Below are positions 1 to 64,000 of a stretch of 64,000 bases of DNA, piece by piece. A program made the translations under genes and the position numbers. This stretch comes from Vermamoeba vermiformis. Taxonomy: Eukaryota. The notes under the pieces are model-generated. The model ran no database searches. It was given only the letters and a program-made list of their open reading frames with translations, and was not told where the DNA came from. The DNA lies in contig JBEWZL010000152.1 of the NCBI GenBank assembly GCA_045837725.1, forward strand, positions 434,001-498,000. The letters run 5' to 3'. How positions within the stretch are numbered: position 1 is the stretch's first letter; each line of letters begins with the position of its first letter.

Positions 1-1028
1 CTCGTCCAAGTGCTCAAAATTGACTTGTCCGCGCTCCTCTGCGATGTGTATGTTGTCCGACTGATCTGCCAATATCTCCGCGGCAATGCGCTGTGCCTCG
101 TGCTCCAACTTCTTGTAGCTGGGATCGCTCTTGTTGATCACACTCGTGTAGATCTCCTCGCGGAAGGTGCTCTTCACGCCAAACTTGCGCTGATTCACTT
201 CGAACTGGTCCCAACTGCCCGTAGTGTGCGCACCTTCGTCGAACTCCAGACTCGCGTGACTGGCAATGGGCGGATCCAGCTTGAACGGCACGAACTGTTT
301 CTCGTGCAGATTGCGTCGCTTGGAGATACCGACGTCCGTGAACTCGTCGTTGTACTCGTCGTGGTAGTCGTACTCGTCGCCGCGCAGTTCCACGCCCTCG
401 CTCTTCACTGCCTCCTCGCGCACGAACAGCCCGCCCTGGCCCTCGTGATACAGCGCGTGCAGGCCACTGTCTGCGCCCACCACATCGACCTCGCGCGCCA
501 CGATCTGCACCACCTCCTCGCCACTCAACAGCACTCGTGCCGCAGGACGAGCCAGCACGTCACTCTTCTTGCGCGCCCAGGACAGCACCACGGCCAGTGC
601 GCCGATGGGCTGTTGCGCACGTGACTTGGCCGCAGCGAGCAGTGCAGCAGGATCCGCGCCACTGCCAAAGTCGACGAGCAGCTCGTTGTAGTTGTGCGGC
701 GAAGAGAGTCCTACGGTGTGGAAGTGTCCCTCCCAGATCTGCTGGTCACGTGTCTGCACTTCCACGCGCTGACCCTGCACCTTATTGTAAGGACCAGGTA
801 CATATATATATATGGCGCGTGCTGGACTTACAATGAAGCTCAACGCGATGAATAACATGCGCTCTAAGTTCCGATCAGCTGACTTGTCTTGATCCGTTCT
901 GAAAGCAGTTTCAAAATTAATTTTAAAAATCATATTGACTCTATATAACGCATTTGTATTGTCGCTACATACTTGTGATCATTTGTCTTCTTATCCACAT
1001 TATTTTTATTTTTCTGTGCTTTGCTCAT
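1..1028 (-). CDS. ATXN2: Ataxin-2/Pbp1-like RNA-binding protein (Sm-ATX + LsmAD), multi-exon, 3' end runs off the window
   Basis: Minus-strand translation gives an Sm-like segment GQRVEVQTRDQQIWEGHFHTV...AVVLSWARKK, then DEFTDVGISK and the LsmAD motif WDQFEVNQRKFGVKSTFREEIYTSVINKSDPSYKKLEHEAQRIAAEI...NIHIAEERG. ATG at 1028 is followed by GT-AG introns. Confidence 0.85.
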
Positions 1029-1145
1029 TGTAAGTCATATGGAGTGTAATAGTCTCGCTGAATCACTGACTGAGATAATAATATAAATAATAATAATTAA
1101 TATACAAAAGTTGTTAGTGTCTGGTGCTGGTCTAATTACACAAAA

Positions 1146-1928
1146 ATGAATGAAGCAGATCCAAGCCGCACACTCGTTTTATCGATAAGACACGAACACA
1201 ACATCGAATAGCACCCACTGTGTCCTTGTATATTAGTTTTATTATAAGCCCTATCAGCTTGAAAGTCACAGATGGACGCATTCCAATCAATTAAGGCAAG
1301 TTCGACAGCTCCGTCAACACGCAAGCTTACACGACGACCAAAATTCAATATAATGCGCCAATATTAATAACGATATTAGGGCTCATCGTGGCTAATGTTG
1401 GTGCTCGTAGCAGTGCTGTGGGGCGTGACCAATCCGCTCATGAAGCGCGGCAGCAGCGGCATTGCGAGTGAGCGCGCAGACAAGCCCAAGTCCAAGTATA
1501 TAATAGTGCGCCTATTCTCTGATCTCCTCGATCTGTTCACTCGTCCCCTCTACTTGCTCTCATTCGCGGTGAATATGATCGGATCTGTCTTGTTCATTCT
1601 CTCGCTGTCCACACTCGGTACTCGTTGCCTATCATAGCTATATATGTACGTGTGTCTAACGCGCAGCAGACATCTCGCTGAGCACACCACTGACCAATTC
1701 ACTCACCTTCTTGTTCACCACCATCACTTCGCGACTGCTCGGCGAACAAGCGCTCAATACATGCAAGTGATTGTATATATATAATGTGATTATATGACTA
1801 TGATTATTATACTATGATGATATCAATATGATGGAACATCCGTACTTACTGATCGCACGACAGATTCAGTGCTGGGCATGATCAGCGTGCTGATTGGTGT
1901 CACTATTTGTGTCAGCAGCAAAGTGTGA
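1146..1928 (+). CDS. TMEM234: TMEM234-like small multi-pass membrane protein (first exon tentative)
   Basis: LVAVLWGVTNPLMKRGS...DISLSTPLTNSLTFLFT...LGMISVLIGVTICV. Stop TGA at 1926-1928. The last intron appears to be GC-AG (1763-1863). Confidence 0.8.
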
Positions 1929-1978
1929 AAGAAGAAATTGCCTTATTTGTACAGTAACATAAATATCTGCAAACACCC

Positions 1979-3754
1979 TCACTTGGACGGTCGAGTGAGC
2001 CGATAAAACAGTGCCACAAACACCATGAGCCAGAGTGCCAGCAGTGCCACCGTGAACACGTGGCGTGTGTTGAGTGCATCACGTGCCTGCAGCGCGTACC
2101 CCGTGAGCTGATTTTCACTGAACGCGAGCAGATCTGTCACACCATCGCCGTTCACATCACCGAGCTGCAAATCAGTCACGTGCTCGTCCATGCGCACACT
2201 GGCCACGTGATCACCGCGCACACCATCTACCAGGGTCAGATGCGGTCCTTGCGCGGCTATTAATAGATTTGTCTCGGGCACGAGATGCAGTTGCGGCACA
2301 ACGTTCACTGAACGTATCTCGCGCAGCGTCACGTGCCACAGACTGGTGCCGTGACTGTTCACTGAACGCAATTCTCCGTCGCTCGTCAGCACTGTCACGT
2401 GACTGACTCCCGCGTGCCGATAGATGACAGGTGGTGCCGCACTGAGAGGCACGTGACTGCGCGGACAGAGTGACACGTTGAACAGCTGTCGCACGTGTGA
2501 CACGAGTGCTGTCTCGACCACCAGCGCGCACTCAGTCACGTGCACGGACTCGAGCGTGAGATCGTGATTCAAGTCCACGTGCAGCTGGCGTGGGGCGAGT
2601 GGCACGTGGCACAGTGGCAGTCCTGTGTAGTAGTGCAGCAGATGCATGCCTAAATATGGATATAGTGAGCATCAACGGCGTAAAAATTGGTGCAAACCTT
2701 GCGCGTGATGCAGCACGAGGGTGTTGGCAGGTGGCACTGCTGTCAATTTGTTCCGCACCAGTCCCACCAGTGCCAGTGCGGTGTCACTCGGCTCGTACCA
2801 GCGATGCACGTGCAGACCATGCATCGGATCAGTGCCGCGCTGGTCCTGTATGCCATATAAGGCAGGTGTGAAGGACTGACAGTTGACATCTTGATCCACG
2901 TGACCGCGCCCCGACATGGCGCGTTGAATCTTCCAGTTGACGTCGCTCATTTTGACCCGCGTGTCGTGCTATAAATAGAACACAGTTATTCCGCTGTCCG
3001 CAGCACGTGACCAGTACTTGCCTGGCGCTCAGTGTCGTGCACGTGCTCGTCGTCGCGTTCATTGAACTCCCATCTGATGGCACCAGTGCGTCCGTCCAAT
3101 CCGCGACACTGCCAGCCACTCTCTGCAGTCACGTGCTCGCTCTGATCACGTGCGCAGATCACCACCGCTCCTTCGTCGAACTTTCGCAAAGACTTGTCCG
3201 TGATGAGCGCAGTCACGTGGAGGTGTGGCGAGACAGCATTGAGCGCGAGACTGCTGGTCCAGATCAGTGCCAGCACGTGATTGTAACAAAATATCTCCGC
3301 ACGAGAGGTCACCACGATCACGTGCTCAGGACTGCCGGCACGGAACGAGCCCGAAGTGATTAGCAGAGGTTGACCGTGCTCTGCGGGCAACTGTTTGACA
3401 TGTGTCACGTGCAGCGAGGTGTTGACAGCGAACACAGTGAGCACGTGACGCACTGTACTGGATGTGGCTTGTTCATCGGTGTAACGACGCACCGCGAGCA
3501 CCTCTCGCTTGCCATCACCATCCACATCACTAATATGCACCAATCTGGTCGTAGCGGTGGTTAGTGGTATTTAAGTGCAGCATTAATATATTGGTAGTAT
3601 TTTTTAAATTAATTAATTGCCTGTAGCCTACTTACTGCGATGATAATAAAGGAACTTTAAATAATGGCTCAATGTGATATCGTGTTGAATATTGCAATAA
3701 TAATAGCGCCCCGGTAAGCGAGGCGAGTAGAACCACTAGATCTGCTGCTTTCAT
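1979..3754 (-). CDS. FG-GAP repeat membrane protein (N-terminal signal/anchor, C-terminal TM helix)
   Basis: N-terminus MKAADLVVLLASLTGALLLLQY. FG-GAP Ca-binding motifs SDVDGDGKREVL and GDVNGDGVTDLL. C-terminal hydrophobic helix VFTVALLALWLMVFVALFY. Confidence 0.75.
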
Positions 3755-3856
3755 TGCCTTAGTTGTCTATTTACATTACATATAGGGTTGTAGCGTGTTC
3801 ATTATTGAGCTAAAATATATTTATTTACAATTAAACATGACCGCGTCCACACCTGT

Positions 3857-5436
3857 TCACGAAATTTCAAAGCACGTGACTTGACCATCGCGCGTGCCCA
3901 CAAACAACAGGGACTGTTCGACGTGCTTGACCGAGCTAAAAATAGGGTGGACTGAGCTGTTGACGAGCTCTGCCACGTGCTGACTCTCGAGTGCATTCCA
4001 AATATAGGCAGTGCCATCAGCTGTCGTCACTGCCACATTGTACGCATCACGCGATATGACACCTGTCACTGAGGCGGGTTGATGACGTGTCGCGTGGAGT
4101 GGAGTCTGCGTCTGTCGCTTGTCCCACGTGACGACAGCACCGTCTGTTTGCCAAATTAGTGCATATCTAGCCGATCGATCGATCTTACCTTCGTGTCCTG
4201 CAACGAGATAGTGGTCTCCCAGCGAGGTACAGCAATTAGCTGGAGATCGGTCGTTGACACGTGTCAAGGTGCTCACTCGATCACGTGATCGCAGATCAAA
4301 CAAGTAAACATTGCCATTGTTCGCTGCTGCTATTAATAGCTTGTCCTCGGTGCTGACATCTCTGCTGTCACGTGCTGGGCCCGCAGAGTGGTGGTGCGTG
4401 TCAATGCAGCACTGATTGACAGCTGTCAACTCCTCCGCGCTGAACACGTGAATGACACTCTGTGACGGCACGTCAAACAGTCGCACTGTGCCATCACGCG
4501 AGCTCGTCACGAGATTGCGTCCTCGATCGATCAGCGCACTGGACAGCACTGCTTGCGTGTGACCGCGGAGCGTGGCGGCGGGTTCATCGAAGCTGATCGG
4601 GGACTCCGTTTGACGCGTGTCATCCGTGTCAATGTCCAGCAACGACCAAATCTTGACCAGCGTGTCGCTGCCACACGTGAGTGCCACCACGCCACTCGGG
4701 AACAGCCGTATGCTATTTATAGGTCCTGCGTGGGCTTTGGTGACACGCGATACCAATCGACTGGCAGGCTGATCAGCATTGCCTAAATTGGACAAATCGA
4801 GCACGGAGAATCCTCCGAGATTGTAAGTGACCTCGCGCACCAGTCCAAATTTGTCTTTGTTCTTGCGCGGATGTGCAAACTCTTCACTCACCACGAGCAC
4901 ACTGCCTGGGAGATGATGAGTATGCACTCTGATTATATACAAGGTGTCTATTAGCACCTACCTTGCTGATCGATGCTGTAAATAGGCTTGTTCGTGCGAT
5001 ACACTTCTCGTACGGGAGAGCGGAACAAATAATCACGTGACTGGCCCTGGTAGACAGTACCCACTCGCAGCTCATGCCACAGTCGCGAGTGCCAATGTCT
5101 TGGTGTCGCGTGGCATGCAGTGAGCTCAGTGTGCAGCTTCTGCAGCATATCTTCGCGGAATTTCAGCTCTGGATGCACCGCCATAGTGCCTCCTTCTTGT
5201 TGCATTCGATTATGACCGTACACCGTTGTCTTCTGTTCTATAAGATGTATTTAGTATTTCGAGAGTGAGCCCAACAGTCAAATAATTTCGACGAGTCATA
5301 ATTCGTAGTCGAACCTACCAGATGCAGTGTAGCGCACACAGTTCATCCAAAACTGGTCATTACTCGGCGTCGCATACCAGTCAGGCTGCACACTGAACAC
5401 GTGCGGTGAGTACTCGAGGAGTTGTGGTGACGTCAT
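3857..5436 (-). CDS. PAAF1: Proteasomal ATPase-associated factor 1 / Rpn14 (WD40)
   Basis: Exon 1 reads MTSPQLLEYSPHVFSVQPDW...FWMNC. WD repeats AHAGPINSIRLFPSGVVALTCGSDTLVKIWS and GHTQAVLSSALIDRGRNLVTSSRDGTVRLFD match the PAAF1/Rpn14 pattern. Confidence 0.8.
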
Positions 5437-5493
5437 GGTGGGCAGTGAGAATAATAAAACTTAATTTCGCGTGCAACAACACAGCGCATCATT

Positions 5494-5815
5494 ATGAGCG
5501 ACGACAAATCAGCCCCCAAGTCAATCGGTGAGCGCATGAAGCCCCCTAAAGAGGACAGTGGCGTTGGGCGATTGAAATTGAAAGGCGGCATGGTGTTGAA
5601 GAAAAGTGGAAAGAAGTAAGTAATTCAAATAATTATGGCGTATTGAATATTGAAGTATGAAGTGTACTCAAGTGTCTTTTGAATGGCTAATAATTTTTTG
5701 CGCTAGAAAGAGGACTTGGAAAAAAGTAGATCTCGAGAAACATGTTGAGGCTGGCAAGTCCCAAGAAGACTTGCTTGATGATAGAGTGAAGAAGAAGCAC
5801 GACAAATTCTGTTAA
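5494..5815 (+). CDS. 76-aa basic protein with FRG1-like N- and C-terminal motifs (2 exons: 5494-5615, 5707-5815)
   Basis: A clean GTAAG...TAG intron joins MSDDKSAPKSIGERMKPPKEDSGVGRLKLKGGMVLKKSGKK to KRTWKKVDLEKHVEAGKSQEDLLDDRVKKKHDKFC*. AATAAA follows at ~5829. Not in the ORF track. Confidence 0.7.
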
Positions 5816-5881
5816 ATACGCACTTGTAAATAAAATGCCCTCTGCATAGCTTGAGATCTGTTCGTTTATTACTACAGCTGT

Positions 5882-7316
5882 CTACTTGTCCTTAGAGTAC
5901 AAGAAGGCGAGTGAGAACAAGAAGAGTCCTACGAGCATGGAGAAGCAGCTCGCGTAGTAGGGATACGCCGAGGAGATGAATCGCTCGTACTCGTTGTGTC
6001 TGAACGGACGCACGGGCACGGTGGTGCGCAGCGCGAGCTGAGTGTAGCCTGGACGGTGATAGTCGAGCTTGAGTGCGAACACACCGTACACATCGGGCAC
6101 GGTGAAGGTGCTGCTGAACACACCGCTGCTGCTGCTCTTCATGGCTGTGCGCACGAAGGGGTCCACGCGCACAAATTCGAGCTGCAGATCCGAGGCTTGA
6201 TAAGGCACCCACTGCGCGCCATTCCACTCCTTGACTGCCAGCTCCACGGTCAACTCGTCCTTGACGCGGTAGATGGAACGCGGCTCCTTCTCGTCGAGCA
6301 AGTGGTGCGTGAGTTGATTGGCCTGCAACACACCGCGCTCCTTGAACACCCAGGACACGAGTGCATCGACCAGGGCTTGATTGGAGGCCACTTCTTTGTC
6401 GGACTTGGCGTTGAAGTAGCGGTCAGAGAAGAGTGCGAGTGAGCCAGTCAACAAGACGCGCGCATTGTTGCGTGCTTGCATCACGGACACGAGCGAGGGC
6501 ACGCCAATCAGGGGCTGCGTGCTGCTCGAGGGACTGTAGGCGTGTGCAGTGCCCTGCAACACAGAGACCACGCGCTGCGAGGTGACACGGTGCGCAGTGC
6601 CGCGATAGAGCACGGGCGAGATGTGTTGTTTGCCGGCCAAGCTCTTGCCCAACACCACTTCGTTGTTGCGCAGCGAGGGCACGATCTGATTGACACCGAG
6701 TGTGAGCACGCTGTGGTCACCTGCGTGATGAGACACGTGATCGCGGACCAATCCTGCTTCGTCTTCGAATTCTACGCCCAATTCAGCGGCCAACTCGCGG
6801 ATGGGATCACTGGCACCTTCGTCAGCAACGAGCACAAGGTTGTGGCCGTCATCAACAAATTGCAAAATAGATTCTACACCAAGTGAACCACCGAACTCTG
6901 ATAGATGGACAATGAGTATTTTTAAGAACCTGACACGTCAATCTTGCGCTCAAAACTTACCTTCAACTTTAGAAGAGAAAATAATTAAGTGATCATATTG
7001 ATATTCACCAAACTTAGTCAAAGCCAATCTAGAGTCATCAGCAGCATAAAAGGAGAGTTGATAACCACGAGCTAAAACAAAAAATTATTAAAATTGGAAA
7101 TTTTTCCTTTTGTTAGTGCATTTAATAATATTATTCGTTGCTTGTAGTACTTTAATAATATTTAAATATCGTACCCGATAAGCTGTGGAAAAACAGGGAG
7201 TGCGTTTGTTGGGTGGACGAATCATCCAACAACACCAACACTCTGTTGCCTTCTGCGCTGCCAGCGACAACTAAGCCAACGCAAAATAGCGCCAACGTAA
7301 CAATAATGGCCTTCAT
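5882..7316 (-). CDS. DDOST: Oligosaccharyltransferase 48-kDa subunit (OST48/Wbp1)
   Basis: Signal peptide MKAIIVTLALFCVGLVVA, then RVLVLLDD, QARNNARV, LEFVRVDPFVR, PDVYGVF, VRPFRHNEYERFISSAYPYYASCFSM and a C-terminal TM helix. Confidence 0.95.
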
Positions 7317-7507
7317 GTTATTGCGAATACGGTAGTAGAATCATGCAAAAATATCTGGTGTGTTGAGCGGTCAACGGTGGTCAAAGCGTTCTCTCGCCAG
7401 TGCAGCTCGCGATATGACCAGCAGAGTGGGCCTGAATTCCGGCGAAAGTTCTCTAATGAGGCCGGGAAACAAATCATTTTTCTTCAACTACTGACTTATC
7501 AACCACC

Positions 7508-9352
7508 ATGTTGCGTCAAGTTGTGTCGCTTTTAAAGTCAAGCACCCGATCCACCGCTTTCAAGGTCGCGACTCTTCCTTAAATTGACTTGCAATCATTA
7601 CTGACGGAAATTTATTCAGGCTAGCTCCACTCGCCGTTACTCAGGCAATTCTATCCGTTCATCAAAGAAGGTTCTTAATTCAGCGGAGGAAGCTGTGGCT
7701 GATATTAATGACGGATCTACTTTGTAAGTGCCGTAATTTGTGGCAAAAAATTGGTTGATTAATATTGTCGTGATTGTTTATTATTATTACTATTTTTCAA
7801 CAATAATTAATGATATGTATAAATTTGGTTCTTGACATGTCACTCCCCCTCGCGATTATTTTGACCGAAAATAGCAACGATTGACTGACACGTGTTGACA
7901 GGTTGGTGGGTGGCTTCGGCTTGTGCGGTATACCCGAAAATCTGATCAAAGCCCTCAAGTCGCGCGGCACCAAGCAACTGACCGTCGTGTCGAACAATGC
8001 AGGCGTGGAGGACTTTGGCCTCGGTGTCTTGTTGCAGTCGCGCCAAGTCAAGCGCATGGTGGCCAGTTACGTCGGCGAGAACCCCTTGTTTGAGCGACAG
8101 TACCTCTCTGGCCAGCTCGAACTCGAACTCACGCCGCAGGGCTCGCTGGCGGAACGATTGCGCGCAGGAGGTGCAGGCATCCCAGCCTTCTACACGCCCA
8201 CTGGTGTCGGCACCTACGTCGAGCACGGAGGCTGGCCCATTCTGTACGAGCCCAACGACCCTGCCACCAGCAAGGACCCCAAGGTACTCATTGCCTCCGA
8301 GCCGCGGCCCGTGGCTGAATTCGATGGCCGCAAGTACCTGTTAGAGCGTGCCATTCGCGGTGATTTTGGCCTGGTCAAGGCGTGGAAAGCAGACACGAGT
8401 GGCAACTTGGTGTTCAGATTGACGGCACGCAACTTCAATCCCCCCATGGCCATGGCAGCACGCGTCACCATCGCGGAGGTCGAGGAGATTGTACCTGCTG
8501 GCACACTGCAGCCCGATGAAATTCACGTGCCCTCCATCTACGTGCACCGCGTGATCAAGGGCGACAAGTACGAGAAGCGCATTGAACGTCTGACGCTCAG
8601 TCAAGTGACGAGCGAGGCCAAGAAGAGCAAGCCCGACGATCTCAAGCGCGAGTTGATTGCGCGACGTGCGGCCCTGGAGTTCGAGGACGGCATGTACTGC
8701 AATCTCGGTATTGGCATCCCCACCCTGGCCTCGAACTACATCAGCAAGGACATTCACATCGTGCTGCAGTCTGAGAACGGTCTGTTGGGTCTCGGTCCTT
8801 ATCCGCAACCGGGTCAACAAGACGCAGATCTGATCAATGCTGGCAAAGAGACAGTCACCACCATTCCTGGCAGCGCGATCTTCTCCAGCTCTGATTCATT
8901 CGCCATGATTCGAGGGTGAGTCGTTATCGGCTAGATATATATAGACAACTATCAGTGACTAACTCCTGCGCAGCGGTCACGTGGATCTGACCATTCTCGG
9001 TGCCATGCAAGTGTCGCGCACGGGTGACTTGGCCAATTGGGTCATTCCTGGCAAGCGTGTGAAGGGCCCTGGTGGAGCGATTGACTTGACAGCTTCGGGC
9101 TCACGTGTCGTGGTGGTGATGGAACACACTGCCAAGAACGACGAGCACAAGATCTTGGAACAGTGCTCACTGCCCCTCACTGGCCAGCGATGTGTGGATC
9201 GCATCATCACTGACTTGGCGGTGTTCGACGTTACAGATCAGGGCTTGCTGCTGATTGAACTCCGCGAGGGTGTTTCGCTCGATGAGGTCAAGAAGAAGAC
9301 TGGATGTGCCTTCAATGTATCACCAAATCTGACCAAGATCAAATACGCTTAA
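7508..9352 (+). CDS. OXCT1: Succinyl-CoA:3-ketoacid CoA transferase, mitochondrial
   Basis: [51 protein letters not shown], catalytic LQSENG and [11 protein letters not shown]. Basic N-terminal transit-like exon from ATG 7508. Confidence 0.95.
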
Positions 9353-9640
9353 ATACTGGCAATGTAAAAATACTAAATATCTATTATCTCACATTCAATT
9401 CTGCACTCATCCTACCGCTTCTTTTGACTGTCACAACAAATTTTTAAGGTGATTGTGTAAAGGTCGGGTGCATGACCAGAGACATTGCTCTGTCCAGGGT
9501 CGCTGCATCTGCTGATGTTAGTAATTAACTAAATTACGCCAAACTCGGCCATTAGCACCAGCGGATCCAAAAAGTACCAATATTGGCATCAGGAGGCTTT
9601 GGGATAATTCCTGGAGGCTGAAAATGGCAATGTTCTGCAA

Positions 9641-9860
9641 AGAACTTAAGTACTAGAACTTTTTCTATTGGCGCTACGCTTGGAAACACCTAGACCTATC
9701 ACTATCTAACAAGAAAATATAAGTAATCATCAAAGATAATGTAGTGTACAGAACTTAACCCTGGAACTTTGTTCTGTTTGGGGCAATACCGCTTAAACTT
9801 TGAAAATACCTAGAACTATCACTACATAATATGCAGATATAGTAATTATCCAAGACATAT
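9641..9860. repeat. Imperfect direct duplication, two copies of ~100-110 bp
   Basis: Copy 1 (9641-9740): agaacttaag...gaaacacctagacctatcactatctaa...aagtaatcatcaaagata. Copy 2 (9750-9860): agaacttaacc...gaaaatacctagaactatcactacataa...agtaattatccaagaca. Confidence 0.75.
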
Positions 9861-10115
9861 TAATTCAATTTGTGAATTTACAGCGTTAAGTATGAACCAA
9901 ACAACCAGCACATGTTTGGTACAACACAACTATACGTATTTTATGCAACACTGAAGTTTGGCTACAATTCATTGTCACCTAGCTATCCAATTTTTTTTTT
10001 GATTCCATACTTTTCTACTTTATGGTGTATGGTCGGCAGACAAGCAGTCCATGGCAGACATCCAATTTTTGCCGACAGGATGTGCACTGATAGCTAGGCA
10101 ACAGCAGTGCAACCA

Positions 10116-10247
10116 CTGTTAAGGGTCTAATGATGCTGAATTGGTTTGCAGAGTGTCATTTTAACAGGATTTGGTCATGACATTGGAACAGTGACACTCT
10201 GCAGACCTCGCGGCAATAACCTTTAACAGCAAGGGTCTCCTTTTTTT
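10116..10247 (+). ncRNA. Candidate structured RNA: 114-nt fold-back followed by a T7 run
   Basis: Perfect 12-bp inverted repeat tgcagagtgtca (10147-10158) / tgacactctgca (10192-10203), extended by ctgttaagggt (10116) / acctttaacag (10219-10229). Several mismatches are G-U wobbles on the + strand. T run at 10241-10247. Family unknown. Confidence 0.3.
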
Positions 10248-10801
10248 CATGGGTAGCTTGTTCCCACTGTTGATTTGCTTGCTAACCTCCAGGGTAGGGG
10301 AGTTTGGAATGTTCTCACAGAACTATGCATGGATAGCATTAGGCGCTGATAGCACCCTCAGGTGGCCCAAAATCCTTTCCAAGTATGAGAATCAGCTTTT
10401 GCAATCTCCAGGGAAGCTGATGGGAAGATGGCCAGTCCAGCTTGGCTGGCGTTTCATTATACCCAGAGGTAGCCCGTATCACGTTTATTATAATCAAAGG
10501 GTGTCTTTCAAACCCTCCAGATATACTTATCTCGAAGTTTTTGTCCAGGACAACATGTCCAGGCCAGATAACTTAGCCTGGCTGGTAGTAGTATCACACA
10601 CCGGCTGGCTATGTCATCCACACTGGATTGGCCATCCTCCATATAGTATTACCATAAAACATTAGATTGGATAAAGCTTTCAGCATTCTGTACATAGGAT
10701 TGCCAATCCGTTCCAAAATGTTCTTTACGGCAAACTCCTCTTGCTAATGTCTTGGATAACACCACCAGCTTCTTACACAAAATTCGTATTTACATTTGAT
10801 T

Positions 10802-13800
10802 TTACAAAAGGTTCACATGCAATATCTGTTCTGCACGCTCTTTCAGTCTTTCATCAAGCAGCACTGAGTCTAGTTTTGGGGCTAGAGCCAAGTGATCAAT
10901 TGTCTTTTCCGTCAAGGCCACGCAATTGAGCAGCGAGATGTACTCTAAGCATATGCTCTGCTGCACCAGCTCTTTGATGAGTGAATCGTGCACTTGCATA
11001 CATCCATCCAGGGTGACTTTGCTAAGTCGCGGACAATTTGCAATAATTTGACGCAAAGACTCTTCAGTGACCTGTGTGCACGCAGTGACATTGACGTCCT
11101 CAATATTCGTGCAGTGTTTGAGAGGCGAGAGGTCAGTGATGCGCGTGCAGTGCGAGATATCGATGATGCGCAGTGCAGTGAGCTGTTGCAGTGCATTGAG
11201 GGTGGACACGTGACTGCACGAGCGCATGACCCACGACTGCAACTGCGGACAGTGCGCACAGATGTACGCAATGGACTCGTCTGCAGGGCATCAGTACGCG
11301 CACAACACTCGCTGTCAGTCTTGCACTTACCAGTGATGGGCAGGTCTTCAAGCTCGAGCACACTGAGGCTCGCGAGATTGGCCACGAACAGCGCCAACAG
11401 CTCATCTAATGCACGTCAGTCACTGCATGCATGTGGTGACACATTCAGCCCTTACCTGTCACGTGTGCAGTCTGCTTCAGGCGCAGTGAGCGCAGTTCGG
11501 TGCAGTTCTGTGCAAACTGAGCCACGAGTGCGCGATTGAGCAGCGTGGAGTGCGAGAGATCGAGCTGCGTCAAGTAGGGGCAGTGCGTGCTCAAGAACTC
11601 GAGCGAGGCACGCTGTCGCATCCAGTGCCGGTCCGTGCAGAGAATGTCGTAGCAGCGCTGCAAGAGGTTGCGGTACTGCTCAAAGTAGACGCTGTTGGTG
11701 TCCGTCTCGAGCGCGGCACAACGCTCAAACAGATCAGCGACCACACTCTTGATCTCGCCCAAGTGCTTGATCGATTGGTACTTGAGCACGGCACGCGTCA
11801 GCAGCTTGAAGTCGATGGGCTGCGCGCGATAGGCGTGCTGTTTGAGTGCGGCAGCGTAGGCCAAGATGATCTCTTCGTTGTCGGGATTGGCCTTGACGGA
11901 CTTGTCAAACTTGTACATGGAGAGGTCGAACAGCCGCTGTTGTGCAAAGGCATTGCTCTGTTGAAAGGACTGCAAATGCAACAGATTGGCCTCTGCAAAT
12001 GTCACCAGAGGCATGGGGCGCGATTTGAGCATGATCTTCTGCACATCGGGCAACACAAAGGTCAGATCGTGCTCGCTCTGTTGCAGCACGCGCTTGACAT
12101 CGCTGGTGAGCTTGATGCCACTCAGCTCTAGACTGCATTAGTGCGCTGCTGACACGTGTCACACTTACCTTCAATGCGCTCGAACACTTGCAGCCAGCCC
12201 ATGGACTTGAGCTTGTCTAGCGGTCAGAGTGAGCAAACAAGATTTTCACTGAACAGAATGGTGTCACGTGATCACTTACTCTTGATCGGGCCCAACACCT
12301 GCAAATCTTCGTCTATTTGCAGCAGCGGATCATTGGGTCGTGCGAGAGGTTCCACGAGCAGCTTGACATCTCCGAGCACGTGATTGGTGTTGTTCGTGTC
12401 ACGTGCCTCGCTGCCACTCTCCTCCTCTTTGGGTCGCACTACAAATCCCCCCTCCTCGCTCAATGTGCGCACACGTGCCGAGCAGAACACCCCCGTGGAG
12501 CCACACTCGCAGTAGTGCGGGGAGGTGATGCCCCGAAGTGGTGAAATTTCGTGATTTTTGTGACACTTGCGCGCACAGACCTCGCACACGACTTGATTCT
12601 TGACAAGCTGACAGGTGAAGCACTGGTACCACAGCTGTTTGGTGCCCGCTGCCCCCGTGGCTTTGAAGGTGCAGATGTCATTGGCCACAGCCGCTGCGAT
12701 CTTGTCCACGCACTCCTCGTGCTCCTGCAACAGCTCCTCGTCGCTCGGGAACTCTTCGAACTGCATCTCCAATCGCGCACGTAGCTCGCTCCAGAACAGC
12801 GCACACTGCGCACGCGCAGCACCGTGTCCGAGCAGCTGATTGAAGCACTGGACCACGACCTCGTGATAGGGCTGCAGTCCCCACGCCTTCAACTGCTTCT
12901 TGGTCTCGCGCAGCATGTGTCGCAAGTGATTCTTGACGCCACGTGCCACCATCTCAATCATGATCACGTTCTTGAGATACGAGGACTGACAGTGACGGCG
13001 CAGCACCGCCAAGTAGCGCACATTGATGCCCTCGCGGTGTATCAGATTCGTCAGCTCGTGGCGAATGCTCTTGCGGAACAACATGTCCAGCGTCTTGGCG
13101 AACTGCGGAATTAATGTGCCGCGCAAATAATCCGTCGCTTCGGAGATTTCGAGCTGATGTGCAGTGCGATCGACTTCGTGCATGTCAAATTTGGGAGAGA
13201 ACGCGTCGGGGGAGAGCGCGTGCTTGTAACGCTTCATGAACTCGGGTCTGAACTGCTGGTACAAATAGCTCTCTTTGTAGCTGCAGCGGGGGTCAGTGCG
13301 CGTCCGTGCTATCGTGCAGTACTCACCGTGCATCGGGCGTGGTTGGGGGCATCAAGCGCGCAAAGTCTACAATAGTATATCGTGCCGTTAATACCCGTCA
13401 CGTGTCACATATACCGCACGCATACCAAGGGTGTAGAAGCGACCATCGCGTCCCACATGCGTCTCAATGTCGCACGGATAGGGCAGTGTCTTGGCCAGCT
13501 CCACATCGACACCAGCCTTGTGCTTCTTGAGCTTGAGTCGCTTGGCCACGCGCTTCATCAGATGGGCCACGCGCTCGTGTGACTTGTACACCGTCTGTCC
13601 GCCATCGCACGAGCCGTACACGATGGTGTGGCGCGAGATGGGCAATATGGAGAGTGCGACGAGTCTGAATCCGAGGTAGTTGACGAGTGCGATCAGTGGC
13701 ACGCGCAGTCCGATGGGCTGGCCGTAGTTGTAGAACGCAATCAGCGAGCGCATCTCGTGTCCCGCAGCCTTCATGGCGTACTCGTCGCCGCTGTAGATGC

Positions 13801-14926
13801 CCTTCCAGTCCACGGCGAACTTGAACAAGATGCCGTTGTAGATGTACTTCTCGCCGCCTGCGTGTCCACCGAGCTCCGAGACGGGCTTGATGGTCTTGTA
13901 CTTGTAGGGCAGGAACACCTCGCTGATGATGATCTTGCCGAACACTTGGGCCGTGCGCTCAAAGTTCTGCGCCACATCGATGATCTTCTCGTAGCGTGCA
14001 ATCTGCTGCGCCACGCTGTGTTGCGGCATGTCCAGCGCACTCTGAAACAGTTCGTTCCAGTCGCGTCGTTCACCGCGCTCCTCTTTGACTTTCTTGGACT
14101 TGTGCACGACATCCAACACGCGGCCCTCCAGCTCGTTCAATCTCTTCTCGCGCTGATCACGTTCACCCGTGTCGTTGATGCGCGACACTTCTCGGCGCAG
14201 TGTTCGGAGCAGTTCCGAGGACAGCTCGACGAGTCGCTTGTTGTGCATCTGCAGCTTCTGATAGGCAGAGAGCTCACTGCGCGCAGGGGCGAGTGACGAG
14301 GAGCCGCGTCGTGCCTTGCGCTCTTCAGCACTGCGCGCGCGTTCATCACTCGAGCTCTGTGGAGTGTAGCTGGCACTGCTCGACGCACTCGACTGACTGC
14401 TGTGCGCGCTACTCACAAAGGTCTGCGAGTAGATGTCGCGCGGTGAGGGCGTGGTGCGACCACTGCGCGAAGTGTCGTCATCGAGCTGGTGCTTGTACTG
14501 CGAGGCATTGAGGGATTGAATGCGCAGTCGCAAGTCCCGCAGATCAGGCTGCACGCGATAGGGTGAGGTAGCGCGCTCCTTTTTGTCAGTGTACGCAGAG
14601 TACGGCGGGGCAGGTGAAACTGTTTGGGGCGTGGAGGTCGTGGTGGTCGAATAAAAGTCACTGCTGTTGCTGTCAGTATCGTCGCGGTGATTGATGTTGT
14701 GCGAATATAAATCTGAATCCTCTTCTGGATCAAAAGCCACGGAGGCCCGTAAGACATCATTCAGATCTTCATTCTCAATTTCATCGTCTTCTCGGTGGTC
14801 GTAATAGTTTGACGCTTGGTCACTTTGTGTGTCCTCTAAATCATCAGCATTTCTAACAATATGTGAATATAAATCGTCTGAATGATTTGAATTGGAGCTC
14901 GAAGTTGTTTTGTACACATTGCTCAT
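10802..14926 (-). CDS. Clu-domain protein with UBR-type zinc finger and C-terminal leucine-rich repeats
   Basis: GGHAGGEKYIYNGILFKFA...YAMKAAGHEMRSL...DIETHVGRDGRFY and IHREGINVRYL (Clu-like). CTFKATG...QLWYQCFTC...VCEVCARKCHKNH...HYCECG (UBR box). LxxLDLSH, IIDISHCTRITD and VTLDGCMQVHD (LRR-CC). Confidence 0.75.
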
Positions 14927-15068
14927 CGTTGTCTTCTTGCATCCATGAAAATACTAGGCGAATAAAAAGACAACGAGAACAAACTGCTTGATAGTCTGTG
15001 GTATTTGTATATCGTTGCAGGACATAGAATTGAAAGTTTTTTGTTGACACTCAAAGAAATTTCACTCG

Positions 15069-15096
15069 GCGTGACTTAACGCCAGCGTGACTTAAC
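15069..15096. promoter_or_regulatory. Tandem 12-bp motif GCGTGACTTAAC x2 in the divergent Clu/NEDD8 promoter
   Basis: Exact copies at 15069-15080 and 15085-15096, about 65-90 bp upstream of the NEDD8 ATG. Regulatory role is inferred from position only. Confidence 0.35.
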
Positions 15097-15159
15097 CGCC
15101 GAACAAAAGCAAACAGCCAGCACAAATCATTCAAACTCAACACCGACTAATAATACACA

Positions 15160-15393
15160 ATGCAAATTAAAGTTAAGACTTTGACTGGCAAAACCATCGA
15201 TATTGATATCGAACCCACTGATACCATCACCCGCATCAAGGAGCGCGTTGAAGAGAAGGAAGGCATTCCCCCTCAACAACAAAGACTTATCTTTGGTGGA
15301 CGTGCTATGGCCGACGATAAAACCGCCAACGACTTTGGAATTAAAGCTGGTGCCACTCTCCACTTGGTTTTGGCTCTCCGTGGTGGTTTTTAA
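15160..15393 (+). CDS. NEDD8: NEDD8/Rub1 ubiquitin-like protein, intronless
   Basis: [21 protein letters not shown]...[19 protein letters not shown]...[10 protein letters not shown]+F. Ala72 (LALRGG) and [11 protein letters not shown] distinguish NEDD8 from ubiquitin. Confidence 0.95.
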
Positions 15394-15733
15394 GTGATGT
15401 ACAAAAGTGAAAAAAAAAAAACCAATTATTAATTGTATATTTTCATACCTCTTGTAGAATAAATTAATTATTTATTCTCGTACTAATTAGAGCTGAAATT
15501 ATCAAATTTAAAATTTTGTGACAGAAAGACTTTTACTGGTAAACCACTACTGGAAGGCAGATTCTGTTCTCTCGAGTGAGGCCCCTGTGCAATTATTTGT
15601 TTTGGCCCAACATTGGTATGTTTTAGTGCAAATATTGCAAGATATTATCATGTTCAACAAAATTTCCGTTCAACTCCAAATCCGCTAAATATTGATTTAT
15701 TACAAGTTGATTCGCAAAGTTGTGTTGTTGTTC

Positions 15734-18649
15734 TCAAAAACTGATCGCAGCGCGCAAGTGAGGCATGACACTATTGCGCAGAGCAACGGTCTTATCTTTG
15801 GTGATGGCCGTGCTCAATCGGCGCAGTACATTCTTGTTGACGCGTTGCAGCTTGTTGGGCTCGCGCGAGTAAAGGGCTGCGAATACTTCAGCAGCCTTGT
15901 CGACTTTGTTTTCATTCAGCAGCATTTCGAGTGTCGCGGTGTAGATAGCTGTAGGCACTGCCTTGGCTTGAATGATCAGATCTGCAGCCTTTTCAGCGTC
16001 CTTGTCTTTGAAGCCATCGAGCACTGCATGGAATCCAGACTCATTGGGCACAATGTTCTGCTGCTTCATCAAGGTCCTAGCACCTGAGGTTAGTACTGGT
16101 TCTGAGACGCAGATCCGCTACAACAGCGCTACGTACCAGACACGAGTCAGCTTGTCCAGCTCACCACTGCGCGCATAAGCAATGAGCAGTGTAGAGTACA
16201 TATCACTCTGCTCGCCCTCTTCACCGCTGCTCGTCTGCACGTCCTTGAGCGTGGCAAACAGAGCGAGTGCGAGTTCCGCACGACCGAGCTTGGCTGCTTG
16301 ATCGAACAACTCGCGCAATATAGGCACTTCAGTCGGGTACTTGCCCGTGATCTTGATGAAGGAGGTCACCATGTCCAACACTGTCTCGGGGTGATAATTG
16401 CGTCGCAGCGTCTGATCGATGAAGGCATTGACAAAGTTGTGCGTAATGTTGGTGTTGAACAGCTGCGTCAACTCGCCCAAGATCATCTCAGCGCGAGTGT
16501 GCCACGCCTCGGAGGTGAGTTGTTTGCCGAGCAGCAGCAGCAGTGTCTGGGCCATGCTCGCGTACACCACGGCATCGTTGTAGCTCTGATCGTGCTCTGC
16601 GACAGCACTGCTCTCCGCACCACTCAGCTGCTTGGCCTGTTGCTTCATGTCCTGGTGTCGCGTTAGTGCTGCTGACAGTGCTGCTGAGGGCGCGGTACTT
16701 ACAGTCCACAGGGCAATGGCGAATTCTATGTTGTTGGCCTTGGCAGCGATGCGCAACATGCCCGCATAGGTGGAGGCAGAGACAGGTGCGAAGTGCGTCT
16801 TGATGGCCTTCAACAGCTTCTCAGCCTCGCTCACGGGACTGTTGCTCGCACTGATCAGCGTCAAGTACTTCTCTGCGGAGTGCGGTCAGTCGTGTGCACA
16901 ATACAGGTGCAGCAAAGGGTGATACGTACCGATGGTGGAGAAGTACGGCTTGAGCATCATGTCCTTGTCCTTGTCCTTGTCACTCACCACCACTTCAGCG
17001 CTCTCGCCGCTCTCAGTCGCATCGCTCTCCAGCACGGCACTCACCGCACGACCCTCGCTGCGTTGTTCGTATTGACGCACGAACCAGTTCCAAATGTCAA
17101 TGGCAGCACGTGATTGATGAGTCTCGTAACAGGCGTGAATGATGGCGTTGAGTGTGGCGCGATCAGGCACCATCTTGCCGAGGTCGAGGTCACCCTGGGC
17201 AATCTGATGCGCGAGCTGCACAATCTCGTGGTGCCGATTGTGTTCGCGCAGTGCCATCACCACCACCTTGCACAGCGCAGGGCTGTTGACACCGAAGCGA
17301 CACAGGGTCTGGAACTGTTCCAGGGCTTTGAGTGCGCCGTCCTTGCCCTGCGTGACTGCCTCTTTGATCAAGATCTCGTACGTGTTGCGTACTATGCGCC
17401 AGTTGCGCTGTGGGATGTAGTCCATGATCTGTTCTAGGGCACGCGCATTGCTCAACAGCTTGGCTGCTTTGTGCGCACTCAGCGTGATGGTCGTCTGTTC
17501 TTTGACACGTGTCACATTCAACAGCTGCTTGGAGGGCATCTCTGCAATCTCTTTGTCAGCCTCGCGCGCTGGCACGTCACGTGTCAAGTAGCGTGCGGTG
17601 GGCTTGGTGGCTTGGTCTTCTTCCCAGACCCAGTTCCACAGCTCCAACAATCGCTCTGCATCGCGCTGCACCTCTTCAGCAGTGCGGGTGTGGTCCGTGC
17701 CCGCAGTGTCACTCAGCTGCTGCGGTGTGGGGAACTCGCTCATCGCCACGCGCGTGAAAAAGGCGTGAAACAATGAGGGCAGTGCCGCGGGTCGCGAGTA
17801 ATTGCCGCGCTTGTACGTGTGCGGACCAGTGCTGTTGAGCTGCGAGGCGTGCAATCGATGTGCGAGCAGTGCAGGACGCAGCACTTGTTCGTAGATGTCA
17901 ATCGCGTGGTTGTACTGCTTCAGATCTGCCAGCACGGGCACAATCTCCAGCGCCTCTTCGATTGACATGTTGTTGACGCCAGTGCGCGGATAGATGATAT
18001 TGTTCCATATGTTAAGGGCCTTAGCACCATTGCTGAACTTGACCCACAGCGTGGTCATGATCGCGATCAGTTGTCCGACTGTTTTGGATTCGAGCTGATA
18101 ATTGTCAAATTCTGCCTCGTCATTCACCTTGAATATATTAACGATTTCATTGTCGCTGTTGTTGTTATTGTAACTGTTGTTAGTGCGCTGGGCTCTCTTT
18201 TTCTGTCCCTGAGATGCACTCTGCCCAACCAAAAAAAATTAATTAATAATCATGGAAATATTTTATTAAACAATTATAAAATTAAATTAATCTATATTTT
18301 AACAGAAGAAATAATTGGACGACTAGATCAACTGTTTGGCATTGGCTAACAATGCGATCCAACTCCAAATCATGATCGTAATAGTTGAATAAGCTTATAA
18401 CGTGCCATATACACTCACCGTATTAATATCTGTGGTAGTAGTCTCGCTGCTGAAGTGTCTGGTCTCAATCCAGCGCGGACGAGGGGCAAACAGCTGCGTG
18501 GTTGAAACAACGCCCGTGCGCGCAGTGTTGGTGCCCGTATTGTTGACTATATATGTGCGATGTGGGTGCAGTGCTAGGAGATTGCTGCGCTGCACTCGCT
18601 TCACTGCACTGCGACTGGCACATCTGTAGATGAGTTGCGCGCACCGCAT
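15734..18649 (-). CDS. Alpha-solenoid / PPR-like protein, probably mitochondrial
   Basis: Arg/Ser-rich transit-like N-terminus ending RHFSS. PPR-like units PDRATLNAIIHAC, TYAGMLRIAAKANNIEFAIALW, MYSTLLIAYARSGELDK and MMKQQNIVPNESGFHAVLDGF. Confidence 0.6.
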
Positions 18650-18859
18650 TGTTCAATGTATTCGTCAACAATTGATATATATAATATATAAGTATAGACT
18701 AGCAGGGCCTAGTCTGTTGATGAACTCAGCAGCATACAATATTAATGAAACGGAGAAAAAAATGACTGGGATCTGACCGCACACACACGGACCCTTTTGC
18801 TTGATCGTGCGGCTGTAATATGAAAAATAATAGTATGGTATGAAGCTGTACAGTTTATT

Positions 18860-19279
18860 TTATCGGAATTGATGCGCAGTCGGGCCAACATAAGCGAGTA
18901 CCAATCCGACCAGCGCGAGCGAGAAGGAGGAGAAGAGTTGCTTCATAATAGGCTCGCCTTGCTTCATATTCACCCAGCCGATGACACAGCTCACTACGAG
19001 CACACAAGGGTTAGTCGTGTCATGCCGATTATTACTCGATTATTATTAATGTCTTTAGCACTCACCGAAACAACCCCACGCTAATATGCGATACTACAAT
19101 AATAATTATTATTATTATAATTATAATTGTTGGACACAGGTCACAGATGCGCTTACCTTGACGAACATGGCGGTGGCACCGAGTACCATGCTGATGACGA
19201 ACATGTAGTCCGACAGCTCTTCAGGGGCCACACTCGCGACGTAGAACTGCTTCTCTTGCGCTGCTTTTTTGCTGCTCAT
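18860..19279 (-). CDS. WDR83OS: PAT complex subunit Asterix (WDR83OS)
   Basis: Spliced product MSSKKAAQEKQFYVASVAPEELSDYMFVISMVLGATAMFVK...SCVIGWVNMKQGEPIMKQLFSSFSLALVGLVLAYVGP matches the Asterix DY(M)...KQxxSSF pattern. Not in the ORF track. Confidence 0.75.
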
Positions 19280-19442
19280 AGTGTGCTCCAATCGATGGTC
19301 TAGTTTTATGATTTATGTACAAGTGCGCGGTGTCGTGTGACCTCGTTCGCAGTTAATAATACGTGATACACATATGATTATTATTTGACTTGTTGCGATA
19401 ACTTTTCCGTTCACTGAAATCACGTGCTCGCTGATTGGTCAG

Positions 19443-20805
19443 TTACACGCGTCGATGCAGCACCGCTTGCAGCTGATCGAGTGCACCCATCACCAACTGC
19501 GCCTCTGCTTGCGTGCCCATGTGTCCGATGCGGAACACTGCTCCGTGGAGGGCACTCCATGAGCCACCGAGCACCACACCACGTGATCGGAGCTGTGCAT
19601 CGAGATCGCGCCACTGCCACTCTGCTGGCACTTTGACAGCTGTCACTGTGGGTGAACTGTCGCGCTCAGGGTGACGCGGGTAAAGTGTCAATTTGAGGTC
19701 TTGCTCGAGTCTGACACGTGTCAAACGACTGACTTCGCGGTGACGCGTGTACAGCGCAGCACCCTCCTGCAACAGATCGTTCAGTGAACACTCCAGTGCC
19801 GCCACTGCGCGCCAGTTGAGCGTGTAGGGCACGTGCTGCAGATCAGTGAGGCGTTGCGGCGACCAATCAGCGAGGCCCTCGTAGCCCACGGCACCCACGT
19901 GCTCGATCACTGACCAGGCACGTGGACTCACCGTGATGATGGCGAGATCTGGCGGGAGATTGAGACACTTCTGCGTGCCGAGCAGTCCCAGGTCAATGTG
20001 CCACGCCTATTTTTAGCGTTACAACAAGATTGCCTAATTTGGAGCAGTGACACTCACATCGACATTCACTGGCACTCCGCCACCACTGGACACGAAGTCG
20101 ACGTAGTACAGTGCCTGACAGTCACGTGCTATCTCGCCCAGGGCCTCCACGTGATTCAATATGCCGCAGGGTGTCTCGCAATGCACGGCCTGCCACCAGC
20201 GTCAGTGCGGCACTCATTGCACTGCATACGTACCGTGATGAGTTCTGGCTGCCAATCACGTGCCAGCTCGCGAATGGACTGCACCGATTCAATGAACGAC
20301 AGGTCCCACGCCACCTCCACGCGCTTGACAGTGGCGCCGAGTTGCGCGGCCATGGTGCCGATGCCCGTGCCGTACACGCCTGAGGAGACACTCAACACGC
20401 GCGTGCCGGGCTTGATCACCGCGCGCAGTGCACCCCAGAGTCCGAGCATCGCCTCACCGCTCTGAATGGATGGTTAATGGAGCAATTGATTAAGTCTGCG
20501 CTGCTATCTCACCTGAATTACCGCCGTACTGGATGTGTTCAACAGTCGTTGTACTTGACCTTGTACGTGCTTGTATTGCTCGAAAAATTCTTCTTCCAAG
20601 TCACCTATTATTGGCCAGTTAACAGATGTCGCCAGTGTTGTTATGAAATAATAATAATTGAAAATATTTTGGGTCAGATCTTGACACGCGACATTGGGAC
20701 GTCAATTGTTCGCTTACTTGAGCCATAGTCCTTTGCGTAGAGCTGCAAGTACTTGTTCGGCACAGTGACAGGACCAGGCACGAGATAATACTGCTGTGTG
20801 CTCAT
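19443..20805 (-). CDS. Class V PLP-dependent aminotransferase (alanine/serine-glyoxylate aminotransferase-like)
   Basis: MSTQQYYLVPGPVTVP, GEAMLGLWGAL, VHCETPCGILN, YVDFVSSGGG, PLP lysine in LGTQKCLNLPPDL, and VFRIGHMG. Confidence 0.85.
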
Positions 20806-20875
20806 ATTGGAGTGGTTGCAAGCAATGAAAACATTTCTCTCTCACGCCCACTGCAGCACCACGCATGGATCCACG

Positions 20876-23800
20876 ATGAGCTCTGAACAAATTGAATCCA
20901 TATACAAATTGTTGCAGCAAGGGCTGTCTCACGACCCTCTGTTGCGCAAGCACGCAGAGACTCAGCTCGTGAATCTGCAGTCTTCTCCTGGATTTTGCTC
21001 AATTCTCTCAGTAAGGCAGAATTAGTACAAATTAATCTTTCAAAGATATTTTGGTGACATAAATGACCGATATTGGCACTTTTGACTGCTCACTAACAAA
21101 GGTTCACTCAGACCATCTTGCTCAATCCTCAAACGAGTGCTCAAGTGAAGCAAAGTGCAGTTATTATGCTGAAAAATATGACTAAATACATGTGGCAGCA
21201 GACTGAGGCCTACGATCGAGCGTTGAGTGCAGATGAGAAGCAGCAGATCGGCAAGACGTTGTACGCGCTGCTCGGTGAGTCCGCAGATCTGCTCAGCGAA
21301 CAAGTGATCACTGCAATAGCGTGGCTGATCTGGTGGGAGACGAGCACCAACAACAGCGCGTGGCTGGAGAGCTCGGGTCTGACACTGCTGCTAGACATGC
21401 TCGTTCAGACCGCGGCACTCGATGCGCAGTCACGTGATCAGCACTTGCCTAATTTGAACCGCGCCCTCGACTGCGTGGTAGAGGCACTGCTGCTCGTCAT
21501 GCCGCACCTCGAGGCTGGCGAGACACTGCCCAATTATCCGCGCACTCCCAACACGATCTCCGAGGCCGAGATTGAGCGGAATAATTTGAACAAGCGCGAG
21601 TGCTTCAAACTTGTACGTCACAGTCTATTTTTAGCACCGCTAGCTATCCACTCCATGCTGTACTGACACGTGTTATCATATTTGCAGGTTGCCAACAAGT
21701 TGTTCCAAGTGGTGGCAAACTTGTGGCTGTCCATTACCGCGCTGATTGTGACAGATGTCAACACGTCACCTGTCAATCTGCAAATGACACGTGTCACAAC
21801 ATCGATCAACTGCTGTCGCATTCTCAAGACACTGCTCGTCCAGTACACTGCGCAATTCGCCAAGGACAGTGCACTGCCCGTGCAGGCACTCTACCAGGGC
21901 GTGCATCACGTGCTCAACACACTGACCAATCAGTGCGCGGCAGTGCTGAGCGAGAACTCTCTGCGCGCCCACAAGTACTGGTCGCTGGTGCACGCACTGA
22001 ATCGACTCGTGCTCGAGACACAGGCCGCGCACCCGCTCAGCTTTGCACCCTATCTCGAGCCCTATCTCGCGTTCTATTTTCAGCAGCAGCAGCAGTGGTC
22101 CGCACAGCTGCACGAGGTGTCAGCGCCGCTCGAAGAACACTTGGTGCAGTCGATGAGCTTTCAAGCGCAAGTGCTCAGCTGCTACGACTACAAGGACTCG
22201 GCGCAGGACATGTTGCGCTACAGAACGCGCGGCAAGCACGGACTGCCGCTGGAGGACTTGGAATCGATCGAGCAGAGTCGCATTGATCTCGCGGCACGTG
22301 CGATACAACAGGTGTACAGCGAGACACGACAGAGCGAGCTGTTGGAGCTGTTGCTGACCAAGTACATGCGCATGAACAGCGGCATGTTGGAGCTGTGGCA
22401 ACACGACCCCGAAGCCCTGATCGACGAAGAGCTCTCTGACGCCTTTCAACAGCGTGTGGCGGTACGAATGGTGCGTGTAATGTCAGTGCGTACTCACCTC
22501 TCTTTTGTGTGACAGCCCTGTGCCGAGTGGCTGTACATCGTGCTCATGCGCCACAACAGCGACAAGTTGGCACCGCTCGTGCTGTCCCTCGTGCACAACG
22601 TACTCACGCGCAGTGCGGAGGTAGATCCGCTCTTGTTCGACAGCGCACTCTGGGCACTCGCAGCGGGCACGAATGCACTGCGCGACTCACTCACCTCCGC
22701 GCAGCTGTTCGCACTCATGCAGCGCGCACTGAGCATCACTGGCACGCACAGTGCACTGGTGCGCCGTCGAGTGGCAGCAGTGGTGGCACAGTGGGCGGAG
22801 CTCTTGTCTGCACCGCGCGACATTGCGCACCGTGTGGCCCTGGAGGTGATCAATCTGTTGCGCGACACGGATCTCATTGTGCGACTCGGTGCTGCGATTG
22901 CCATGCGGAACTGTAAGTGACACGTGTCAAAGTGAAGTCTCTAATCGATGGCAGTGGTGCCCGAGCTGGATTGGAAGGAACAAGACGGCCAACAACTGAT
23001 CCCGCCCATGATCGAGGGTCTGGTGCAGCTCGTGCAGCACATGACCGAGTCCTCCACCACCACGCAAGTGCTCGACTTGCTCTCCGTGGTGATCGACACC
23101 CTCGAGGACAAGATCGCACCCTACGCGCAGCACATCATTGGCACCGTGTCGCGCCTGTGGAGTCAAGCCGATCAGCGACAAATGATCCGCGCCTCCATTC
23201 TGCGCAATCTCGCGAGTCTCATGTCTGCCCTGCCCAGCGATCCGAATGTCACGCAAGTCATCACGCACTTGCTGCCACTCATTGAACTCAGCACGGATCT
23301 CTCGCGCACCACGGACTATCTGATACTGCACGAAGAGGGGCTCAATCTCTGGTTCAAAGTGCTGCAGCTCGTGGTGCCCACCAATCTCGAGCAGACGCAG
23401 CGCGATTTTTTCACGGCACAGCTGTCGCGTCTGGAGCCAATCATGAACAACACCATCGAACAGATGGCACACCTGGCACTCGACACGCACGGCCGTCAGC
23501 TCAAGCTCAACAAGCACGCAGAGGGCTATCAGATTCCCATGTTGTTCCGCATTCTGCACGCCTATCTCATGCTGGGCCAGGCAGCCTTTGTCGAGCAACA
23601 CCGCGAGCTACTCGTGCGGCTGTTCGTGCGCGGCATTCAACACACGCGCAAGGGCCCCAAGCTCGAGCACATCTTGCTGTGTCTCATCTCACTTATGCAA
23701 CTGCTCGGCGCACAGGCCCATCTGCTGCACATGTTCGAGCCTGTCTTTGCGCAGCTCTATCGCGCGTTGTGCACGCAGTTCAAAGACACGAATGGCGCGC

Positions 23801-24414
23801 ACATGATCTGTGCCGTGTTCGCACGACTGGCACTGATCAATCGCGATGCACTGCTGACGTGGCTCAACACGCAAGATCCTGCTGCCATCACCGTGCTGTA
23901 CGAGCAGTGGACGCGTGCAGTGTTGGACACACACGAGTACGACATCAAGCGCGTGACAGTGCTGGGCTTGTGTCACGTGATTGGCACGCCGCTCGGAGGC
24001 ACTAACATCACACACACAATTGAAGTCGCGGCGATGGGACTGATGGACATGCGCGACATGAAGCGCGAAGTGGTGTTCTTCGAGTACGTAGTTTGACACG
24101 TGTCAATGTGTGACCTGTCTAACTAATGTTCATTTGCAGCGGTGAAGATGAGCTGTTTGTGCGCAAGAGCAACGCGTCACGGACCAAGCAACAGGTAAGG
24201 ACAAACAGCTAGTGTCACGAGACATTAACTAACCCCCGTCTAGTTGAATGGAGCAGATCCGGTGATGAAGACCTCGCCCTCGGAGTACTTTGTGACCAAA
24301 TACAACGAGCTCGTGTCACAGCACGGCGAACAAGTGCGCCAACACCTGCAAACGAATCTCAAGCCCGTGGTGGCGGCGTTTGTTGCAGAGCTGTTGAGTC
24401 ACAAGCGCTCTTAA
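20876..24414 (+). CDS. Importin-beta family karyopherin, importin-11-like
   Basis: IBN_N-type start (LRKHAETQLVNLQSSPGFCSIL...VKQSAVIMLKN) and HEAT-like body with LELWQHDPEALIDEE, RRRVAAVVAQW and LLRDTDLIVRLGAA. Confidence 0.75.
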
Positions 24415-24514
24415 AATAAACAATGTACATATAGAACTCTGCATGCAGTGCTTGTTTCACGGGTTAAATTTTAATAACAAATACAGAGCTGAGTGACACG
24501 TGTCAAACAGAGGT

Positions 24515-25323
24515 CTACAAGCGACGTTCAATGGCAGTCAAGGCGTGTTCGAGCTTGTCCAGGGCTGCAGAGAATTGTTTGAGCGAGTCCAGGGCCTTGC
24601 TGTCATCTGCGGCAGGCTTGGCGGGTGTGGTGGTGGTGACAGCAGGCTTGGCGGGTGTGGTGGTGGTGACAGCAGGCTTGGCGGGTGTGGTGGTGGTGAC
24701 AGCAGGCTTGGCGGGTGTGGTGGTGGTGGTGACAGCGGGCTTGGCAGCTGTTGTTGTTGTTTCTTCTCAGCCTCCACGCGTGCTTGTTCAGCCTTCTTCT
24801 TCTCTTCTTCGGCCTTCTTCTTCTCAGCCTCGACACGTGCGGCCTCTTGTTTCTTCTTCTCCTCTTCAGCGCGTCGCTTGTCCTCTTCTTGTTTCTTCGT
24901 GTCGACTGCGCTGCTCGTGCTCGGGGCAGTGCCGCGCGGTGTGGTGCTCTTGACATCAGCACTCGGTGCCTTGTGTGCAAAGGACTGTTGGTAGTGGTTC
25001 TTGCACAAGAGCTTGTCATCGACCACGTGATAGTTGCCGACTGTGAGCGTGGTGTTGCACGTGCTGCACTTGAAACACCTGCAAAGATTGATGTCAGCGG
25101 TGACAGACAAATTAATTTTCACAGTTATGAAACGATTGCGTTGTTGATATTAATCGCGTGTAGTACTTACGTCTTGTGGACGGTAACCTTTTCAATTGCT
25201 ACTTTTTCTTGCGGCTGTGAGATGGAATAAAATTAGTTTTCAATTAATCTCTTCCTATGCACTTACATAAACTGACTTGGCACAAACGGTGCACTTGAGA
25301 CTGCCTCCAAACTTTGCGGCCAT
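24515..25323 (-). CDS. LIM-domain protein with charged coiled-coil, T/P/A/K repeats and C-terminal amphipathic helix (apparent frameshift near 24760)
   Basis: MAAKFGGSLKCTVCAKSVY...HKTCFKCSTCNTTLTVGNY...LLCKNHY (LIM), then EEEKKK repeats. After a 1-nt shift it reads (TTTTPAKPAV)n and DDSKALDSLKQFSAALDKLEHALTAIERRL*. Confidence 0.7.
24608..24748. repeat. 30-bp tandem repeat (~4.5 copies) inside the LIM gene
   Basis: Unit gacagcaggcttggcgggtgtggtggtggt, seen directly. Confidence 0.9.
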
Positions 25324-25827
25324 CTATTATTACCAAATTATTAGATTCGCTTGTCATTAATATTAAAAATGCTCGGTTTAAACAGCCGATAAATGAATAT
25401 TAAAATCAGTAGGCAGCGATGATGTCAGCGCAATATAAATTAACCAAATTATTGATAGGCGTTACATTGAATTAATCATTAAAATTTGGGCTCAAATCAG
25501 ACAAAATCTTTGCAAAATATCTAGTGGAAATTTGAGCATAGTAAGCGCTAATTGACAAAAGTACCTTTCGGAGTATAATATGTGGATAGGAGTTGTGCTC
25601 GTGAGTCACTTGTAGCTTCAAATACCGCGGTTGTAGGTTGACTCACACCCGCTGCCCTGGTTGAATTTGATCTGCAGACAGTCGCGAAATTGAATACACA
25701 AGACGATATAGGATATCTATGTACAGTTTATTCACAGTATTGTTGCAACAGAACGAGCGTGCCAGTGCAGCATGAGAGGTACATCCGCTTACTGTTATGA
25801 TCACATCCGCTCCTGCAGCCTAGTCCA

Positions 25828-27572
25828 CTAGAATATCGAGCCCAGTGCCTCGAGCCACAGTGTCATGGTCGGATCTTTCTCCGCCCAGGCCTTGAACTCC
25901 TGCGCACCAGTCAGTACACGACACACACTCCATGCATGACACGTACCTCGAAGGAAATCTTGCCGTCTTTGTTCACATCCGCGGCGTGAAAAGCTCTGGC
26001 CGCCATGTCCTCAATGGCCTTCTGATACAACTTCTCCAACACGTCGTTCATGTCCGCCGTGGACACCTCGCGCGACATGTCAGCACCGCGCTCCTCTGGC
26101 TCCTCTCGCTCCATATTTGGTGCGTCACGTGGACTGTTGGTCTTGAGATAGTCCGTGAGGTCCACACTCGCGGAGAGATCGATCTTTTGCAGCGAGGTGC
26201 GCTGTGCACTGGGCCCTGGTAGATCACGTGACTCGTGGCCCGGTGCCTCGTGTTCGGTGCGCTCAGTGACAGGTGTTGACACGCTGTCGTCACGTGACTC
26301 TGTGTCTTCGTGCAGTTCAGCGGAAGAATTCAAGCTGTTTTGTTCCGCATTACCATTTAAGGCAATCTCCTCCTCGTTGTTATTCGCTTGCTGGTCAGAC
26401 TGACTCGCCGCACTGTTGGGGGCAGTGCTCTGATTGGCCTGTTGGTGCGCGGACTGAATTTGTGCAAAGGCTGCGGAGACTGGGTCCGTGCCTGATTCGT
26501 CGAAGTTGCCGAGTGCATCCTGTTCATGAACGAGTGAGTTACAATCACGTGCCAGCAGCCAGCACGCACCAGTTCGACGGTCTTGATCGCGTCTTTGATG
26601 GCCTCTTTGCTGAGATAGAAGTACGCTTTGAACATCTTGAACAGCTCCTCTTGCGTGATGTAGCCGTCCGAGTCCAAGTCGTAGCCTCGGAACGCGTACT
26701 TGATCTTCTCTTCGCTCGTGCCCTTGCACAGCACTGACAGGCCGCACACCAGTTCACTGAAATCGATCCGACCGTTGCTGTCCTGATCAAAAAAGGCAAA
26801 CAATCTCTCGGTGATGAGATTGCGCGCCACACCGAGGGGTCCGAGACAGTGTTCAAAGGTCTGCTTGTCAATGCCGCTGCGACTGTTCGCGAGGGATTTG
26901 AACTGCTCGAACAGATCTTCGATCTCCACTTGATCGACTAATTTGGAAGGTTATTACCATATTTGGGTCTAGTATACTTTGCAACTATTCTTACAATGTG
27001 TCAGTCGCTGCAGGACATGCACTTCATTCGGATTGAGATGCAGGTCTTGCGGATTCTTGCCAGGATATAGCACCGACAATAAGGGCCCTGTCGGTATGGC
27101 GAGCGGTGGGATGGGGATGCGGATCTTGATGAACAGATGTGTCTTATCGTGCAACTCGGGCGATCTGGCCTCACATTGCTCGCACAAGTCATAACTGATT
27201 TGCTATTAGTTATATTTACTAAATTAACGTTGTGTATTTTCTCGACATTTTGAAAAAATTTCAATTTAATTAAAATATTGTCCCATAAATATGAATATGG
27301 TTATTAATTACTATCTATTACCTGTTGCAGTTCACACATTTATACCGAATGCCTCTAATTGGTGATTGTTCGCATACAGCGCAGGATATCCCGCGGTGAG
27401 TTGAGCGACGGATCTGCTCGCGACTTGACTTGTCTTGCTCGCGACGATATTTAAAATAGTACCGCACCCCTGCAAAGACTGTGAGGCCACATGCCACCAC
27501 TAGCCACCGCGAGGTCCAGCGCGCTACTGTCGTGGAGCTGAGGTCTCGATCTGCTAATGAGGTCAAACTCAT
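25828..27572 (-). CDS. Membrane-anchored ZZ-type zinc finger + EF-hand (NCS/recoverin-like) protein
   Basis: N-terminal TM helix WLVVACGLTVFAGVRYYF. ZZ finger HRGISCAVC...IRGIRYKCVNC..YDLCEQC...HDKTHLFIKI. EF loops DQDSNGRIDFSE, DLDSDGYITQEE and DVNKDGKISFEE. Confidence 0.8.
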
Positions 27573-27756
27573 GTTTGTGCAGCTGTTAATGTGCTGATTA
27601 TAGTGCTATTGGCTGAGTATAGTGCTGCAGCTGTATATTTATTGGTCACTAGTCTCGCGTGGTGTTTGTGCGTCGAGGTGTAATTTTATGTTGTATTTCA
27701 TCAATCTGAGCTCACAACCACAGCATTGACTAAAATATTATTAATATTATAATGCG

Positions 27757-29932
27757 ATGTTGTCACAGCGTGTATATTCGTGCACGTCTTATTTGTTGAA
27801 ATCACGCAAATGTCATTCACGTAGTTATCTTCTAAGGTAAGATCTGTTTGTAAAATAATTATTTAAATATCAAAAATCAATTTGAGCGCATATTAATTCA
27901 TATACGCGTACTGTAAGGTACTCTCAATTTAAATTAATTAATTAAATATTTTTTGGCTGCAGATCTGCCTCGACTCAACAACGCACCTCAGAGCGCGTGT
28001 CCAGCACGCCATTTGACATGTCAGAGGAGAGTAAAGTTGTCAAAGTGTCAGACGGCGTATTTCAAAGTCGATTGGGTCGCTGGCAAGTTGTTGTGGGACT
28101 CGAAGTGCACGCCCAGATCAGATCCGCCAGCAAATTGTTTTCAGGTCAGTGAGGCTAAAAATAGACGTGAGACTGACTTTCCTTATTTGGCAAGCGGCAT
28201 CGACGCTGTTCGGTATGAATCCCAATTCACAGGTCTCGCTGGTGGATGCCGCAGTGCCTGGCACATTGCCAGTGCTGAATGCACACTGCGTCGATCAAGC
28301 GATACGCACTGGACTTGCCTTAAAAGGAAAAGTGAACACGTGGTCCATGTTCGATCGCAAACACTATTTTTACTGTGATTTGCCGCACGGGTATCAAATT
28401 ACGCAACAACAAAGTAAGCATTGCTGTAATTTGTTGCAATGTTTGCTAAATTTGGTAACAGAACCAATCATCGAAGGTGGCGAGTTGACACTAAACATGC
28501 CCGATTTGAGCACCAAGACCATACAGCTGCAAAGAATTCAACTCGAAATAGTGAGACAAAAATAGTATCAAAAAATATACACGCTAATATCCACTATTTC
28601 CTAATTAGGACAGTGGCAAGTCACTGCACGATCAACATCCTTTGCACTCGTACGTTGATCTCAATCGCGCTGGTCATGCGCTGCTCGAACTGGTCACTGA
28701 ACCACAGCTCAAATCTGCAAATGAAGCCGCGCTGTTCGTGAAGACTTTGCAGTTGTTGTTGCGACAGCTCGGCACGTGCGATGGCACCATGGAGGACGGC
28801 TCACTGCGCGCCGATGCCAATGTGTCGCTAGAGTACCTCGAACAGGGTCACGTGCCTGATCACGTGCTGCAATCGACTGCGCGCGGAGTGCGGTGCGAGA
28901 TCAAAAACTTGAACAGTGTGCGCCACTTGACACGTGCCATCGAGTACGAAGTGACGCGCCAGATTGCGGAGATTGAGCGCGGTCACGTGATCACCAAACA
29001 GACGCGCTTCTTCGATCCGATCCGCAAAGTGACAGTGATGGGCCGATCAAAAGAAGACGAAAAAGACTACAGGTAACTGCCCCATTCGATCACTTGCCAT
29101 ATTTGGTGCTGATCTCCGCCATCAGATTCTTCCCCGAGCCCGATCTGCCACCCTTAGTCATCGAACCAGTACGTACTGCGATGAATATAGCCCCGATTGA
29201 CTAACAACGCCGTACAGTCGCGCATTGCAGCCCTGGGCGAGTCATTGCCGATCTTGCCCGATGAGATTCGTCGCCGCTTGATGACTGACTACGCGTTGAG
29301 TGCCTATGACGCGCAAGTACTCAGCACGCACATTGGCGCCTTTGAATATTTGCGCGACACGACGCAACACACGCAGTGTCCGCCTGCTGACATTGCGCGC
29401 TGGTGAGTGTTTGACACGTGTCATCCGCACCGTTCACTGAACGCTACTGTTAGGATCATCAACGATCTGTTCGCGCTGCTCCATGCCCGACAAGTTGAAA
29501 TTTCATCCAGTCCCGTCACACCCGCACGACTCGCTGAGCTGTTGACCCTGATTGATCAGCACGTGATCACTGCAAAGATTGCGCGCGAGGTGTTGTCTGC
29601 AATGATGAGCGGTGACAGTCGCAGTGCCCGCGCGATCATTGACACGAGTGGCCAGCAGCAGATTGACGATCACGCGCACTTGTTGCAGCTCTGTCGCGAC
29701 GTGTTGCGTGACTCGCCCAATGAGGTACTGTCCGCTGGTACTGTCGGGCCTTGTTCCGATCACTAATGTTAGCTCGCAGGTCGCTGAGTACAAAAAAGGC
29801 AAGTCCCGCGTGATGAAGCACTTTGTCGGTCACGTGATGAAAACGACGCGCGGTCGAGCTAACGGGCCAATCGTAACTCAGCTATTCGAACAACTGCTGC
29901 GCGAACAGTCCGAGTCACCAGACCATAAATAA
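27757..29932 (+). CDS. GATB: Glutamyl-tRNA(Gln) amidotransferase subunit B, mitochondrial
   Basis: [80 protein letters not shown] and [14 protein letters not shown]. Confidence 0.95.
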
Positions 29933-30698
29933 CATTGCTGTTATTCGCAGAGTTCTCGTTGAGTTTCATGCGGTGCATTTTTAGACTAGATGCAAAATCG
30001 AGAAATTTATCTCATTTGTATCTCGAATTCTCTACAATAATTGCGCAGCGAAACACGGTCAACATTGATTCAATTTATCTTCCGTATGTAGAGCTCGTTT
30101 GCCCCATAAATTCGCTCAATAATCGGAATCTAAACCTGGATGAGATTCGGTTGCTTTTCTCTTAATTGAAATAATGCACGCGCTCCGGAACGAACGATTC
30201 ATAATATGATATACATGTCAAGAGCGACCGAAATGACCTCAAAATGAGCACAGCAACGCAAGGTATAAATCATTGCCGTAATTTATTCGGTTGGGTTCGG
30301 AAAGTGCTCCGAGTATACGATTAAATAGCAACATTTTAGTGTTAATCTGTTTATAGTCATTAATATGATCAAATTACTGTCCGAACAGGCGCAAAGTCAT
30401 GCGGCCAGTTTTGGGGAGTGAGTCGATTCTGGATTTGTTCCTGGTAACTTGTGACATCCGCACACGTTCCGCGTCCCATCGTCGAAAGCTTATTAAATTC
30501 TAATTCTACGTTAGCCAATACTGAAATTTTGTATTATTTAAAGCAAAAAAAGCGTGATTGTTGTTGCTGTGTTCGGGCAAAGATTATACGAGTCAGTTTT
30601 GTGCCAGCGCGATTTGTTGCGCAATCATTGAGCACCACACGCAGTTCATGTCGACCACGTCTGAAATTTTAACTCCACTCAGTTGTAGAGCTACTGCC

Positions 30699-33652
30699 AT
30701 GGAAGTAAGTCACCGTTGCTCAATTATGACCGGCTAGATGCTGAATTTATATTAATTGACACTTATTCAGCCCCAACAACCAGCAAAATCTGAAATTGAT
30801 AACGGATTCGAGCAGTCATCCCAAGTGCTCATGGTAAGTAATTGCCATGAATTGAAAATTAAAGTTGAATGACTGCAGGTGTCAAATTTTTATTTTTCGT
30901 CGCGGATCGAGCAGTCATTGAATAAATTATTCATGATTCGGTTATGGTCAATTCAAATCACTCCCGTCGGACTATTTGATAGTCACCTAGACAAGACTAC
31001 ACCACCTGGTTTGAACTCTAAACTAATGATTCGACCAGCACGAGGATGTCTGTTTTTACTGCAACAAGAAAGATCAAGAACTCGTCTACTGCTCGTTCTG
31101 TCCAAAGTCTTATCATGCGCACTGCTTGCCCCCTGGTACTAAAATCACCACACCCCGTTGGTAAGTTTTCATCTTGTTATTTCGCAAGCATTGTTTCGAC
31201 CCGGAGTAATTATTCCCAATTTCGCGGAACGAATCTCGCTGCGGAACTGCGTCACTCGCACCAACCCAAAGAGAGGCGAGCAATGCCTCATCTGTTCTTG
31301 GGTTTCTCTTTAAATTCTGCTCGATTGCATATATACCGCTCACGTGCAAACATCTGAAATCACGTGCCAATCAATTCTACTCTGGGAAATCTCCCAAGCG
31401 TGCGTTGCTATTTTCGGCAACAATCGCGCTTACCTAATACGAAAATACTAACACGCGTTTGTTGTAACTAGGGGCTGTCCTTCACACAAATGCATGATCT
31501 GCGGTGCAGCCACATCCAAGAGTCGCGGCAAGATCTACCGTTGTGTGCTTTGCCCCTCCGCTTTCTGCTTGTAAGTTTCACAACTCATTATACTCGGATT
31601 TCAGTGCGGATGTTCCGCTGCATCTAAAACCATTGCGGCGCAGTGTGGCGATGTTTATACAGCTAGTTCGGCAATCTCTGTCATCGCTGCGAGAGAATTG
31701 CTAAATTAGTCAAATTATCTGCGTTAAATTCATTTGTTTAGCGCTCTAGTTATCTGTGATCGCGTTTATTATGATCTGTTCTCCCAATCAGCTTTGATTT
31801 CATGCCATTAAATGATCATTGAATCAAGCTTGGTTTGTGGATCGAGATCTCACTCATTCATTAACGCATGCACAATGATAATGAGCCAGCTTAAAAATTC
31901 CGAATTTAAGCATTGATTTAGATCGAATTTTAGAAGATTAAATAGCAACTGTTGTATAGCAGCTGTTTTTTAATCATTGCTGGATCCTGGCGAATAGAAT
32001 TTAATTAGCTTGTATTACAGCACCCACTTGCCTGAAGAAAGCGAAGTATTGCCGAACAATCCTTACAACTTTATGGGCTACAAAACTACTAGCTTCTTGT
32101 TCATTAAATGCAAGCCCTGTTTGGAGAAGCATCCAGAGCTGCGGGCTAAATCCACCGTAAGTGTGACCAAATCACATTCCAATCGGGACTGGCCTCATGT
32201 TCCATGTTAATACAGCCCGACAAGCGCCGCAGAGATGGCGAGGACGGATTTTCTAGCGATGAAGACGGCAAAGCTAACGACAAGTATAAACGCCGCAAAA
32301 TTGTCAAGATCAGCGAAGAAGACATGGCCACGGTGCCAGTACCGCGCCCAACACTGATCAAGACTGAAGGTACTCGCACTAAGCCCGACATTCAATTAGT
32401 GGAAGAAATCAAGCAGATCATCAACACTCGCGATCTGTTGCAAAAAGATATTGCCGATGACTTGCATGTGAGGTACGGATCCGCACCATAGTTTGTTTGC
32501 AATTCAATTCATGCAATGACGAGTAACTCCCCTATTTCTCAACGAATTACTGCACTTTTGGGGTTCAATTATAAATTATTTTCTTTTTTCACGTGCATCC
32601 AATGTGACACGCGTCACACATAAAATCTTTCAATTTTGCAAGCCCCGAAATTACGTCTTTGCTTTTCGATCTACGACAATAATTGCAGCACGTACTAATG
32701 CGTATTATCTTGCAGTCAAAGTATTATCAGTCAATACCTCAACAATCAAGCGCGCAAAAACGGATGGGACGCCCTCGAAGCCAAGCTGCGGCTGTGGACT
32801 GAACGCGTGCACAAGCGCGGGGATGAGAAGCGTGCCCCCACCACCAACACCGCTGCTGTGACCCCTGCACGCAGCGAGTCCAACACGAGCGATCAGTACA
32901 ATCGTCAAGAGGAGCACAAGGATGAGCGATGGCGCAATGACAACACGCGCCACACATCGATGCACAACACGAGCAGCAACACGCCACAGAACAGCAGCAA
33001 CGATCAGCAGCGCAGTTATTGGGACTCATACACACCGGTCAAGAACGACGGCAAGAAGAGCGCGTCATTCACGAATTACAGCGCGGGACCAGCCATGTAC
33101 GGCATGTACAGCAACGAGGGTCACATGATGATGAATGGCCACGCTCCGTCACCACTCGAACAGTCCTATGCCATGCACCAACAGTTCTTCAAGCCGGCAG
33201 CACTGACGGGACATCTGAATGGCAATTCAAGCACCAACACGTCCAACAACAGTCCTGGCAATTCATCGCCTGCCACGACACCTGCATCGAATGCCACTGC
33301 TGCGAACAACACACCCTCTATATTTAACTCGCCTAATGTACAGTTGCCGCCACTTGTCACGCACGGCAATCCCTATGAATACGCAGCCTACCCTTCACCG
33401 CACATGTTCCGACAACCATTCCCCCCGCAAATGAATTATCCCATGCAGCCTGTCAGTGGCTATGCATACCTCGCACAAGGCTTCACACCCATGCCCGCGT
33501 ATCCCATCCCATCACCGCAGTCCAATTTCCTTGCCCCTCCTATTGGCACCACTCCAGCTCACTTTGGGCGTCACGAAGAATACTTTAACAACGCCAATGC
33601 TAATGCGAACAATAGCAGCAATGCGACCGCTGCACAACAAACCTCAAAATAA
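30699..33652 (+). CDS. PHD + C5HCH-like zinc finger / Cro-lambda-like HTH protein, paralogue 1 (start tentative)
   Basis: Spliced exons give HEDVCFYCNKKDQELVYCSFCPKSYHAHCLPPGTKITTPRW|GCPSHKCMICGAATSKSRGKIYRCVLCPSAFC|THLP...FLFIKCKPC, then PDIQLVEEIKQIINTRDLLQKDIADDLHVSQSIISQYLNNQARKNGWDALEAKLRLW and an N/P/Y-rich tail. Confidence 0.75.
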
Positions 33653-33729
33653 TCTTATTCTATGTATTTTTTTATGTAAATTAACTTGCGATGTTTTATT
33701 AACCCGAATCACGTCTAGTTCTATTGTGT

Positions 33730-36700
33730 CTATTCGCAGTTAGTACGTGCAATATCTTCGTTGCGGAGTCGATTCGTGAAACACGTCACGTTTAAGTCAT
33801 TGCTGAATTGTTTCACGCAGTTGAGTGCCGCACTCTTCTCAGCGTGTTTGACTGTTGGTCCAGTGCCGAGTCCGAGACACAAATGTTCAAAGTAAATGCA
33901 GCAGATCACATCATCTTTCAAGTCACCGAGCTCTGGCAGCACTGGTTCAGCCAAAGCGGCAAGGAATGATTGGTCAATTTGATCGGCGGCCACTCGCTGT
34001 TCTAGCCAGTTAGTTCAATGTAATTGATGGCTCATGAAGCACTTACGCGGTACTGCAGTTTGAGCAGTGTATTGCCAGTCTTGTTCATCAGCAGCTGCAC
34101 CAAATCATTCTTCGGATCCACTTCGCTGACTGGCGGCAATTGACTCAACAGCTGTTCATGAATCATGCCACCACCAATGTCCCAACAAGCGTGACACGTG
34201 TCAAGTTGTCTCAGCCCACTGTCCACATAACGTGCCCCAATGAAAGCCGAGTACAGATCAGCCCACATTTGCGCGTGTTCAGGCACTGTGTAACACTCAC
34301 TCGATGCCTCGCCAGTGCTGTGCCACTGCGACTTCATCCACGCCAAGAACTGCGGACGAGTGCGAGGATTGAACTGCTCACCGAATGATTGGAACTCTTC
34401 CATTGCCATCAAATCTGCAGCACGCATGTTGAAGTTGAACAACACATTGCCGCCTTCAGATGTGTGTGGCGCGAGATTGAGTACATTGCGTGCTAGGTGT
34501 CCAAGCATATTCGGCAGCAGATAGGCTGCGCGGATGACATGATGCATTTCTGCAAGTGCGATTAATTTGTGACTATAAGTACTAACAAGGTACCTTCAAC
34601 ACTTCTCGTTCGACCGATGGAGACAAGAGGGAACTCGGTCTTGACGTCACCGTGAAAGAGATGAGCAGTCAACACGAATTTGAGCAGCGAATAGCCCAGC
34701 ACTTTCAGCTTGAGATAGTCCATGCGTCCTAACTTGCCTTGCGCCTCTTCATAGCCCATCGGATGCGTGGCAGCAGGACGAATGAACATTGACGGGTGCG
34801 TGAGACATTGCACCAAGACATTGCGATTGTTGAACTGCGTCAACAAAGGCTGCAAATTCGATTCCTGTGCTGGCGTCAGGGGCAGTGCGTCTGACAGAGT
34901 GAGCTATGAGAAGCATTGAACGATCGAAGTGACTTACCGAACTGGTCGTTGAATGGCGGGGCAGTGAGGTGGTCGAATGAGGTCTTGAGCTGTTCATTGA
35001 ACAAATAACGATTGCAAAATGAGAGGCAGGACTCGAGGCCTTGGTCGAGGTACAGCGCACCTGATGACGTGATTAATAAGACTACAACACGTCAATATAT
35101 GTGTACCAATAAAGGCCTCCAACAGGTCAGCTGACACTTTGGATCTGTCAGCGGCGAGGGCGGACACTTTCTTCGGCACAATCAAATAGCTCGACAACTT
35201 CAACTGTTCGCTGATGTCGCTCAGTCGTTTGTTGCTGACAATCTGCGCGCGCTTGTTGACCAGCTGATCTTCGCTGAACTTGGGGAACTTGTGCACCAGA
35301 CAAGCGGTGACGAGGAAGTCGAGCACTGCGTCCCCGAGATGTTCGAGCAGCTGATAGTTGTCTGGCTCTACCTCGCACTGTTCACTGAAGGCCTGGGAAG
35401 TAAACACCTAGAATACACAGTATTGTTAGGGAGGATTGAGGACCAACACAAATACGAACTCTTTTCTTCAATTTGGGAGAGTTGATGACATAGCCAAGGG
35501 ATTCTTCGAGCACGGCAATCTTTCTGAATGCTTGACGCGTGTCATTGATGTGAATGAGCAGTGCAGGGAACAGCTTGGACAATGCACGAATTTCAGCAGT
35601 CAGTCCAAATATCGAGCAGAGTTCGGGCACTAAATTGATGTCAGGTTCGGTGCTCGCGATGAACTTGTTCGATTGATCGGTGGCCGTGCGATTGATGCGG
35701 TCAAGTGCTTTGATGCTCACTGCCACGAGGGGCTGCTTCAAGTCTATGATATCGAGACCTTTCTGCTTGAAATAGTCTACGTATTGAATCGTCTCGCCTG
35801 TTGTCGGCTGTTAGTCACCGATCGTTCATTCACACAACTCTTACTTGTATTTTTCGAGAACGACGAGAGCGGAGTCTGCTTGAAATTGACATCGATCACA
35901 ATGTACGAGGTCTTGCTGTAGTCTGCGCGAATGATTCGGCCACTCAGCTCCTTGCGCAAGGACAGTCGAACTGAGTGAAGGACATCGCGCTCAGCGTCAG
36001 TCCAAGGAGCAGTCGTGTCAACACTGGCAATGTCCTGCAATGTGATGGGTTTGTGTTCTGGGCCCAGCGTGTATTGTCGGACGTAATTGTTCAGCATGGC
36101 CAATGCATTGTCATGTGCCATCAAGCTGCTCAGCTTCTCCGTGTCTATCAGCTGGGTTGACTGTTCGAACAGTGGCGTGAAGAGAGTCGCGTCGGGTGAG
36201 GCAAACAGCGACGGATTGTTCTTTGGCGTGCCCTCCAGTGCGTAATCCAGCCACTGCTTGTGAAAGGTTTTCACTATGTGGAATTGTTCCGCGGTCAGTA
36301 TCTACAACAAAATTACCACATTAGGCTAACTGCTCTGAAACCTGATTGGTTCCACTTACCACGCGCTCAATGTACTTGACACGCAGGTCATATTGCGTGA
36401 TCGTGTGTGACAGTGCGGGGATCTTGCCGCGCATGCGATAAGTGCTCCAACACAACTCGTCAGCCGTCAACAACAGAATGGCTTTTGGTCTCGAGCTCCT
36501 GTCGTGATCAGCAAACACGTCCTGGCAGGCATTAGTGCTGCAATAGAGTAAGTAGAATCGTACCATAACCTCGGTTTGATCTAATTCGAGCTGATACACG
36601 TGATATTCACGAGTGAGTTGGTCAGACGGTGCTTCTGCTGCTAGTGTCTGCGGCACCGCTTCTTCAGGAGCAATTGTTGGACGAGTGGGAGAGACGTGGT

Positions 36701-39341
36701 CAGTCTTTTGTTTCTTGGCTGTCATGCCTATCAGTCGATACACTAATGATAGTGGGTCATACCTTTGACGTCAACATGCTCATCATTCGATGCACGGCTG
36801 CGAGCTGTAGCCTTCCATCGTTCAAGCGACACTTCAACTTCACCGCGTTTGAGGGCAATCAGTGCTCCTTTAAACAACGGTATGGCCTGTGCGTCTAAGG
36901 ACGGAAGATTAAAACACAGACACAGTGACGGCTACTGACCTTTCTCAGCAACAATCATCGATCCAACTGGCTTGTCACACGAGGCGCAGATCAATTTGAA
37001 AGGTTTCATCGCTTTTTCTTTCTCGTCTGTCACTTCCCTGGTGCGCAGTGACTTCTCAGGGCCGATGATGCTGTCGCGGTGTTGTTCTCTGAAAACCAAC
37101 GAATGAGTTCGCAGTAAATAGAGATTCAACACGTACCCAATCGTAATGTGAGGATTAACAAAGGCAAGTTGAGTGACTGGACAAATGATTGCGGCACACG
37201 ATTTGCAGTGCACGGTCACATCGTCCACAGACAGTTCTGAGACTGGACTGCCATCAGCTCGGCGTTTAGTGCCTGAAGGTGACACGTTGACAGGAGTTGT
37301 GGGCACCACTTCCATGGAGACTGGTAGTGACACAGCTACGGGCATTGGTCTCTCCACGGGCACGGTGGATTTGACGACAGTGTTGTCTTCAGTGGGAGCG
37401 ATCGATTGCGTGAGTGGAACATTGTGTGCCTGAAAAACAGTCTCAATCGACTTGCACAGAGCCGCACCGAACAACATCTTTTCAGCGATAAATGCATTGA
37501 CCTCAGCAACAATGTTCGTGGTGAGGGCCATGTGTTGCTGTTCAATCAGCTTCAGACTCAAGTCCAGCGCTGCTAACTTCTCCGCGGCCTTTTTGGTGTA
37601 CTGAAACAGCTCGCTGCTGCCAGTCATGGCGGTGCCATCGCCCATGACAAACATTCCCTGGGCCATGAACATCTGTCTGCCGGCCTTGTCTTGCTGCTGT
37701 CTGAATGTGAACAGCGGGGCATTGGTCTTGCTGACGTCGCGCGTGTATTCAGCCACGACTGCTTTGATCGTGCTGGCCTTGCTCTCGTACACATTGGCTT
37801 TGCGCTCAACCACTCGCTGCACCTTGGCGCGCAACTCATCGTCCGGCGAGTAGATGCTGTGCATGTTGCGCATCAAGTAATACTAAGTGGTTCGTTAGTG
37901 GGACCGCATTGATTAGTGGTTAAGTACCTCGTGTTTGGCGGCAAGGAAGCTGCGGTAGAAAGAGCTCGCGTACTTGTCAATGACCGGTGCACCAGAGCGC
38001 AGTGTCTCAATCAATTTGTCCTTGCTGTTGATGCGCTCCCAGCTGCATGACAACGTGGATCAGCACCGCTTTTCGAGCAATGCCTCTGTGTGTTGTTAGT
38101 ACCGTTCAATAATTAAGTACTTGACGTACTCGGGCAAGATGTTCTCGTTCTTGGCTGCCATTTCGCGACACTCAAGTAACTTGCGCAGAATCATGTGCTG
38201 AGAGGTACTCGCATCAGTACTGCCTTATTAATAAGACCGTTCACTACTGACCTGCATCTCAGTGGGCTCAGTGGCTGGATAGAGGTCTTTGAGCTCGTTC
38301 AAACACTTTTTCAGCCAACGAGCTACGCGGTCCTTGACAGTGATGGGCTTGTAGAGTTTGAGCGCGAGTTTGTTGGACTCTGCGTGCACGGCGCTGATGA
38401 CGTGTGCAGTGTGATTGGCGGGCTGAACGAGCTCGTGCAACATCTTGTCGTAGAGTGGCAGCAGATAGTGCGTGTTCATACGTGCATAGTCTGTCATGCC
38501 TGGGGGCCACGCTTCAAAGGGTCTAATGCAGCAGTGAGTACTCGGCAGCACATTGATTGGCTAGCACGTACCTCAAGCGCCAATCAGCGAGTTGATGTGT
38601 CGCATCCATGGTGACGTTCAACTGCGTCAGAAGAGTGTGGCTCAAGTTGGCCTTATTGCCCCCTAATATTGATGTAATGAGAGCTAGTATACAAGAATTT
38701 AAGTACCTTGTACCACGTCTATCAGCTGCAGATCAAAGCAGTTGACTACGAAGAGGTTGAAGTCGCGTTGAAGCCAGCCAATATCGCCATGACACCTAAG
38801 CGAATTATTATGACCAAATTAGAGCGAGTTCGTGGCGAGCTAAGCTTACCCAAAGAAGATCTGGTTTGAGACTAAAATTAGAAATGTCTTAATCCATGAA
38901 ATTAAATCATACCTTGATGATCTTATTGTCAGAAAATATGACAGATAAATATTTGTGCAGGAGAGGCTTCAAGGCGATGGCGTCTACCAGATAATCAGCT
39001 TGACGCGTCGAGATCTGCATTAGGCAGATAAAGCCAATGTAGGAGAATTGACTTGATTCCTACAGAAATAAATTACTAAATTATTATCTTAAATTTTGCG
39101 CCTTATTTTGTACCTCCAAGTCAATGGCGATTTCGCTGTACTGACTCAGATCCGCTGCCATTCTCTGCAGCTCTTCCTCGTTATTAATAAAATAAAAAGG
39201 AACGCTACTTAATTCTTTTAGCGGCTCAAGCGTTGCTGGTGGCTTTGGCAACGCCATGTCCAACGGCGCAGCCTCGACGGATCCTGATAAACTGTCGGTT
39301 AAGTCTTCGAGAAAGCAATGGTTACCTTGAATTGTCTCCAT
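33730..39341 (-). CDS. Dicer-like protein: Rrp6-type exonuclease, HRDC, DUF283/dsRBD-like, RLR-CTD-like Zn domain, platform-PAZ, RNase IIIa, degenerate RNase IIIb, dsRBD
   Basis: Exon-by-exon reading gives EIAIDLE/GFICLMQIST/GDIGWLQRDF/HQLADWRLRP/YARMNTHYLL, LRKLLECREMAAKNEN, KKAAEKLAALDL, CKSC...CASC...IPLFK...RWK, QTPLSSF..YVDYFKQK..KQPLV..LVPELC, YQLLEHLGDAVL/ADLLEAFIGALYLD, YLKLKVLGYSLL/ADLYSAFIGARYVD and DPKNDL..GTGPTVKHAEKSAA. The junction at 38129-38007 is ambiguous. Confidence 0.8.
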
Positions 39342-39470
39342 CGTTAGAGCATTAATTTGGTTGAATACAAAGACATGAAAGCGAAGCAATATCCGATCAC
39401 GTGGTAGGAAATTTCAGGTCGAGCTCAAATCAAGGAGGTTAACCGGAAAGTTTATATATTACAGATGCCA

Positions 39471-42400
39471 TCAATTGGCAAATAGATCATCTAAATATTG
39501 ATCTACAAACGTCAAATTAAACCAATAATCGGTTGTCAGTTCAATTAACGTGTGCGTCGGCTTGACGTTGAATTTCAACAAAAGATGATATTTTGGCGGC
39601 AAAAATATGAAGCCTAACACTTGCGTGGGGACTGCTAACTCTGTCAATGGGGCATTGGGGTCGATCAAATAGGGCTTGAATTTGCTGGCTAGTCTTGCTA
39701 GCACGTGCTCGTGGTTCTTGTTGATGTGTTTCACTGAAATTGCACCGCGAGCACTATCGATTAACGTTATTACTATATTTGGCTAAAGTTCCGCTACTTA
39801 CTCAGTGGACGTCTCGCGCTCATTCCAAAAGTGTTCAAAGAGCACCTGTCGCGCTGTACTTTGCGAGCAAGGCGCGCTGTCAGAGTCAACTGTCACGGGC
39901 AACAACAGATCAGTGAATGACACTGTCAACGCGTCAATGTTGTCCTCGCAGTTGATGCCTCCAGCAATGTTGAAGGTAATCTTAGTGTCAAATGCCGCGG
40001 GAATGGGCAATACAGGCCTGAGATTGACCATCACGCGGTACTTGTACGGGAACTGTTCTTGTTCTAGATCACGTGCCTCGCCCGATGCCAAAATAGGCAA
40101 GTGAAGTGGTTCAATCGAATGATACAACGGCGAGTCAGCAAATGTCATGGTGACACTGTAGATGGTGCGCGGTGTATCTTTGTCAAGTCGAGGTTTGTAT
40201 GTCACAATGAACGGCAGATCCACAGTCACGTGATTGGCTCGATGTGCGACCATTGATTTGTAGGCCCGAATAATGGTTGATTTTAAGTCTGCATTGACTG
40301 CACTGCTTTGAATCTGATCGCCAGTCACGTTGTCCAAGTACACCGTGCAGTTGTGATTGTGTTGCGGTGTTAGTCGATGCAACATGACAAAGTTCTTCGT
40401 GCTCAGTTCATTTGTCTCGCGCACACGATGGAGACTATCCACGCCTGCATACGGATCAATATATGTGTCATGATGCCGACTAGTATAACTTACCTGCTTC
40501 TTGCAAGTCATTAGCCGCACTCGTGGTCAACAAGCCCTTAATTTTGTCGTTGGACAAATGGATCAAGAGCTGGTCGTAGAAATGTGCCCGGTCGCGAATA
40601 TCTGACAAGATGTTAGGACAACCGTTACAACAATTATCATCGTACCTATATCCGAGTAAAAGACTGCCATGAACATCAGCAAGGCATGAAGTGGTTCAAA
40701 AATTGACACGTTGACATGTGTCACGAGCACAGCCTTGCATATTTCGAGCAGTGTGTTGCCAGTGGTCCAATCACCTGTTTTGAGTGTCGAAGTGTAGCGC
40801 AAGAACGAGTGCAATGTCTTCAACAAGTTCACGGGTGATATTTCAGTGTCCAAGCTGATTCGATGCACGAGGTCCAAGTAATTGCCAACACGCGCTACGG
40901 GCAGTGAAACAATCTCTCGTTCAAAGTATTGCAGCAACTTGTGGTGCAGAGGGGTGTGTTCTAATGATTGCAACAATTTAATCACGCGACCAACAAAACT
41001 CGGATTGCGTTCAATGGCTTGGGAGAGGTACCTATCAGACACATTAGCTCATCAATCACTCTTATCGATGCCCGTACTTATAACTCTGATCAAACAGTTC
41101 GTTGGGGAATGTAGCTAAGTAATCTCGCACCAGCCTGAACACTATCAGCACCAAGTAGTCGTCTTTCTTGTGGTAAATGAACTCTTGAAAGCACACGAAT
41201 AGATTCAGAATGTTTCTATGATGGGTTATTTAGCATTCGAATATGGATTAGAGAATACGTACTTGATGAGGTGCGTATTGGGGTCTTTTGGTTTGAAGCA
41301 ATGGCGCAATATTTCAATCTTGGCCTCGCGCACTTGCAACACATCGAATATGTTGGGCACGAAGGATTGGTGGTTGGGGAACAAGTAGTCGTGATGTGAC
41401 ACTTGCAGCACTGACTCGTAGGGGTAGTAGGTGAGCCATTCGAGGGCCAGTACTCGCTCAGCTGTAGCGCTGTCAGAGTGCGTTAGTCATATTACGGGAG
41501 TACTGGCACGTACTTTATAGTGTTGTTCACGTGGTGGATCAGACTGACGATGAACTGTTCAAATTGCGATTGAAATATGTCGTAGAACACCGCTGAATAG
41601 ATCAACATCATGTGTTTGAGCAGTGAATTGAATGACAGGCCTAGTCGCGACAATTGATGTCTAATGTCATCGTTAGTATAGTACTCACAGATGCATTGCT
41701 GACAGCTACGTACTTGAACAGATCACGTGACAGATCAGTCAGTTGAATGAGATAAATGATGGAATATGACAGCTCGATCATTGCCCACGGTGATAAAATA
41801 GTGCTGATTTCAACAAAGTATTGGATCGCTTTTTTGACCTCCTGTAATCGATAATAGTGTTAAATCATACAATCAATTCGAACAAAATTTTACGTACAGC
41901 GTGCAGTGGCTCCAACAACAACTGTTTTGGCTGACACGGCACTTCAATCACGTGCCGTTCAAAAGCTTGGTACTTGACAATCGCGGAGAGACTGAACGGA
42001 TTGAGTTCAGTGCGTGAAGTGAACAATGAGAACGATGCAAAGCTGTTCGCCGTCAAGCCGAGCAGTTGTGACAAGAACGTTGCGAGCTCGTTCACTGAAG
42101 CAGCTGAGCCCTTTGCAGAATTCACTGAAATCTCTTCCACGACCTGCACGCACGGTCAGCACGAGAATAGTGATTGAACCATTGAACACATCAGACCTGA
42201 ATCAGAGAGCGCAACACAGTGACAGCGAGCAAGTGATATGATTGGTGGATGTGAGAGCGCTCTTGTTGGGCCAGCACAAATAAATTGCCTATTTTGGCAA
42301 CGAGCAGTCCTGGGTACTGCTGCTCCAATTCTTTCAAACTCTCACAGGCCTGTCAGAACACAATTAGAAGTCAGTCGCAAGAGCTGATGTGCACGCACTG

Positions 42401-43016
42401 TCTGTCGCAGCAGCTTGTCAGTGGGCTCGTTGAGCTTGGAAATCACTTCGAACAGCACTTCCACGAAGGACTCGAAGGCACGGGGCTGTGATTTGATCGT
42501 GTCCAATGTGATCAGTATCGTCGTCAGTGTGATGACCACCTTCAACAAGAACATTTAATATTCACTCGGTACTATATCGCACTTGTGTTTGTATCATACT
42601 TGACTCTTCACGTGCTCGCTGATGGGGATTGGACTGTCATTCGGCAAATGAATTAAATTGTTCAATATTGTGCAAGTCTTTTCCATCCTGATTTACATCA
42701 AATAATGCATTAATATCAAAATTTAGTATGCTGATTTATCCCTGAATTTAGCTGATTTTATTGATTTTTCTATTTAATTTTCGGGATCTACCTACCGCTG
42801 CTTGTCGGAGAAAAACAACTCCACGTTGTCTTCCAAAAATATGAGAACTGTAATTTTAAGTTGCTCATCGCGCTCGTTACGCAATATTTTGAATATATAA
42901 TCGATGATCTGATCAACCGTGTTTCCAGCCAACAGATCTGTCTTTTCCTTCTCATTTTTAGCCTGCTTAAAGCGATGTACAAATATCGCCCACTCGGCAG
43001 GTATGCTCAAGTCCAT
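39471..43016 (-). CDS. AP5B1: AP-5 complex subunit beta-1
   Basis: VVITLTTILI...FESFVEVLFEVISKLN..DKLLRQTACESLKELEQQYPGLL near the N-terminus, DIRDRAHFY mid-gene, and C-terminal IFLPPKYHLLL...TDYW...VDQYL. Confidence 0.75.
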
Positions 43017-43114
43017 ACTGATGTGTTCCTCATGACGTCTATCACTGAGATTGACTGTTTTAAATTATGCTTGATTTTATTATATGTACATCTTCGCTTT
43101 AAGTTATAATACAA

Positions 43115-44751
43115 TTATTGCAATCCTGACTGCCTATTACCGGGTAGGTTGCTATTAAAGGGCTGATTTGGGTCTCCTCGGAAGTAGCGTTGGTGCAACA
43201 AGTGTGGATTTACTTGAAAACCATCCATCATACTTAAACTAGGGGATGGGGTATATCCGTAGCCACTGACTGCAGCTTGATAATTCGTCTGCGTGTAATA
43301 GCCAGCCTTTTCATTGGGTTCAGGGCCGTAAGCGTCGAAAGGTTCCATTTTTGCGCTCTGCTGATAGACATTCGCCACTTGCGGAGTGTAACCAGCCATG
43401 TAGTAGCCTGGAGCAGGGGCCGTGTAGTTGGCCTCTATCTTGCCTGGTCCACTTTCATAAGTGACGGATGTCATGTTGGTGGTTTGTTTAATGACCGCCT
43501 GATGAACATGTGACTGCGCGACAGTGTGTTGAATGGCCTGTGCAGCGCGCACTGTGCTGTGTGCCACTGGATGTGAGTCAGGTACCGAGCTTGGGCTATC
43601 GGCAGACTTGCTTGGTACCTCTGCTGACCCAGATGCGCCATTCTGCAGCCATTCAGACAGCTTGGTCTCGAGGTCCTTCCAGCCGTTAGACCGCGACTTA
43701 TTGTTGAAGTAGGAGCTGATCGTACTGGGGCTAGCAGAAAAGAGCGTTAGTTTCCACTGTGAATTTCGAAAGATTCTAATTTCAAACTTTAATCTATTGA
43801 AAGTGAGATCGAATGTACCTGACTTCGAGTATATCTGCGAGGTCTTTTTGATGTAATTGCTGAGTAACGAGAGCATCTTTAATTCTCTTTATCAACTGCG
43901 GATCGGGTGTCTCGCAGATGTCTGCGCGCTTCTTCTTTCTGATCGGTGCAGCTTGTACGTGGAGTGGAGGTGCGCTCGGACTCAATGACGATATTATTTG
44001 ATTCATCATCTCAACGCTAATGGCTGCTTTCTTTTCTTTGGTGTTCATCGGGAGTTTTGTAGTGGTTGAAGGTTGATTGGCCAGTTTGGGCCTTTTCTTC
44101 TCGCGCTCTAGTGATGATTCTTCGTCATATTCTTCTTTTTTGCGCTTGTTGCTTGCAGGGATCATATTCTGAGATAAAGAAGAAGTGTTACGCTACATCC
44201 AGCTCAAATCGTGACAGACCTCACGTACCTCGTCAAGACAATAGGCGCAAGCGAATAGGTTGTCATCGCCGCCATTAGAGTAACGCGCAGATGGCGTGTG
44301 CAAATGGATCCTGGTTGGGATAATTAATCGAAATCTCGCATAAATGTCTATTTTAAAGTCTCTTTCCGCCTCATGACAACGATCAATCAAATTAATAACT
44401 GCGGGAACTATACGATCGAATGAATTGTTCGCTTACGCGCAGTATATCGATCCGCAAGAAAAGCACCGCTTTTGAGGTTCTTGAGGCACCGTGTTTTGAG
44501 CCGCGCAGATCCGACAGCAAGATGGCCAGTGTTGAGGACAAAACCTGGGATCAAAATTAGTAAATATTGTCAAATTTCTAATTTGTTCAGTGTAAGATTT
44601 TTTTATCGTGCACTTACCAACGATTAGGAATGAACGGTACGAAATTCCAGCCCAAGCATTGGATGTGGTACACGGCATTGCATGCTGCGCACCCTAACAT
44701 TGATACTCCAATTTTTCCAGCATTGTGGCAACGCGTACATCTATAATCCAT
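43115..44751 (-). CDS. PHD zinc finger / Cro-lambda-like HTH protein, paralogue 2 (most divergent)
   Basis: MDYRCTRCHNAGKIGVSMLGCAACNAVYHIQCLGWNFVPFIPNRW|FCPQHWPSCCRIC...CFSCGSIYC|IH...FACAYC, then PDPQLIKRIKDALVTQQLHQKDLADILEVS|PSTISSYFNNKSRSNGWKDLETKLSEWL. Confidence 0.7.
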
Positions 44752-45154
44752 AATTTTTCTTGCTAATAGATCGGATCAAAGTGCATTATCGCGGATAAGC
44801 GTTAGCCAGTAGATGTGAGCGTAACGCCTCTGTAACGGTAAATTAAGATGTGTGGGTGTCACTAACGGGCTGGGCCAAACAATAATTTGGTGAGCCAATC
44901 TCGAGAATAAATTCGTTCGAAACTGCCCAAAACGATTCACAATCCTCTAAATTCAAGGGGAATTTCCTGCAGTTCTTCAATATATATTTTTGGAAAGAAC
45001 TCTAGATTAAATATTATCACACTTCAATGGGCCCATTGAGGTGGGTATTAGGTACCGTCTGGAAAAAGTGACTTTTAGCGTTCATAAGATCCAAATTAGA
45101 TTATCGTATTTTATTTACATGTTGGGTTATTATATTATACAAGGTGTTGAGTAC

Positions 45155-46886
45155 TTAGTTGGGGAAGACCAACGTCGGTACTGAATTGTTGTAGCTTCCT
45201 AGTTTAAATAAATCGCGGTCGGGAGCGCAATCCAAAGCCGAAAACGGTTCAAAGTCGAAATTAGATTGATAATTAGTTGTGTTGGTGTGTCCTCGTGGCA
45301 CGTAGTATTTGTTGATTAATTGAGGTTGATGGCTTGAATAAGAAGTTGACATCAGGGGTTGTAGCTGCGTAAATTTCTCTTCGTACTGATGCATCATATT
45401 GTTCTCTTCGTAAACAGGCTGCGCGTTGTATTGCATAAAGTACTCGTCGCCGAATTGTGAAGACAAAGGACGCACTGAGACGACTTCTTTTTGTTTGTGC
45501 AAGTACTCGCCGTTAGTTGTAGCGTGATAGTGTTCAGCTTGTTGCTTGAGTTCGTTCAATTCTTCAGCAAAATTGTCAAACTCGCGCGCCGGCGCTGAGG
45601 ATTGATTGGCGACAGAAGTGGAGCTGTGGTAGACCACATCGACAAGAGTTTCTTCTTTCTTGATGTGTTGGATGGGGGCTGAAGAGTGCGAGTGCGGCTG
45701 TTGTTTGCAGCACACTTCAGGAGCAGCGACTGCACCGTGATGAGCCTTGAACGCATCGAGCCAAGCTTTGAGTTTGAGTTCGAGTGAGGCCCAACCGTTG
45801 CTGCGAGTGCCACCATTCATGTACTGCGAGAGAATTCCTTGACTGACATCGATGTCTTGTGCCAAATCTTTTTGAAGTTTGTTGACCACTTTGAGCGCCT
45901 CGCGGACTTGTTCGACGAGCTGGTCGTTGGGACAAGTTCTGACGTATTGCAAGATTCTGGTTTCTTTGTCGGCAGCAATGATCTTTCTTCGTTTGCGAGG
46001 AGGTTCTTGGCAAGAGTCGTCATCTTCAGCGCTCGAGTGTTCAACTTGTGCTTCTTGCGCGATTTCTTGTTCAACCTCGGAGGGATCACGGCAGATCTTG
46101 CAAACAATAAACACAAAGCTAGTTGGAAGGTAGCCAATGGCCTCGTAAGGGTTGCCCTTCAAGATAGCACTGTGTGTTGGTACGTGGGCACTAAATTGAC
46201 ACAAGTTTAGCGAATATTCGTCCGGACAACACAAACACAGAAAAAATATTCCGAGACTTCCAGAAATAGGCCACTGGATCGTGTTAAAACTTGAACTTAC
46301 AAGCAATAAGCGCCCGGGCAGTGTACGCAACGGTAGATTTTGCCTCTGCTTTTTGACGTAGCAGCTCCGCAGACCTGACACTTGTGTGACGGGCAACCCC
46401 TAAGCCCAGATTAGAAAATGAATAAAGATATCAATCGATTGACGAAACTACGACGGAATGTTCTCCGCAGTGGTTAGGAAATTCAGTTTTTAGAAGGCTG
46501 TTTTCAAAAAGATTCTAGCCGGAATTTGGGTCATTTTGATCACATCCGCGTGCAAGGAGAAATACCACTTGAATTTGTAAAGCGAGGAATGTACGCGCGA
46601 GCTTACCATCGAGGCTTGGACAACTTGGTACCAGGTGGTAAGCAGTCGGGGTGGTACGCCTTTGGACAGAAGCTGCAGTAAATGAGACCGCGGTCGTCTT
46701 TACCGCAAGTGAAGCAATTTAGCTCGTGCTGCACGAAATGAATATTAGTACTTGTAATTTAGGCATTAGAAGAAGCGAACTATCTGCGAGACAAGTATAA
46801 AAGTGTTGAGATCAGATTTGAAGTGTCGAACGTTCGCGTAGCAAACAGTTCTCAGACTCGACGAGCATACAACTTACTTGCATCAT
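45155..46886 (-). CDS. PHD + C5HCH-like zinc finger / Cro-lambda-like HTH protein, paralogue 3
   Basis: MMQ|HELNCFTCGKDDRGLIYCSFCPKAYHPDCLPPGTKLSKPRW|GCPSHKCQVCGAATSKSRGKIYRCVHCPGAYC|AHVP...FVFIVCKIC, then PNDQLVEQVREALKVVNKLQKDLAQDIDVSQGILSQYMNGGTRSNGWASLELKLKAWL. Confidence 0.75.
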
Positions 46887-47567
46887 TGAATAATAATGGT
46901 AGCTGAAATATGTAGGTTGTTAACTGTGGTGTTTGCCACTGATCTAAAATGCCAACTAGTTGACTGGGACCATAACACAGAATAAATAGTTTCTTGTCAT
47001 GTGTTAGTTGGCAACAAAAATTATGTAGAGCCAAAGTGCTACTCGAAAACTCGCCTAAAAACCAAAAAAATTGGAAATCATCGCGGAAATCTCGCAAAGT
47101 GGGTCCTATCGTAACATGAAGCACGCTTTTTTTCTCTTTGCTCGTTGTTTTTCGTATCAATATTTAGCTCGTGCGAATTTTGACGGAATACTCGCTAAGT
47201 TGGCAAACCAATTCCCGTTTTTATTTAAAGTCGCTGTTTTCTGTGGATCCATGTCAATAAACTGAATAACCGAGTTCCCGGAGGCGCGCGATATATGGGC
47301 ACGGTACGCAGCTCTCGATTAGATTTGCAAACTGCGAGGTACGGCCGTTCTCGAAAACTTAATTTTCTGTGTAGACAGCGGTTTTCTTTATGACATTGTA
47401 TTTCTCTGGTTATGACTAATATTAACAGAGGTATTTATTCGGGTTATATTTACAACTTGGCGCGTTAGAGTGCCAAGCTTTGAATTCAAAATTGATTTAC
47501 ACAATAAATTGGCATTTAGGCGCAACAAATCGCCGGTTGACACGCGTGAAAAAGTCCGATATCGGAA

Positions 47568-50027
47568 CTACTTCCATATCTCCGAGGGGCGAGGGTGCGG
47601 TGGCATAAATGCTGGTCCCGGTCTGTTCAGTAGCGGATCGAGAATGCGCGGTACTGGAGGGAGTTGCCTGTCAAAATTGGAACCAGCTGTCATTTGTTGT
47701 CCTGGGTTGGAGGTCGCAGAAGAGTACGATGACAAGTTGGGTAGTCCTGGTGCCGTAGGCGCGAAGGGTAGTGACGGTGACATGCCAAAACTTTGGCCGT
47801 TTCGCTTGTCAGGTGTCGGTTGTATGTTAAACGGGAATTGATTCTGGTGTGGTGCGGAGGCGGAGTTGTTGTTGTTCGCAATGTGATTGGGACTACTAAT
47901 TGACTGGGTGATCATTGTAGTTAATGAGCTGTTCGTCTGTTGCATGGTGTTAGCGACAAAATTTCCTTTTTGAGCGGATGCGTTCGCTTGGTATGCATTT
48001 GGAGACGGGAAATTGTTCATATGACTGCGAATAGGCTGTGAATTCGGGCCTGGATTTGAATTCGATTCAGCTTTGAAGCTGTTCGGTGAGTGCGTGTGAT
48101 TCAGGCCTTGCGACATTGGATCGAAGAATTGTGGCGGGTACGACGGTGTGGGCACGAGGTGCAATGGTGTAGGCATGTGCGGCACTGGATACATGTGCGT
48201 GAAGTTGCCGTGCATGTTGCTGAACTGGTGCTGTGGGGGTATGAAGCTGTGATAATAGCCTGGCTGCATATTGTTCGTAGGAGGCATGCCAGCACTGTTG
48301 ATATGCTGTGGCGCGCTCATTGACGGCGCGTTTGATGTGTGATTTGCGTGCATGGACTCGTGGAGGTGATTGTGAGTGTAGTGCTCGTCTGCTGAAAATC
48401 CAGTCTGTAAATTAACTCTGTAGGGCTGCGAGTGTGTCGGCTGACTGTAATTGTTGCTGACATTAGTCGGGGTGAAGGACGACACGAGTTGTTGGTGCAC
48501 TTCTGGATGTATGTTCGCGAAGTGGCTGCTCGAGTAAAACTGACTCTCCAACTTCAGTCTATTCGTCTCAATTTGCTCGCGCTTCTTATCTAATTCATAG
48601 TCCAGTATAGGATCGCCATTAGCAGCGAGCCACTTGCGCACTCGATCTTCAAACTCAACCCAGCCAGAGATTCGGCTTTTTTCATTCATGAAGGCACTCA
48701 ATGTGCTCTCGCTTACTCGTAGATCTTTTGCAACTTGCTTTTGAGACACCCTGTTGATGTGCATAAGCCTCTTCAGCGAATAGATCAGCTCGACATTTGG
48801 GGTGAGAGGATCGACCTCGTTTCGTTCACTTTTGGGCTTCTTAGCAGGAGGAGGCACTTGATCAGAACCACTAGGACTCTCTTCTGATCCAGTACTGGTT
48901 CTATTGGTTCTCTTTCTTTTGCGAATAAGTATTAAAAGTTCTCCCTCATCGGCATCGGCTTTCGAACCTTCGGTCGGTTCCAAGCCTGGTTCTTGTTTGG
49001 TCTGCGAAATCTGTTAGCGATCTTCGCTGCTGGGTGCAATTGCTGAAAAAAGTTGATCTTGGCACGCCGAAGGCAGATTTGCAAAGATAAATTGCGCGTA
49101 AATTTGAGCAAAGTTTAATATCTCGATTTGTGATTAAAACCGTTTAAGTGCTTAGAATTCTAATCGATAATTGCTAGAATAATTGCTTAGAAATCGCGAT
49201 TATTACGTACTCGTCGCCGTTCAAGACAAGGTGGACAATTAATGAAAAAGAAGCTCGTCGTGTGATATCCGTACTTCTCGAGGGGATTCGTAGCGAAAAC
49301 GCGACTATCGACTGGCAAATGAGTGCTGAACAATAATTTGGTGAGTTGGTCTTCAGGATGCGACAACAATTGTAAACTACATACAAACAATAGGCAGACG
49401 GGCAATAAGCGCATCGGTAAATTTTGCCTCGGCTCTTAGAGGTAGCAGCTCCACATACCATGCACTTGTGCGACGGACAACCCCTGAATTGAGTGAGTAT
49501 TAGCGAAATAATTCTAAATTTCAGTGAGCTGATCTCAGATGCGTGCCACGTTAATCACCGATTTATCGTATTTGGCTCGCAAAGAATAATATTTAAGATT
49601 GACAATTATTATATGTTAATCGCAATAACTGACGAATTACTAACCATCGTGGAGCGGTGATCTTCGTTCCCACAGGTAAACAAGCTGCATGAAATGTTTT
49701 TGGACAAAAACTACATGGAATTAAGTCTTCGTCTTCTTTGCCACACATAAAGCAACATGGCTCGTGCTAATTATATGAAAATTAGCGAAAAATAATAAAA
49801 ATGAAACAGCTGAGATGCCGGAAATAAATCGAAAGTGGCTGCAACTTACCTGCATATCTGAGTGAATATCCCGTTTTTTAGGCTTGATTTCAGCCGGCTA
49901 AGTCACACAAGGATGAGTTTGCGTGGATTAAATTTAATTAACCAAACGGAGGTACCTCTTGTTCCGGCTGAAGCTTTTCAGCCCCGTCAGCACCAGCACT
50001 GCTGGCAAGACTTTGCTGTTCTTCCAT
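47568..50027 (-). CDS. PHD + C5HCH-like zinc finger / Cro-lambda-like HTH protein, paralogue 4 (start tentative)
   Basis: DMQ|HEPCCFMCGKEDEDLIPCSFCPKTFHAACLPVGTKITAPRW|GCPSHKCMVCGAATSKSRGKIYRCAYCPSAYC|THLP...FFFINCPPC, then PNVELIYSLKRLMHINRVSQKQVAKDLRVSESTLSAFMNEKSRISGWVEFEDRVRKWL. Confidence 0.75.
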
Positions 50028-50499
50028 GGTCTTAGAGCGCAACTATCAGTGCAGCAAAACCGCTTTGTGCGACAAATATTTGCCTCACTGGGCACTAAAA
50101 AAGGCAATTACCTCCGTGCGCTAGAACTGCTGCAAAATCTAGCGTCCGTTCATTCCTGACCTTCTTTGGGTGCCTTCGCAATAACCTTGATGTATTCTTC
50201 GCTACGTAAATTGAGGACGCGTTAGTCTCAAGTTTTTGTAAAATTACCTAATATGGGGTGCGTGATCTATTCTGCATCTGAAAAATAGACAAGTGAACGG
50301 GTAGTGAAATGATGAATCAAACTCGATTCTTTGTGTGGCAAATATTCGTGCGAGTAAAGTGTGGCAATTATTCATGGGCCAAAATTGGATTTTCTGTGAA
50401 CGGGTAACCGCATCTCGATCTAACGCTCAAATCGTAAGGTTAACATAAATAGAGTTTACTAGATACGCAAGAGGCTGTTCTAGACGCTTTCCGGCGATT

Positions 50500-52765
50500 T
50501 TAATGATATTCCATGACGTCCTCGATAAAACTGATAAACGAACCATAATTAGTGAATGAAATTTTACGCGAGATGGTAATGATTTTAATCTCCTTCGTTA
50601 CCAATAAAAATCTGGGAGCATAAGATAGCTTACCTTTTGTAGTTATGGATAGCATTACCACCAATCACAACGTTGATGCCAGTGTTGCGCTGATTGAACT
50701 CGTACACTGCAACAGCTTCTTCGTAGCAAGTGCCGCCTGCCATGAAGATGATCACTTCAGTTGGACGTTCTTTAGTGGCAGGTGGATCGACGTAAGGGAA
50801 GGCCACATCGCTCAATGTACCGGTCTGCAGATCGGCCAAAACTCGCTTGACCAAAGACTCGTTCTGCGAGTAGATATTCGTTACACCCATCAGACCACGC
50901 TTGATCTGACCGCGAGCAATGTCGAGCAAGTTCTTGTTCTTGAACAGATCAATGTCCATGCTGCGTCGCTTCTCACCAGCGTAATCGCGCAATTGCTTGA
51001 AAATAGCGAGCACACTCGGGGACAAGTTCTTCTTCGAGGCCAGAGCATTGACGAGCGATGAGAGCTCGTTGTTGGCAGTGGACTCGTAGCGCAGACTGTA
51101 CAAGAGCACTACACGCAGCGCGTCCTCACCTGAAATGTGCGAGTCATCCAACAACTGCTTGACTTTCTGCGACAAATTGCTGTCAGTCACTCGGTCTTAA
51201 AGTACTATATACACACGTATATTACGTACATTCAATGCATCAGCGTGGCCGTGGTGGCTAGAGAGTTCTTGTTCGAGTTCAGACACGGTCAGCAATTGAC
51301 GACGTTGGATGTGGCGTTGCAACTCTTCCACAATCTTCACGTGCTTGGAGACGTTGCCCGACAGCTTCTTGAATTCAGGATATTGTTCCACAAAGTTTTT
51401 CATGTCCTCTGTGGTGGGTGGGTTAGTGCTCAAGTCTCGTGTAACAGCATCAGCCCTACTCACCAATCGAAGCAATGTTCTGATTGATTTGCATCTTCTC
51501 TTTGTATTGATCGACGAGGTCTTTGATGGCAATGCCGAGGTCACCAAAGTTCTTGTACATGTTTTCACGATAAAACGGATCTTGTTCTGACAACACGAGC
51601 TGTTCTTTCTTCTCGCCGCCCTTAGCAATCTCCACTCTGTTGTTGCTGATACCCAAGTGGTCGTGTGTCATGGCTTGATACGTCCATTGCAGCAACAATG
51701 GGGTGACTGGATCGTCTTTCCGATCCAACACTAACACAACGGCCGGATTATTTCTAACGCAGTCGTTAATATCAGCGTTATATATCTATATTGCCTTATA
51801 ATTACCTCAAATTGCTGAACAAAGATTTCTGTGATCTCATTCTCGTCTGAAAGATGGCCGTTAACACTCGTTCCCTATTATAATGTATCTACATGGCACT
51901 TACAGTCAGTTCTTGAGCTATTTGCATCGTCACATCAGATGAGCGGGCAAATCGAACATTAGGCTTCAAGCGCATGGACAAGCAGCACGAGATGATGCCG
52001 TCGCACATGCGATTCAACTTCTCGCGCCAGTGATCAGTGCGCGGTGAGAGACAGTGTCGCAAGTTCAATGTGAACAGGTCTGTGTTGACTGCAAAGTAAT
52101 CTGCGAAGAATTCCTGTGCACGACAGATCAGCACTCAGGAACAACAGCAGCGGCACACGTAGTACTTACATTGACTTCTTGCACGACTTCATGCTCGTCT
52201 GAAGCGGCCAATTGTTCTAAATAAGTGTTGCTCACGGCATTTGAGAAGACTAAGAGAACATTATGCGATTAGAAGACTTGCTGCAGATCTGGATGGCCTC
52301 GTTGACACTTACATAAATAGTATTCGCCATACTTAGGCTTTCTTAATTCAGCTTTCAATTGATTGAGATTGTCTTCAGTGGGTCGCAAGAAACAGACGGC
52401 CTTTAAGTGAGCCATGACCTCCCGATTCGGTGTATCCAACCTCTCGAACAGATAAACCTCTTCTTGCAATATTTCTGATTGACTATATGCCATACTAACA
52501 ATACCAGCCTGCCATTGAAAATTGCGTTATTTTTACAGGACGGGTAATTTTCGAAAATTATCGTTTTATTTCAAACAAAAACGAAATAATTTAATAAGGC
52601 GAAATTATACTCGTGCGTAATGGAGTATAAATAATAATATGCTAGATTCTAATTAATAATATTTAATTCACTTACTGTTTCAGAATCTAACAGTAGCACT
52701 TTCATGCCGGGTGCTAACTTGACCATTTTCGACACATAGTCGCGTACTGCTTTGATGACGTTCAT
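50500..52765 (-). CDS. VPS45: Vacuolar protein sorting 45 (Sec1/Munc18 family)
   Basis: [15 protein letters not shown]...[68 protein letters not shown] and [12 protein letters not shown]. Confidence 0.93.
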
Positions 52766-52904
52766 TGTATAATTGCGTTTGTTATTGTAATGATCTAATT
52801 GTGCGCTCAGAGTCCGCGTCAGTCATGAAATAACGAAATTTTCAATTGATCTATTTTTCAAGTAACACGCACCAACAATCCACAAGACCTCGAGCAATGA
52901 TATT

Positions 52905-54264
52905 ATGGTACTCAAACGTGCATTATTAGTTGCATTTCTATTGTTCTTGCACGCATACGCGACGATCGACAACTTGCCTGCACTGATCAAACAAACTAAG
53001 CCAGCAATTGTCTCAATTTATGTTTATAACAAAGGCGATGAATTAATAGAAGGTGGAAGTGGATTTTTCATATCGGAGGATGTCATAGTCTCGAGCAGAC
53101 ACGGTAAGGCTCAGTTTTAAATAGGATGTAAAGTGAAATCCGGTTATCAGAAAATTTCAATAAATATCTAAACAGTCGTTATCGTATGCAAATACATAAG
53201 CACGATTTTCCCTACAATTCTCATCTTTGGCTGTTATAGTACGGAGAAATACAGCTCGACGAGATTTTGTCGCGTCAGCAACGTGAAATCCTTTAGATTA
53301 CATTTAAATCTTGGAAATCGATATGAATTCTAATACATATACTATTCATAGTATTTTGGAAACAAAAAAAGCTCCCAGAAGCCTTTTCTGCGCGAGTTCG
53401 GACGAACGACCGAGACAATCCCGTTGTGTACACGATTAAATCCATTATCCATGACGATGTAGATACGGATTTGATACTATTGAAGGTAATTTCAGCACGA
53501 TATTTCCATCAAAATCGTACACGTCACCACCCGATCCGAGTGTGGGTCTCTGCAGCCCAGACAAGTCTGACAGTATTATATGCATTAGGTCGATACTGAA
53601 GGCCATTCACAGCCCTATTTAACACTCGCGGATGAAGTGCCTGATGAGGGCGAAGAAGTGTTTGTCATTAGCAGTCCTGAAGGACTTGAAGGCGTCGTCA
53701 CCACTGGTACGTGTATTGCAACTATTCTTCGACCATATTAGGCAATAGAGCGCTAATATCACATTAGGTATCATTTCAGCGCACCACAATGAAATAGACA
53801 TGCAGATCAGCTGTCCAATATCGAGTGGCAGCAGTGGTGCGCCAGTGATGAACAAGCGCGGTGAAGTGGTGGGCATTGTGAACGGTTATTTCACTGTGGG
53901 GCAACTCATCAACTTCGCAATCAATGTGCGTCGCTTAGAGATGCTGGTGTTGGATGTGGATCACACACAGCGCGACAACTGGCCGACCTTGCCCGAGTGG
54001 ACAGCGACACACAGCACAGTGATCCCCAACAACAACGTTTCCACCACGACACTGCCCTCCTCGCTGTGGAGTCCGCTCCGATGGTGGGCTGGTGTCGCTA
54101 ACTTCACGAAGGCAATCTTTGGCACGAGTAAGACTGTCACACCGATGCCTGATCCGACCACCACTAGCACCAATAAGGCGAGTCCAACTCCTTCGACCAC
54201 ACCAGCCCCCTCTCCTATTGATGACCCACTTGTCCGTTCGCGTCGCGAAACTTGTGCCAAGTGA
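52905..54264 (+). CDS. Secreted trypsin-like (HtrA/S1C-like, no PDZ) serine protease with Thr/Pro-rich tail, 4 exons
   Basis: Signal peptide, then KPAIVSI...GSGFF..SSRH (His), DTDLILLKV (Asp), SPEGLEGVVTTGIIS and QISCPISSGSSGAPV (Ser)...GQLINFAI. Confidence 0.8.
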
Positions 54265-54739
54265 TGCACATTCTCCTCACAATGGTGATTTGTACATAGA
54301 ACTCGTTTGTTTGTAATTGTAATATAGTTGTTTTGTTAATTAAGGTCTTGATTGTGACTTAGAATAGCTCCCTTGGTGGATTATTGGAGAAATGCCTTAA
54401 AGGTGCGATCCGGACGGAACGTGATCCAGATGGGACACAATTGTCCGCTAGTGACTTGTAACGAACTCTAAGGAGTCGAGCTAAGAGTATTCCATATTGT
54501 GGTCTTAATGTCATTCTGGGAATCATTTGCTGTTTTTCGTGAAGAGATACTGAGCCAATTTATGGGACCATAAAAATTCACAGTTCTGATTCACGCGCAT
54601 TTTCTGGTGCTTAATAAGTTACAAAGATATTTAGAAAGGACCACATGACCTTTGACTGATCATAATTAGAGCTAATCATTGACAGTACTTCGAGTTATTT
54701 GTGATATCAAGCGAAGAAGATTCGACTCGCGCAATAACA

Positions 54740-57700
54740 ATGTCTCGGCTAGGACTATCAACGAGTAATTCACCAACTTCACTACCAGCAATATCAGTAT
54801 TGTCTTCGAGTGATAGCTTTAGTGCTGAATCAGGTAATTTTGATTGAATAGTTAGATCTGCCGCTAATTACATAACGACCAATAATTTAACAAACAGTAA
54901 ATCTGACATATTAATAATTAATATAAATGAATGACAATTAAAATAAGGCACACAGAATTAAATCAGGGGTGAAGGAGTTTCTCATCCTCTCGCGTCCCAA
55001 CTATAATTTCTTTACGCGTATCAAAATCGTTACGTGATACCAATTCATTTATAGAACATATTCTTATGGTATATTTAGCTCCAATTCCGAACCGATATCA
55101 GTACTAACGATCAACCCAAATTTACAGACAATGAAAGAAGCGGCGAAGAACCAACGTCAGCTAAAATATTACAAAATATAGAAGATATTCTAGAAGGATG
55201 TAAGTGCAATAATTAATGCTACTTAAAATTACGGACGTTTTGGATCGCGGGAATTATTTTTCCTTCCACTGAAACAAATGCAATGCTTTCATGATATTAT
55301 TCCTTCTCAATCATTTCTCTTATTCAAATATAAACTCTTCTTTGACGAATTCCGATCCACAAGCAGTGTCACGAAAATGATTTCCGTACACAAAGAACGT
55401 TCTAGAATTGAAGTCTTATAATCCATTCTAACACGTTATTAGCTGGAAGTAGCAGTAGCTCTAAAGAAGTAGGATGGCAAGCGGCTAGAATCAAGACTAA
55501 GCGAAAACGTTCAAGCGCACCACGACCAATTGTGTCGAATCCGATCGTGGAAGTGTCTGAGCCCATCACGCCTTCCACCTCGCCTCCTAGTAACGCAGGC
55601 GCTATATTTATGCAAGCACGTGCTGCTAATAATGGTCCCGCGACATTGGCGCCAACATCATTTAGTGATTCTAAATGGCAATCTTACTCGCGCCAAAATC
55701 GCGCCCGTTCAAAATCGATCGGTAAGCCAAATAGAACTGTACAATAGAACACATTGTTGCATTGACGCCGATCTATATTTATCGGCAACTTAGGTCAACC
55801 GAAATTTCCAAAGATTTCGAAATTTGAACCTCACCGCTAATTTATATGATTCTAATTATTGTAGGTAATATCGTGGATCAAACAAATCTAAAAATAGAAG
55901 GCTTTGCGACACTAGCACTAACACCCGCCAAGAGTATTGTTCGATTAATTTTGTCGCGACTCGATCTAACAACAATCACGACCTGCTTGCAAGTACGTTG
56001 ATGCCCATTTGTATATTATACTCGGTGCATATTTGCTCAATGTAATCACATAGGTCTGTCGGACGTGGGCTAATCTGCAGACTGACAAGACATTTTGGAG
56101 CATGGTGTACAAGCACTACGAAGAGCGATTGAAGCGTAAGTGCTCAATAGACAGCCAACAGATGTATTAATGCAATGACTAGAGCGCGATGAGAAAAATG
56201 TGAATATATGGGAGGCCTCGATTGAAGACAAAACAATCATTGAAGTATGAATCGCATTCTTTGCAACTATTTCACGTACTAACCGCGTCTCAGGACAAGG
56301 ATGGAAATATCAAATTTGCAACGCTGAACGGTCTCGTTGAGAAATTGACCCCTGCAGAACATATTCCCAGTACGTAGAACTCACTTAATGACACTTTTGA
56401 CACTTGTAATTGACACTTGCCCCGCAGACACATCAGACGCCGATGCATTGTTGACGACCTATCCGACCTTCACCACCGCGCAACAACTCGTGCGCAAGTT
56501 GTTTGAACGGTACAACGTGCCACCGCCTGCGAATAATAAGAACTTGGACGAGTACGCCAAGAATTTTGTGAAACCCATTCAAGTGCGCGTGTGTCACATT
56601 CTGAAGAAGTTTGTCATGTGGAAGTACGCCACGCTCGACAGGCACTTGATCAACTTGCTCAAAGTGGTGTCGAAATTGATGGAGGACAGACTCGGCGTGA
56701 CACTCAAATACACGATCATCAAAGAGAGCATGAAACTCGCCGAACAGCGCAACACACCACGCGCATCAATTGCACCCAAACCCGCAGCACCAACGACCAA
56801 GCCAGCGAAGACAGGCGTCAAACTGCTGCAGCCTGTCAAAGAGAAGAACGGACTGCTCTTGCACACCAACAGTGAACTGCTCGCCAAGCAACTGACACTC
56901 ATTGAATTTGAGACCTATGCAGTGATCCAAGCACAAGAACTGATTGGCGAGTCTTGGAACAAAAAGAACAAAGATCAGTTGTCACCCAACATTCGCAAAA
57001 TGATTGATCGGTAAGTGCATCGATATTAATAGCGTCGTAAGTGCCATAGTAACACTGCAACGTAGATTCAATTACACGACGAAATCTATCGTGACGTTGT
57101 TGCTGCAAGAAGAAAAATTGAAGACGCGTGCCAAGTTATTCGTCAAATTCATCAAAATCGCTGCGGTAAGTTGACGCATGATTAGGCTCCAAAGCCTATC
57201 AAATATTAACCCAATTATTAATTAGGCGCTGCGTAAAATCAACAACTTCCACACACTGATGGCCGTGCTGTCAGGACTGAATGACGGTCCAATTTTCCGA
57301 TTGAAAGCGACCAAAGAACAAATACCGCCCAAGTGGCTCAAAGTGTGGGAAGAGCTGCAGTCCCTCATGTCGCACGAAGGCTCTTACGCCAATTATCGCC
57401 ACGCGCTCTCAGCTGCACAGCCCCCCTGCATTCCTTACATGTACGTAGCGTCGAATTCGTTCAATATAACGCTCAGAGCTAATCCTCGTGCTACACAGAG
57501 GTATCTATCTCCGCGACTTGGTGTACATTGAATCGAACAATGCCCCCGAAGAGGTCAAAGTCCCTGACGGCATTCAATTCAAGCAGAAGAAACAAGTCTT
57601 CAGCGTGATCAAACTGCTGCAGACCTATCAAGAGCACCCGTACGCTTTTGAGCCCAACGACGAGTTGATTCAAATGCTCAACACGCTGCCCACAGTGAGT

Positions 57701-57841
57701 GACGACGAGTTGTTTGCACTGTCACGTGAACGCGAGCCCAAGACCAACCAAGCTCCTGGCTCGCGTGAAAGTGCTGCCCCGGGCACTGTCAAGCCGAAGA
57801 CTTCTGGCGAATCCTCGCGGCGGACATTAAATGTTCAATAG
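54740..57841 (+). CDS. Ras guanine-nucleotide exchange factor (REM + CDC25) with upstream F-box-like motif
   Basis: LTPAKSIVRLILSRLDLTTITTCLQVCRTWANL...FW (F-box-like), IKFATLNGLVEKLT and LTTYPTFTTAQQLVRKL (REM), LAKQLTLIEF..W..SPNI..MIDRFN, NNFHTLMAVLSGL and PPCIPYIGIYLRDL (CDC25). Confidence 0.85.
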
Positions 57842-58055
57842 GACTGATCGCTGTATTTATTTGTTGATTGTAAATAAATGTGCATAACCGAACCTGGCGT
57901 TCCCTTGATCGCGTTCAAATTGCGTGTCAAACTCGCTTGGAGAAGCATATATAAATAAACAACATCAACAGAGTAATTTTTAAGAGTTGTTTATTCGCTC
58001 ACCGCTTCAACCCAAATGTACATTAGATCGGTTTAGAGAAAAATATTTAATTTAT

Positions 58056-58682
58056 TTATTCGTTCTTTCTTCTGTACTTGCAGCCTTCAGTCAATCTGCA
58101 ACGACCACCAGTGGGTTGGCACAAAACGGTGCTGCAGCTGCCGCAAAGAACGACGGTTTGAGCGTGGCTAAAGAAAAGATGGGATTAGATCAAGATCAAA
58201 CAATACTGCGGGCATAAAAACCGATTATTATGGTGCAATTGCATATAATATTACAATAGGAATATTTAATCGTACTAAATTTTCGAAGATTCTTGTTCAA
58301 ATAATCGATCCAATTTTCAATAAACCCATAATTCGACTTCCTATTAGTTTAACAAATACGCCAATAATCAAATTATAATTACCTGAAAACAGTAGTAATA
58401 GCGTAGCAGCCGTCGCACTTAACGTCCATAAAGTAAGAGTTAGGGCTTTGGACTAATCTCTTCTTCTTGTGAAGAGTCTTTTCAACGTTTTCGTTGGGGT
58501 GCAACAAGTCAGTTTCGATGAGCTGTTATTAATAATTAGTAAGTTGCTCGTAAAATAATATTATTCAATAACTAATAATTTGTTCTAATCCGATGATCGT
58601 TGCCAGTAAACCATCAAACGCTGTAATATCCACTACTCATAATATTTATCGTATTATAACATCGCCGAATACATACCGGCAT
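58056..58682 (-). CDS. RPS27: 40S ribosomal protein S27 (eS27), 3 exons
   Basis: [85 protein letters not shown]. Absent from the ORF track. Confidence 0.95.
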
Positions 58683-59229
58683 TTTGTGCTGTTGGTGAGA
58701 ACGAACGGGCAGAAAAGAAGAGAGTGGTTGGACGGGATTTGAAGGAAAAACGGTTTTGGGTGGATTTTTTCTTTTTGACTGTCAAAAATTCGACCAATCA
58801 GGTACATGCATAGAAATAGAACGCGATAGAATTAAATAATTCAGCTGCAAGCTTCTATTGGTTGTACAGTATCTAACGACAATAAGGATCTAACTTTAGA
58901 TAGCGCAAAATCTTGTAATTTGCCAGCGACTCAACTTAACTGGATTCGTTAACGTGTGAACTTAGCATCAGTTGGTTGTGGAGGTTATGTTAATGTTCGA
59001 TAATCGTACGTACCTACGATTCGTTTACATCGGATCGCCCCCACGTGCTTTTCACAACTTTCGTGTTTTCGTTTCTGGGAAGAAAAGAAGTATTTTTCTT
59101 TCCGTCCACCAGCACAACTGAGGAGAGGTAATTTAATTTTTTAATATTTATGTTGGAATTATTTTAATAATAATAATAAATTCTTATTGTACAATTTGTG
59201 CTGATCAGATCTGCTGTGCAAACCGACAA

Positions 59230-61792
59230 TTAATGGAGTAGCACTATAAAACCGAAAACTGCAATCCAAATCTTATTGCTCAGAGTTTCTGCATTGGACG
59301 TATCTTGTGGTTGGTCGACAATAGTTCCTAGTCTTGGATTAGATGGAGGAACACCTTCCAGCCTTGAAACTTCCTTGACAGTTGGTGCGTTCTCTTGCAG
59401 GAGCACTGGCAGAGAGTCAGGGTTGGTTTTGTATTGCTGCGTTAAACGGCGCAAGATCTCAGCACTGCTCAGCTCTTTGCCACTTCGAGGGTGCTGCAAT
59501 GACAAATTCAACCAAGTAAGTCAACTCTTTGCCTGCGACAGGTGCAATGGACTTGGTACTGATGCGCGTGATAGGTACGCCCACCATGTCAGCGAGTCGT
59601 TGTGTCACAGCTTTGAACACGGTGTCATTGGGCGGTGCAGTGAACACGACCTCCATGATGAAAGTGATTTCTGTTGGACGGTAAGAAACACATACATGTA
59701 TATTAGATAGTTACTGACCTGCATTACACGCTAGCGAGGCATCAGAGGGCTTGAAGGCCAAAGCATATCTGCCGAGGGTCCAAGTGATGTCAGTGTCAGA
59801 GTCAGTGGTGAAGATCACTTGGAATGGCGAGAGTGGATAATAAGAGCTGCGACCAGCGCCGAATGCATCGACTTGACCGCGCGACAAGGGCTCAGGAGAG
59901 AACTTGTTGGTGTCGCCGACTGGAATGTACTGCGTGGACGGAGTTGGGTTGTCATAGCCAAAGTAGCCGACGTAAGTGACGTCGTTGATGTTGCGGACAC
60001 AATCGAGAATAGGCATCACATTGGGATTGGGCGTGGCTACTCGCTGGCTGGGCGGCAGATTGGTTGGTGGCAATGGAGCATCAAGATAACGATAGATATT
60101 GACATGATCAACTGTGTAGCTGTCAGTGACATTAGGCATGCGGACCCAACCACCGACAAAGACGATCATTGTGTCAGTCAACACAGCTTCCATCGAGAAT
60201 CGTGCAAAGTTGGCGATGTTGATATTGTTGACAGAGAAGGAGCGCGAAGTTGTGTCGTAGAAAGCAATGTCAGCTTTGTCAGAGACCAATGCGACTTGAC
60301 CAGTGGGCAATGCAAAGCCGTGCATGGTGTAGTTGATGGCTAGTGGTGACTTCCAGTACGGCTCCCAGATCCACGTGTCCAAGTTGAGGATGTCAATGCG
60401 CTCATTCGAGACTGCTACAGGCCCACACGAAGTGGTGTAGCCGAGGGGACTGGCGAAGGGAGTGCTGTCAATAGGAGTGGAGCTATCAATTGGAACATCA
60501 ACAGGCGCGTCAACGGGAACGTCGACAGGAGCTGAAGTATCGACGGGAGTGCCAACAGGAGTGTAGGGACAGGAGTATCAACAGGAGTGCCAACAGGAGT
60601 GTCAACAGGAGTGCCAAGATCGATCGGGGGACTGACAGGTGTCAAGTCATCAGTGACATTAACACACAGCTCATTCTGTTGCAGACCACCGACTACAAAG
60701 AGTCTGTTGTTGAAGATGAAGGTTTTGTGATTGGCACGCGCTGAAGGCATTGAAGGCAAGAGAACTCGTTCACCAGTGAAGATGTTGATCACGTCAATGC
60801 CGTCAGAAATAGCAAAGGGTAGCTCACGCAGATAACCACCCGTGATGACGACGTACTCGTTGTAGCTGTCAACACTTGGTTGCCAACGAGGACGGCGCAT
60901 GGTGGTGGACAGCAGATTGAATTGACGCGTCACTGTGTCAAAGACATGAATCAGCGGAGAGAAGTCACCGTCCATTTGTCCGCCTGCGAACACAGCATAT
61001 CTGTCATTGACGCAAGTAGCACCCATGCCTTCGACATCGATGGGGAAGGTGGTGTTGAACCAGATCCCGTTCTCGGTGTCAAAAATGTCCACGCGTGAGG
61101 TGAAGTGGCCACGTTGATTACCCGCAGCGAATATCAGCAGGCTATTGCACACCACTGAGGCCATAAGAGCGCGAGGCGAGGTCAAGTTTGTGTAAGTCCA
61201 GCTCAGCGACTTGGTGTCCAAGATCTCAATTGAACTAATTGTGTTGCCATTTCCTTGGCTTCCTCCAGCAATGTAGATCTTGTCCTTATAAGCCAGGACT
61301 GAATGGAGGACGCGCTGTTCTCTTAAAGACAAGTTGATCCACTCAGGCGCAGCGGCCAAAGTTGCGGAACAGAACAACGCTAGAATGCAGCAGAAGATGG
61401 CGGCTTTCAACTATAATGATGTAAGTGATTATTAGTATACGTTGTGCGAATAGTTAATAATATTAATGTTTAGCACCGGAAATGTAACTGATATGTCACG
61501 CACGTTGCAGATCTGGCATTAATTTCGATGTCAAGTATTCATTAAAAGGCCAGTCGAGAATGTACTCGGTTAATTAACGAATAGAAATTGACTGTAAGTA
61601 ACAAAAAAGTTTGCATTAAGATGCTATTTTAGTCGCAGATCTGATCTTCTAGACGCTTCGATTAAATTTACTGACTAATGGCGTTCATTTGCAGTTTAAA
61701 CGAACAACATAATGGATATAAAGCAATAGAAGCAGCACTTGCTTTGACGAGTTTCAAAACAAAATTTAGTTGAAGATCTGAGTACTTACCAT
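59230..61792 (-). CDS. Secreted or surface-anchored Kelch-repeat protein with two apparent frameshifts (~60565, ~59490); assembly error or young pseudogene
   Basis: ATG alone in exon 1 (61790-61792), signal peptide LKAAIFCCILALFCSATLA, Kelch repeats (KIYIAGG, AVFAGG, VVITGG, LFVVGG, IVFVGG), a TPVD/G linker and a hydrophobic C-terminus KIWIAVFGFIVLLH*. Confidence 0.7.
60460..60615. repeat. Degenerate 12-bp tandem repeat encoding TPV(D/G) units
   Basis: Forward-strand units of the form (gtc/gcc/atc)aacaggagt repeat through 60541-60615 and decay towards 60460. Confidence 0.8.
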
Positions 61793-62506
61793 AATTCAGC
61801 TGGTGTGGCTTAGTTGAAGCAGATAATACTTGCACTAGTGTTGCAACAAAGACGTGTTGTTGGTCACACGAGCACGCGTTGAAATAATAACAATGTAACG
61901 GAACAAAAATATCTGCGTGTCAAGCGTGTGTGACATATGTCATTCAGAGGATTCCACCGCGTTGTTACTGGTGCACGCACTTATATTAAGTAAGGGCATA
62001 GTGATATAGTAAACGTGACTAATGAGATGACTTTAAGTGCGGCGTTCGTGCGCACAGAGAAGGTGATTTTGGGGTCTGGGACTCTGACATGGTCCCATTT
62101 TAACGGGAACCGTGCACGAAGTTAGGGCTCTATCGGTACTGAATTGGCCCTCGATGTAAGAGCTCATTGCAGTCACATTGCAATTTGACTTTGCGAAACT
62201 ATTCTTGACACAGCCAAAAATAACTAACTTTGCTAAGTTCGAGTCAAATTCTGAACTGTAGAACCCATTTCTTAAGAAGAGTATTGATTGGGTTCATTGA
62301 TGCACCCCAACAACTCACAATTGCTGTGCGTTGGCACATGCTTGAATTCTGGAGGTGTGGATCTCCCAACACGTGACTTTCAGACAAGATCTTCGAAACT
62401 GCTTGGCCATAATTTCAAACGCACTTGTATAATTAACAAAAACTTGTTTATTTGTAAATCGAAGTGTTATTTATTGACAAACACTGTAAAGGACTTAAAA
62501 TTCTAA

Positions 62507-63437
62507 ATGGTACGACATTCGCTACTGTAGCCTACATACAATAACTCACTCAGTAACTTTATTTAATAATTCCATGACTTTTGAAATTGTCAGGAGCTGA
62601 CATCCATTAATTTTCTCTGCAGATCAGATCCCGACTAGCACGATTTTTATTTATTGGTTTGCCGTCACCTTTCGTATTAATTGGGGGTATGTACTGAAAC
62701 GGACGTGGTCATTTTTAATTCAATTATTTTTTGAAAATTAATTTTTGGATCTAACCCAATAATAATTCAGGCTACAACCTATTGGCCGCACAAAAATATC
62801 AAGGCCATGTTAATTTTACAGTAGCAGAGAAGAAAGACGGCTACGAGATCCGTCAATATTTCCCTCACTTTCAAGCTGAACTCAGTGTGGCAGCTCCGTA
62901 CTACTCACAAGCCCTGCAGAAAGGTGCTGATGAATTGAAGAGGTATGACTCAAAACACTCCATTAGACCTTAATTAACACACTAGGCAGGTATTTACAGC
63001 GCCGAGAAAATACACGCGAGCGAATAGTGCGTGTGACCTATCCATTTGCAGCGCGTGAAATGAGTGCTGAAGAGGCTGCAAAGTATCCGCGCTTTGTGCC
63101 CGTGAAAGAGACCGTTGAGAAGCCGAAAGACAACAAATCTTACGTCGTGACCATTGCACTCGATGACACGTACACTCGCGCGTCAATCCCCAAGCCGTGG
63201 AACCCATTCATTTTCTTGCGTGAAATTCCGACTCGACCAATGGCAGTGCGCACATTCAGCGGCTGGATCACACAAGACAAAGTAGAAAAAGAGATTGAAG
63301 CATTTAAAGCAGACTTGCAGCGCGATGGTCTGCAGTACAAAGAGCTCAAAGTCGGTGATTGGAACGACGTTTTTATGCTGTTCTGGCGCAGGAATGAAAT
63401 TCAAGCCGTGTTGAGCGACAAGAACGACAAGAAATAA
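62507..63437 (+). CDS. SOUL/heme-binding family protein
   Basis: M|IRSRLARFLFIGLPSPFVLIG|GYNLL...FTVAEKKDGYEIRQY...ALQKGADELKRYL...IPKPWNPFIFLREIPTRPMAVRTFSGW...LQRDGL...WRRNEI. The YEIRxY, AVRxFSG and RRNEI motifs fit SOUL. Confidence 0.8.
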
Positions 63438-63542
63438 ATGTCGAATGTTATGTAGCAAATATTCCTTCAAAATCAAAGTTATGAAGCTCGGTAAAGTTGA
63501 GCTGACTAGCATGAAGTGAATATTATTTAACTGAATCTTACA

Positions 63543-64000
63543 TTACACAACTAATAGCGCAGGATCACTGACAAGTCGCTTGAATTCTTCCAAGAATTGT
63601 GCGGCGTGTTCGTCGTTCACTGCGCGGCCATCGTACGACAGTGCGACCTTAATCGTGTTGCGGACTTGCGGCACTCCTTTTTCAAGGTCCAAATCTAACT
63701 TCTGTTGAATGCCACCGACAGCCATGATGCATGCCTAATTAGGAAATCGATCGATTAGATAGTGATTGACAACTACACTAGTGACAAGTCATACTTGAGG
63801 TGGGTTGATGACAGCAGTAAATTCTGAGATGCCAAACATGCCTAAATTGGAAATGCTGAAAGTACCGCCTTGGAACTCGTGCGGCAACAATTTGTTGGTG
63901 CGAGCACGGTCAGCGAGGTCCTAGTTAAATAGCGTGAGCTCATTGTGCGACATTAACAACGCATTCCTCGCACCTTCATGTTGGCAGAGATCTCTGCGAC
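63543..64000 (-). CDS. PDHX: Pyruvate dehydrogenase E2-family core domain, probably E3-binding protein (3' part only)
   Basis: [40 protein letters not shown]...[12 protein letters not shown]. The catalytic DHRxxDG motif reads DGRAVND. Confidence 0.7.

What the first reader, a model, noticed from the sequence alone, without database searches (positions are those of the whole stretch)
33730..39341. Dicer-like gene with an Rrp6-type exonuclease-HRDC module in place of the helicase
Seen: the minus-strand exons join through canonical GT-AG introns in this order: DEDDy exonuclease (IAIDLE, GFICLMQIST, DIGWLQRDF, LADWRLRP, YARMNTHYLL), HRDC-like helices, DUF283/dsRBD-like (KKAAEKLAALDL), CxxC/CxxC Zn domain, platform (LTAEQFHIVKTFH), PAZ (TPLSSF, YVDYF, QPLV, LVPELC), two RNase III domains, dsRBD. 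No helicase motifs are present. Established: canonical Dicers are helicase-DUF283-platform-PAZ-RNaseIII x2-dsRBD, and Rrp6/EXOSC10 is normally a separate exosome nuclease. Inference: a chimeric small-RNA enzyme that couples RNA 3'-end binding or trimming to dsRNA cleavage. I do not know of a described Dicer with this architecture. This is the best candidate for a new system in the window.
Basis: partly seen in the sequence, partly recalled or inferred. Interest (0 to 1): 0.95.

Follow-up and report, generated by a model that had tools for sequence, protein, structure and literature searches.

The report
Dicer-like gene with Rrp6-type exonuclease head
A microbial eukaryote carries what is most likely one gene joining an Rrp6-type RNA exonuclease to a helicase-less Dicer, a combination I could not find described, although this assembly breaks the reading frame with one extra base and no transcript yet spans the joint.

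Summary
I modelled 19 exons and 18 GT-AG introns of 44-58 nt. Spliced contigs of a close relative confirm six of the introns. The exonuclease pieces match only Rrp6/EXOSC10 among solved structures. PAZ and RNase IIIa are clear, and a 50%-identical orthologue shows a weak DUF283 (Dicer_dimer) match just after the joint. The upstream neighbour is AP5B1, so there is no helicase.

As assembled, the exons do not form one open frame. The spliced length is 3n+1, and translation stops after 327 residues inside the HRDC-like exon. The cause is one extra C at 38045. A second NCBI contig carries four exon ORFs identical to the window's, and a JGI relative is 85% identical. Both read this spot in frame. 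The next exon is conserved from its first residue and lacks the candidate start Met in the distant orthologue.

I rate a single fused gene at about 0.7. No transcript covers the joint. Both nucleases are partly degenerate: the exonuclease has Asn at its last acidic position, and RNase IIIb has lost three of four acidic residues. The proposed cut-and-trim function is inference.

The parts
33730..39341 (-). Whole modelled gene: ATG 39341-39339, stop TAG 33732-33730. It has 19 exons and 18 GT-AG introns of 44-58 nt, and gives 1577 aa if the extra base at 38045 is skipped.
   Evidence: Coordinate-based model. Introns 34550-34593, 35061-35106, 38523-38571 and 38663-38706 appear as joints in spliced X1 contigs. 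Introns 34891-34937 and 38796-38849 are supported by X1 loose ends.
38252..39341 (-). Exons 1-6 (aa 1-279): Rrp6-type DEDD-Y 3'-5' exonuclease core. There is no PMC2NT, and the last acidic residue is Asn.
   Evidence: Pfam DNA_pol_A_exo1. PDB hits for three pieces: 13 of 13 (best 2.5e-8), 11 of 11 and 13 of 14 are Rrp6/EXOSC10. The alignment puts N opposite the second D of the YARDD / YARAD motif.
38850..38860 (-). 11-nt micro-exon (exon 3) inside exonuclease motif II.
   Evidence: The frame requires it. The X1 loose end at 38796 carries its last 12 letters.
37928..38197 (-). Exons 7-8 (aa 280-354): HRDC-like helical region. This is the joint between the exonuclease and Dicer parts.
   Evidence: Its position after the exonuclease is as in Rrp6. 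No Pfam or PDB match for the pieces. Exon 8 is conserved in P0012 (98%) and P0013 (85%) up to the donor site and then diverges.
38045..38045 (-). Extra C directly after the ATG at 38048-38046. It shifts the frame.
   Evidence: One search gives the position. P0012 and P0013 both begin M-S-W-E-R, which the window cannot encode unless this base is skipped. Reading ATGC as one step gives P0014, which has that sequence.
38007..38009 (-). Stop codon reached in the as-assembled frame (327-aa product).
37883..37927 (-). Intron 8 (45 nt, GTACTT...TAG, CTAAC-type branch site). It links the HRDC-like exon to the DUF283 exon in phase 0.
   Evidence: Protein conservation stops at the donor (P0013) and starts at the acceptor (P0002, P0005).
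37137..37882 (-). Exon 9 (aa 355-603): DUF283/dsRBD-like module, a linker and the first CxxC. It contains the in-frame Met at 37873-37871.
   Evidence: Four homologues found among 1.84 billion representatives. Dicer_dimer E 2.8e-4 (21.3 bits, cut-off 23.7) and dsrm E 0.0037 in orthologue P0002. The AF2 model shows a helix, three strands and a helix at low confidence.
36763..37088 (-). Exons 10-11 (aa 603-697): second CxxC and the rest of the zinc module.
   Evidence: Weak Yippee-Mis18 / RIG-I_C-RD matches. Both CxxC pairs are conserved in P0001-P0005, P0008 and P0009.
35845..36718 (-). Exons 12-13 (aa 697-969): platform-like region and the N-terminal half of PAZ.
   Evidence: PAZ E 2.9e-4 on 35777-36301. 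'Platform' rests on position and recalled pattern only.
35460..35797 (-). Exon 14 (aa 969-1081): C-terminal half of PAZ and the connector.
   Evidence: Pfam PAZ 31.7 bits, above the cut-off. The best PDB matches are PIWI PAZ domains at 4.5e-6, and no Dicer appears among 11 hits.
34938..35407 (-). Exons 15-16 (aa 1082-1223): RNase IIIa with an intact E..GD and D..E signature.
   Evidence: Pfam 1.2e-16. PDB: Drosha 9.3e-18, DCL3 1.5e-10, Giardia Dicer 2.9e-10. The intron is confirmed by X1.
34047..34890 (-). Exons 17-18 (aa 1223-1489): divergent RNase IIIb lacking 3 of 4 acidic residues, plus the start of the C-terminal dsRBD.
   Evidence: Internal alignment to IIIa scores 75 against 32.2 +/- 5.5 for 200 shuffles (maximum 49.5). 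Atlas first hit 0.91, RNase III clusters. No Pfam or PDB hit.
33730..33996 (-). Exon 19 (aa 1490-1577 plus stop): C-terminal dsRBD.
   Evidence: Pfam dsrm E 0.013, 16.5 bits, below the cut-off of 23.

Best explanation
This is one gene for a protein of about 1577 aa. An Rrp6-family exonuclease core and an HRDC-like region occupy the N-terminal position where canonical Dicers carry their helicase. They are followed by a DUF283-like dsRBD, a CxxC/CxxC zinc module, a platform-like region, PAZ, an intact RNase IIIa, a catalytically degenerate RNase IIIb and a dsRBD. The frame break in this window is one extra C at 38045, either an assembly error or a strain-specific change, and not the natural state of the gene.

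Likely mechanism (inferred). PAZ and the dsRBDs hold a dsRNA or hairpin end. The single complete RNase III centre cuts one strand at a measured distance. The exonuclease module then either trims the 3' end that this creates or, if the Asn substitution has inactivated it, only holds that end. What is shown: domain identities, splicing of six introns, and conservation of the joint exons in relatives. What is inferred: one transcript, catalytic activity, and any coupling of the two nucleases.
For: - The 18 GT-AG introns of 44-58 nt give a spliced length of 3n+1. All 1262 codons after 38045 are open in one frame.
- P0012 comes from an 8468-bp NCBI contig. P0012 begins MSWER, which needs ATG directly followed by AGC, that is, no C at 38045. 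JGI relative P0013 (85% identical) begins the same way.
- Read that way, the exon is continuous with the exonuclease frame through the best splice sites (GTACGT donor, TACTAAC branch site, CAG acceptor, 44 nt).
- Conservation stops at exon 8's donor and starts at exon 9's first residues. The 50%-identical orthologue P0002 has no Met at the position of the window's candidate start.
- The module after the joint gives Dicer_dimer E 2.8e-4 in P0002, which is the domain that follows the helicase in canonical Dicers.
- The exonuclease pieces match Rrp6/EXOSC10 almost exclusively in the PDB.
- AP5B1 ends 129 nt upstream of the ATG, so there is no helicase exon.
- Spliced X1 contigs cover both the exonuclease and the Dicer halves.
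Against: - No read or contig covers 37830-38395 in any of the four runs laid, so a single transcript is not shown.
- As assembled, the frame stops after 327 aa, and an in-frame ATG at 37873 could start a separate Dicer protein. This genome does place same-strand genes only about 130 nt apart (AP5B1 stop 39471, exonuclease ATG 39341).
- P0012 and P0013 are gene calls that begin at the ATG. Continuity upstream of it in those records is inferred, not seen.
- No tool recognised an HRDC.
- Homologues of the joint region were found only in close relatives: 4 hits in 1.84 billion and 2 hits. No full-length annotated protein with this architecture was found.
- The Asn in the exonuclease and the loss of three acidic residues in RNase IIIb argue against a simple cut-and-trim enzyme.
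Confidence: 0.7

Rival explanations
1. These are two neighbouring genes that were never fused. A short Rrp6-like exonuclease gene ends near 38100-38007. A helicase-less Dicer gene starts at the ATG at 38048 (in relatives) or at 37873.
For: As assembled, the first ORF stops at 38009-38007, and an ATG follows at 37873. The relatives' gene calls start at the ATG that corresponds to 38048. Same-strand genes here can lie only about 130 nt apart. No transcript spans the joint.
Against: In the relatives' frame there is no stop between the exonuclease exons and exon 8, if their upstream sequence resembles the window's. A canonical 45-nt intron would then sit between the genes or in a very short UTR. 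The HRDC-like unit would be split between two proteins. P0002 lacks the Met at the 37873 position, and its conservation runs back to the acceptor site.
Confidence: 0.12
2. The fusion is real in the lineage, but this genome's copy truly carries the frameshift. The gene is then either newly split into an exonuclease fragment and an internally initiated Dicer, or it is decaying.
For: The extra C is in the assembled sequence and does not sit in a homopolymer run. Both nuclease modules have lost catalytic residues.
Against: Four other exon ORFs are letter-identical between the window and the 8468-bp NCBI contig that lacks the shift. There are no further stops or shifts in the remaining 1262 codons. 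The degenerate RNase IIIb keeps its non-catalytic signature residues.
Confidence: 0.2
3. The protein is one chain, but the exonuclease head is a non-catalytic RNA 3'-end binding module. The enzyme is a single-site nickase or a binding scaffold, not a trimming Dicer.
For: N replaces the last acidic residue of the DEDD-Y set in the alignment to EXOSC10 and Rrp6. RNase IIIb aligns K, Y and S where IIIa has E, D and E.
Against: The other three acidic residues and the Tyr of the exonuclease are kept (and the translation). An Asn can still ligate a metal ion. No activity data exist either way, and I could not check whether the Asn is conserved in relatives.
Confidence: 0.3

Closest known systems
Canonical Dicer / DCL (helicase-DUF283-platform-PAZ-RNase IIIa-RNase IIIb-dsRBD; e.g. 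PDB 5zak, 7vg2, 9kby listed)
   Same: Tandem RNase III domains, a PAZ upstream of them, a DUF283-like dsRBD before that, and a C-terminal dsRBD, all in the same order.
   Different: There is no helicase; an Rrp6-type exonuclease and an HRDC-like region sit in its place. An extra CxxC/CxxC zinc module is present. RNase IIIb lacks 3 of 4 acidic residues. By sequence the PAZ is nearest to PIWI PAZ domains.
Helicase-less Dicers: Giardia Dicer (2ffl), oomycete DCL2, Dictyostelium, Hydra and Nematostella Dicers (passages of PMC4791657 and PMC5056781 read)
   Same: Dicer-type RNase III enzymes without a DExD/H helicase. They show that the N-terminal module of Dicer is evolutionarily exchangeable.
   Different: None of those passages reports an exonuclease in the vacant position. 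According to PMC5056781, Dictyostelium Dicers also lack PAZ.
Rrp6 / EXOSC10 (nuclear exosome 3'-5' exoribonuclease; PDB 2hbj, 3saf, 4nlb)
   Same: The exonuclease exons match only this family among solved structures. The exonuclease is followed by a helical region where Rrp6 has its HRDC.
   Different: There is no PMC2NT and no C-terminal exosome-binding tail. The last acidic catalytic residue is Asn. The domain is fused to a Dicer body.
Stand-alone 3'-5' exonucleases of small-RNA pathways (Nibbler, MUT-7, QIP, and Rrp6 with MUT68). These are recalled. For MUT-7 I saw only the search listing of PMC8700014.
   Same: They couple RNase III or Argonaute products to 3'-end trimming or strand removal.
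   Different: They are separate polypeptides, and most come from other DEDD subfamilies.
Naegleria Dicer-like with one conserved dead RNase III domain (earlier scan note e1-635202)
   Same: A Dicer-type tandem RNase III protein with only one complete catalytic centre.
   Different: I did not check it.

Membership tests
Dicer (class 4 RNase III) | Two RNase III domains in tandem in one chain | tested here: met
   IIIa: Pfam 1.2e-16, PDB 9.3e-18. IIIb: internal alignment scores 75 against 32.2 +/- 5.5 for shuffles, and Atlas gives 0.91 to RNase III clusters. Pfam and the PDB do not detect IIIb directly.
Dicer (class 4 RNase III) | Both RNase III centres carry the four acidic residues, giving double-strand cleavage | tested here: not met
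   IIIa keeps E, D, D and E. IIIb aligns K, Y, D and S at those positions.
Dicer (class 4 RNase III) | PAZ domain N-terminal to the RNase III pair | tested here: met
   Pfam PAZ 31.7 bits against a cut-off of 28.8, on 35382-35810. The second half scores 21.2 bits.
Dicer (class 4 RNase III) | DUF283 / Dicer dimerisation domain | tested here: inconclusive
   The window's exon 9 has no hit. Orthologue P0002 gives Dicer_dimer at 21.3 bits, below the 23.7 cut-off. The AF2 topology fits but mean pLDDT is 41.
Dicer (class 4 RNase III) | N-terminal DExD/H (RIG-I-like) helicase | tested here: not met
   No helicase family on any of 16 exon ORFs at E<=1. The upstream gene is AP5B1.
Rrp6 / EXOSC10 | DEDD-Y exonuclease domain homologous to Rrp6 | tested here: met
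   PDB hits are Rrp6/EXOSC10 in 13 of 13, 11 of 11 and 13 of 14 cases. Pfam DNA_pol_A_exo1 scores 23.8 bits against 23.6.
Rrp6 / EXOSC10 | Complete D-E-D-D plus Y catalytic set | tested here: not met
   N aligns with the last D of the human and yeast sequences. That this D is catalytic is recalled, not tested.
Rrp6 / EXOSC10 | HRDC domain after the exonuclease | tested here: inconclusive
   Exons 7-8 are helical-looking and in the right place. Pfam and the PDB found nothing for the separate pieces or for P0014. The spliced domain could not be submitted to the search tools.
Rrp6 / EXOSC10 | N-terminal PMC2NT domain (Rrp47 binding) and C-terminal exosome-binding region | tested here: not met
   Only about 50 residues precede the exonuclease, and they have no Pfam match. 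AP5B1 ends 129 nt upstream. The C-terminus is the Dicer body.
RIG-I-like receptor C-terminal domain / Yippee-type zinc fold | Two CxxC pairs and a profile match above the cut-off | tested here: inconclusive
   Both CxxC pairs are conserved in relatives. Yippee-Mis18 scores 20.7 bits (cut-off 26.6) and RIG-I_C-RD 14.5 bits (cut-off 25.6). The domain is split over three exons, so I could not score it whole.

The most novel reading that the evidence does not exclude
In an unstudied lineage of compact-genome protists, Dicer's helicase has been replaced by an Rrp6-derived exonuclease/HRDC head and an RLR-CTD-like zinc domain. The result is a single-chain enzyme with one endonuclease centre and one exonuclease centre. 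It would cut one strand of a dsRNA or hairpin and then trim or degrade from the new 3' end. That would be a small-RNA maturation or dsRNA-decay route built into one polypeptide, without an ATP-driven helicase.
Probability: 0.3. Interest if true: 0.8.

Novelty: new variant of a known kind. Interest (0 to 1): 0.62.

Why it matters
Dicer's N-terminal helicase is thought to select and feed substrates. Known helicase-less Dicers simply lack it or have passed it to an RdRP.

A natural Dicer with an Rrp6-type exonuclease in that position would show that 3'-end processing can be wired directly to dicing. In known systems that processing is done by separate enzymes such as Nibbler, MUT-7, QIP or the exosome.

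It would also provide a compact natural test case. One could ask what a Dicer with a single live RNase III centre produces, and whether the exonuclease head is a trimmer or only an end-binding module.

If the frame break turns out to be real, the locus instead records a very recent fission or decay of such a gene.

Tried and rejected
- RNA evidence. The look-up of sequencing runs listed no RNA holder. I laid X1, X6, X7 and X8, and no read or contig lay on 37830-38395, so the joint remains untested.
- Homologue searches with 'longer' lengths, using exon 9 and exon 6, found nothing.
- Two metagenome-contig scans and one genome-contig scan found no relative, so no relative's DNA could be read.
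- HRDC. Pfam at E<=10 and the PDB at E<=10 found nothing for exon 7's ORF, either frame of exon 8, or the read-through P0014.
- AF2 of exon 9 with 6 sequences gave mean pLDDT 41.3. I did not send it to fold search because the model is too weak.
- The Atlas search on exon 9 residues 4-165 gave only sub-0.9 BAR-type hits, which I treat as noise.
- Reading the in-frame TGA at about 38062-38060 as sense. Rejected because the relatives' frame shows that stretch is read in the other frame.
- An 87-nt intron 38129-38043 that restores the frame as assembled. Possible but disfavoured. It would be longer than all 18 modelled introns, it skips the first acceptor after a TACTAAC branch site, and it removes sequence that is coding in the relatives' frame.
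- Literature. Five searches found no paper describing an exonuclease-Dicer fusion. One further search was rejected for term format.
- Earlier scan notes hold nothing on this genome or sequence.
- I did not use the second structure job, fold search or complex prediction.
- The organism was not identified.

Full report
**What is in the sequence.** The window is eukaryotic, with about 45-50% GC around the locus. Using coordinates only, I built a model with 19 exons and 18 introns. All introns are GT-AG and 44-58 nt long, and several have CTAAC/CTGAT-type branch sites. The ATG is at 39341 and the TAG stop at 33732-33730. One exon is an 11-nt micro-exon (38860-38850).

**Splicing evidence.** I laid four runs on 33500-39600. 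X1 consists of assembled contigs 95-99% identical to the window: 17 were laid, 6 at 99% or more and 11 at 95-99%. They carry spliced joints for introns 34550-34593, 35061-35106, 38523-38571 and 38663-38706. Their loose ends match the exon beyond introns 34891-34937 and 38796-38849, which confirms the micro-exon. In X7, raw RNA reads from a 90-95% relative include four reads with a loose end that translates across the exon 1/exon 2 junction. Both the exonuclease half and the Dicer half are therefore transcribed and spliced in relatives. No run has any depth on 37988-38395, and X1's nearest contig ends at 37829. The joint itself was not observed.

**Domain identities.** Pfam on 16 exon ORFs gave:
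- DNA_pol_A_exo1: E 4.5e-5 and E 0.044
- PAZ: E 1.7e-7 (above cut-off) and E 2.9e-4
- Ribonuclease_3: E 1.2e-16
- dsrm: E 0.013
- Yippee-Mis18: E 4.8e-4, and RIG-I_C-RD: E 0.041, both on the CxxC exon
- no helicase family

Against all PDB chains, three exonuclease pieces hit Rrp6/EXOSC10 in 13 of 13 (best 2.5e-8), 11 of 11 and 13 of 14 matches. The label 'Rrp6-type' is therefore justified. No WRN, RNase D or polymerase exonuclease reached E<=1 to 10.

RNase IIIa matches Drosha (9.3e-18), plant DCL3/DCL4 and Giardia Dicer. The PAZ halves match PIWI-clade PAZ domains best (4.5e-6), and no Dicer appears among 7 and 11 hits.

The gene directly upstream on the same strand is AP5B1 (AP5B1_C 3.9e-9, AP5B1_middle 5.7e-12). 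It ends at 39471, 129 nt before the ATG. No helicase exon or PMC2NT domain can precede the exonuclease.

**The frame break.** As assembled, the spliced length is 4735 nt (3n+1). Translation through the best splice sites stops after 327 residues, at 38009-38007, inside exon 8. I enumerated all GT-AG paths with up to three introns of 38-130 nt between 38296 and 37882. There are 297 stop-free paths. None uses only introns of 58 nt or less, and all 297 have to remove 38062-38045.

**Why I think the break is not the natural state.**
- A search with the second frame of exon 8 found two proteins. P0012 is 98% identical, and P0013 is 85% identical and from JGI.
- Both begin M-S-W-E-R. The window has a Cys codon before that Ser, which is not a start codon. 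It has an ATG one base out of frame, followed by a C at 38045.
- Reading ATGC as one step reproduces the relatives' sequence and joins the two frames of exon 8 (P0014).
- P0012 comes from a single 8468-bp NCBI contig.
- So another assembly of apparently the same organism, and a more distant relative, read this spot in frame.
- If that one base is skipped, the ORF runs for 1577 codons with no further interruption.

**Evidence that exon 9 is an internal exon.** A full HMMER search of exon 9 against 1.84 billion representatives gave only four hits. All are exon-sized gene calls from genomic contigs of relatives, found in ENA, JGI/IMG contigs of up to 690 kb, and Logan.
- In P0005 and P0007 (about 81% and 76% identical) and in P0002 (about 50% by the search, 54% in the alignment), conservation begins at the first two residues after the acceptor site.
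- P0002 has no Met where the window has the candidate start at 37873.
- P0013's similarity ends at exon 8's donor and then diverges.
- Exons 8 and 9 therefore behave as consecutive coding exons joined by the 45-nt intron 37927-37883.
- P0002 gives Dicer_dimer (DUF283) E 2.8e-4 and dsrm E 0.0037 on this module, both just below cut-off. The window's own AF2 model shows a helix, three strands and a helix, but at mean pLDDT 41.
- Both CxxC pairs of the following zinc module are conserved.

**Catalytic state.**
- Exonuclease: in the alignment to human EXOSC10 and yeast Rrp6, the window has N at the position of the last D of their motif III. The motif II Asp aligns with an Asp of Trypanosoma Rrp6, and the DxE of motif I is present. 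That these are the DEDD-Y catalytic residues is from recall.
- RNase IIIb: Pfam and the PDB do not detect it. The Atlas places it with RNase III clusters at 0.91 with 182 shared features.
- RNase IIIb aligns to the gene's own IIIa with score 75, against 32.2 +/- 5.5 for 200 shuffles (maximum 49.5).
- In that alignment IIIb has K, Y and S where IIIa has E, D and E, and keeps one D.
- The protein thus has one complete RNase III centre.

**Interpretation.** The most economical reading is one gene in which an Rrp6-derived exonuclease and an HRDC-like region stand where Dicer's helicase normally is, directly before a DUF283-like domain. I put this at about 0.7.
- Two never-fused genes: about 0.12. 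This is not excluded, because the genome packs genes only about 130 nt apart and no transcript spans the joint. It would, however, leave the exonuclease gene without a stop in the relatives' frame, split the HRDC-like unit, and place a canonical intron between the genes.
- A real frameshift in this strain: about 0.2. This would mean a recent fission or decay.
- Function is inferred. PAZ and the dsRBDs would bind an RNA end, one strand would be cut by RNase IIIa, and the exonuclease head would trim or merely hold a 3' end.

**Comparison with what is known.** Helicase-less Dicers are established: oomycete DCL2, Dictyostelium, Hydra and Nematostella in passages of PMC4791657, Dictyostelium in PMC5056781, and Giardia 2ffl. 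The same paper documents shuffling of the helicase to RdRPs. Five full-text searches found no paper reporting an exonuclease-Dicer fusion. I could not query InterPro architectures or read supplementary tables. An earlier scan note (e1-635202, unchecked) describes a Naegleria Dicer-like with one dead RNase III domain, so a single live centre has precedent.

**Verdict.** This is a new variant of a known kind. It merits follow-up, but it depends on a transcript across the joint and on re-sequencing of one base.

Noticed in passing
window 32699-33652 (+), 43115-44192 (-), 45155-46399 (-): Three apparently paralogous genes flank the locus. They share a short conserved N-terminal block (an ...NGW..LE.KL..W pattern) followed by long Q/N/S-rich tails. 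Only a weak HTH_3 match (E 0.032) was found, on one of them.
   Followed up: partly
window 39471-42155 (-): AP-5 beta subunit gene (AP5B1_C 3.9e-9, AP5B1_middle 5.7e-12). It ends 129 nt upstream of the exonuclease ATG, which shows how tightly genes are packed here.
   Followed up: partly
window 38850-38860 (-): An 11-nt micro-exon lies inside exonuclease motif II. The reading frame requires it, and a loose end of a spliced X1 contig supports it.
   Followed up: yes
window 37089-37136 (-): A 48-nt GT-AG intron that is in frame and free of stops in this window, so a plain ORF reading keeps it as 16 residues inside the zinc module. The relatives' gene calls end and restart at its borders.
   Followed up: partly
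window 35460-35975 (-): By sequence, the PAZ domain of this Dicer-like gene is closest to PIWI-clade Argonaute PAZ domains (4.5e-6). No Dicer PAZ appears among the PDB hits.
   Followed up: partly
window 12272-14953 (-): A CLU / eIF3-p135 homologue whose downstream ORF also carries a zf-UBR box (E 8.5e-9). I did not check this combination against known CLU proteins.
   Followed up: no

Follow-up and report, generated by a model that had tools for sequence, protein, structure and literature searches.

What kind of zinc module does the Dicer-like gene at this locus encode, and what could such a module do for a Dicer? The preliminary description of the window (the whole stretch of DNA analyzed, 64,000 nt long) had read it as the C-terminal domain (CTD) of a RIG-I-like receptor (RLR). 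As predicted from sequence, it is a C4 zinc module that can be assigned to the broad beta-tent (Yippee/RIG-I-CTD) superfamily but not specifically to the RIG-I-like sensors.

The host protein

The gene lies on the minus strand, spans 5.6 kb, and has 18 introns in a spliced model that was built junction by junction and anchored on the splice joints of contigs from runs X1 and X2. Its upstream neighbor is AP5B1, with a start ~130 nt away. The zinc module shares one 1563-aa reading frame with PAZ and RNase III, which bears out the earlier claim that it sits in cis within a Dicer-like protein. From the N to the C terminus, the order is a 3'-5' exonuclease, a DUF283-like double-stranded RNA binding domain (dsRBD), a linker, the zinc module (approximately residues 561 to 668 of 1563), platform-PAZ, an intact RNase IIIa, a degenerate RNase IIIb, and a weak dsRBD. 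The features surrounding the module are as follows.

39341, minus strand: proposed start ATG (gene model).
38252..39341, minus strand: exons of the N-terminal 3'-5' exonuclease, DEDDy type (DNA_pol_A_exo1, PF01612, E 4.5e-5 and 0.03-0.04 in two exons).
38850-38860, minus strand: micro-exon of 11 nt in the exonuclease part (a loose contig end at 38796 agrees).
38571..38523 and about 38706..38663, minus strand: exonuclease introns (spliced out in X1 contigs).
37883..38251, minus strand: exonuclease/Dicer-like junction region (gene model only; read coverage is zero here).
38251..38198, 38129..38043 (87 nt), and 37927..37883, minus strand: junction introns (gene model only).
37538..37795, minus strand: dsRBD/DUF283-like domain, N-terminal of the zinc module (match in relative P0002).
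37231..37537, minus strand: Pro/Val/Ser-rich linker, poorly conserved (alignments A1 and A2).
35460..36718, minus strand: platform-like region and PAZ, three exons (PAZ PF02170, 31.7 bits, cut-off 28.8; second piece, 21.2 bits).
34938..35407, minus strand: RNase IIIa with intact acidic signature, LEHLGD and DLLEAF (Ribonuclease_3, PF00636, E 1.2e-16, 61.8 bits).
34047..34890, minus strand: second RNase III-like domain, degenerate (alignment A4, with RNase IIIa, P0013, and the bacterial-type RNase III P0014).
34593..34550, minus strand: intron in the second RNase III-like domain (spliced out in X1 and X2 contigs).
34046..33997, minus strand: intron before the C-terminal dsRBD (spliced out in an X2 contig).
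33729..33996, minus strand: weak C-terminal dsRBD and stop codon (dsrm, PF00035, E 0.013, 16.5 bits).

By its sequence, the host protein is an unusual helicase-less Dicer-like enzyme. The hallmark of Dicer (class 3 RNase III), a single chain that combines PAZ with two RNase III domains, is present, the second RNase III by alignment. The N-terminal RIG-I-like helicase, also a hallmark, is absent; the DEDDy exonuclease is in its place, and the Pfam scan found no helicase family on any exon of the 5.6-kb gene. The top PDB sequence matches of the PAZ region were Piwi PAZ domains (E 1.6e-5), and those of RNase IIIa, an internal intron of which is spliced out in an X1 contig, were Drosha (9.3e-18), DCL3/DCL4 (about 1e-10), and Giardia Dicer (2.9e-10). 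We assign the label "platform" from position, the region having no Pfam match. In the second RNase III-like domain, which has no Pfam match and is recognizable by alignment only, LKVLGY and DLYSAF replace LEHLGD and DLLEAF, and three acidic signature residues are missing at the aligned positions. The DUF283-like domain of the relative P0002 matches Dicer_dimer (PF03368, E 2.8e-4, 21.3 bits, cut-off 23.7) and dsrm (E 0.0037); the window copy gave no match in either the Pfam scan or the PDB sequence search, and 59 to 77 of its 85 to 86 residues are identical in relatives.

The predicted gene model fuses the exonuclease and the Dicer-like part in one protein. The fusion depends on the 87-nt intron 38129..38043; with a 44-nt intron instead (38129..38086), a stop near 38010 would leave the exonuclease as a separate protein. 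The exon at 38042-37928 has no in-frame ATG; in the relatives, the residues YY are retained directly after the acceptor in the junction region, and the residues before the acceptor are unrelated.

Exons and introns of the zinc module

The module, ~108 aa long, is encoded on the minus strand by exons 37230-37137, 37088-36940, and 36894-36763. Its two Cys pairs, HCKSC and CASC, are 53 residues apart after splicing (counted by eye).

37137..37230, minus strand: exon A, with the first Cys pair (HCKSC) and the next strand region, ending in PHITIG (translation).
37089..37136, minus strand: intron 1, 48 nt, GTACGT..TTTCAG, in frame and stop-free (spliced out in X2 contig record 12).
36940..37088, minus strand: exon B, with the conserved charged loop and the second Cys pair, KPFKLICASCDKPVGSMIVAEK (translation; Yippee-Mis18 and RIG-I_C-RD align here).
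36895..36939, minus strand: predicted intron 2, 45 nt, GTCAGT..CCTTAG, in frame, with one TAG (splice signals; relatives' similarity).
36763..36894, minus strand: exon C, including DAQAIPLFKGALIALKRGEVEVSLERWK, and the beginning of the downstream linker (translation; gene model).
36719..36762, minus strand: predicted intron 3, 44 nt, GTATGA..GACAG (gene model).

The peptides quoted in the preliminary description are found in the minus-strand translation where it had placed them, and they join as written across both junctions of the spliced model. The two short introns that it proposed are also upheld, each by different evidence. For intron 1, X2 contig record 12 aligns in two blocks, 36982-37088 and 37137-37200, separated by a 48-nt gap that has CT..AC ends on the plus strand, and the open reading frames (ORFs) of the relatives P0001, P0005, and P0006 stop at HITIG. 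The RNA nature of run X2 is a guess, but six of the seven X1/X2 joints listed have minus-strand GT..AG ends, and therefore these contigs are spliced. For intron 2, the proposed splicing is supported by the splice signals, by the acceptor, no other in-frame candidate leaving the reading frame open, and by the unspliced ORFs of relatives P0003, P0004, and P0008-11, in which similarity ends right after TEKG, at the intron 2 donor. No listed contig piece crosses this intron (X2 record 12 starts at 36982), and the bin 36816-37016 has a depth of 0.73 in X2 and zero in the three other runs. Raw RNA-seq from X6 and X8, runs chosen by species label, gave 23 and 39 reads, nearly all of them 90-95% alike; none falls on the module, and none shows a joint. 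The acceptor of intron 3 was chosen by inference from the branch-site distance; an alternative in-frame intron of 35 nt would end at 36728. Judged from the style of the introns, a non-animal lineage is plausible.

Conservation of the module

The first Cys pair (H-C-K-x-C) is kept in all four relatives that reach it (P0001, P0005, P0006, and P0002; P0007, the sequence of which ends earlier, was left out of this count), and the second is kept in six of six. Sixteen to 24 of the 28 residues of exon A are identical in the relatives, as are 35 to 38 of 49 residues of exon B in all six. Identity to the most distant relatives is 57% (16/28) and 71% (35/49) in the zinc exons but 41% (39/95, against P0002) in the preceding linker, which has a conserved SGTKRR motif at about 37259-37276. 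Because the Cys pairs are kept, the zinc exons are more identical than the linker, and two Pfam families match, the module is not a product of chance.

The relatives are few. An HMMER search of 1.84 billion representatives returned four proteins, all of them unspliced ORF fragments of 75 to 260 aa. Word-indexed searches found no full-length annotated relatives with the 316-aa ORF and no relatives of exon C with the exon C ORF; with the RNase IIIa exon, the two matches were the relative's fragment P0013 and the bacterial-type RNase III P0014. Among 317 pattern matches in metagenome contigs and 80 in genome contigs, none was confirmed as relatives' DNA.

Family placement of the module

The two best Pfam families on a 109-aa piece of the module were Yippee-Mis18 (PF03226; 23.7 bits, E 5.6e-5, profile positions 2-73 of 108, cut-off 26.6) and RIG-I_C-RD (PF11648; 17.9 bits, E 0.0035, positions 2-74 of 117, cut-off 25.6). 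Both match the same 91 residues, and we take the two families to be members of one Pfam clan. Over four scans, which were run on unspliced or read-through sequence that lowers the scores, Yippee-Mis18 gave 20.7, 23.7, 22.9, and 13.1 bits and RIG-I_C-RD gave 14.5, 17.9, 18.2 (on exon B alone within the read-through P0012), and 13.9 bits; every value is below the gathering cut-off, and Yippee-Mis18 was the top family in three of the four.

Sub-threshold scores for every family raise the question of whether the module is a beta-tent at all. It might be an unrelated zinc ribbon, a knuckle pair, or a partly disordered Cys spacer, with Pfam matches that come from CxxC. Marginal matches to zf-C2HC5, B-box, and the Sec23/24 zinc finger are consistent with this reading, as are the absence of any Pfam match to exon C alone and an AF2 model of the read-through sequence (9-row alignment) that was of low confidence throughout (pLDDT 40, pTM 0.32). 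However, an input that has 31 intron-coded residues and nine alignment rows is expected to yield a poor model. In Pfam, the alignments to Yippee-Mis18 and to RIG-I_C-RD both cover ~72 profile positions across both Cys pairs, with E values 2 to 3 orders of magnitude better than those of generic zinc fingers (other zinc-finger families gave E 0.03 or worse on the 109-aa piece); conservation between the Cys pairs is strong; and the ten best family-bearing language-model neighbors all belong to one family or clan. We consider it very doubtful that the module is not a beta-tent.

Within the beta-tents, the preliminary description had favored a genuine RLR-type CTD (RIG-I/MDA5/LGP2/DRH), which would cap dsRNA ends in cis with Dicer and possibly discriminate 5'-triphosphates. 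The part of this claim that stands is a conserved C4 module of a fold class to which the RLR CTD also belongs; the specific identity fares less well, for Yippee-Mis18 scores higher and the helicase is absent. When the profiles were ranked in Pfam, Yippee-Mis18 came first by about 6 bits, which is the first of the two grounds that the preliminary description itself had named against the RLR reading; RIG-I_C-RD was second. Weak scores for an RLR CTD would be expected because RLR CTDs share only 21-22% identity with one another, according to PMC8464030, which also describes a 5'-ppp loop in RLR/DRH-3, and in the module a charged loop likewise precedes the second Cys pair. RLR-like too are the spacing of the C4 site and, among the language-model neighbors, clusters labeled RIG-I_C-RD (0.86-0.89); in addition, the Dicer of Caenorhabditis elegans works with the RLR DRH-1 in trans (PMC11095941). 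On the other hand, RIG-I_C-RD matches none of seven relatives' fragments, and Yippee-Mis18 matches one; neither an RLR helicase nor a pincer precedes the module; and the charge of the module is only mildly basic as calculated from sequence (16 K/R versus 14 D/E, net +2, pI 8.3), with an acidic run in the conserved loop. RLR chains were absent, even at E up to 10, from all three PDB sequence searches: that with the 109-aa piece and that with a profile of alignment A3 had no matches, and that with the read-through P0012 had one irrelevant MYM zinc finger (E 0.45). Three published surveys (PMC3879448, PMC4287342, and PMC6723221) report no RLR or RD homologue outside animals. Since RLR/RD are reported from animals only and Yippee and Mis18 are widespread in eukaryotes, a Yippee-like source is likelier a priori. 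We judge membership in the RLR CTDs improbable; the module may form a separate branch within the beta-tent superfamily.

The same results raise the possibility of a Yippee/Mis18-like protein-interaction module that, without touching RNA, mediates oligomerization of the enzyme or draws in a partner (Argonaute, RdRP, or a dsRBP). Yippee-Mis18 is the top Pfam family and the only one of the two matched by a relative's fragment (P0004), and the nearest language-model clusters are Yippee-Mis18/At4g08330 (0.90), followed by FAM72 and STEEP1. Mis18 function requires oligomerization via the Yippee-like domain (PMC4818781), and in the present protein dimerization could pair two intact RNase IIIa sites. 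Such pairing is proposed because the second RNase III domain looks dead, lacking three of its acidic signature residues. Long flexible linkers and a near-neutral charge would also suit protein interaction. Yet the score remains below the Pfam cut-off, and a setting in an RNA-processing enzyme, beside a dsRBD and PAZ, favors an RNA role. In addition, PMC4287342 gives the aromatic cage of Drosophila yippee as Y43, F45, W82, and Y84, whereas VGSMI follows the second CxxC of the module where Yippee and CULT have Trp plus Tyr/Phe, so that Ser and Ile occupy the presumed cage positions (mapped by eye). A role confined to protein interaction is, in our estimation, somewhat unlikely.

A possible role in substrate selection

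The explanation that we tentatively prefer is that of a ~108-residue beta-tent C4 module that serves as a tethered binder of RNA substrate in a helicase-less Dicer-like protein. The beta-tent fold class includes Yippee, Mis18, the cereblon CULT domain, MsrB, and the RLR CTD; the fold is made up of a pair of four-stranded beta-meanders set roughly at right angles to each other, the zinc lying at their apex. In the module, the two Cys pairs would clamp one zinc at that apex, and the charged loop before the second Cys pair, with the last strands, would form the cradle-like binding site that characterizes this fold. The module sits on flexible, poorly conserved linkers between the DUF283-like dsRBD and the platform-PAZ head and, while tethered, would bind the RNA substrate, at an end or a terminal nucleotide. 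In this way, it could supply part of the substrate-selection role that the helicase "base" holds in canonical Dicers. We infer a function in tethered RNA-end or ligand binding or in oligomerization.

Both the Yippee-Mis18 and the RIG-I_C-RD profiles span the whole module core, which speaks for the preferred explanation. Beta-tent proteins bind their ligands in a cradle of conserved topology, where the RLR member binds RNA ends (PMC4287342 and PMC8464030). Against the preferred explanation, the fold rests on sub-cut-off Pfam scores, with no relevant PDB sequence matches and an AF2 pLDDT of 40, and the beta-tent families nearest in sequence (Yippee, Mis18, and FAM72) mostly bind proteins or small ligands, not RNA.

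Significance

We found no description of such a protein in the literature on Dicer with Yippee, as judged from the titles listed, on Dicer-like proteins with a RIG-I C-terminal zinc domain, or on Dicer-like proteins with a fused exonuclease; one Dicer review and one fungal Dicer survey do not mention zinc or exonuclease. Dicer substrate choice is usually credited to the helicase, DUF283, PAZ, and partner dsRBPs. A Dicer-like enzyme that dropped the helicase but acquired both an exonuclease and a zinc beta-tent module would represent a different solution.

As to the origin of the RLR CTD, the survey in PMC3879448 found no homologue outside animal RLRs. A beta-tent domain in the Dicer of another lineage would be a concrete candidate that bears on this origin. 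It could be an intermediate toward RLRs, a domain recruited independently from the Yippee/Mis18 pool, or simply a module for protein interaction. It is quite improbable, but would be of consequence, that the module represents a true RLR-type CTD from outside the animals, one that predates the animal RLRs, was first a Dicer accessory, and later joined a Dicer-type helicase to give the RLRs. A true RLR-type CTD would here work alongside a 3'-5' exonuclease and an RNase III with one active site, allowing ATP-free selection, nicking, and trimming of RdRP-made or viral RNA.

Comparison with known systems

The module resembles Yippee/Mis18 (PF03226) in its two CxxC pairs, which are 53 residues apart in the module and ~52 in the family. 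It differs in being embedded in a 1563-aa nuclease, whereas the Yippee/Mis18 domain is a stand-alone protein of ~110-130 aa or an N-terminal domain.

The RLR CTD (PF11648; RIG-I, MDA5, LGP2, and DRH-1/DRH-3) has the shape of a saddle: two antiparallel beta-sheets carry an unbroken basic surface that binds RNA, and a 5'-ppp loop lies between beta5 and beta6. Its C4 site is made by Cys pairs on strands beta1-2 and beta6-7, and the module has two matching pairs, with zinc predicted. The likeness extends to length, Cys spacing, the charged loop before the second pair, and the association with dsRNA-processing machinery; the module differs in being internal, in having no preceding Hel1-Hel2i-Hel2-pincer, and in being weakly basic.

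With cereblon CULT and MsrB, the module shares the predicted fold class and a zinc site built from two Cys pairs. Neither the Trp cage of CULT nor the catalytic residues of MsrB can be made out in the module, which had no Pfam or PDB match to either. CULT binds a nucleoside-like ligand, uridine (PMC4287342).

Like human Dicer, Drosophila Dicer-2, plant DCLs, and Giardia Dicer, the protein has, in canonical order, a DUF283-like dsRBD, platform-PAZ, tandem RNase III domains, and a C-terminal dsRBD. It departs from canonical and minimal Dicers in that an N-terminal 3'-5' exonuclease replaces the helicase, the zinc module separates DUF283 from the platform, and the second RNase III is degenerate; its RNase IIIa is closest in sequence to that of Drosha. 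In the DCR-1/DRH-1/RDE-4 complex of C. elegans, the sensor is a separate helicase-CTD protein that acts in trans and uses ATP, whereas the protein described here has a single small domain in cis, without an ATPase. If that domain binds RNA ends, the protein would be a functional analogue of the C. elegans complex, in which a Dicer is likewise joined to an RLR-type end recognizer.

Gene model and domain order

We modeled the Dicer-like gene as a single 1563-codon frame with zero internal stops, running on the minus strand from an ATG at 39341 to a stop codon at 33729-33731 through 18 GT..AG introns of 44 to 87 nt. The junctions were judged one by one by eye, with the RNA joints as anchors.

Domains in the gene model, all on the minus strand
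38252-39341, minus: 3'-5' exonuclease, DEDDy type (PF01612 on two exons)
After the exonuclease, minus: short helical region, suspected HRDC
After the helical region, minus: dsRBD-like domain (the orthologous fragment P0002 matches the Dicer dimerisation/DUF283 family, E 2.8e-4, and dsrm)
Between the dsRBD-like domain and the zinc module, minus: linker of ~95 residues with SGTKRR
~Residues 561-668, minus: zinc module
Between the zinc module and PAZ, minus: second linker, then a platform-like region
Before RNase III, minus: PAZ (31.7 bits, over the Pfam cut-off; best PDB sequence matches are Piwi PAZ domains)
34938-35407, minus: RNase III, intact (61.8 bits)
34047-34890, minus: second RNase III-like domain (by alignment only)
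End of the gene, minus: weak C-terminal dsRBD

On sequence grounds the label "Dicer-like" is justified because of the PAZ and the tandem RNase III domains, yet the enzyme is atypical. Pfam found no helicase family on any exon of the gene and no match for the suspected HRDC region after the exonuclease. The zinc module, PAZ, and RNase III share one frame in the model, in agreement with the preliminary description, which had placed the module inside a Dicer-like protein.

The second RNase III-like domain (34047-34890) had no Pfam match. When aligned with the first domain, a relative's fragment, and a bacterial-type RNase III, it reads LKVLGY and DLYSAF against LEHLGD and DLLEAF in the first, with Lys, Tyr, and Ser replacing the signature Glu, Asp, and Glu. 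The enzyme probably has one nuclease center per chain. In a PDB sequence search, the solved chains closest to the intact domain (34938-35407) were those of Drosha (E 9e-18); plant DCL3/4, Giardia Dicer, and bacterial RNase III gave ~1e-10 to 1e-9.

The genome is very compact. Genes, among them AP-5, RasGEF, and LIM genes, are tightly packed, and introns are very short; their donors resemble GTRNGT, and their branch motifs are CTAAC/CTRAY. Intron styles of this kind hint at a fungus-like or protist genome. The AP5B1 gene (39473-41048, minus), with its middle and C-terminal families at the Pfam cut-offs and its barrel family below (16.3 versus 21.9 bits), ends ~130 nt before the ATG of the Dicer-like gene. 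Just downstream of the Dicer-like gene, the opposite strand holds a 317-codon, Asn/Gln/Ser/Pro-rich open frame (32699-33649, plus) with no Pfam match.

In the model, the exonuclease appears to be fused to the N terminus of the Dicer-like protein, where the helicase usually sits. This link is made by the gene model only, 37821-38423 being without read coverage, and it requires a predicted 87-nt intron (38129..38043). The same donor with another acceptor gives a 44-nt intron to 38086, with a perfect TACTAAC, and a stop near 38010 that would yield a stand-alone exonuclease; the two acceptors at 38043-38129 may be used alternatively, so that splicing selects one product or the other. In favor of fusion, the exon after the 87-nt intron has no in-frame ATG, and relatives' residues are conserved directly past that exon's downstream acceptor, where P0002 has no Met. 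An 11-nt micro-exon inside the exonuclease domain (38850-38860, minus) is required for an intact ..KIFFGCHGDIGWLQRDF.. motif; a contig from run X1 has a loose end at 38796 that matches this micro-exon. DEDDy enzymes carry Y-x3-D in the last exonuclease motif; here that motif (~38470-38500, minus) reads Y-A-R-M-N, and the exonuclease may be impaired.

Splicing within the zinc module

A 316-codon open frame (36935-37882, minus) ends in ..VTVHCKSCAAIICPVTQLAFVNPHITIG, 16 in-frame codons that form intron 1, and finally EQHRD..KPFKLICASCDKPVGSMIVAEK; the 16 codons open with GTACGT and close with TTTCAG. Intron 2 has 45 nt (GTCAGT..CCTTAG) and one TAG, its donor lies directly after ..AEK, and the frame past it resumes as DAQAIPLFKGALIALKRGEVEVSLERWK... 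In the minus-strand translation, all peptides quoted in the preliminary description were found where it had put them, joining as written.

Four public runs supplied contigs and reads, which we mapped to 33600-39600. The proposed intron 1 is indeed removed in a 171-nt contig of run X2 (record 12), whose two pieces, 36982-37088 and 37137-37200, have 0 and 1 mismatches and are separated by an exact 48-nt skip; CT..AC on the plus strand is GT..AG on the gene strand. The RNA nature of X1 and X2 is itself only a guess. Because six of the seven listed joints measure 44 to 50 nt and show GT..AG on the minus strand, and the seventh (35062->35109) is apparently the 35058->35105 intron shifted by 4 nt, the X1/X2 contigs are spliced products of the Dicer-like gene. 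X6 and X8, which are true RNA-seq runs, contributed 23 and 39 reads only, from a diverged relative, with zero on the zinc module.

No piece among those listed for the four runs crosses intron 2 (36895-36939), X2 record 12 starting at 36982. Its prediction rests on good splice signals, on the sole acceptor that keeps the frame open, and on six relatives' unspliced ORFs (P0003, P0004, and P0008-P0011), which are 71-78% identical across exon B (35-38/49 residues) and lose all similarity right after ..TEKG, at the donor. Both introns (37089-37136 and 36895-36939, minus; 48 and 45 nt) are divisible by three, and, since intron 1 has no stop, its retention would add 16 residues to the module with the frame intact.

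Conservation and family of the zinc module

With the 316-aa ORF as query, HMMER run exhaustively over 1.84 billion representative proteins yielded four, all ORF fragments, whose clusters hold 11 sequences. The first Cys pair, H-C-K-x-C, is kept in 4/4 relatives that reach its position (P0007 stops earlier), and the second, C-x-x-C-x-K-P-V-G-S-M-I-V, in 6/6. Identity to the most distant relatives is 16/28 and 35/49 in the zinc exons, 59/85 in the dsRBD-like domain, and 39/95 in the linker between them. Because the Cys pairs are kept and zinc-exon identity exceeds the linker's, we read the module as under selection and not a spacer. Conservation peaks in a charged loop and strand ahead of the second Cys pair (K.L..[KR]EVTDE.E.A.KPFKL). 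Within the otherwise variable linker, next to the zinc module, SGTKRR (37259-37276, minus) is invariant in 4/4 covering relatives; it could serve in nuclear import or be a site of modification.

The preliminary description had called the module an RLR-CTD. Its predicted C4 zinc site stands, although such a site is common to all zinc beta-tents; the RIG-I_C-RD score fell short of its cut-off, and the helicase context is missing. With the 109-aa exon A+B read-through as the Pfam query, Yippee-Mis18 came first (23.7 bits, E 5.6e-5, profile 2-73/108), ahead of RIG-I_C-RD (17.9 bits, E 0.0035, profile 2-74/117), which the description had expected to be best; generic zinc fingers reached E 0.03 or worse. 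For this read-through query neither gathering cut-off (26.6 and 25.6 bits, respectively) was reached, and adding exon C through intron 2 (TAG as X) did not change this. Among seven relatives' fragments, one weakly matched Yippee-Mis18 and none RIG-I_C-RD.

In a language-model atlas, the At4g08330 and Yippee-Mis18 clusters were nearest to the module piece (0.90), followed by small proteins labeled RIG-I_C-RD (0.89, 0.86), then FAM72 and STEEP1. The ten best family-bearing matches share a common family or clan; they are leads only, the recognition value being 2144 versus the 2300 reached by 91/100 proteins of known families. PDB sequence searches with the module returned no beta-tent chains, and the AlphaFold model had a pLDDT of 40; its input was a read-through in which introns encode 31 of the residues, with an alignment of 9 rows.

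The available text of Lupas and co-workers (PMC4287342) describes CULT, Yippee, Mis18, MsrB, and the RIG-I regulatory domain as roughly equidistant members of the beta-tent fold, with zinc at the apex and a conserved cradle-shaped binding site. Weak cross-matches are the rule among these families. Given this, the family scores, and the atlas neighbors, the module likely belongs to the beta-tent superfamily, and its sequence leans toward a Yippee/Mis18-like domain or a separate branch. That an RLR-type CTD would occur outside animals, and in cis with Dicer, is improbable; in the parts available, surveys of how RLRs evolved name no homologue of the RD except in animal RLRs (PMC3879448, PMC6723221).

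Proposed role and comparison with known Dicers

We found no description in the literature of a Dicer that carries a Yippee/RLR-CTD-like domain or to which an exonuclease is fused, and in the available text of a Dicer review from 2023 and a fungal Dicer survey from 2025, term counts for "zinc" and "exonuclease" were zero. We therefore take the enzyme as new, a variant of a known enzyme kind for which we found no earlier description.

The module's position, the splicing of intron 1, the conservation, and the domain context are observed, whereas the role proposed here is inferred. An RLR-like basic groove on the module is doubtful given the near-neutral charge (pI 8.3, net +2), the acidic run in the conserved loop, and the absence of aromatic-cage residues (mapped by eye), none of which is decisive. 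A Mis18/Yippee-like interaction or oligomerisation module is the main rival of the reading favored below, and somewhat less probable. The degenerate second RNase III domain adds weight to it: if each chain has a single active site, a dimer might be required to cut both strands. We tentatively favor, at somewhat less than even chances, a tethered module that binds an RNA end or a terminal nucleotide and would aid substrate selection or positioning. The module lies between DUF283 and the platform, with a poorly conserved linker on either side, where a tethered capture module would fit. Besides this position, the conserved charged loop and a comparison with Drosophila Dicer-2 lead us to prefer the RNA-end binder. 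In Dicer-2, helicase and DUF283 form a ring around incoming dsRNA, an arrangement much like that of helicase and CTD in RLRs (PMC10328071), whereas the protein described here has lost the helicase.
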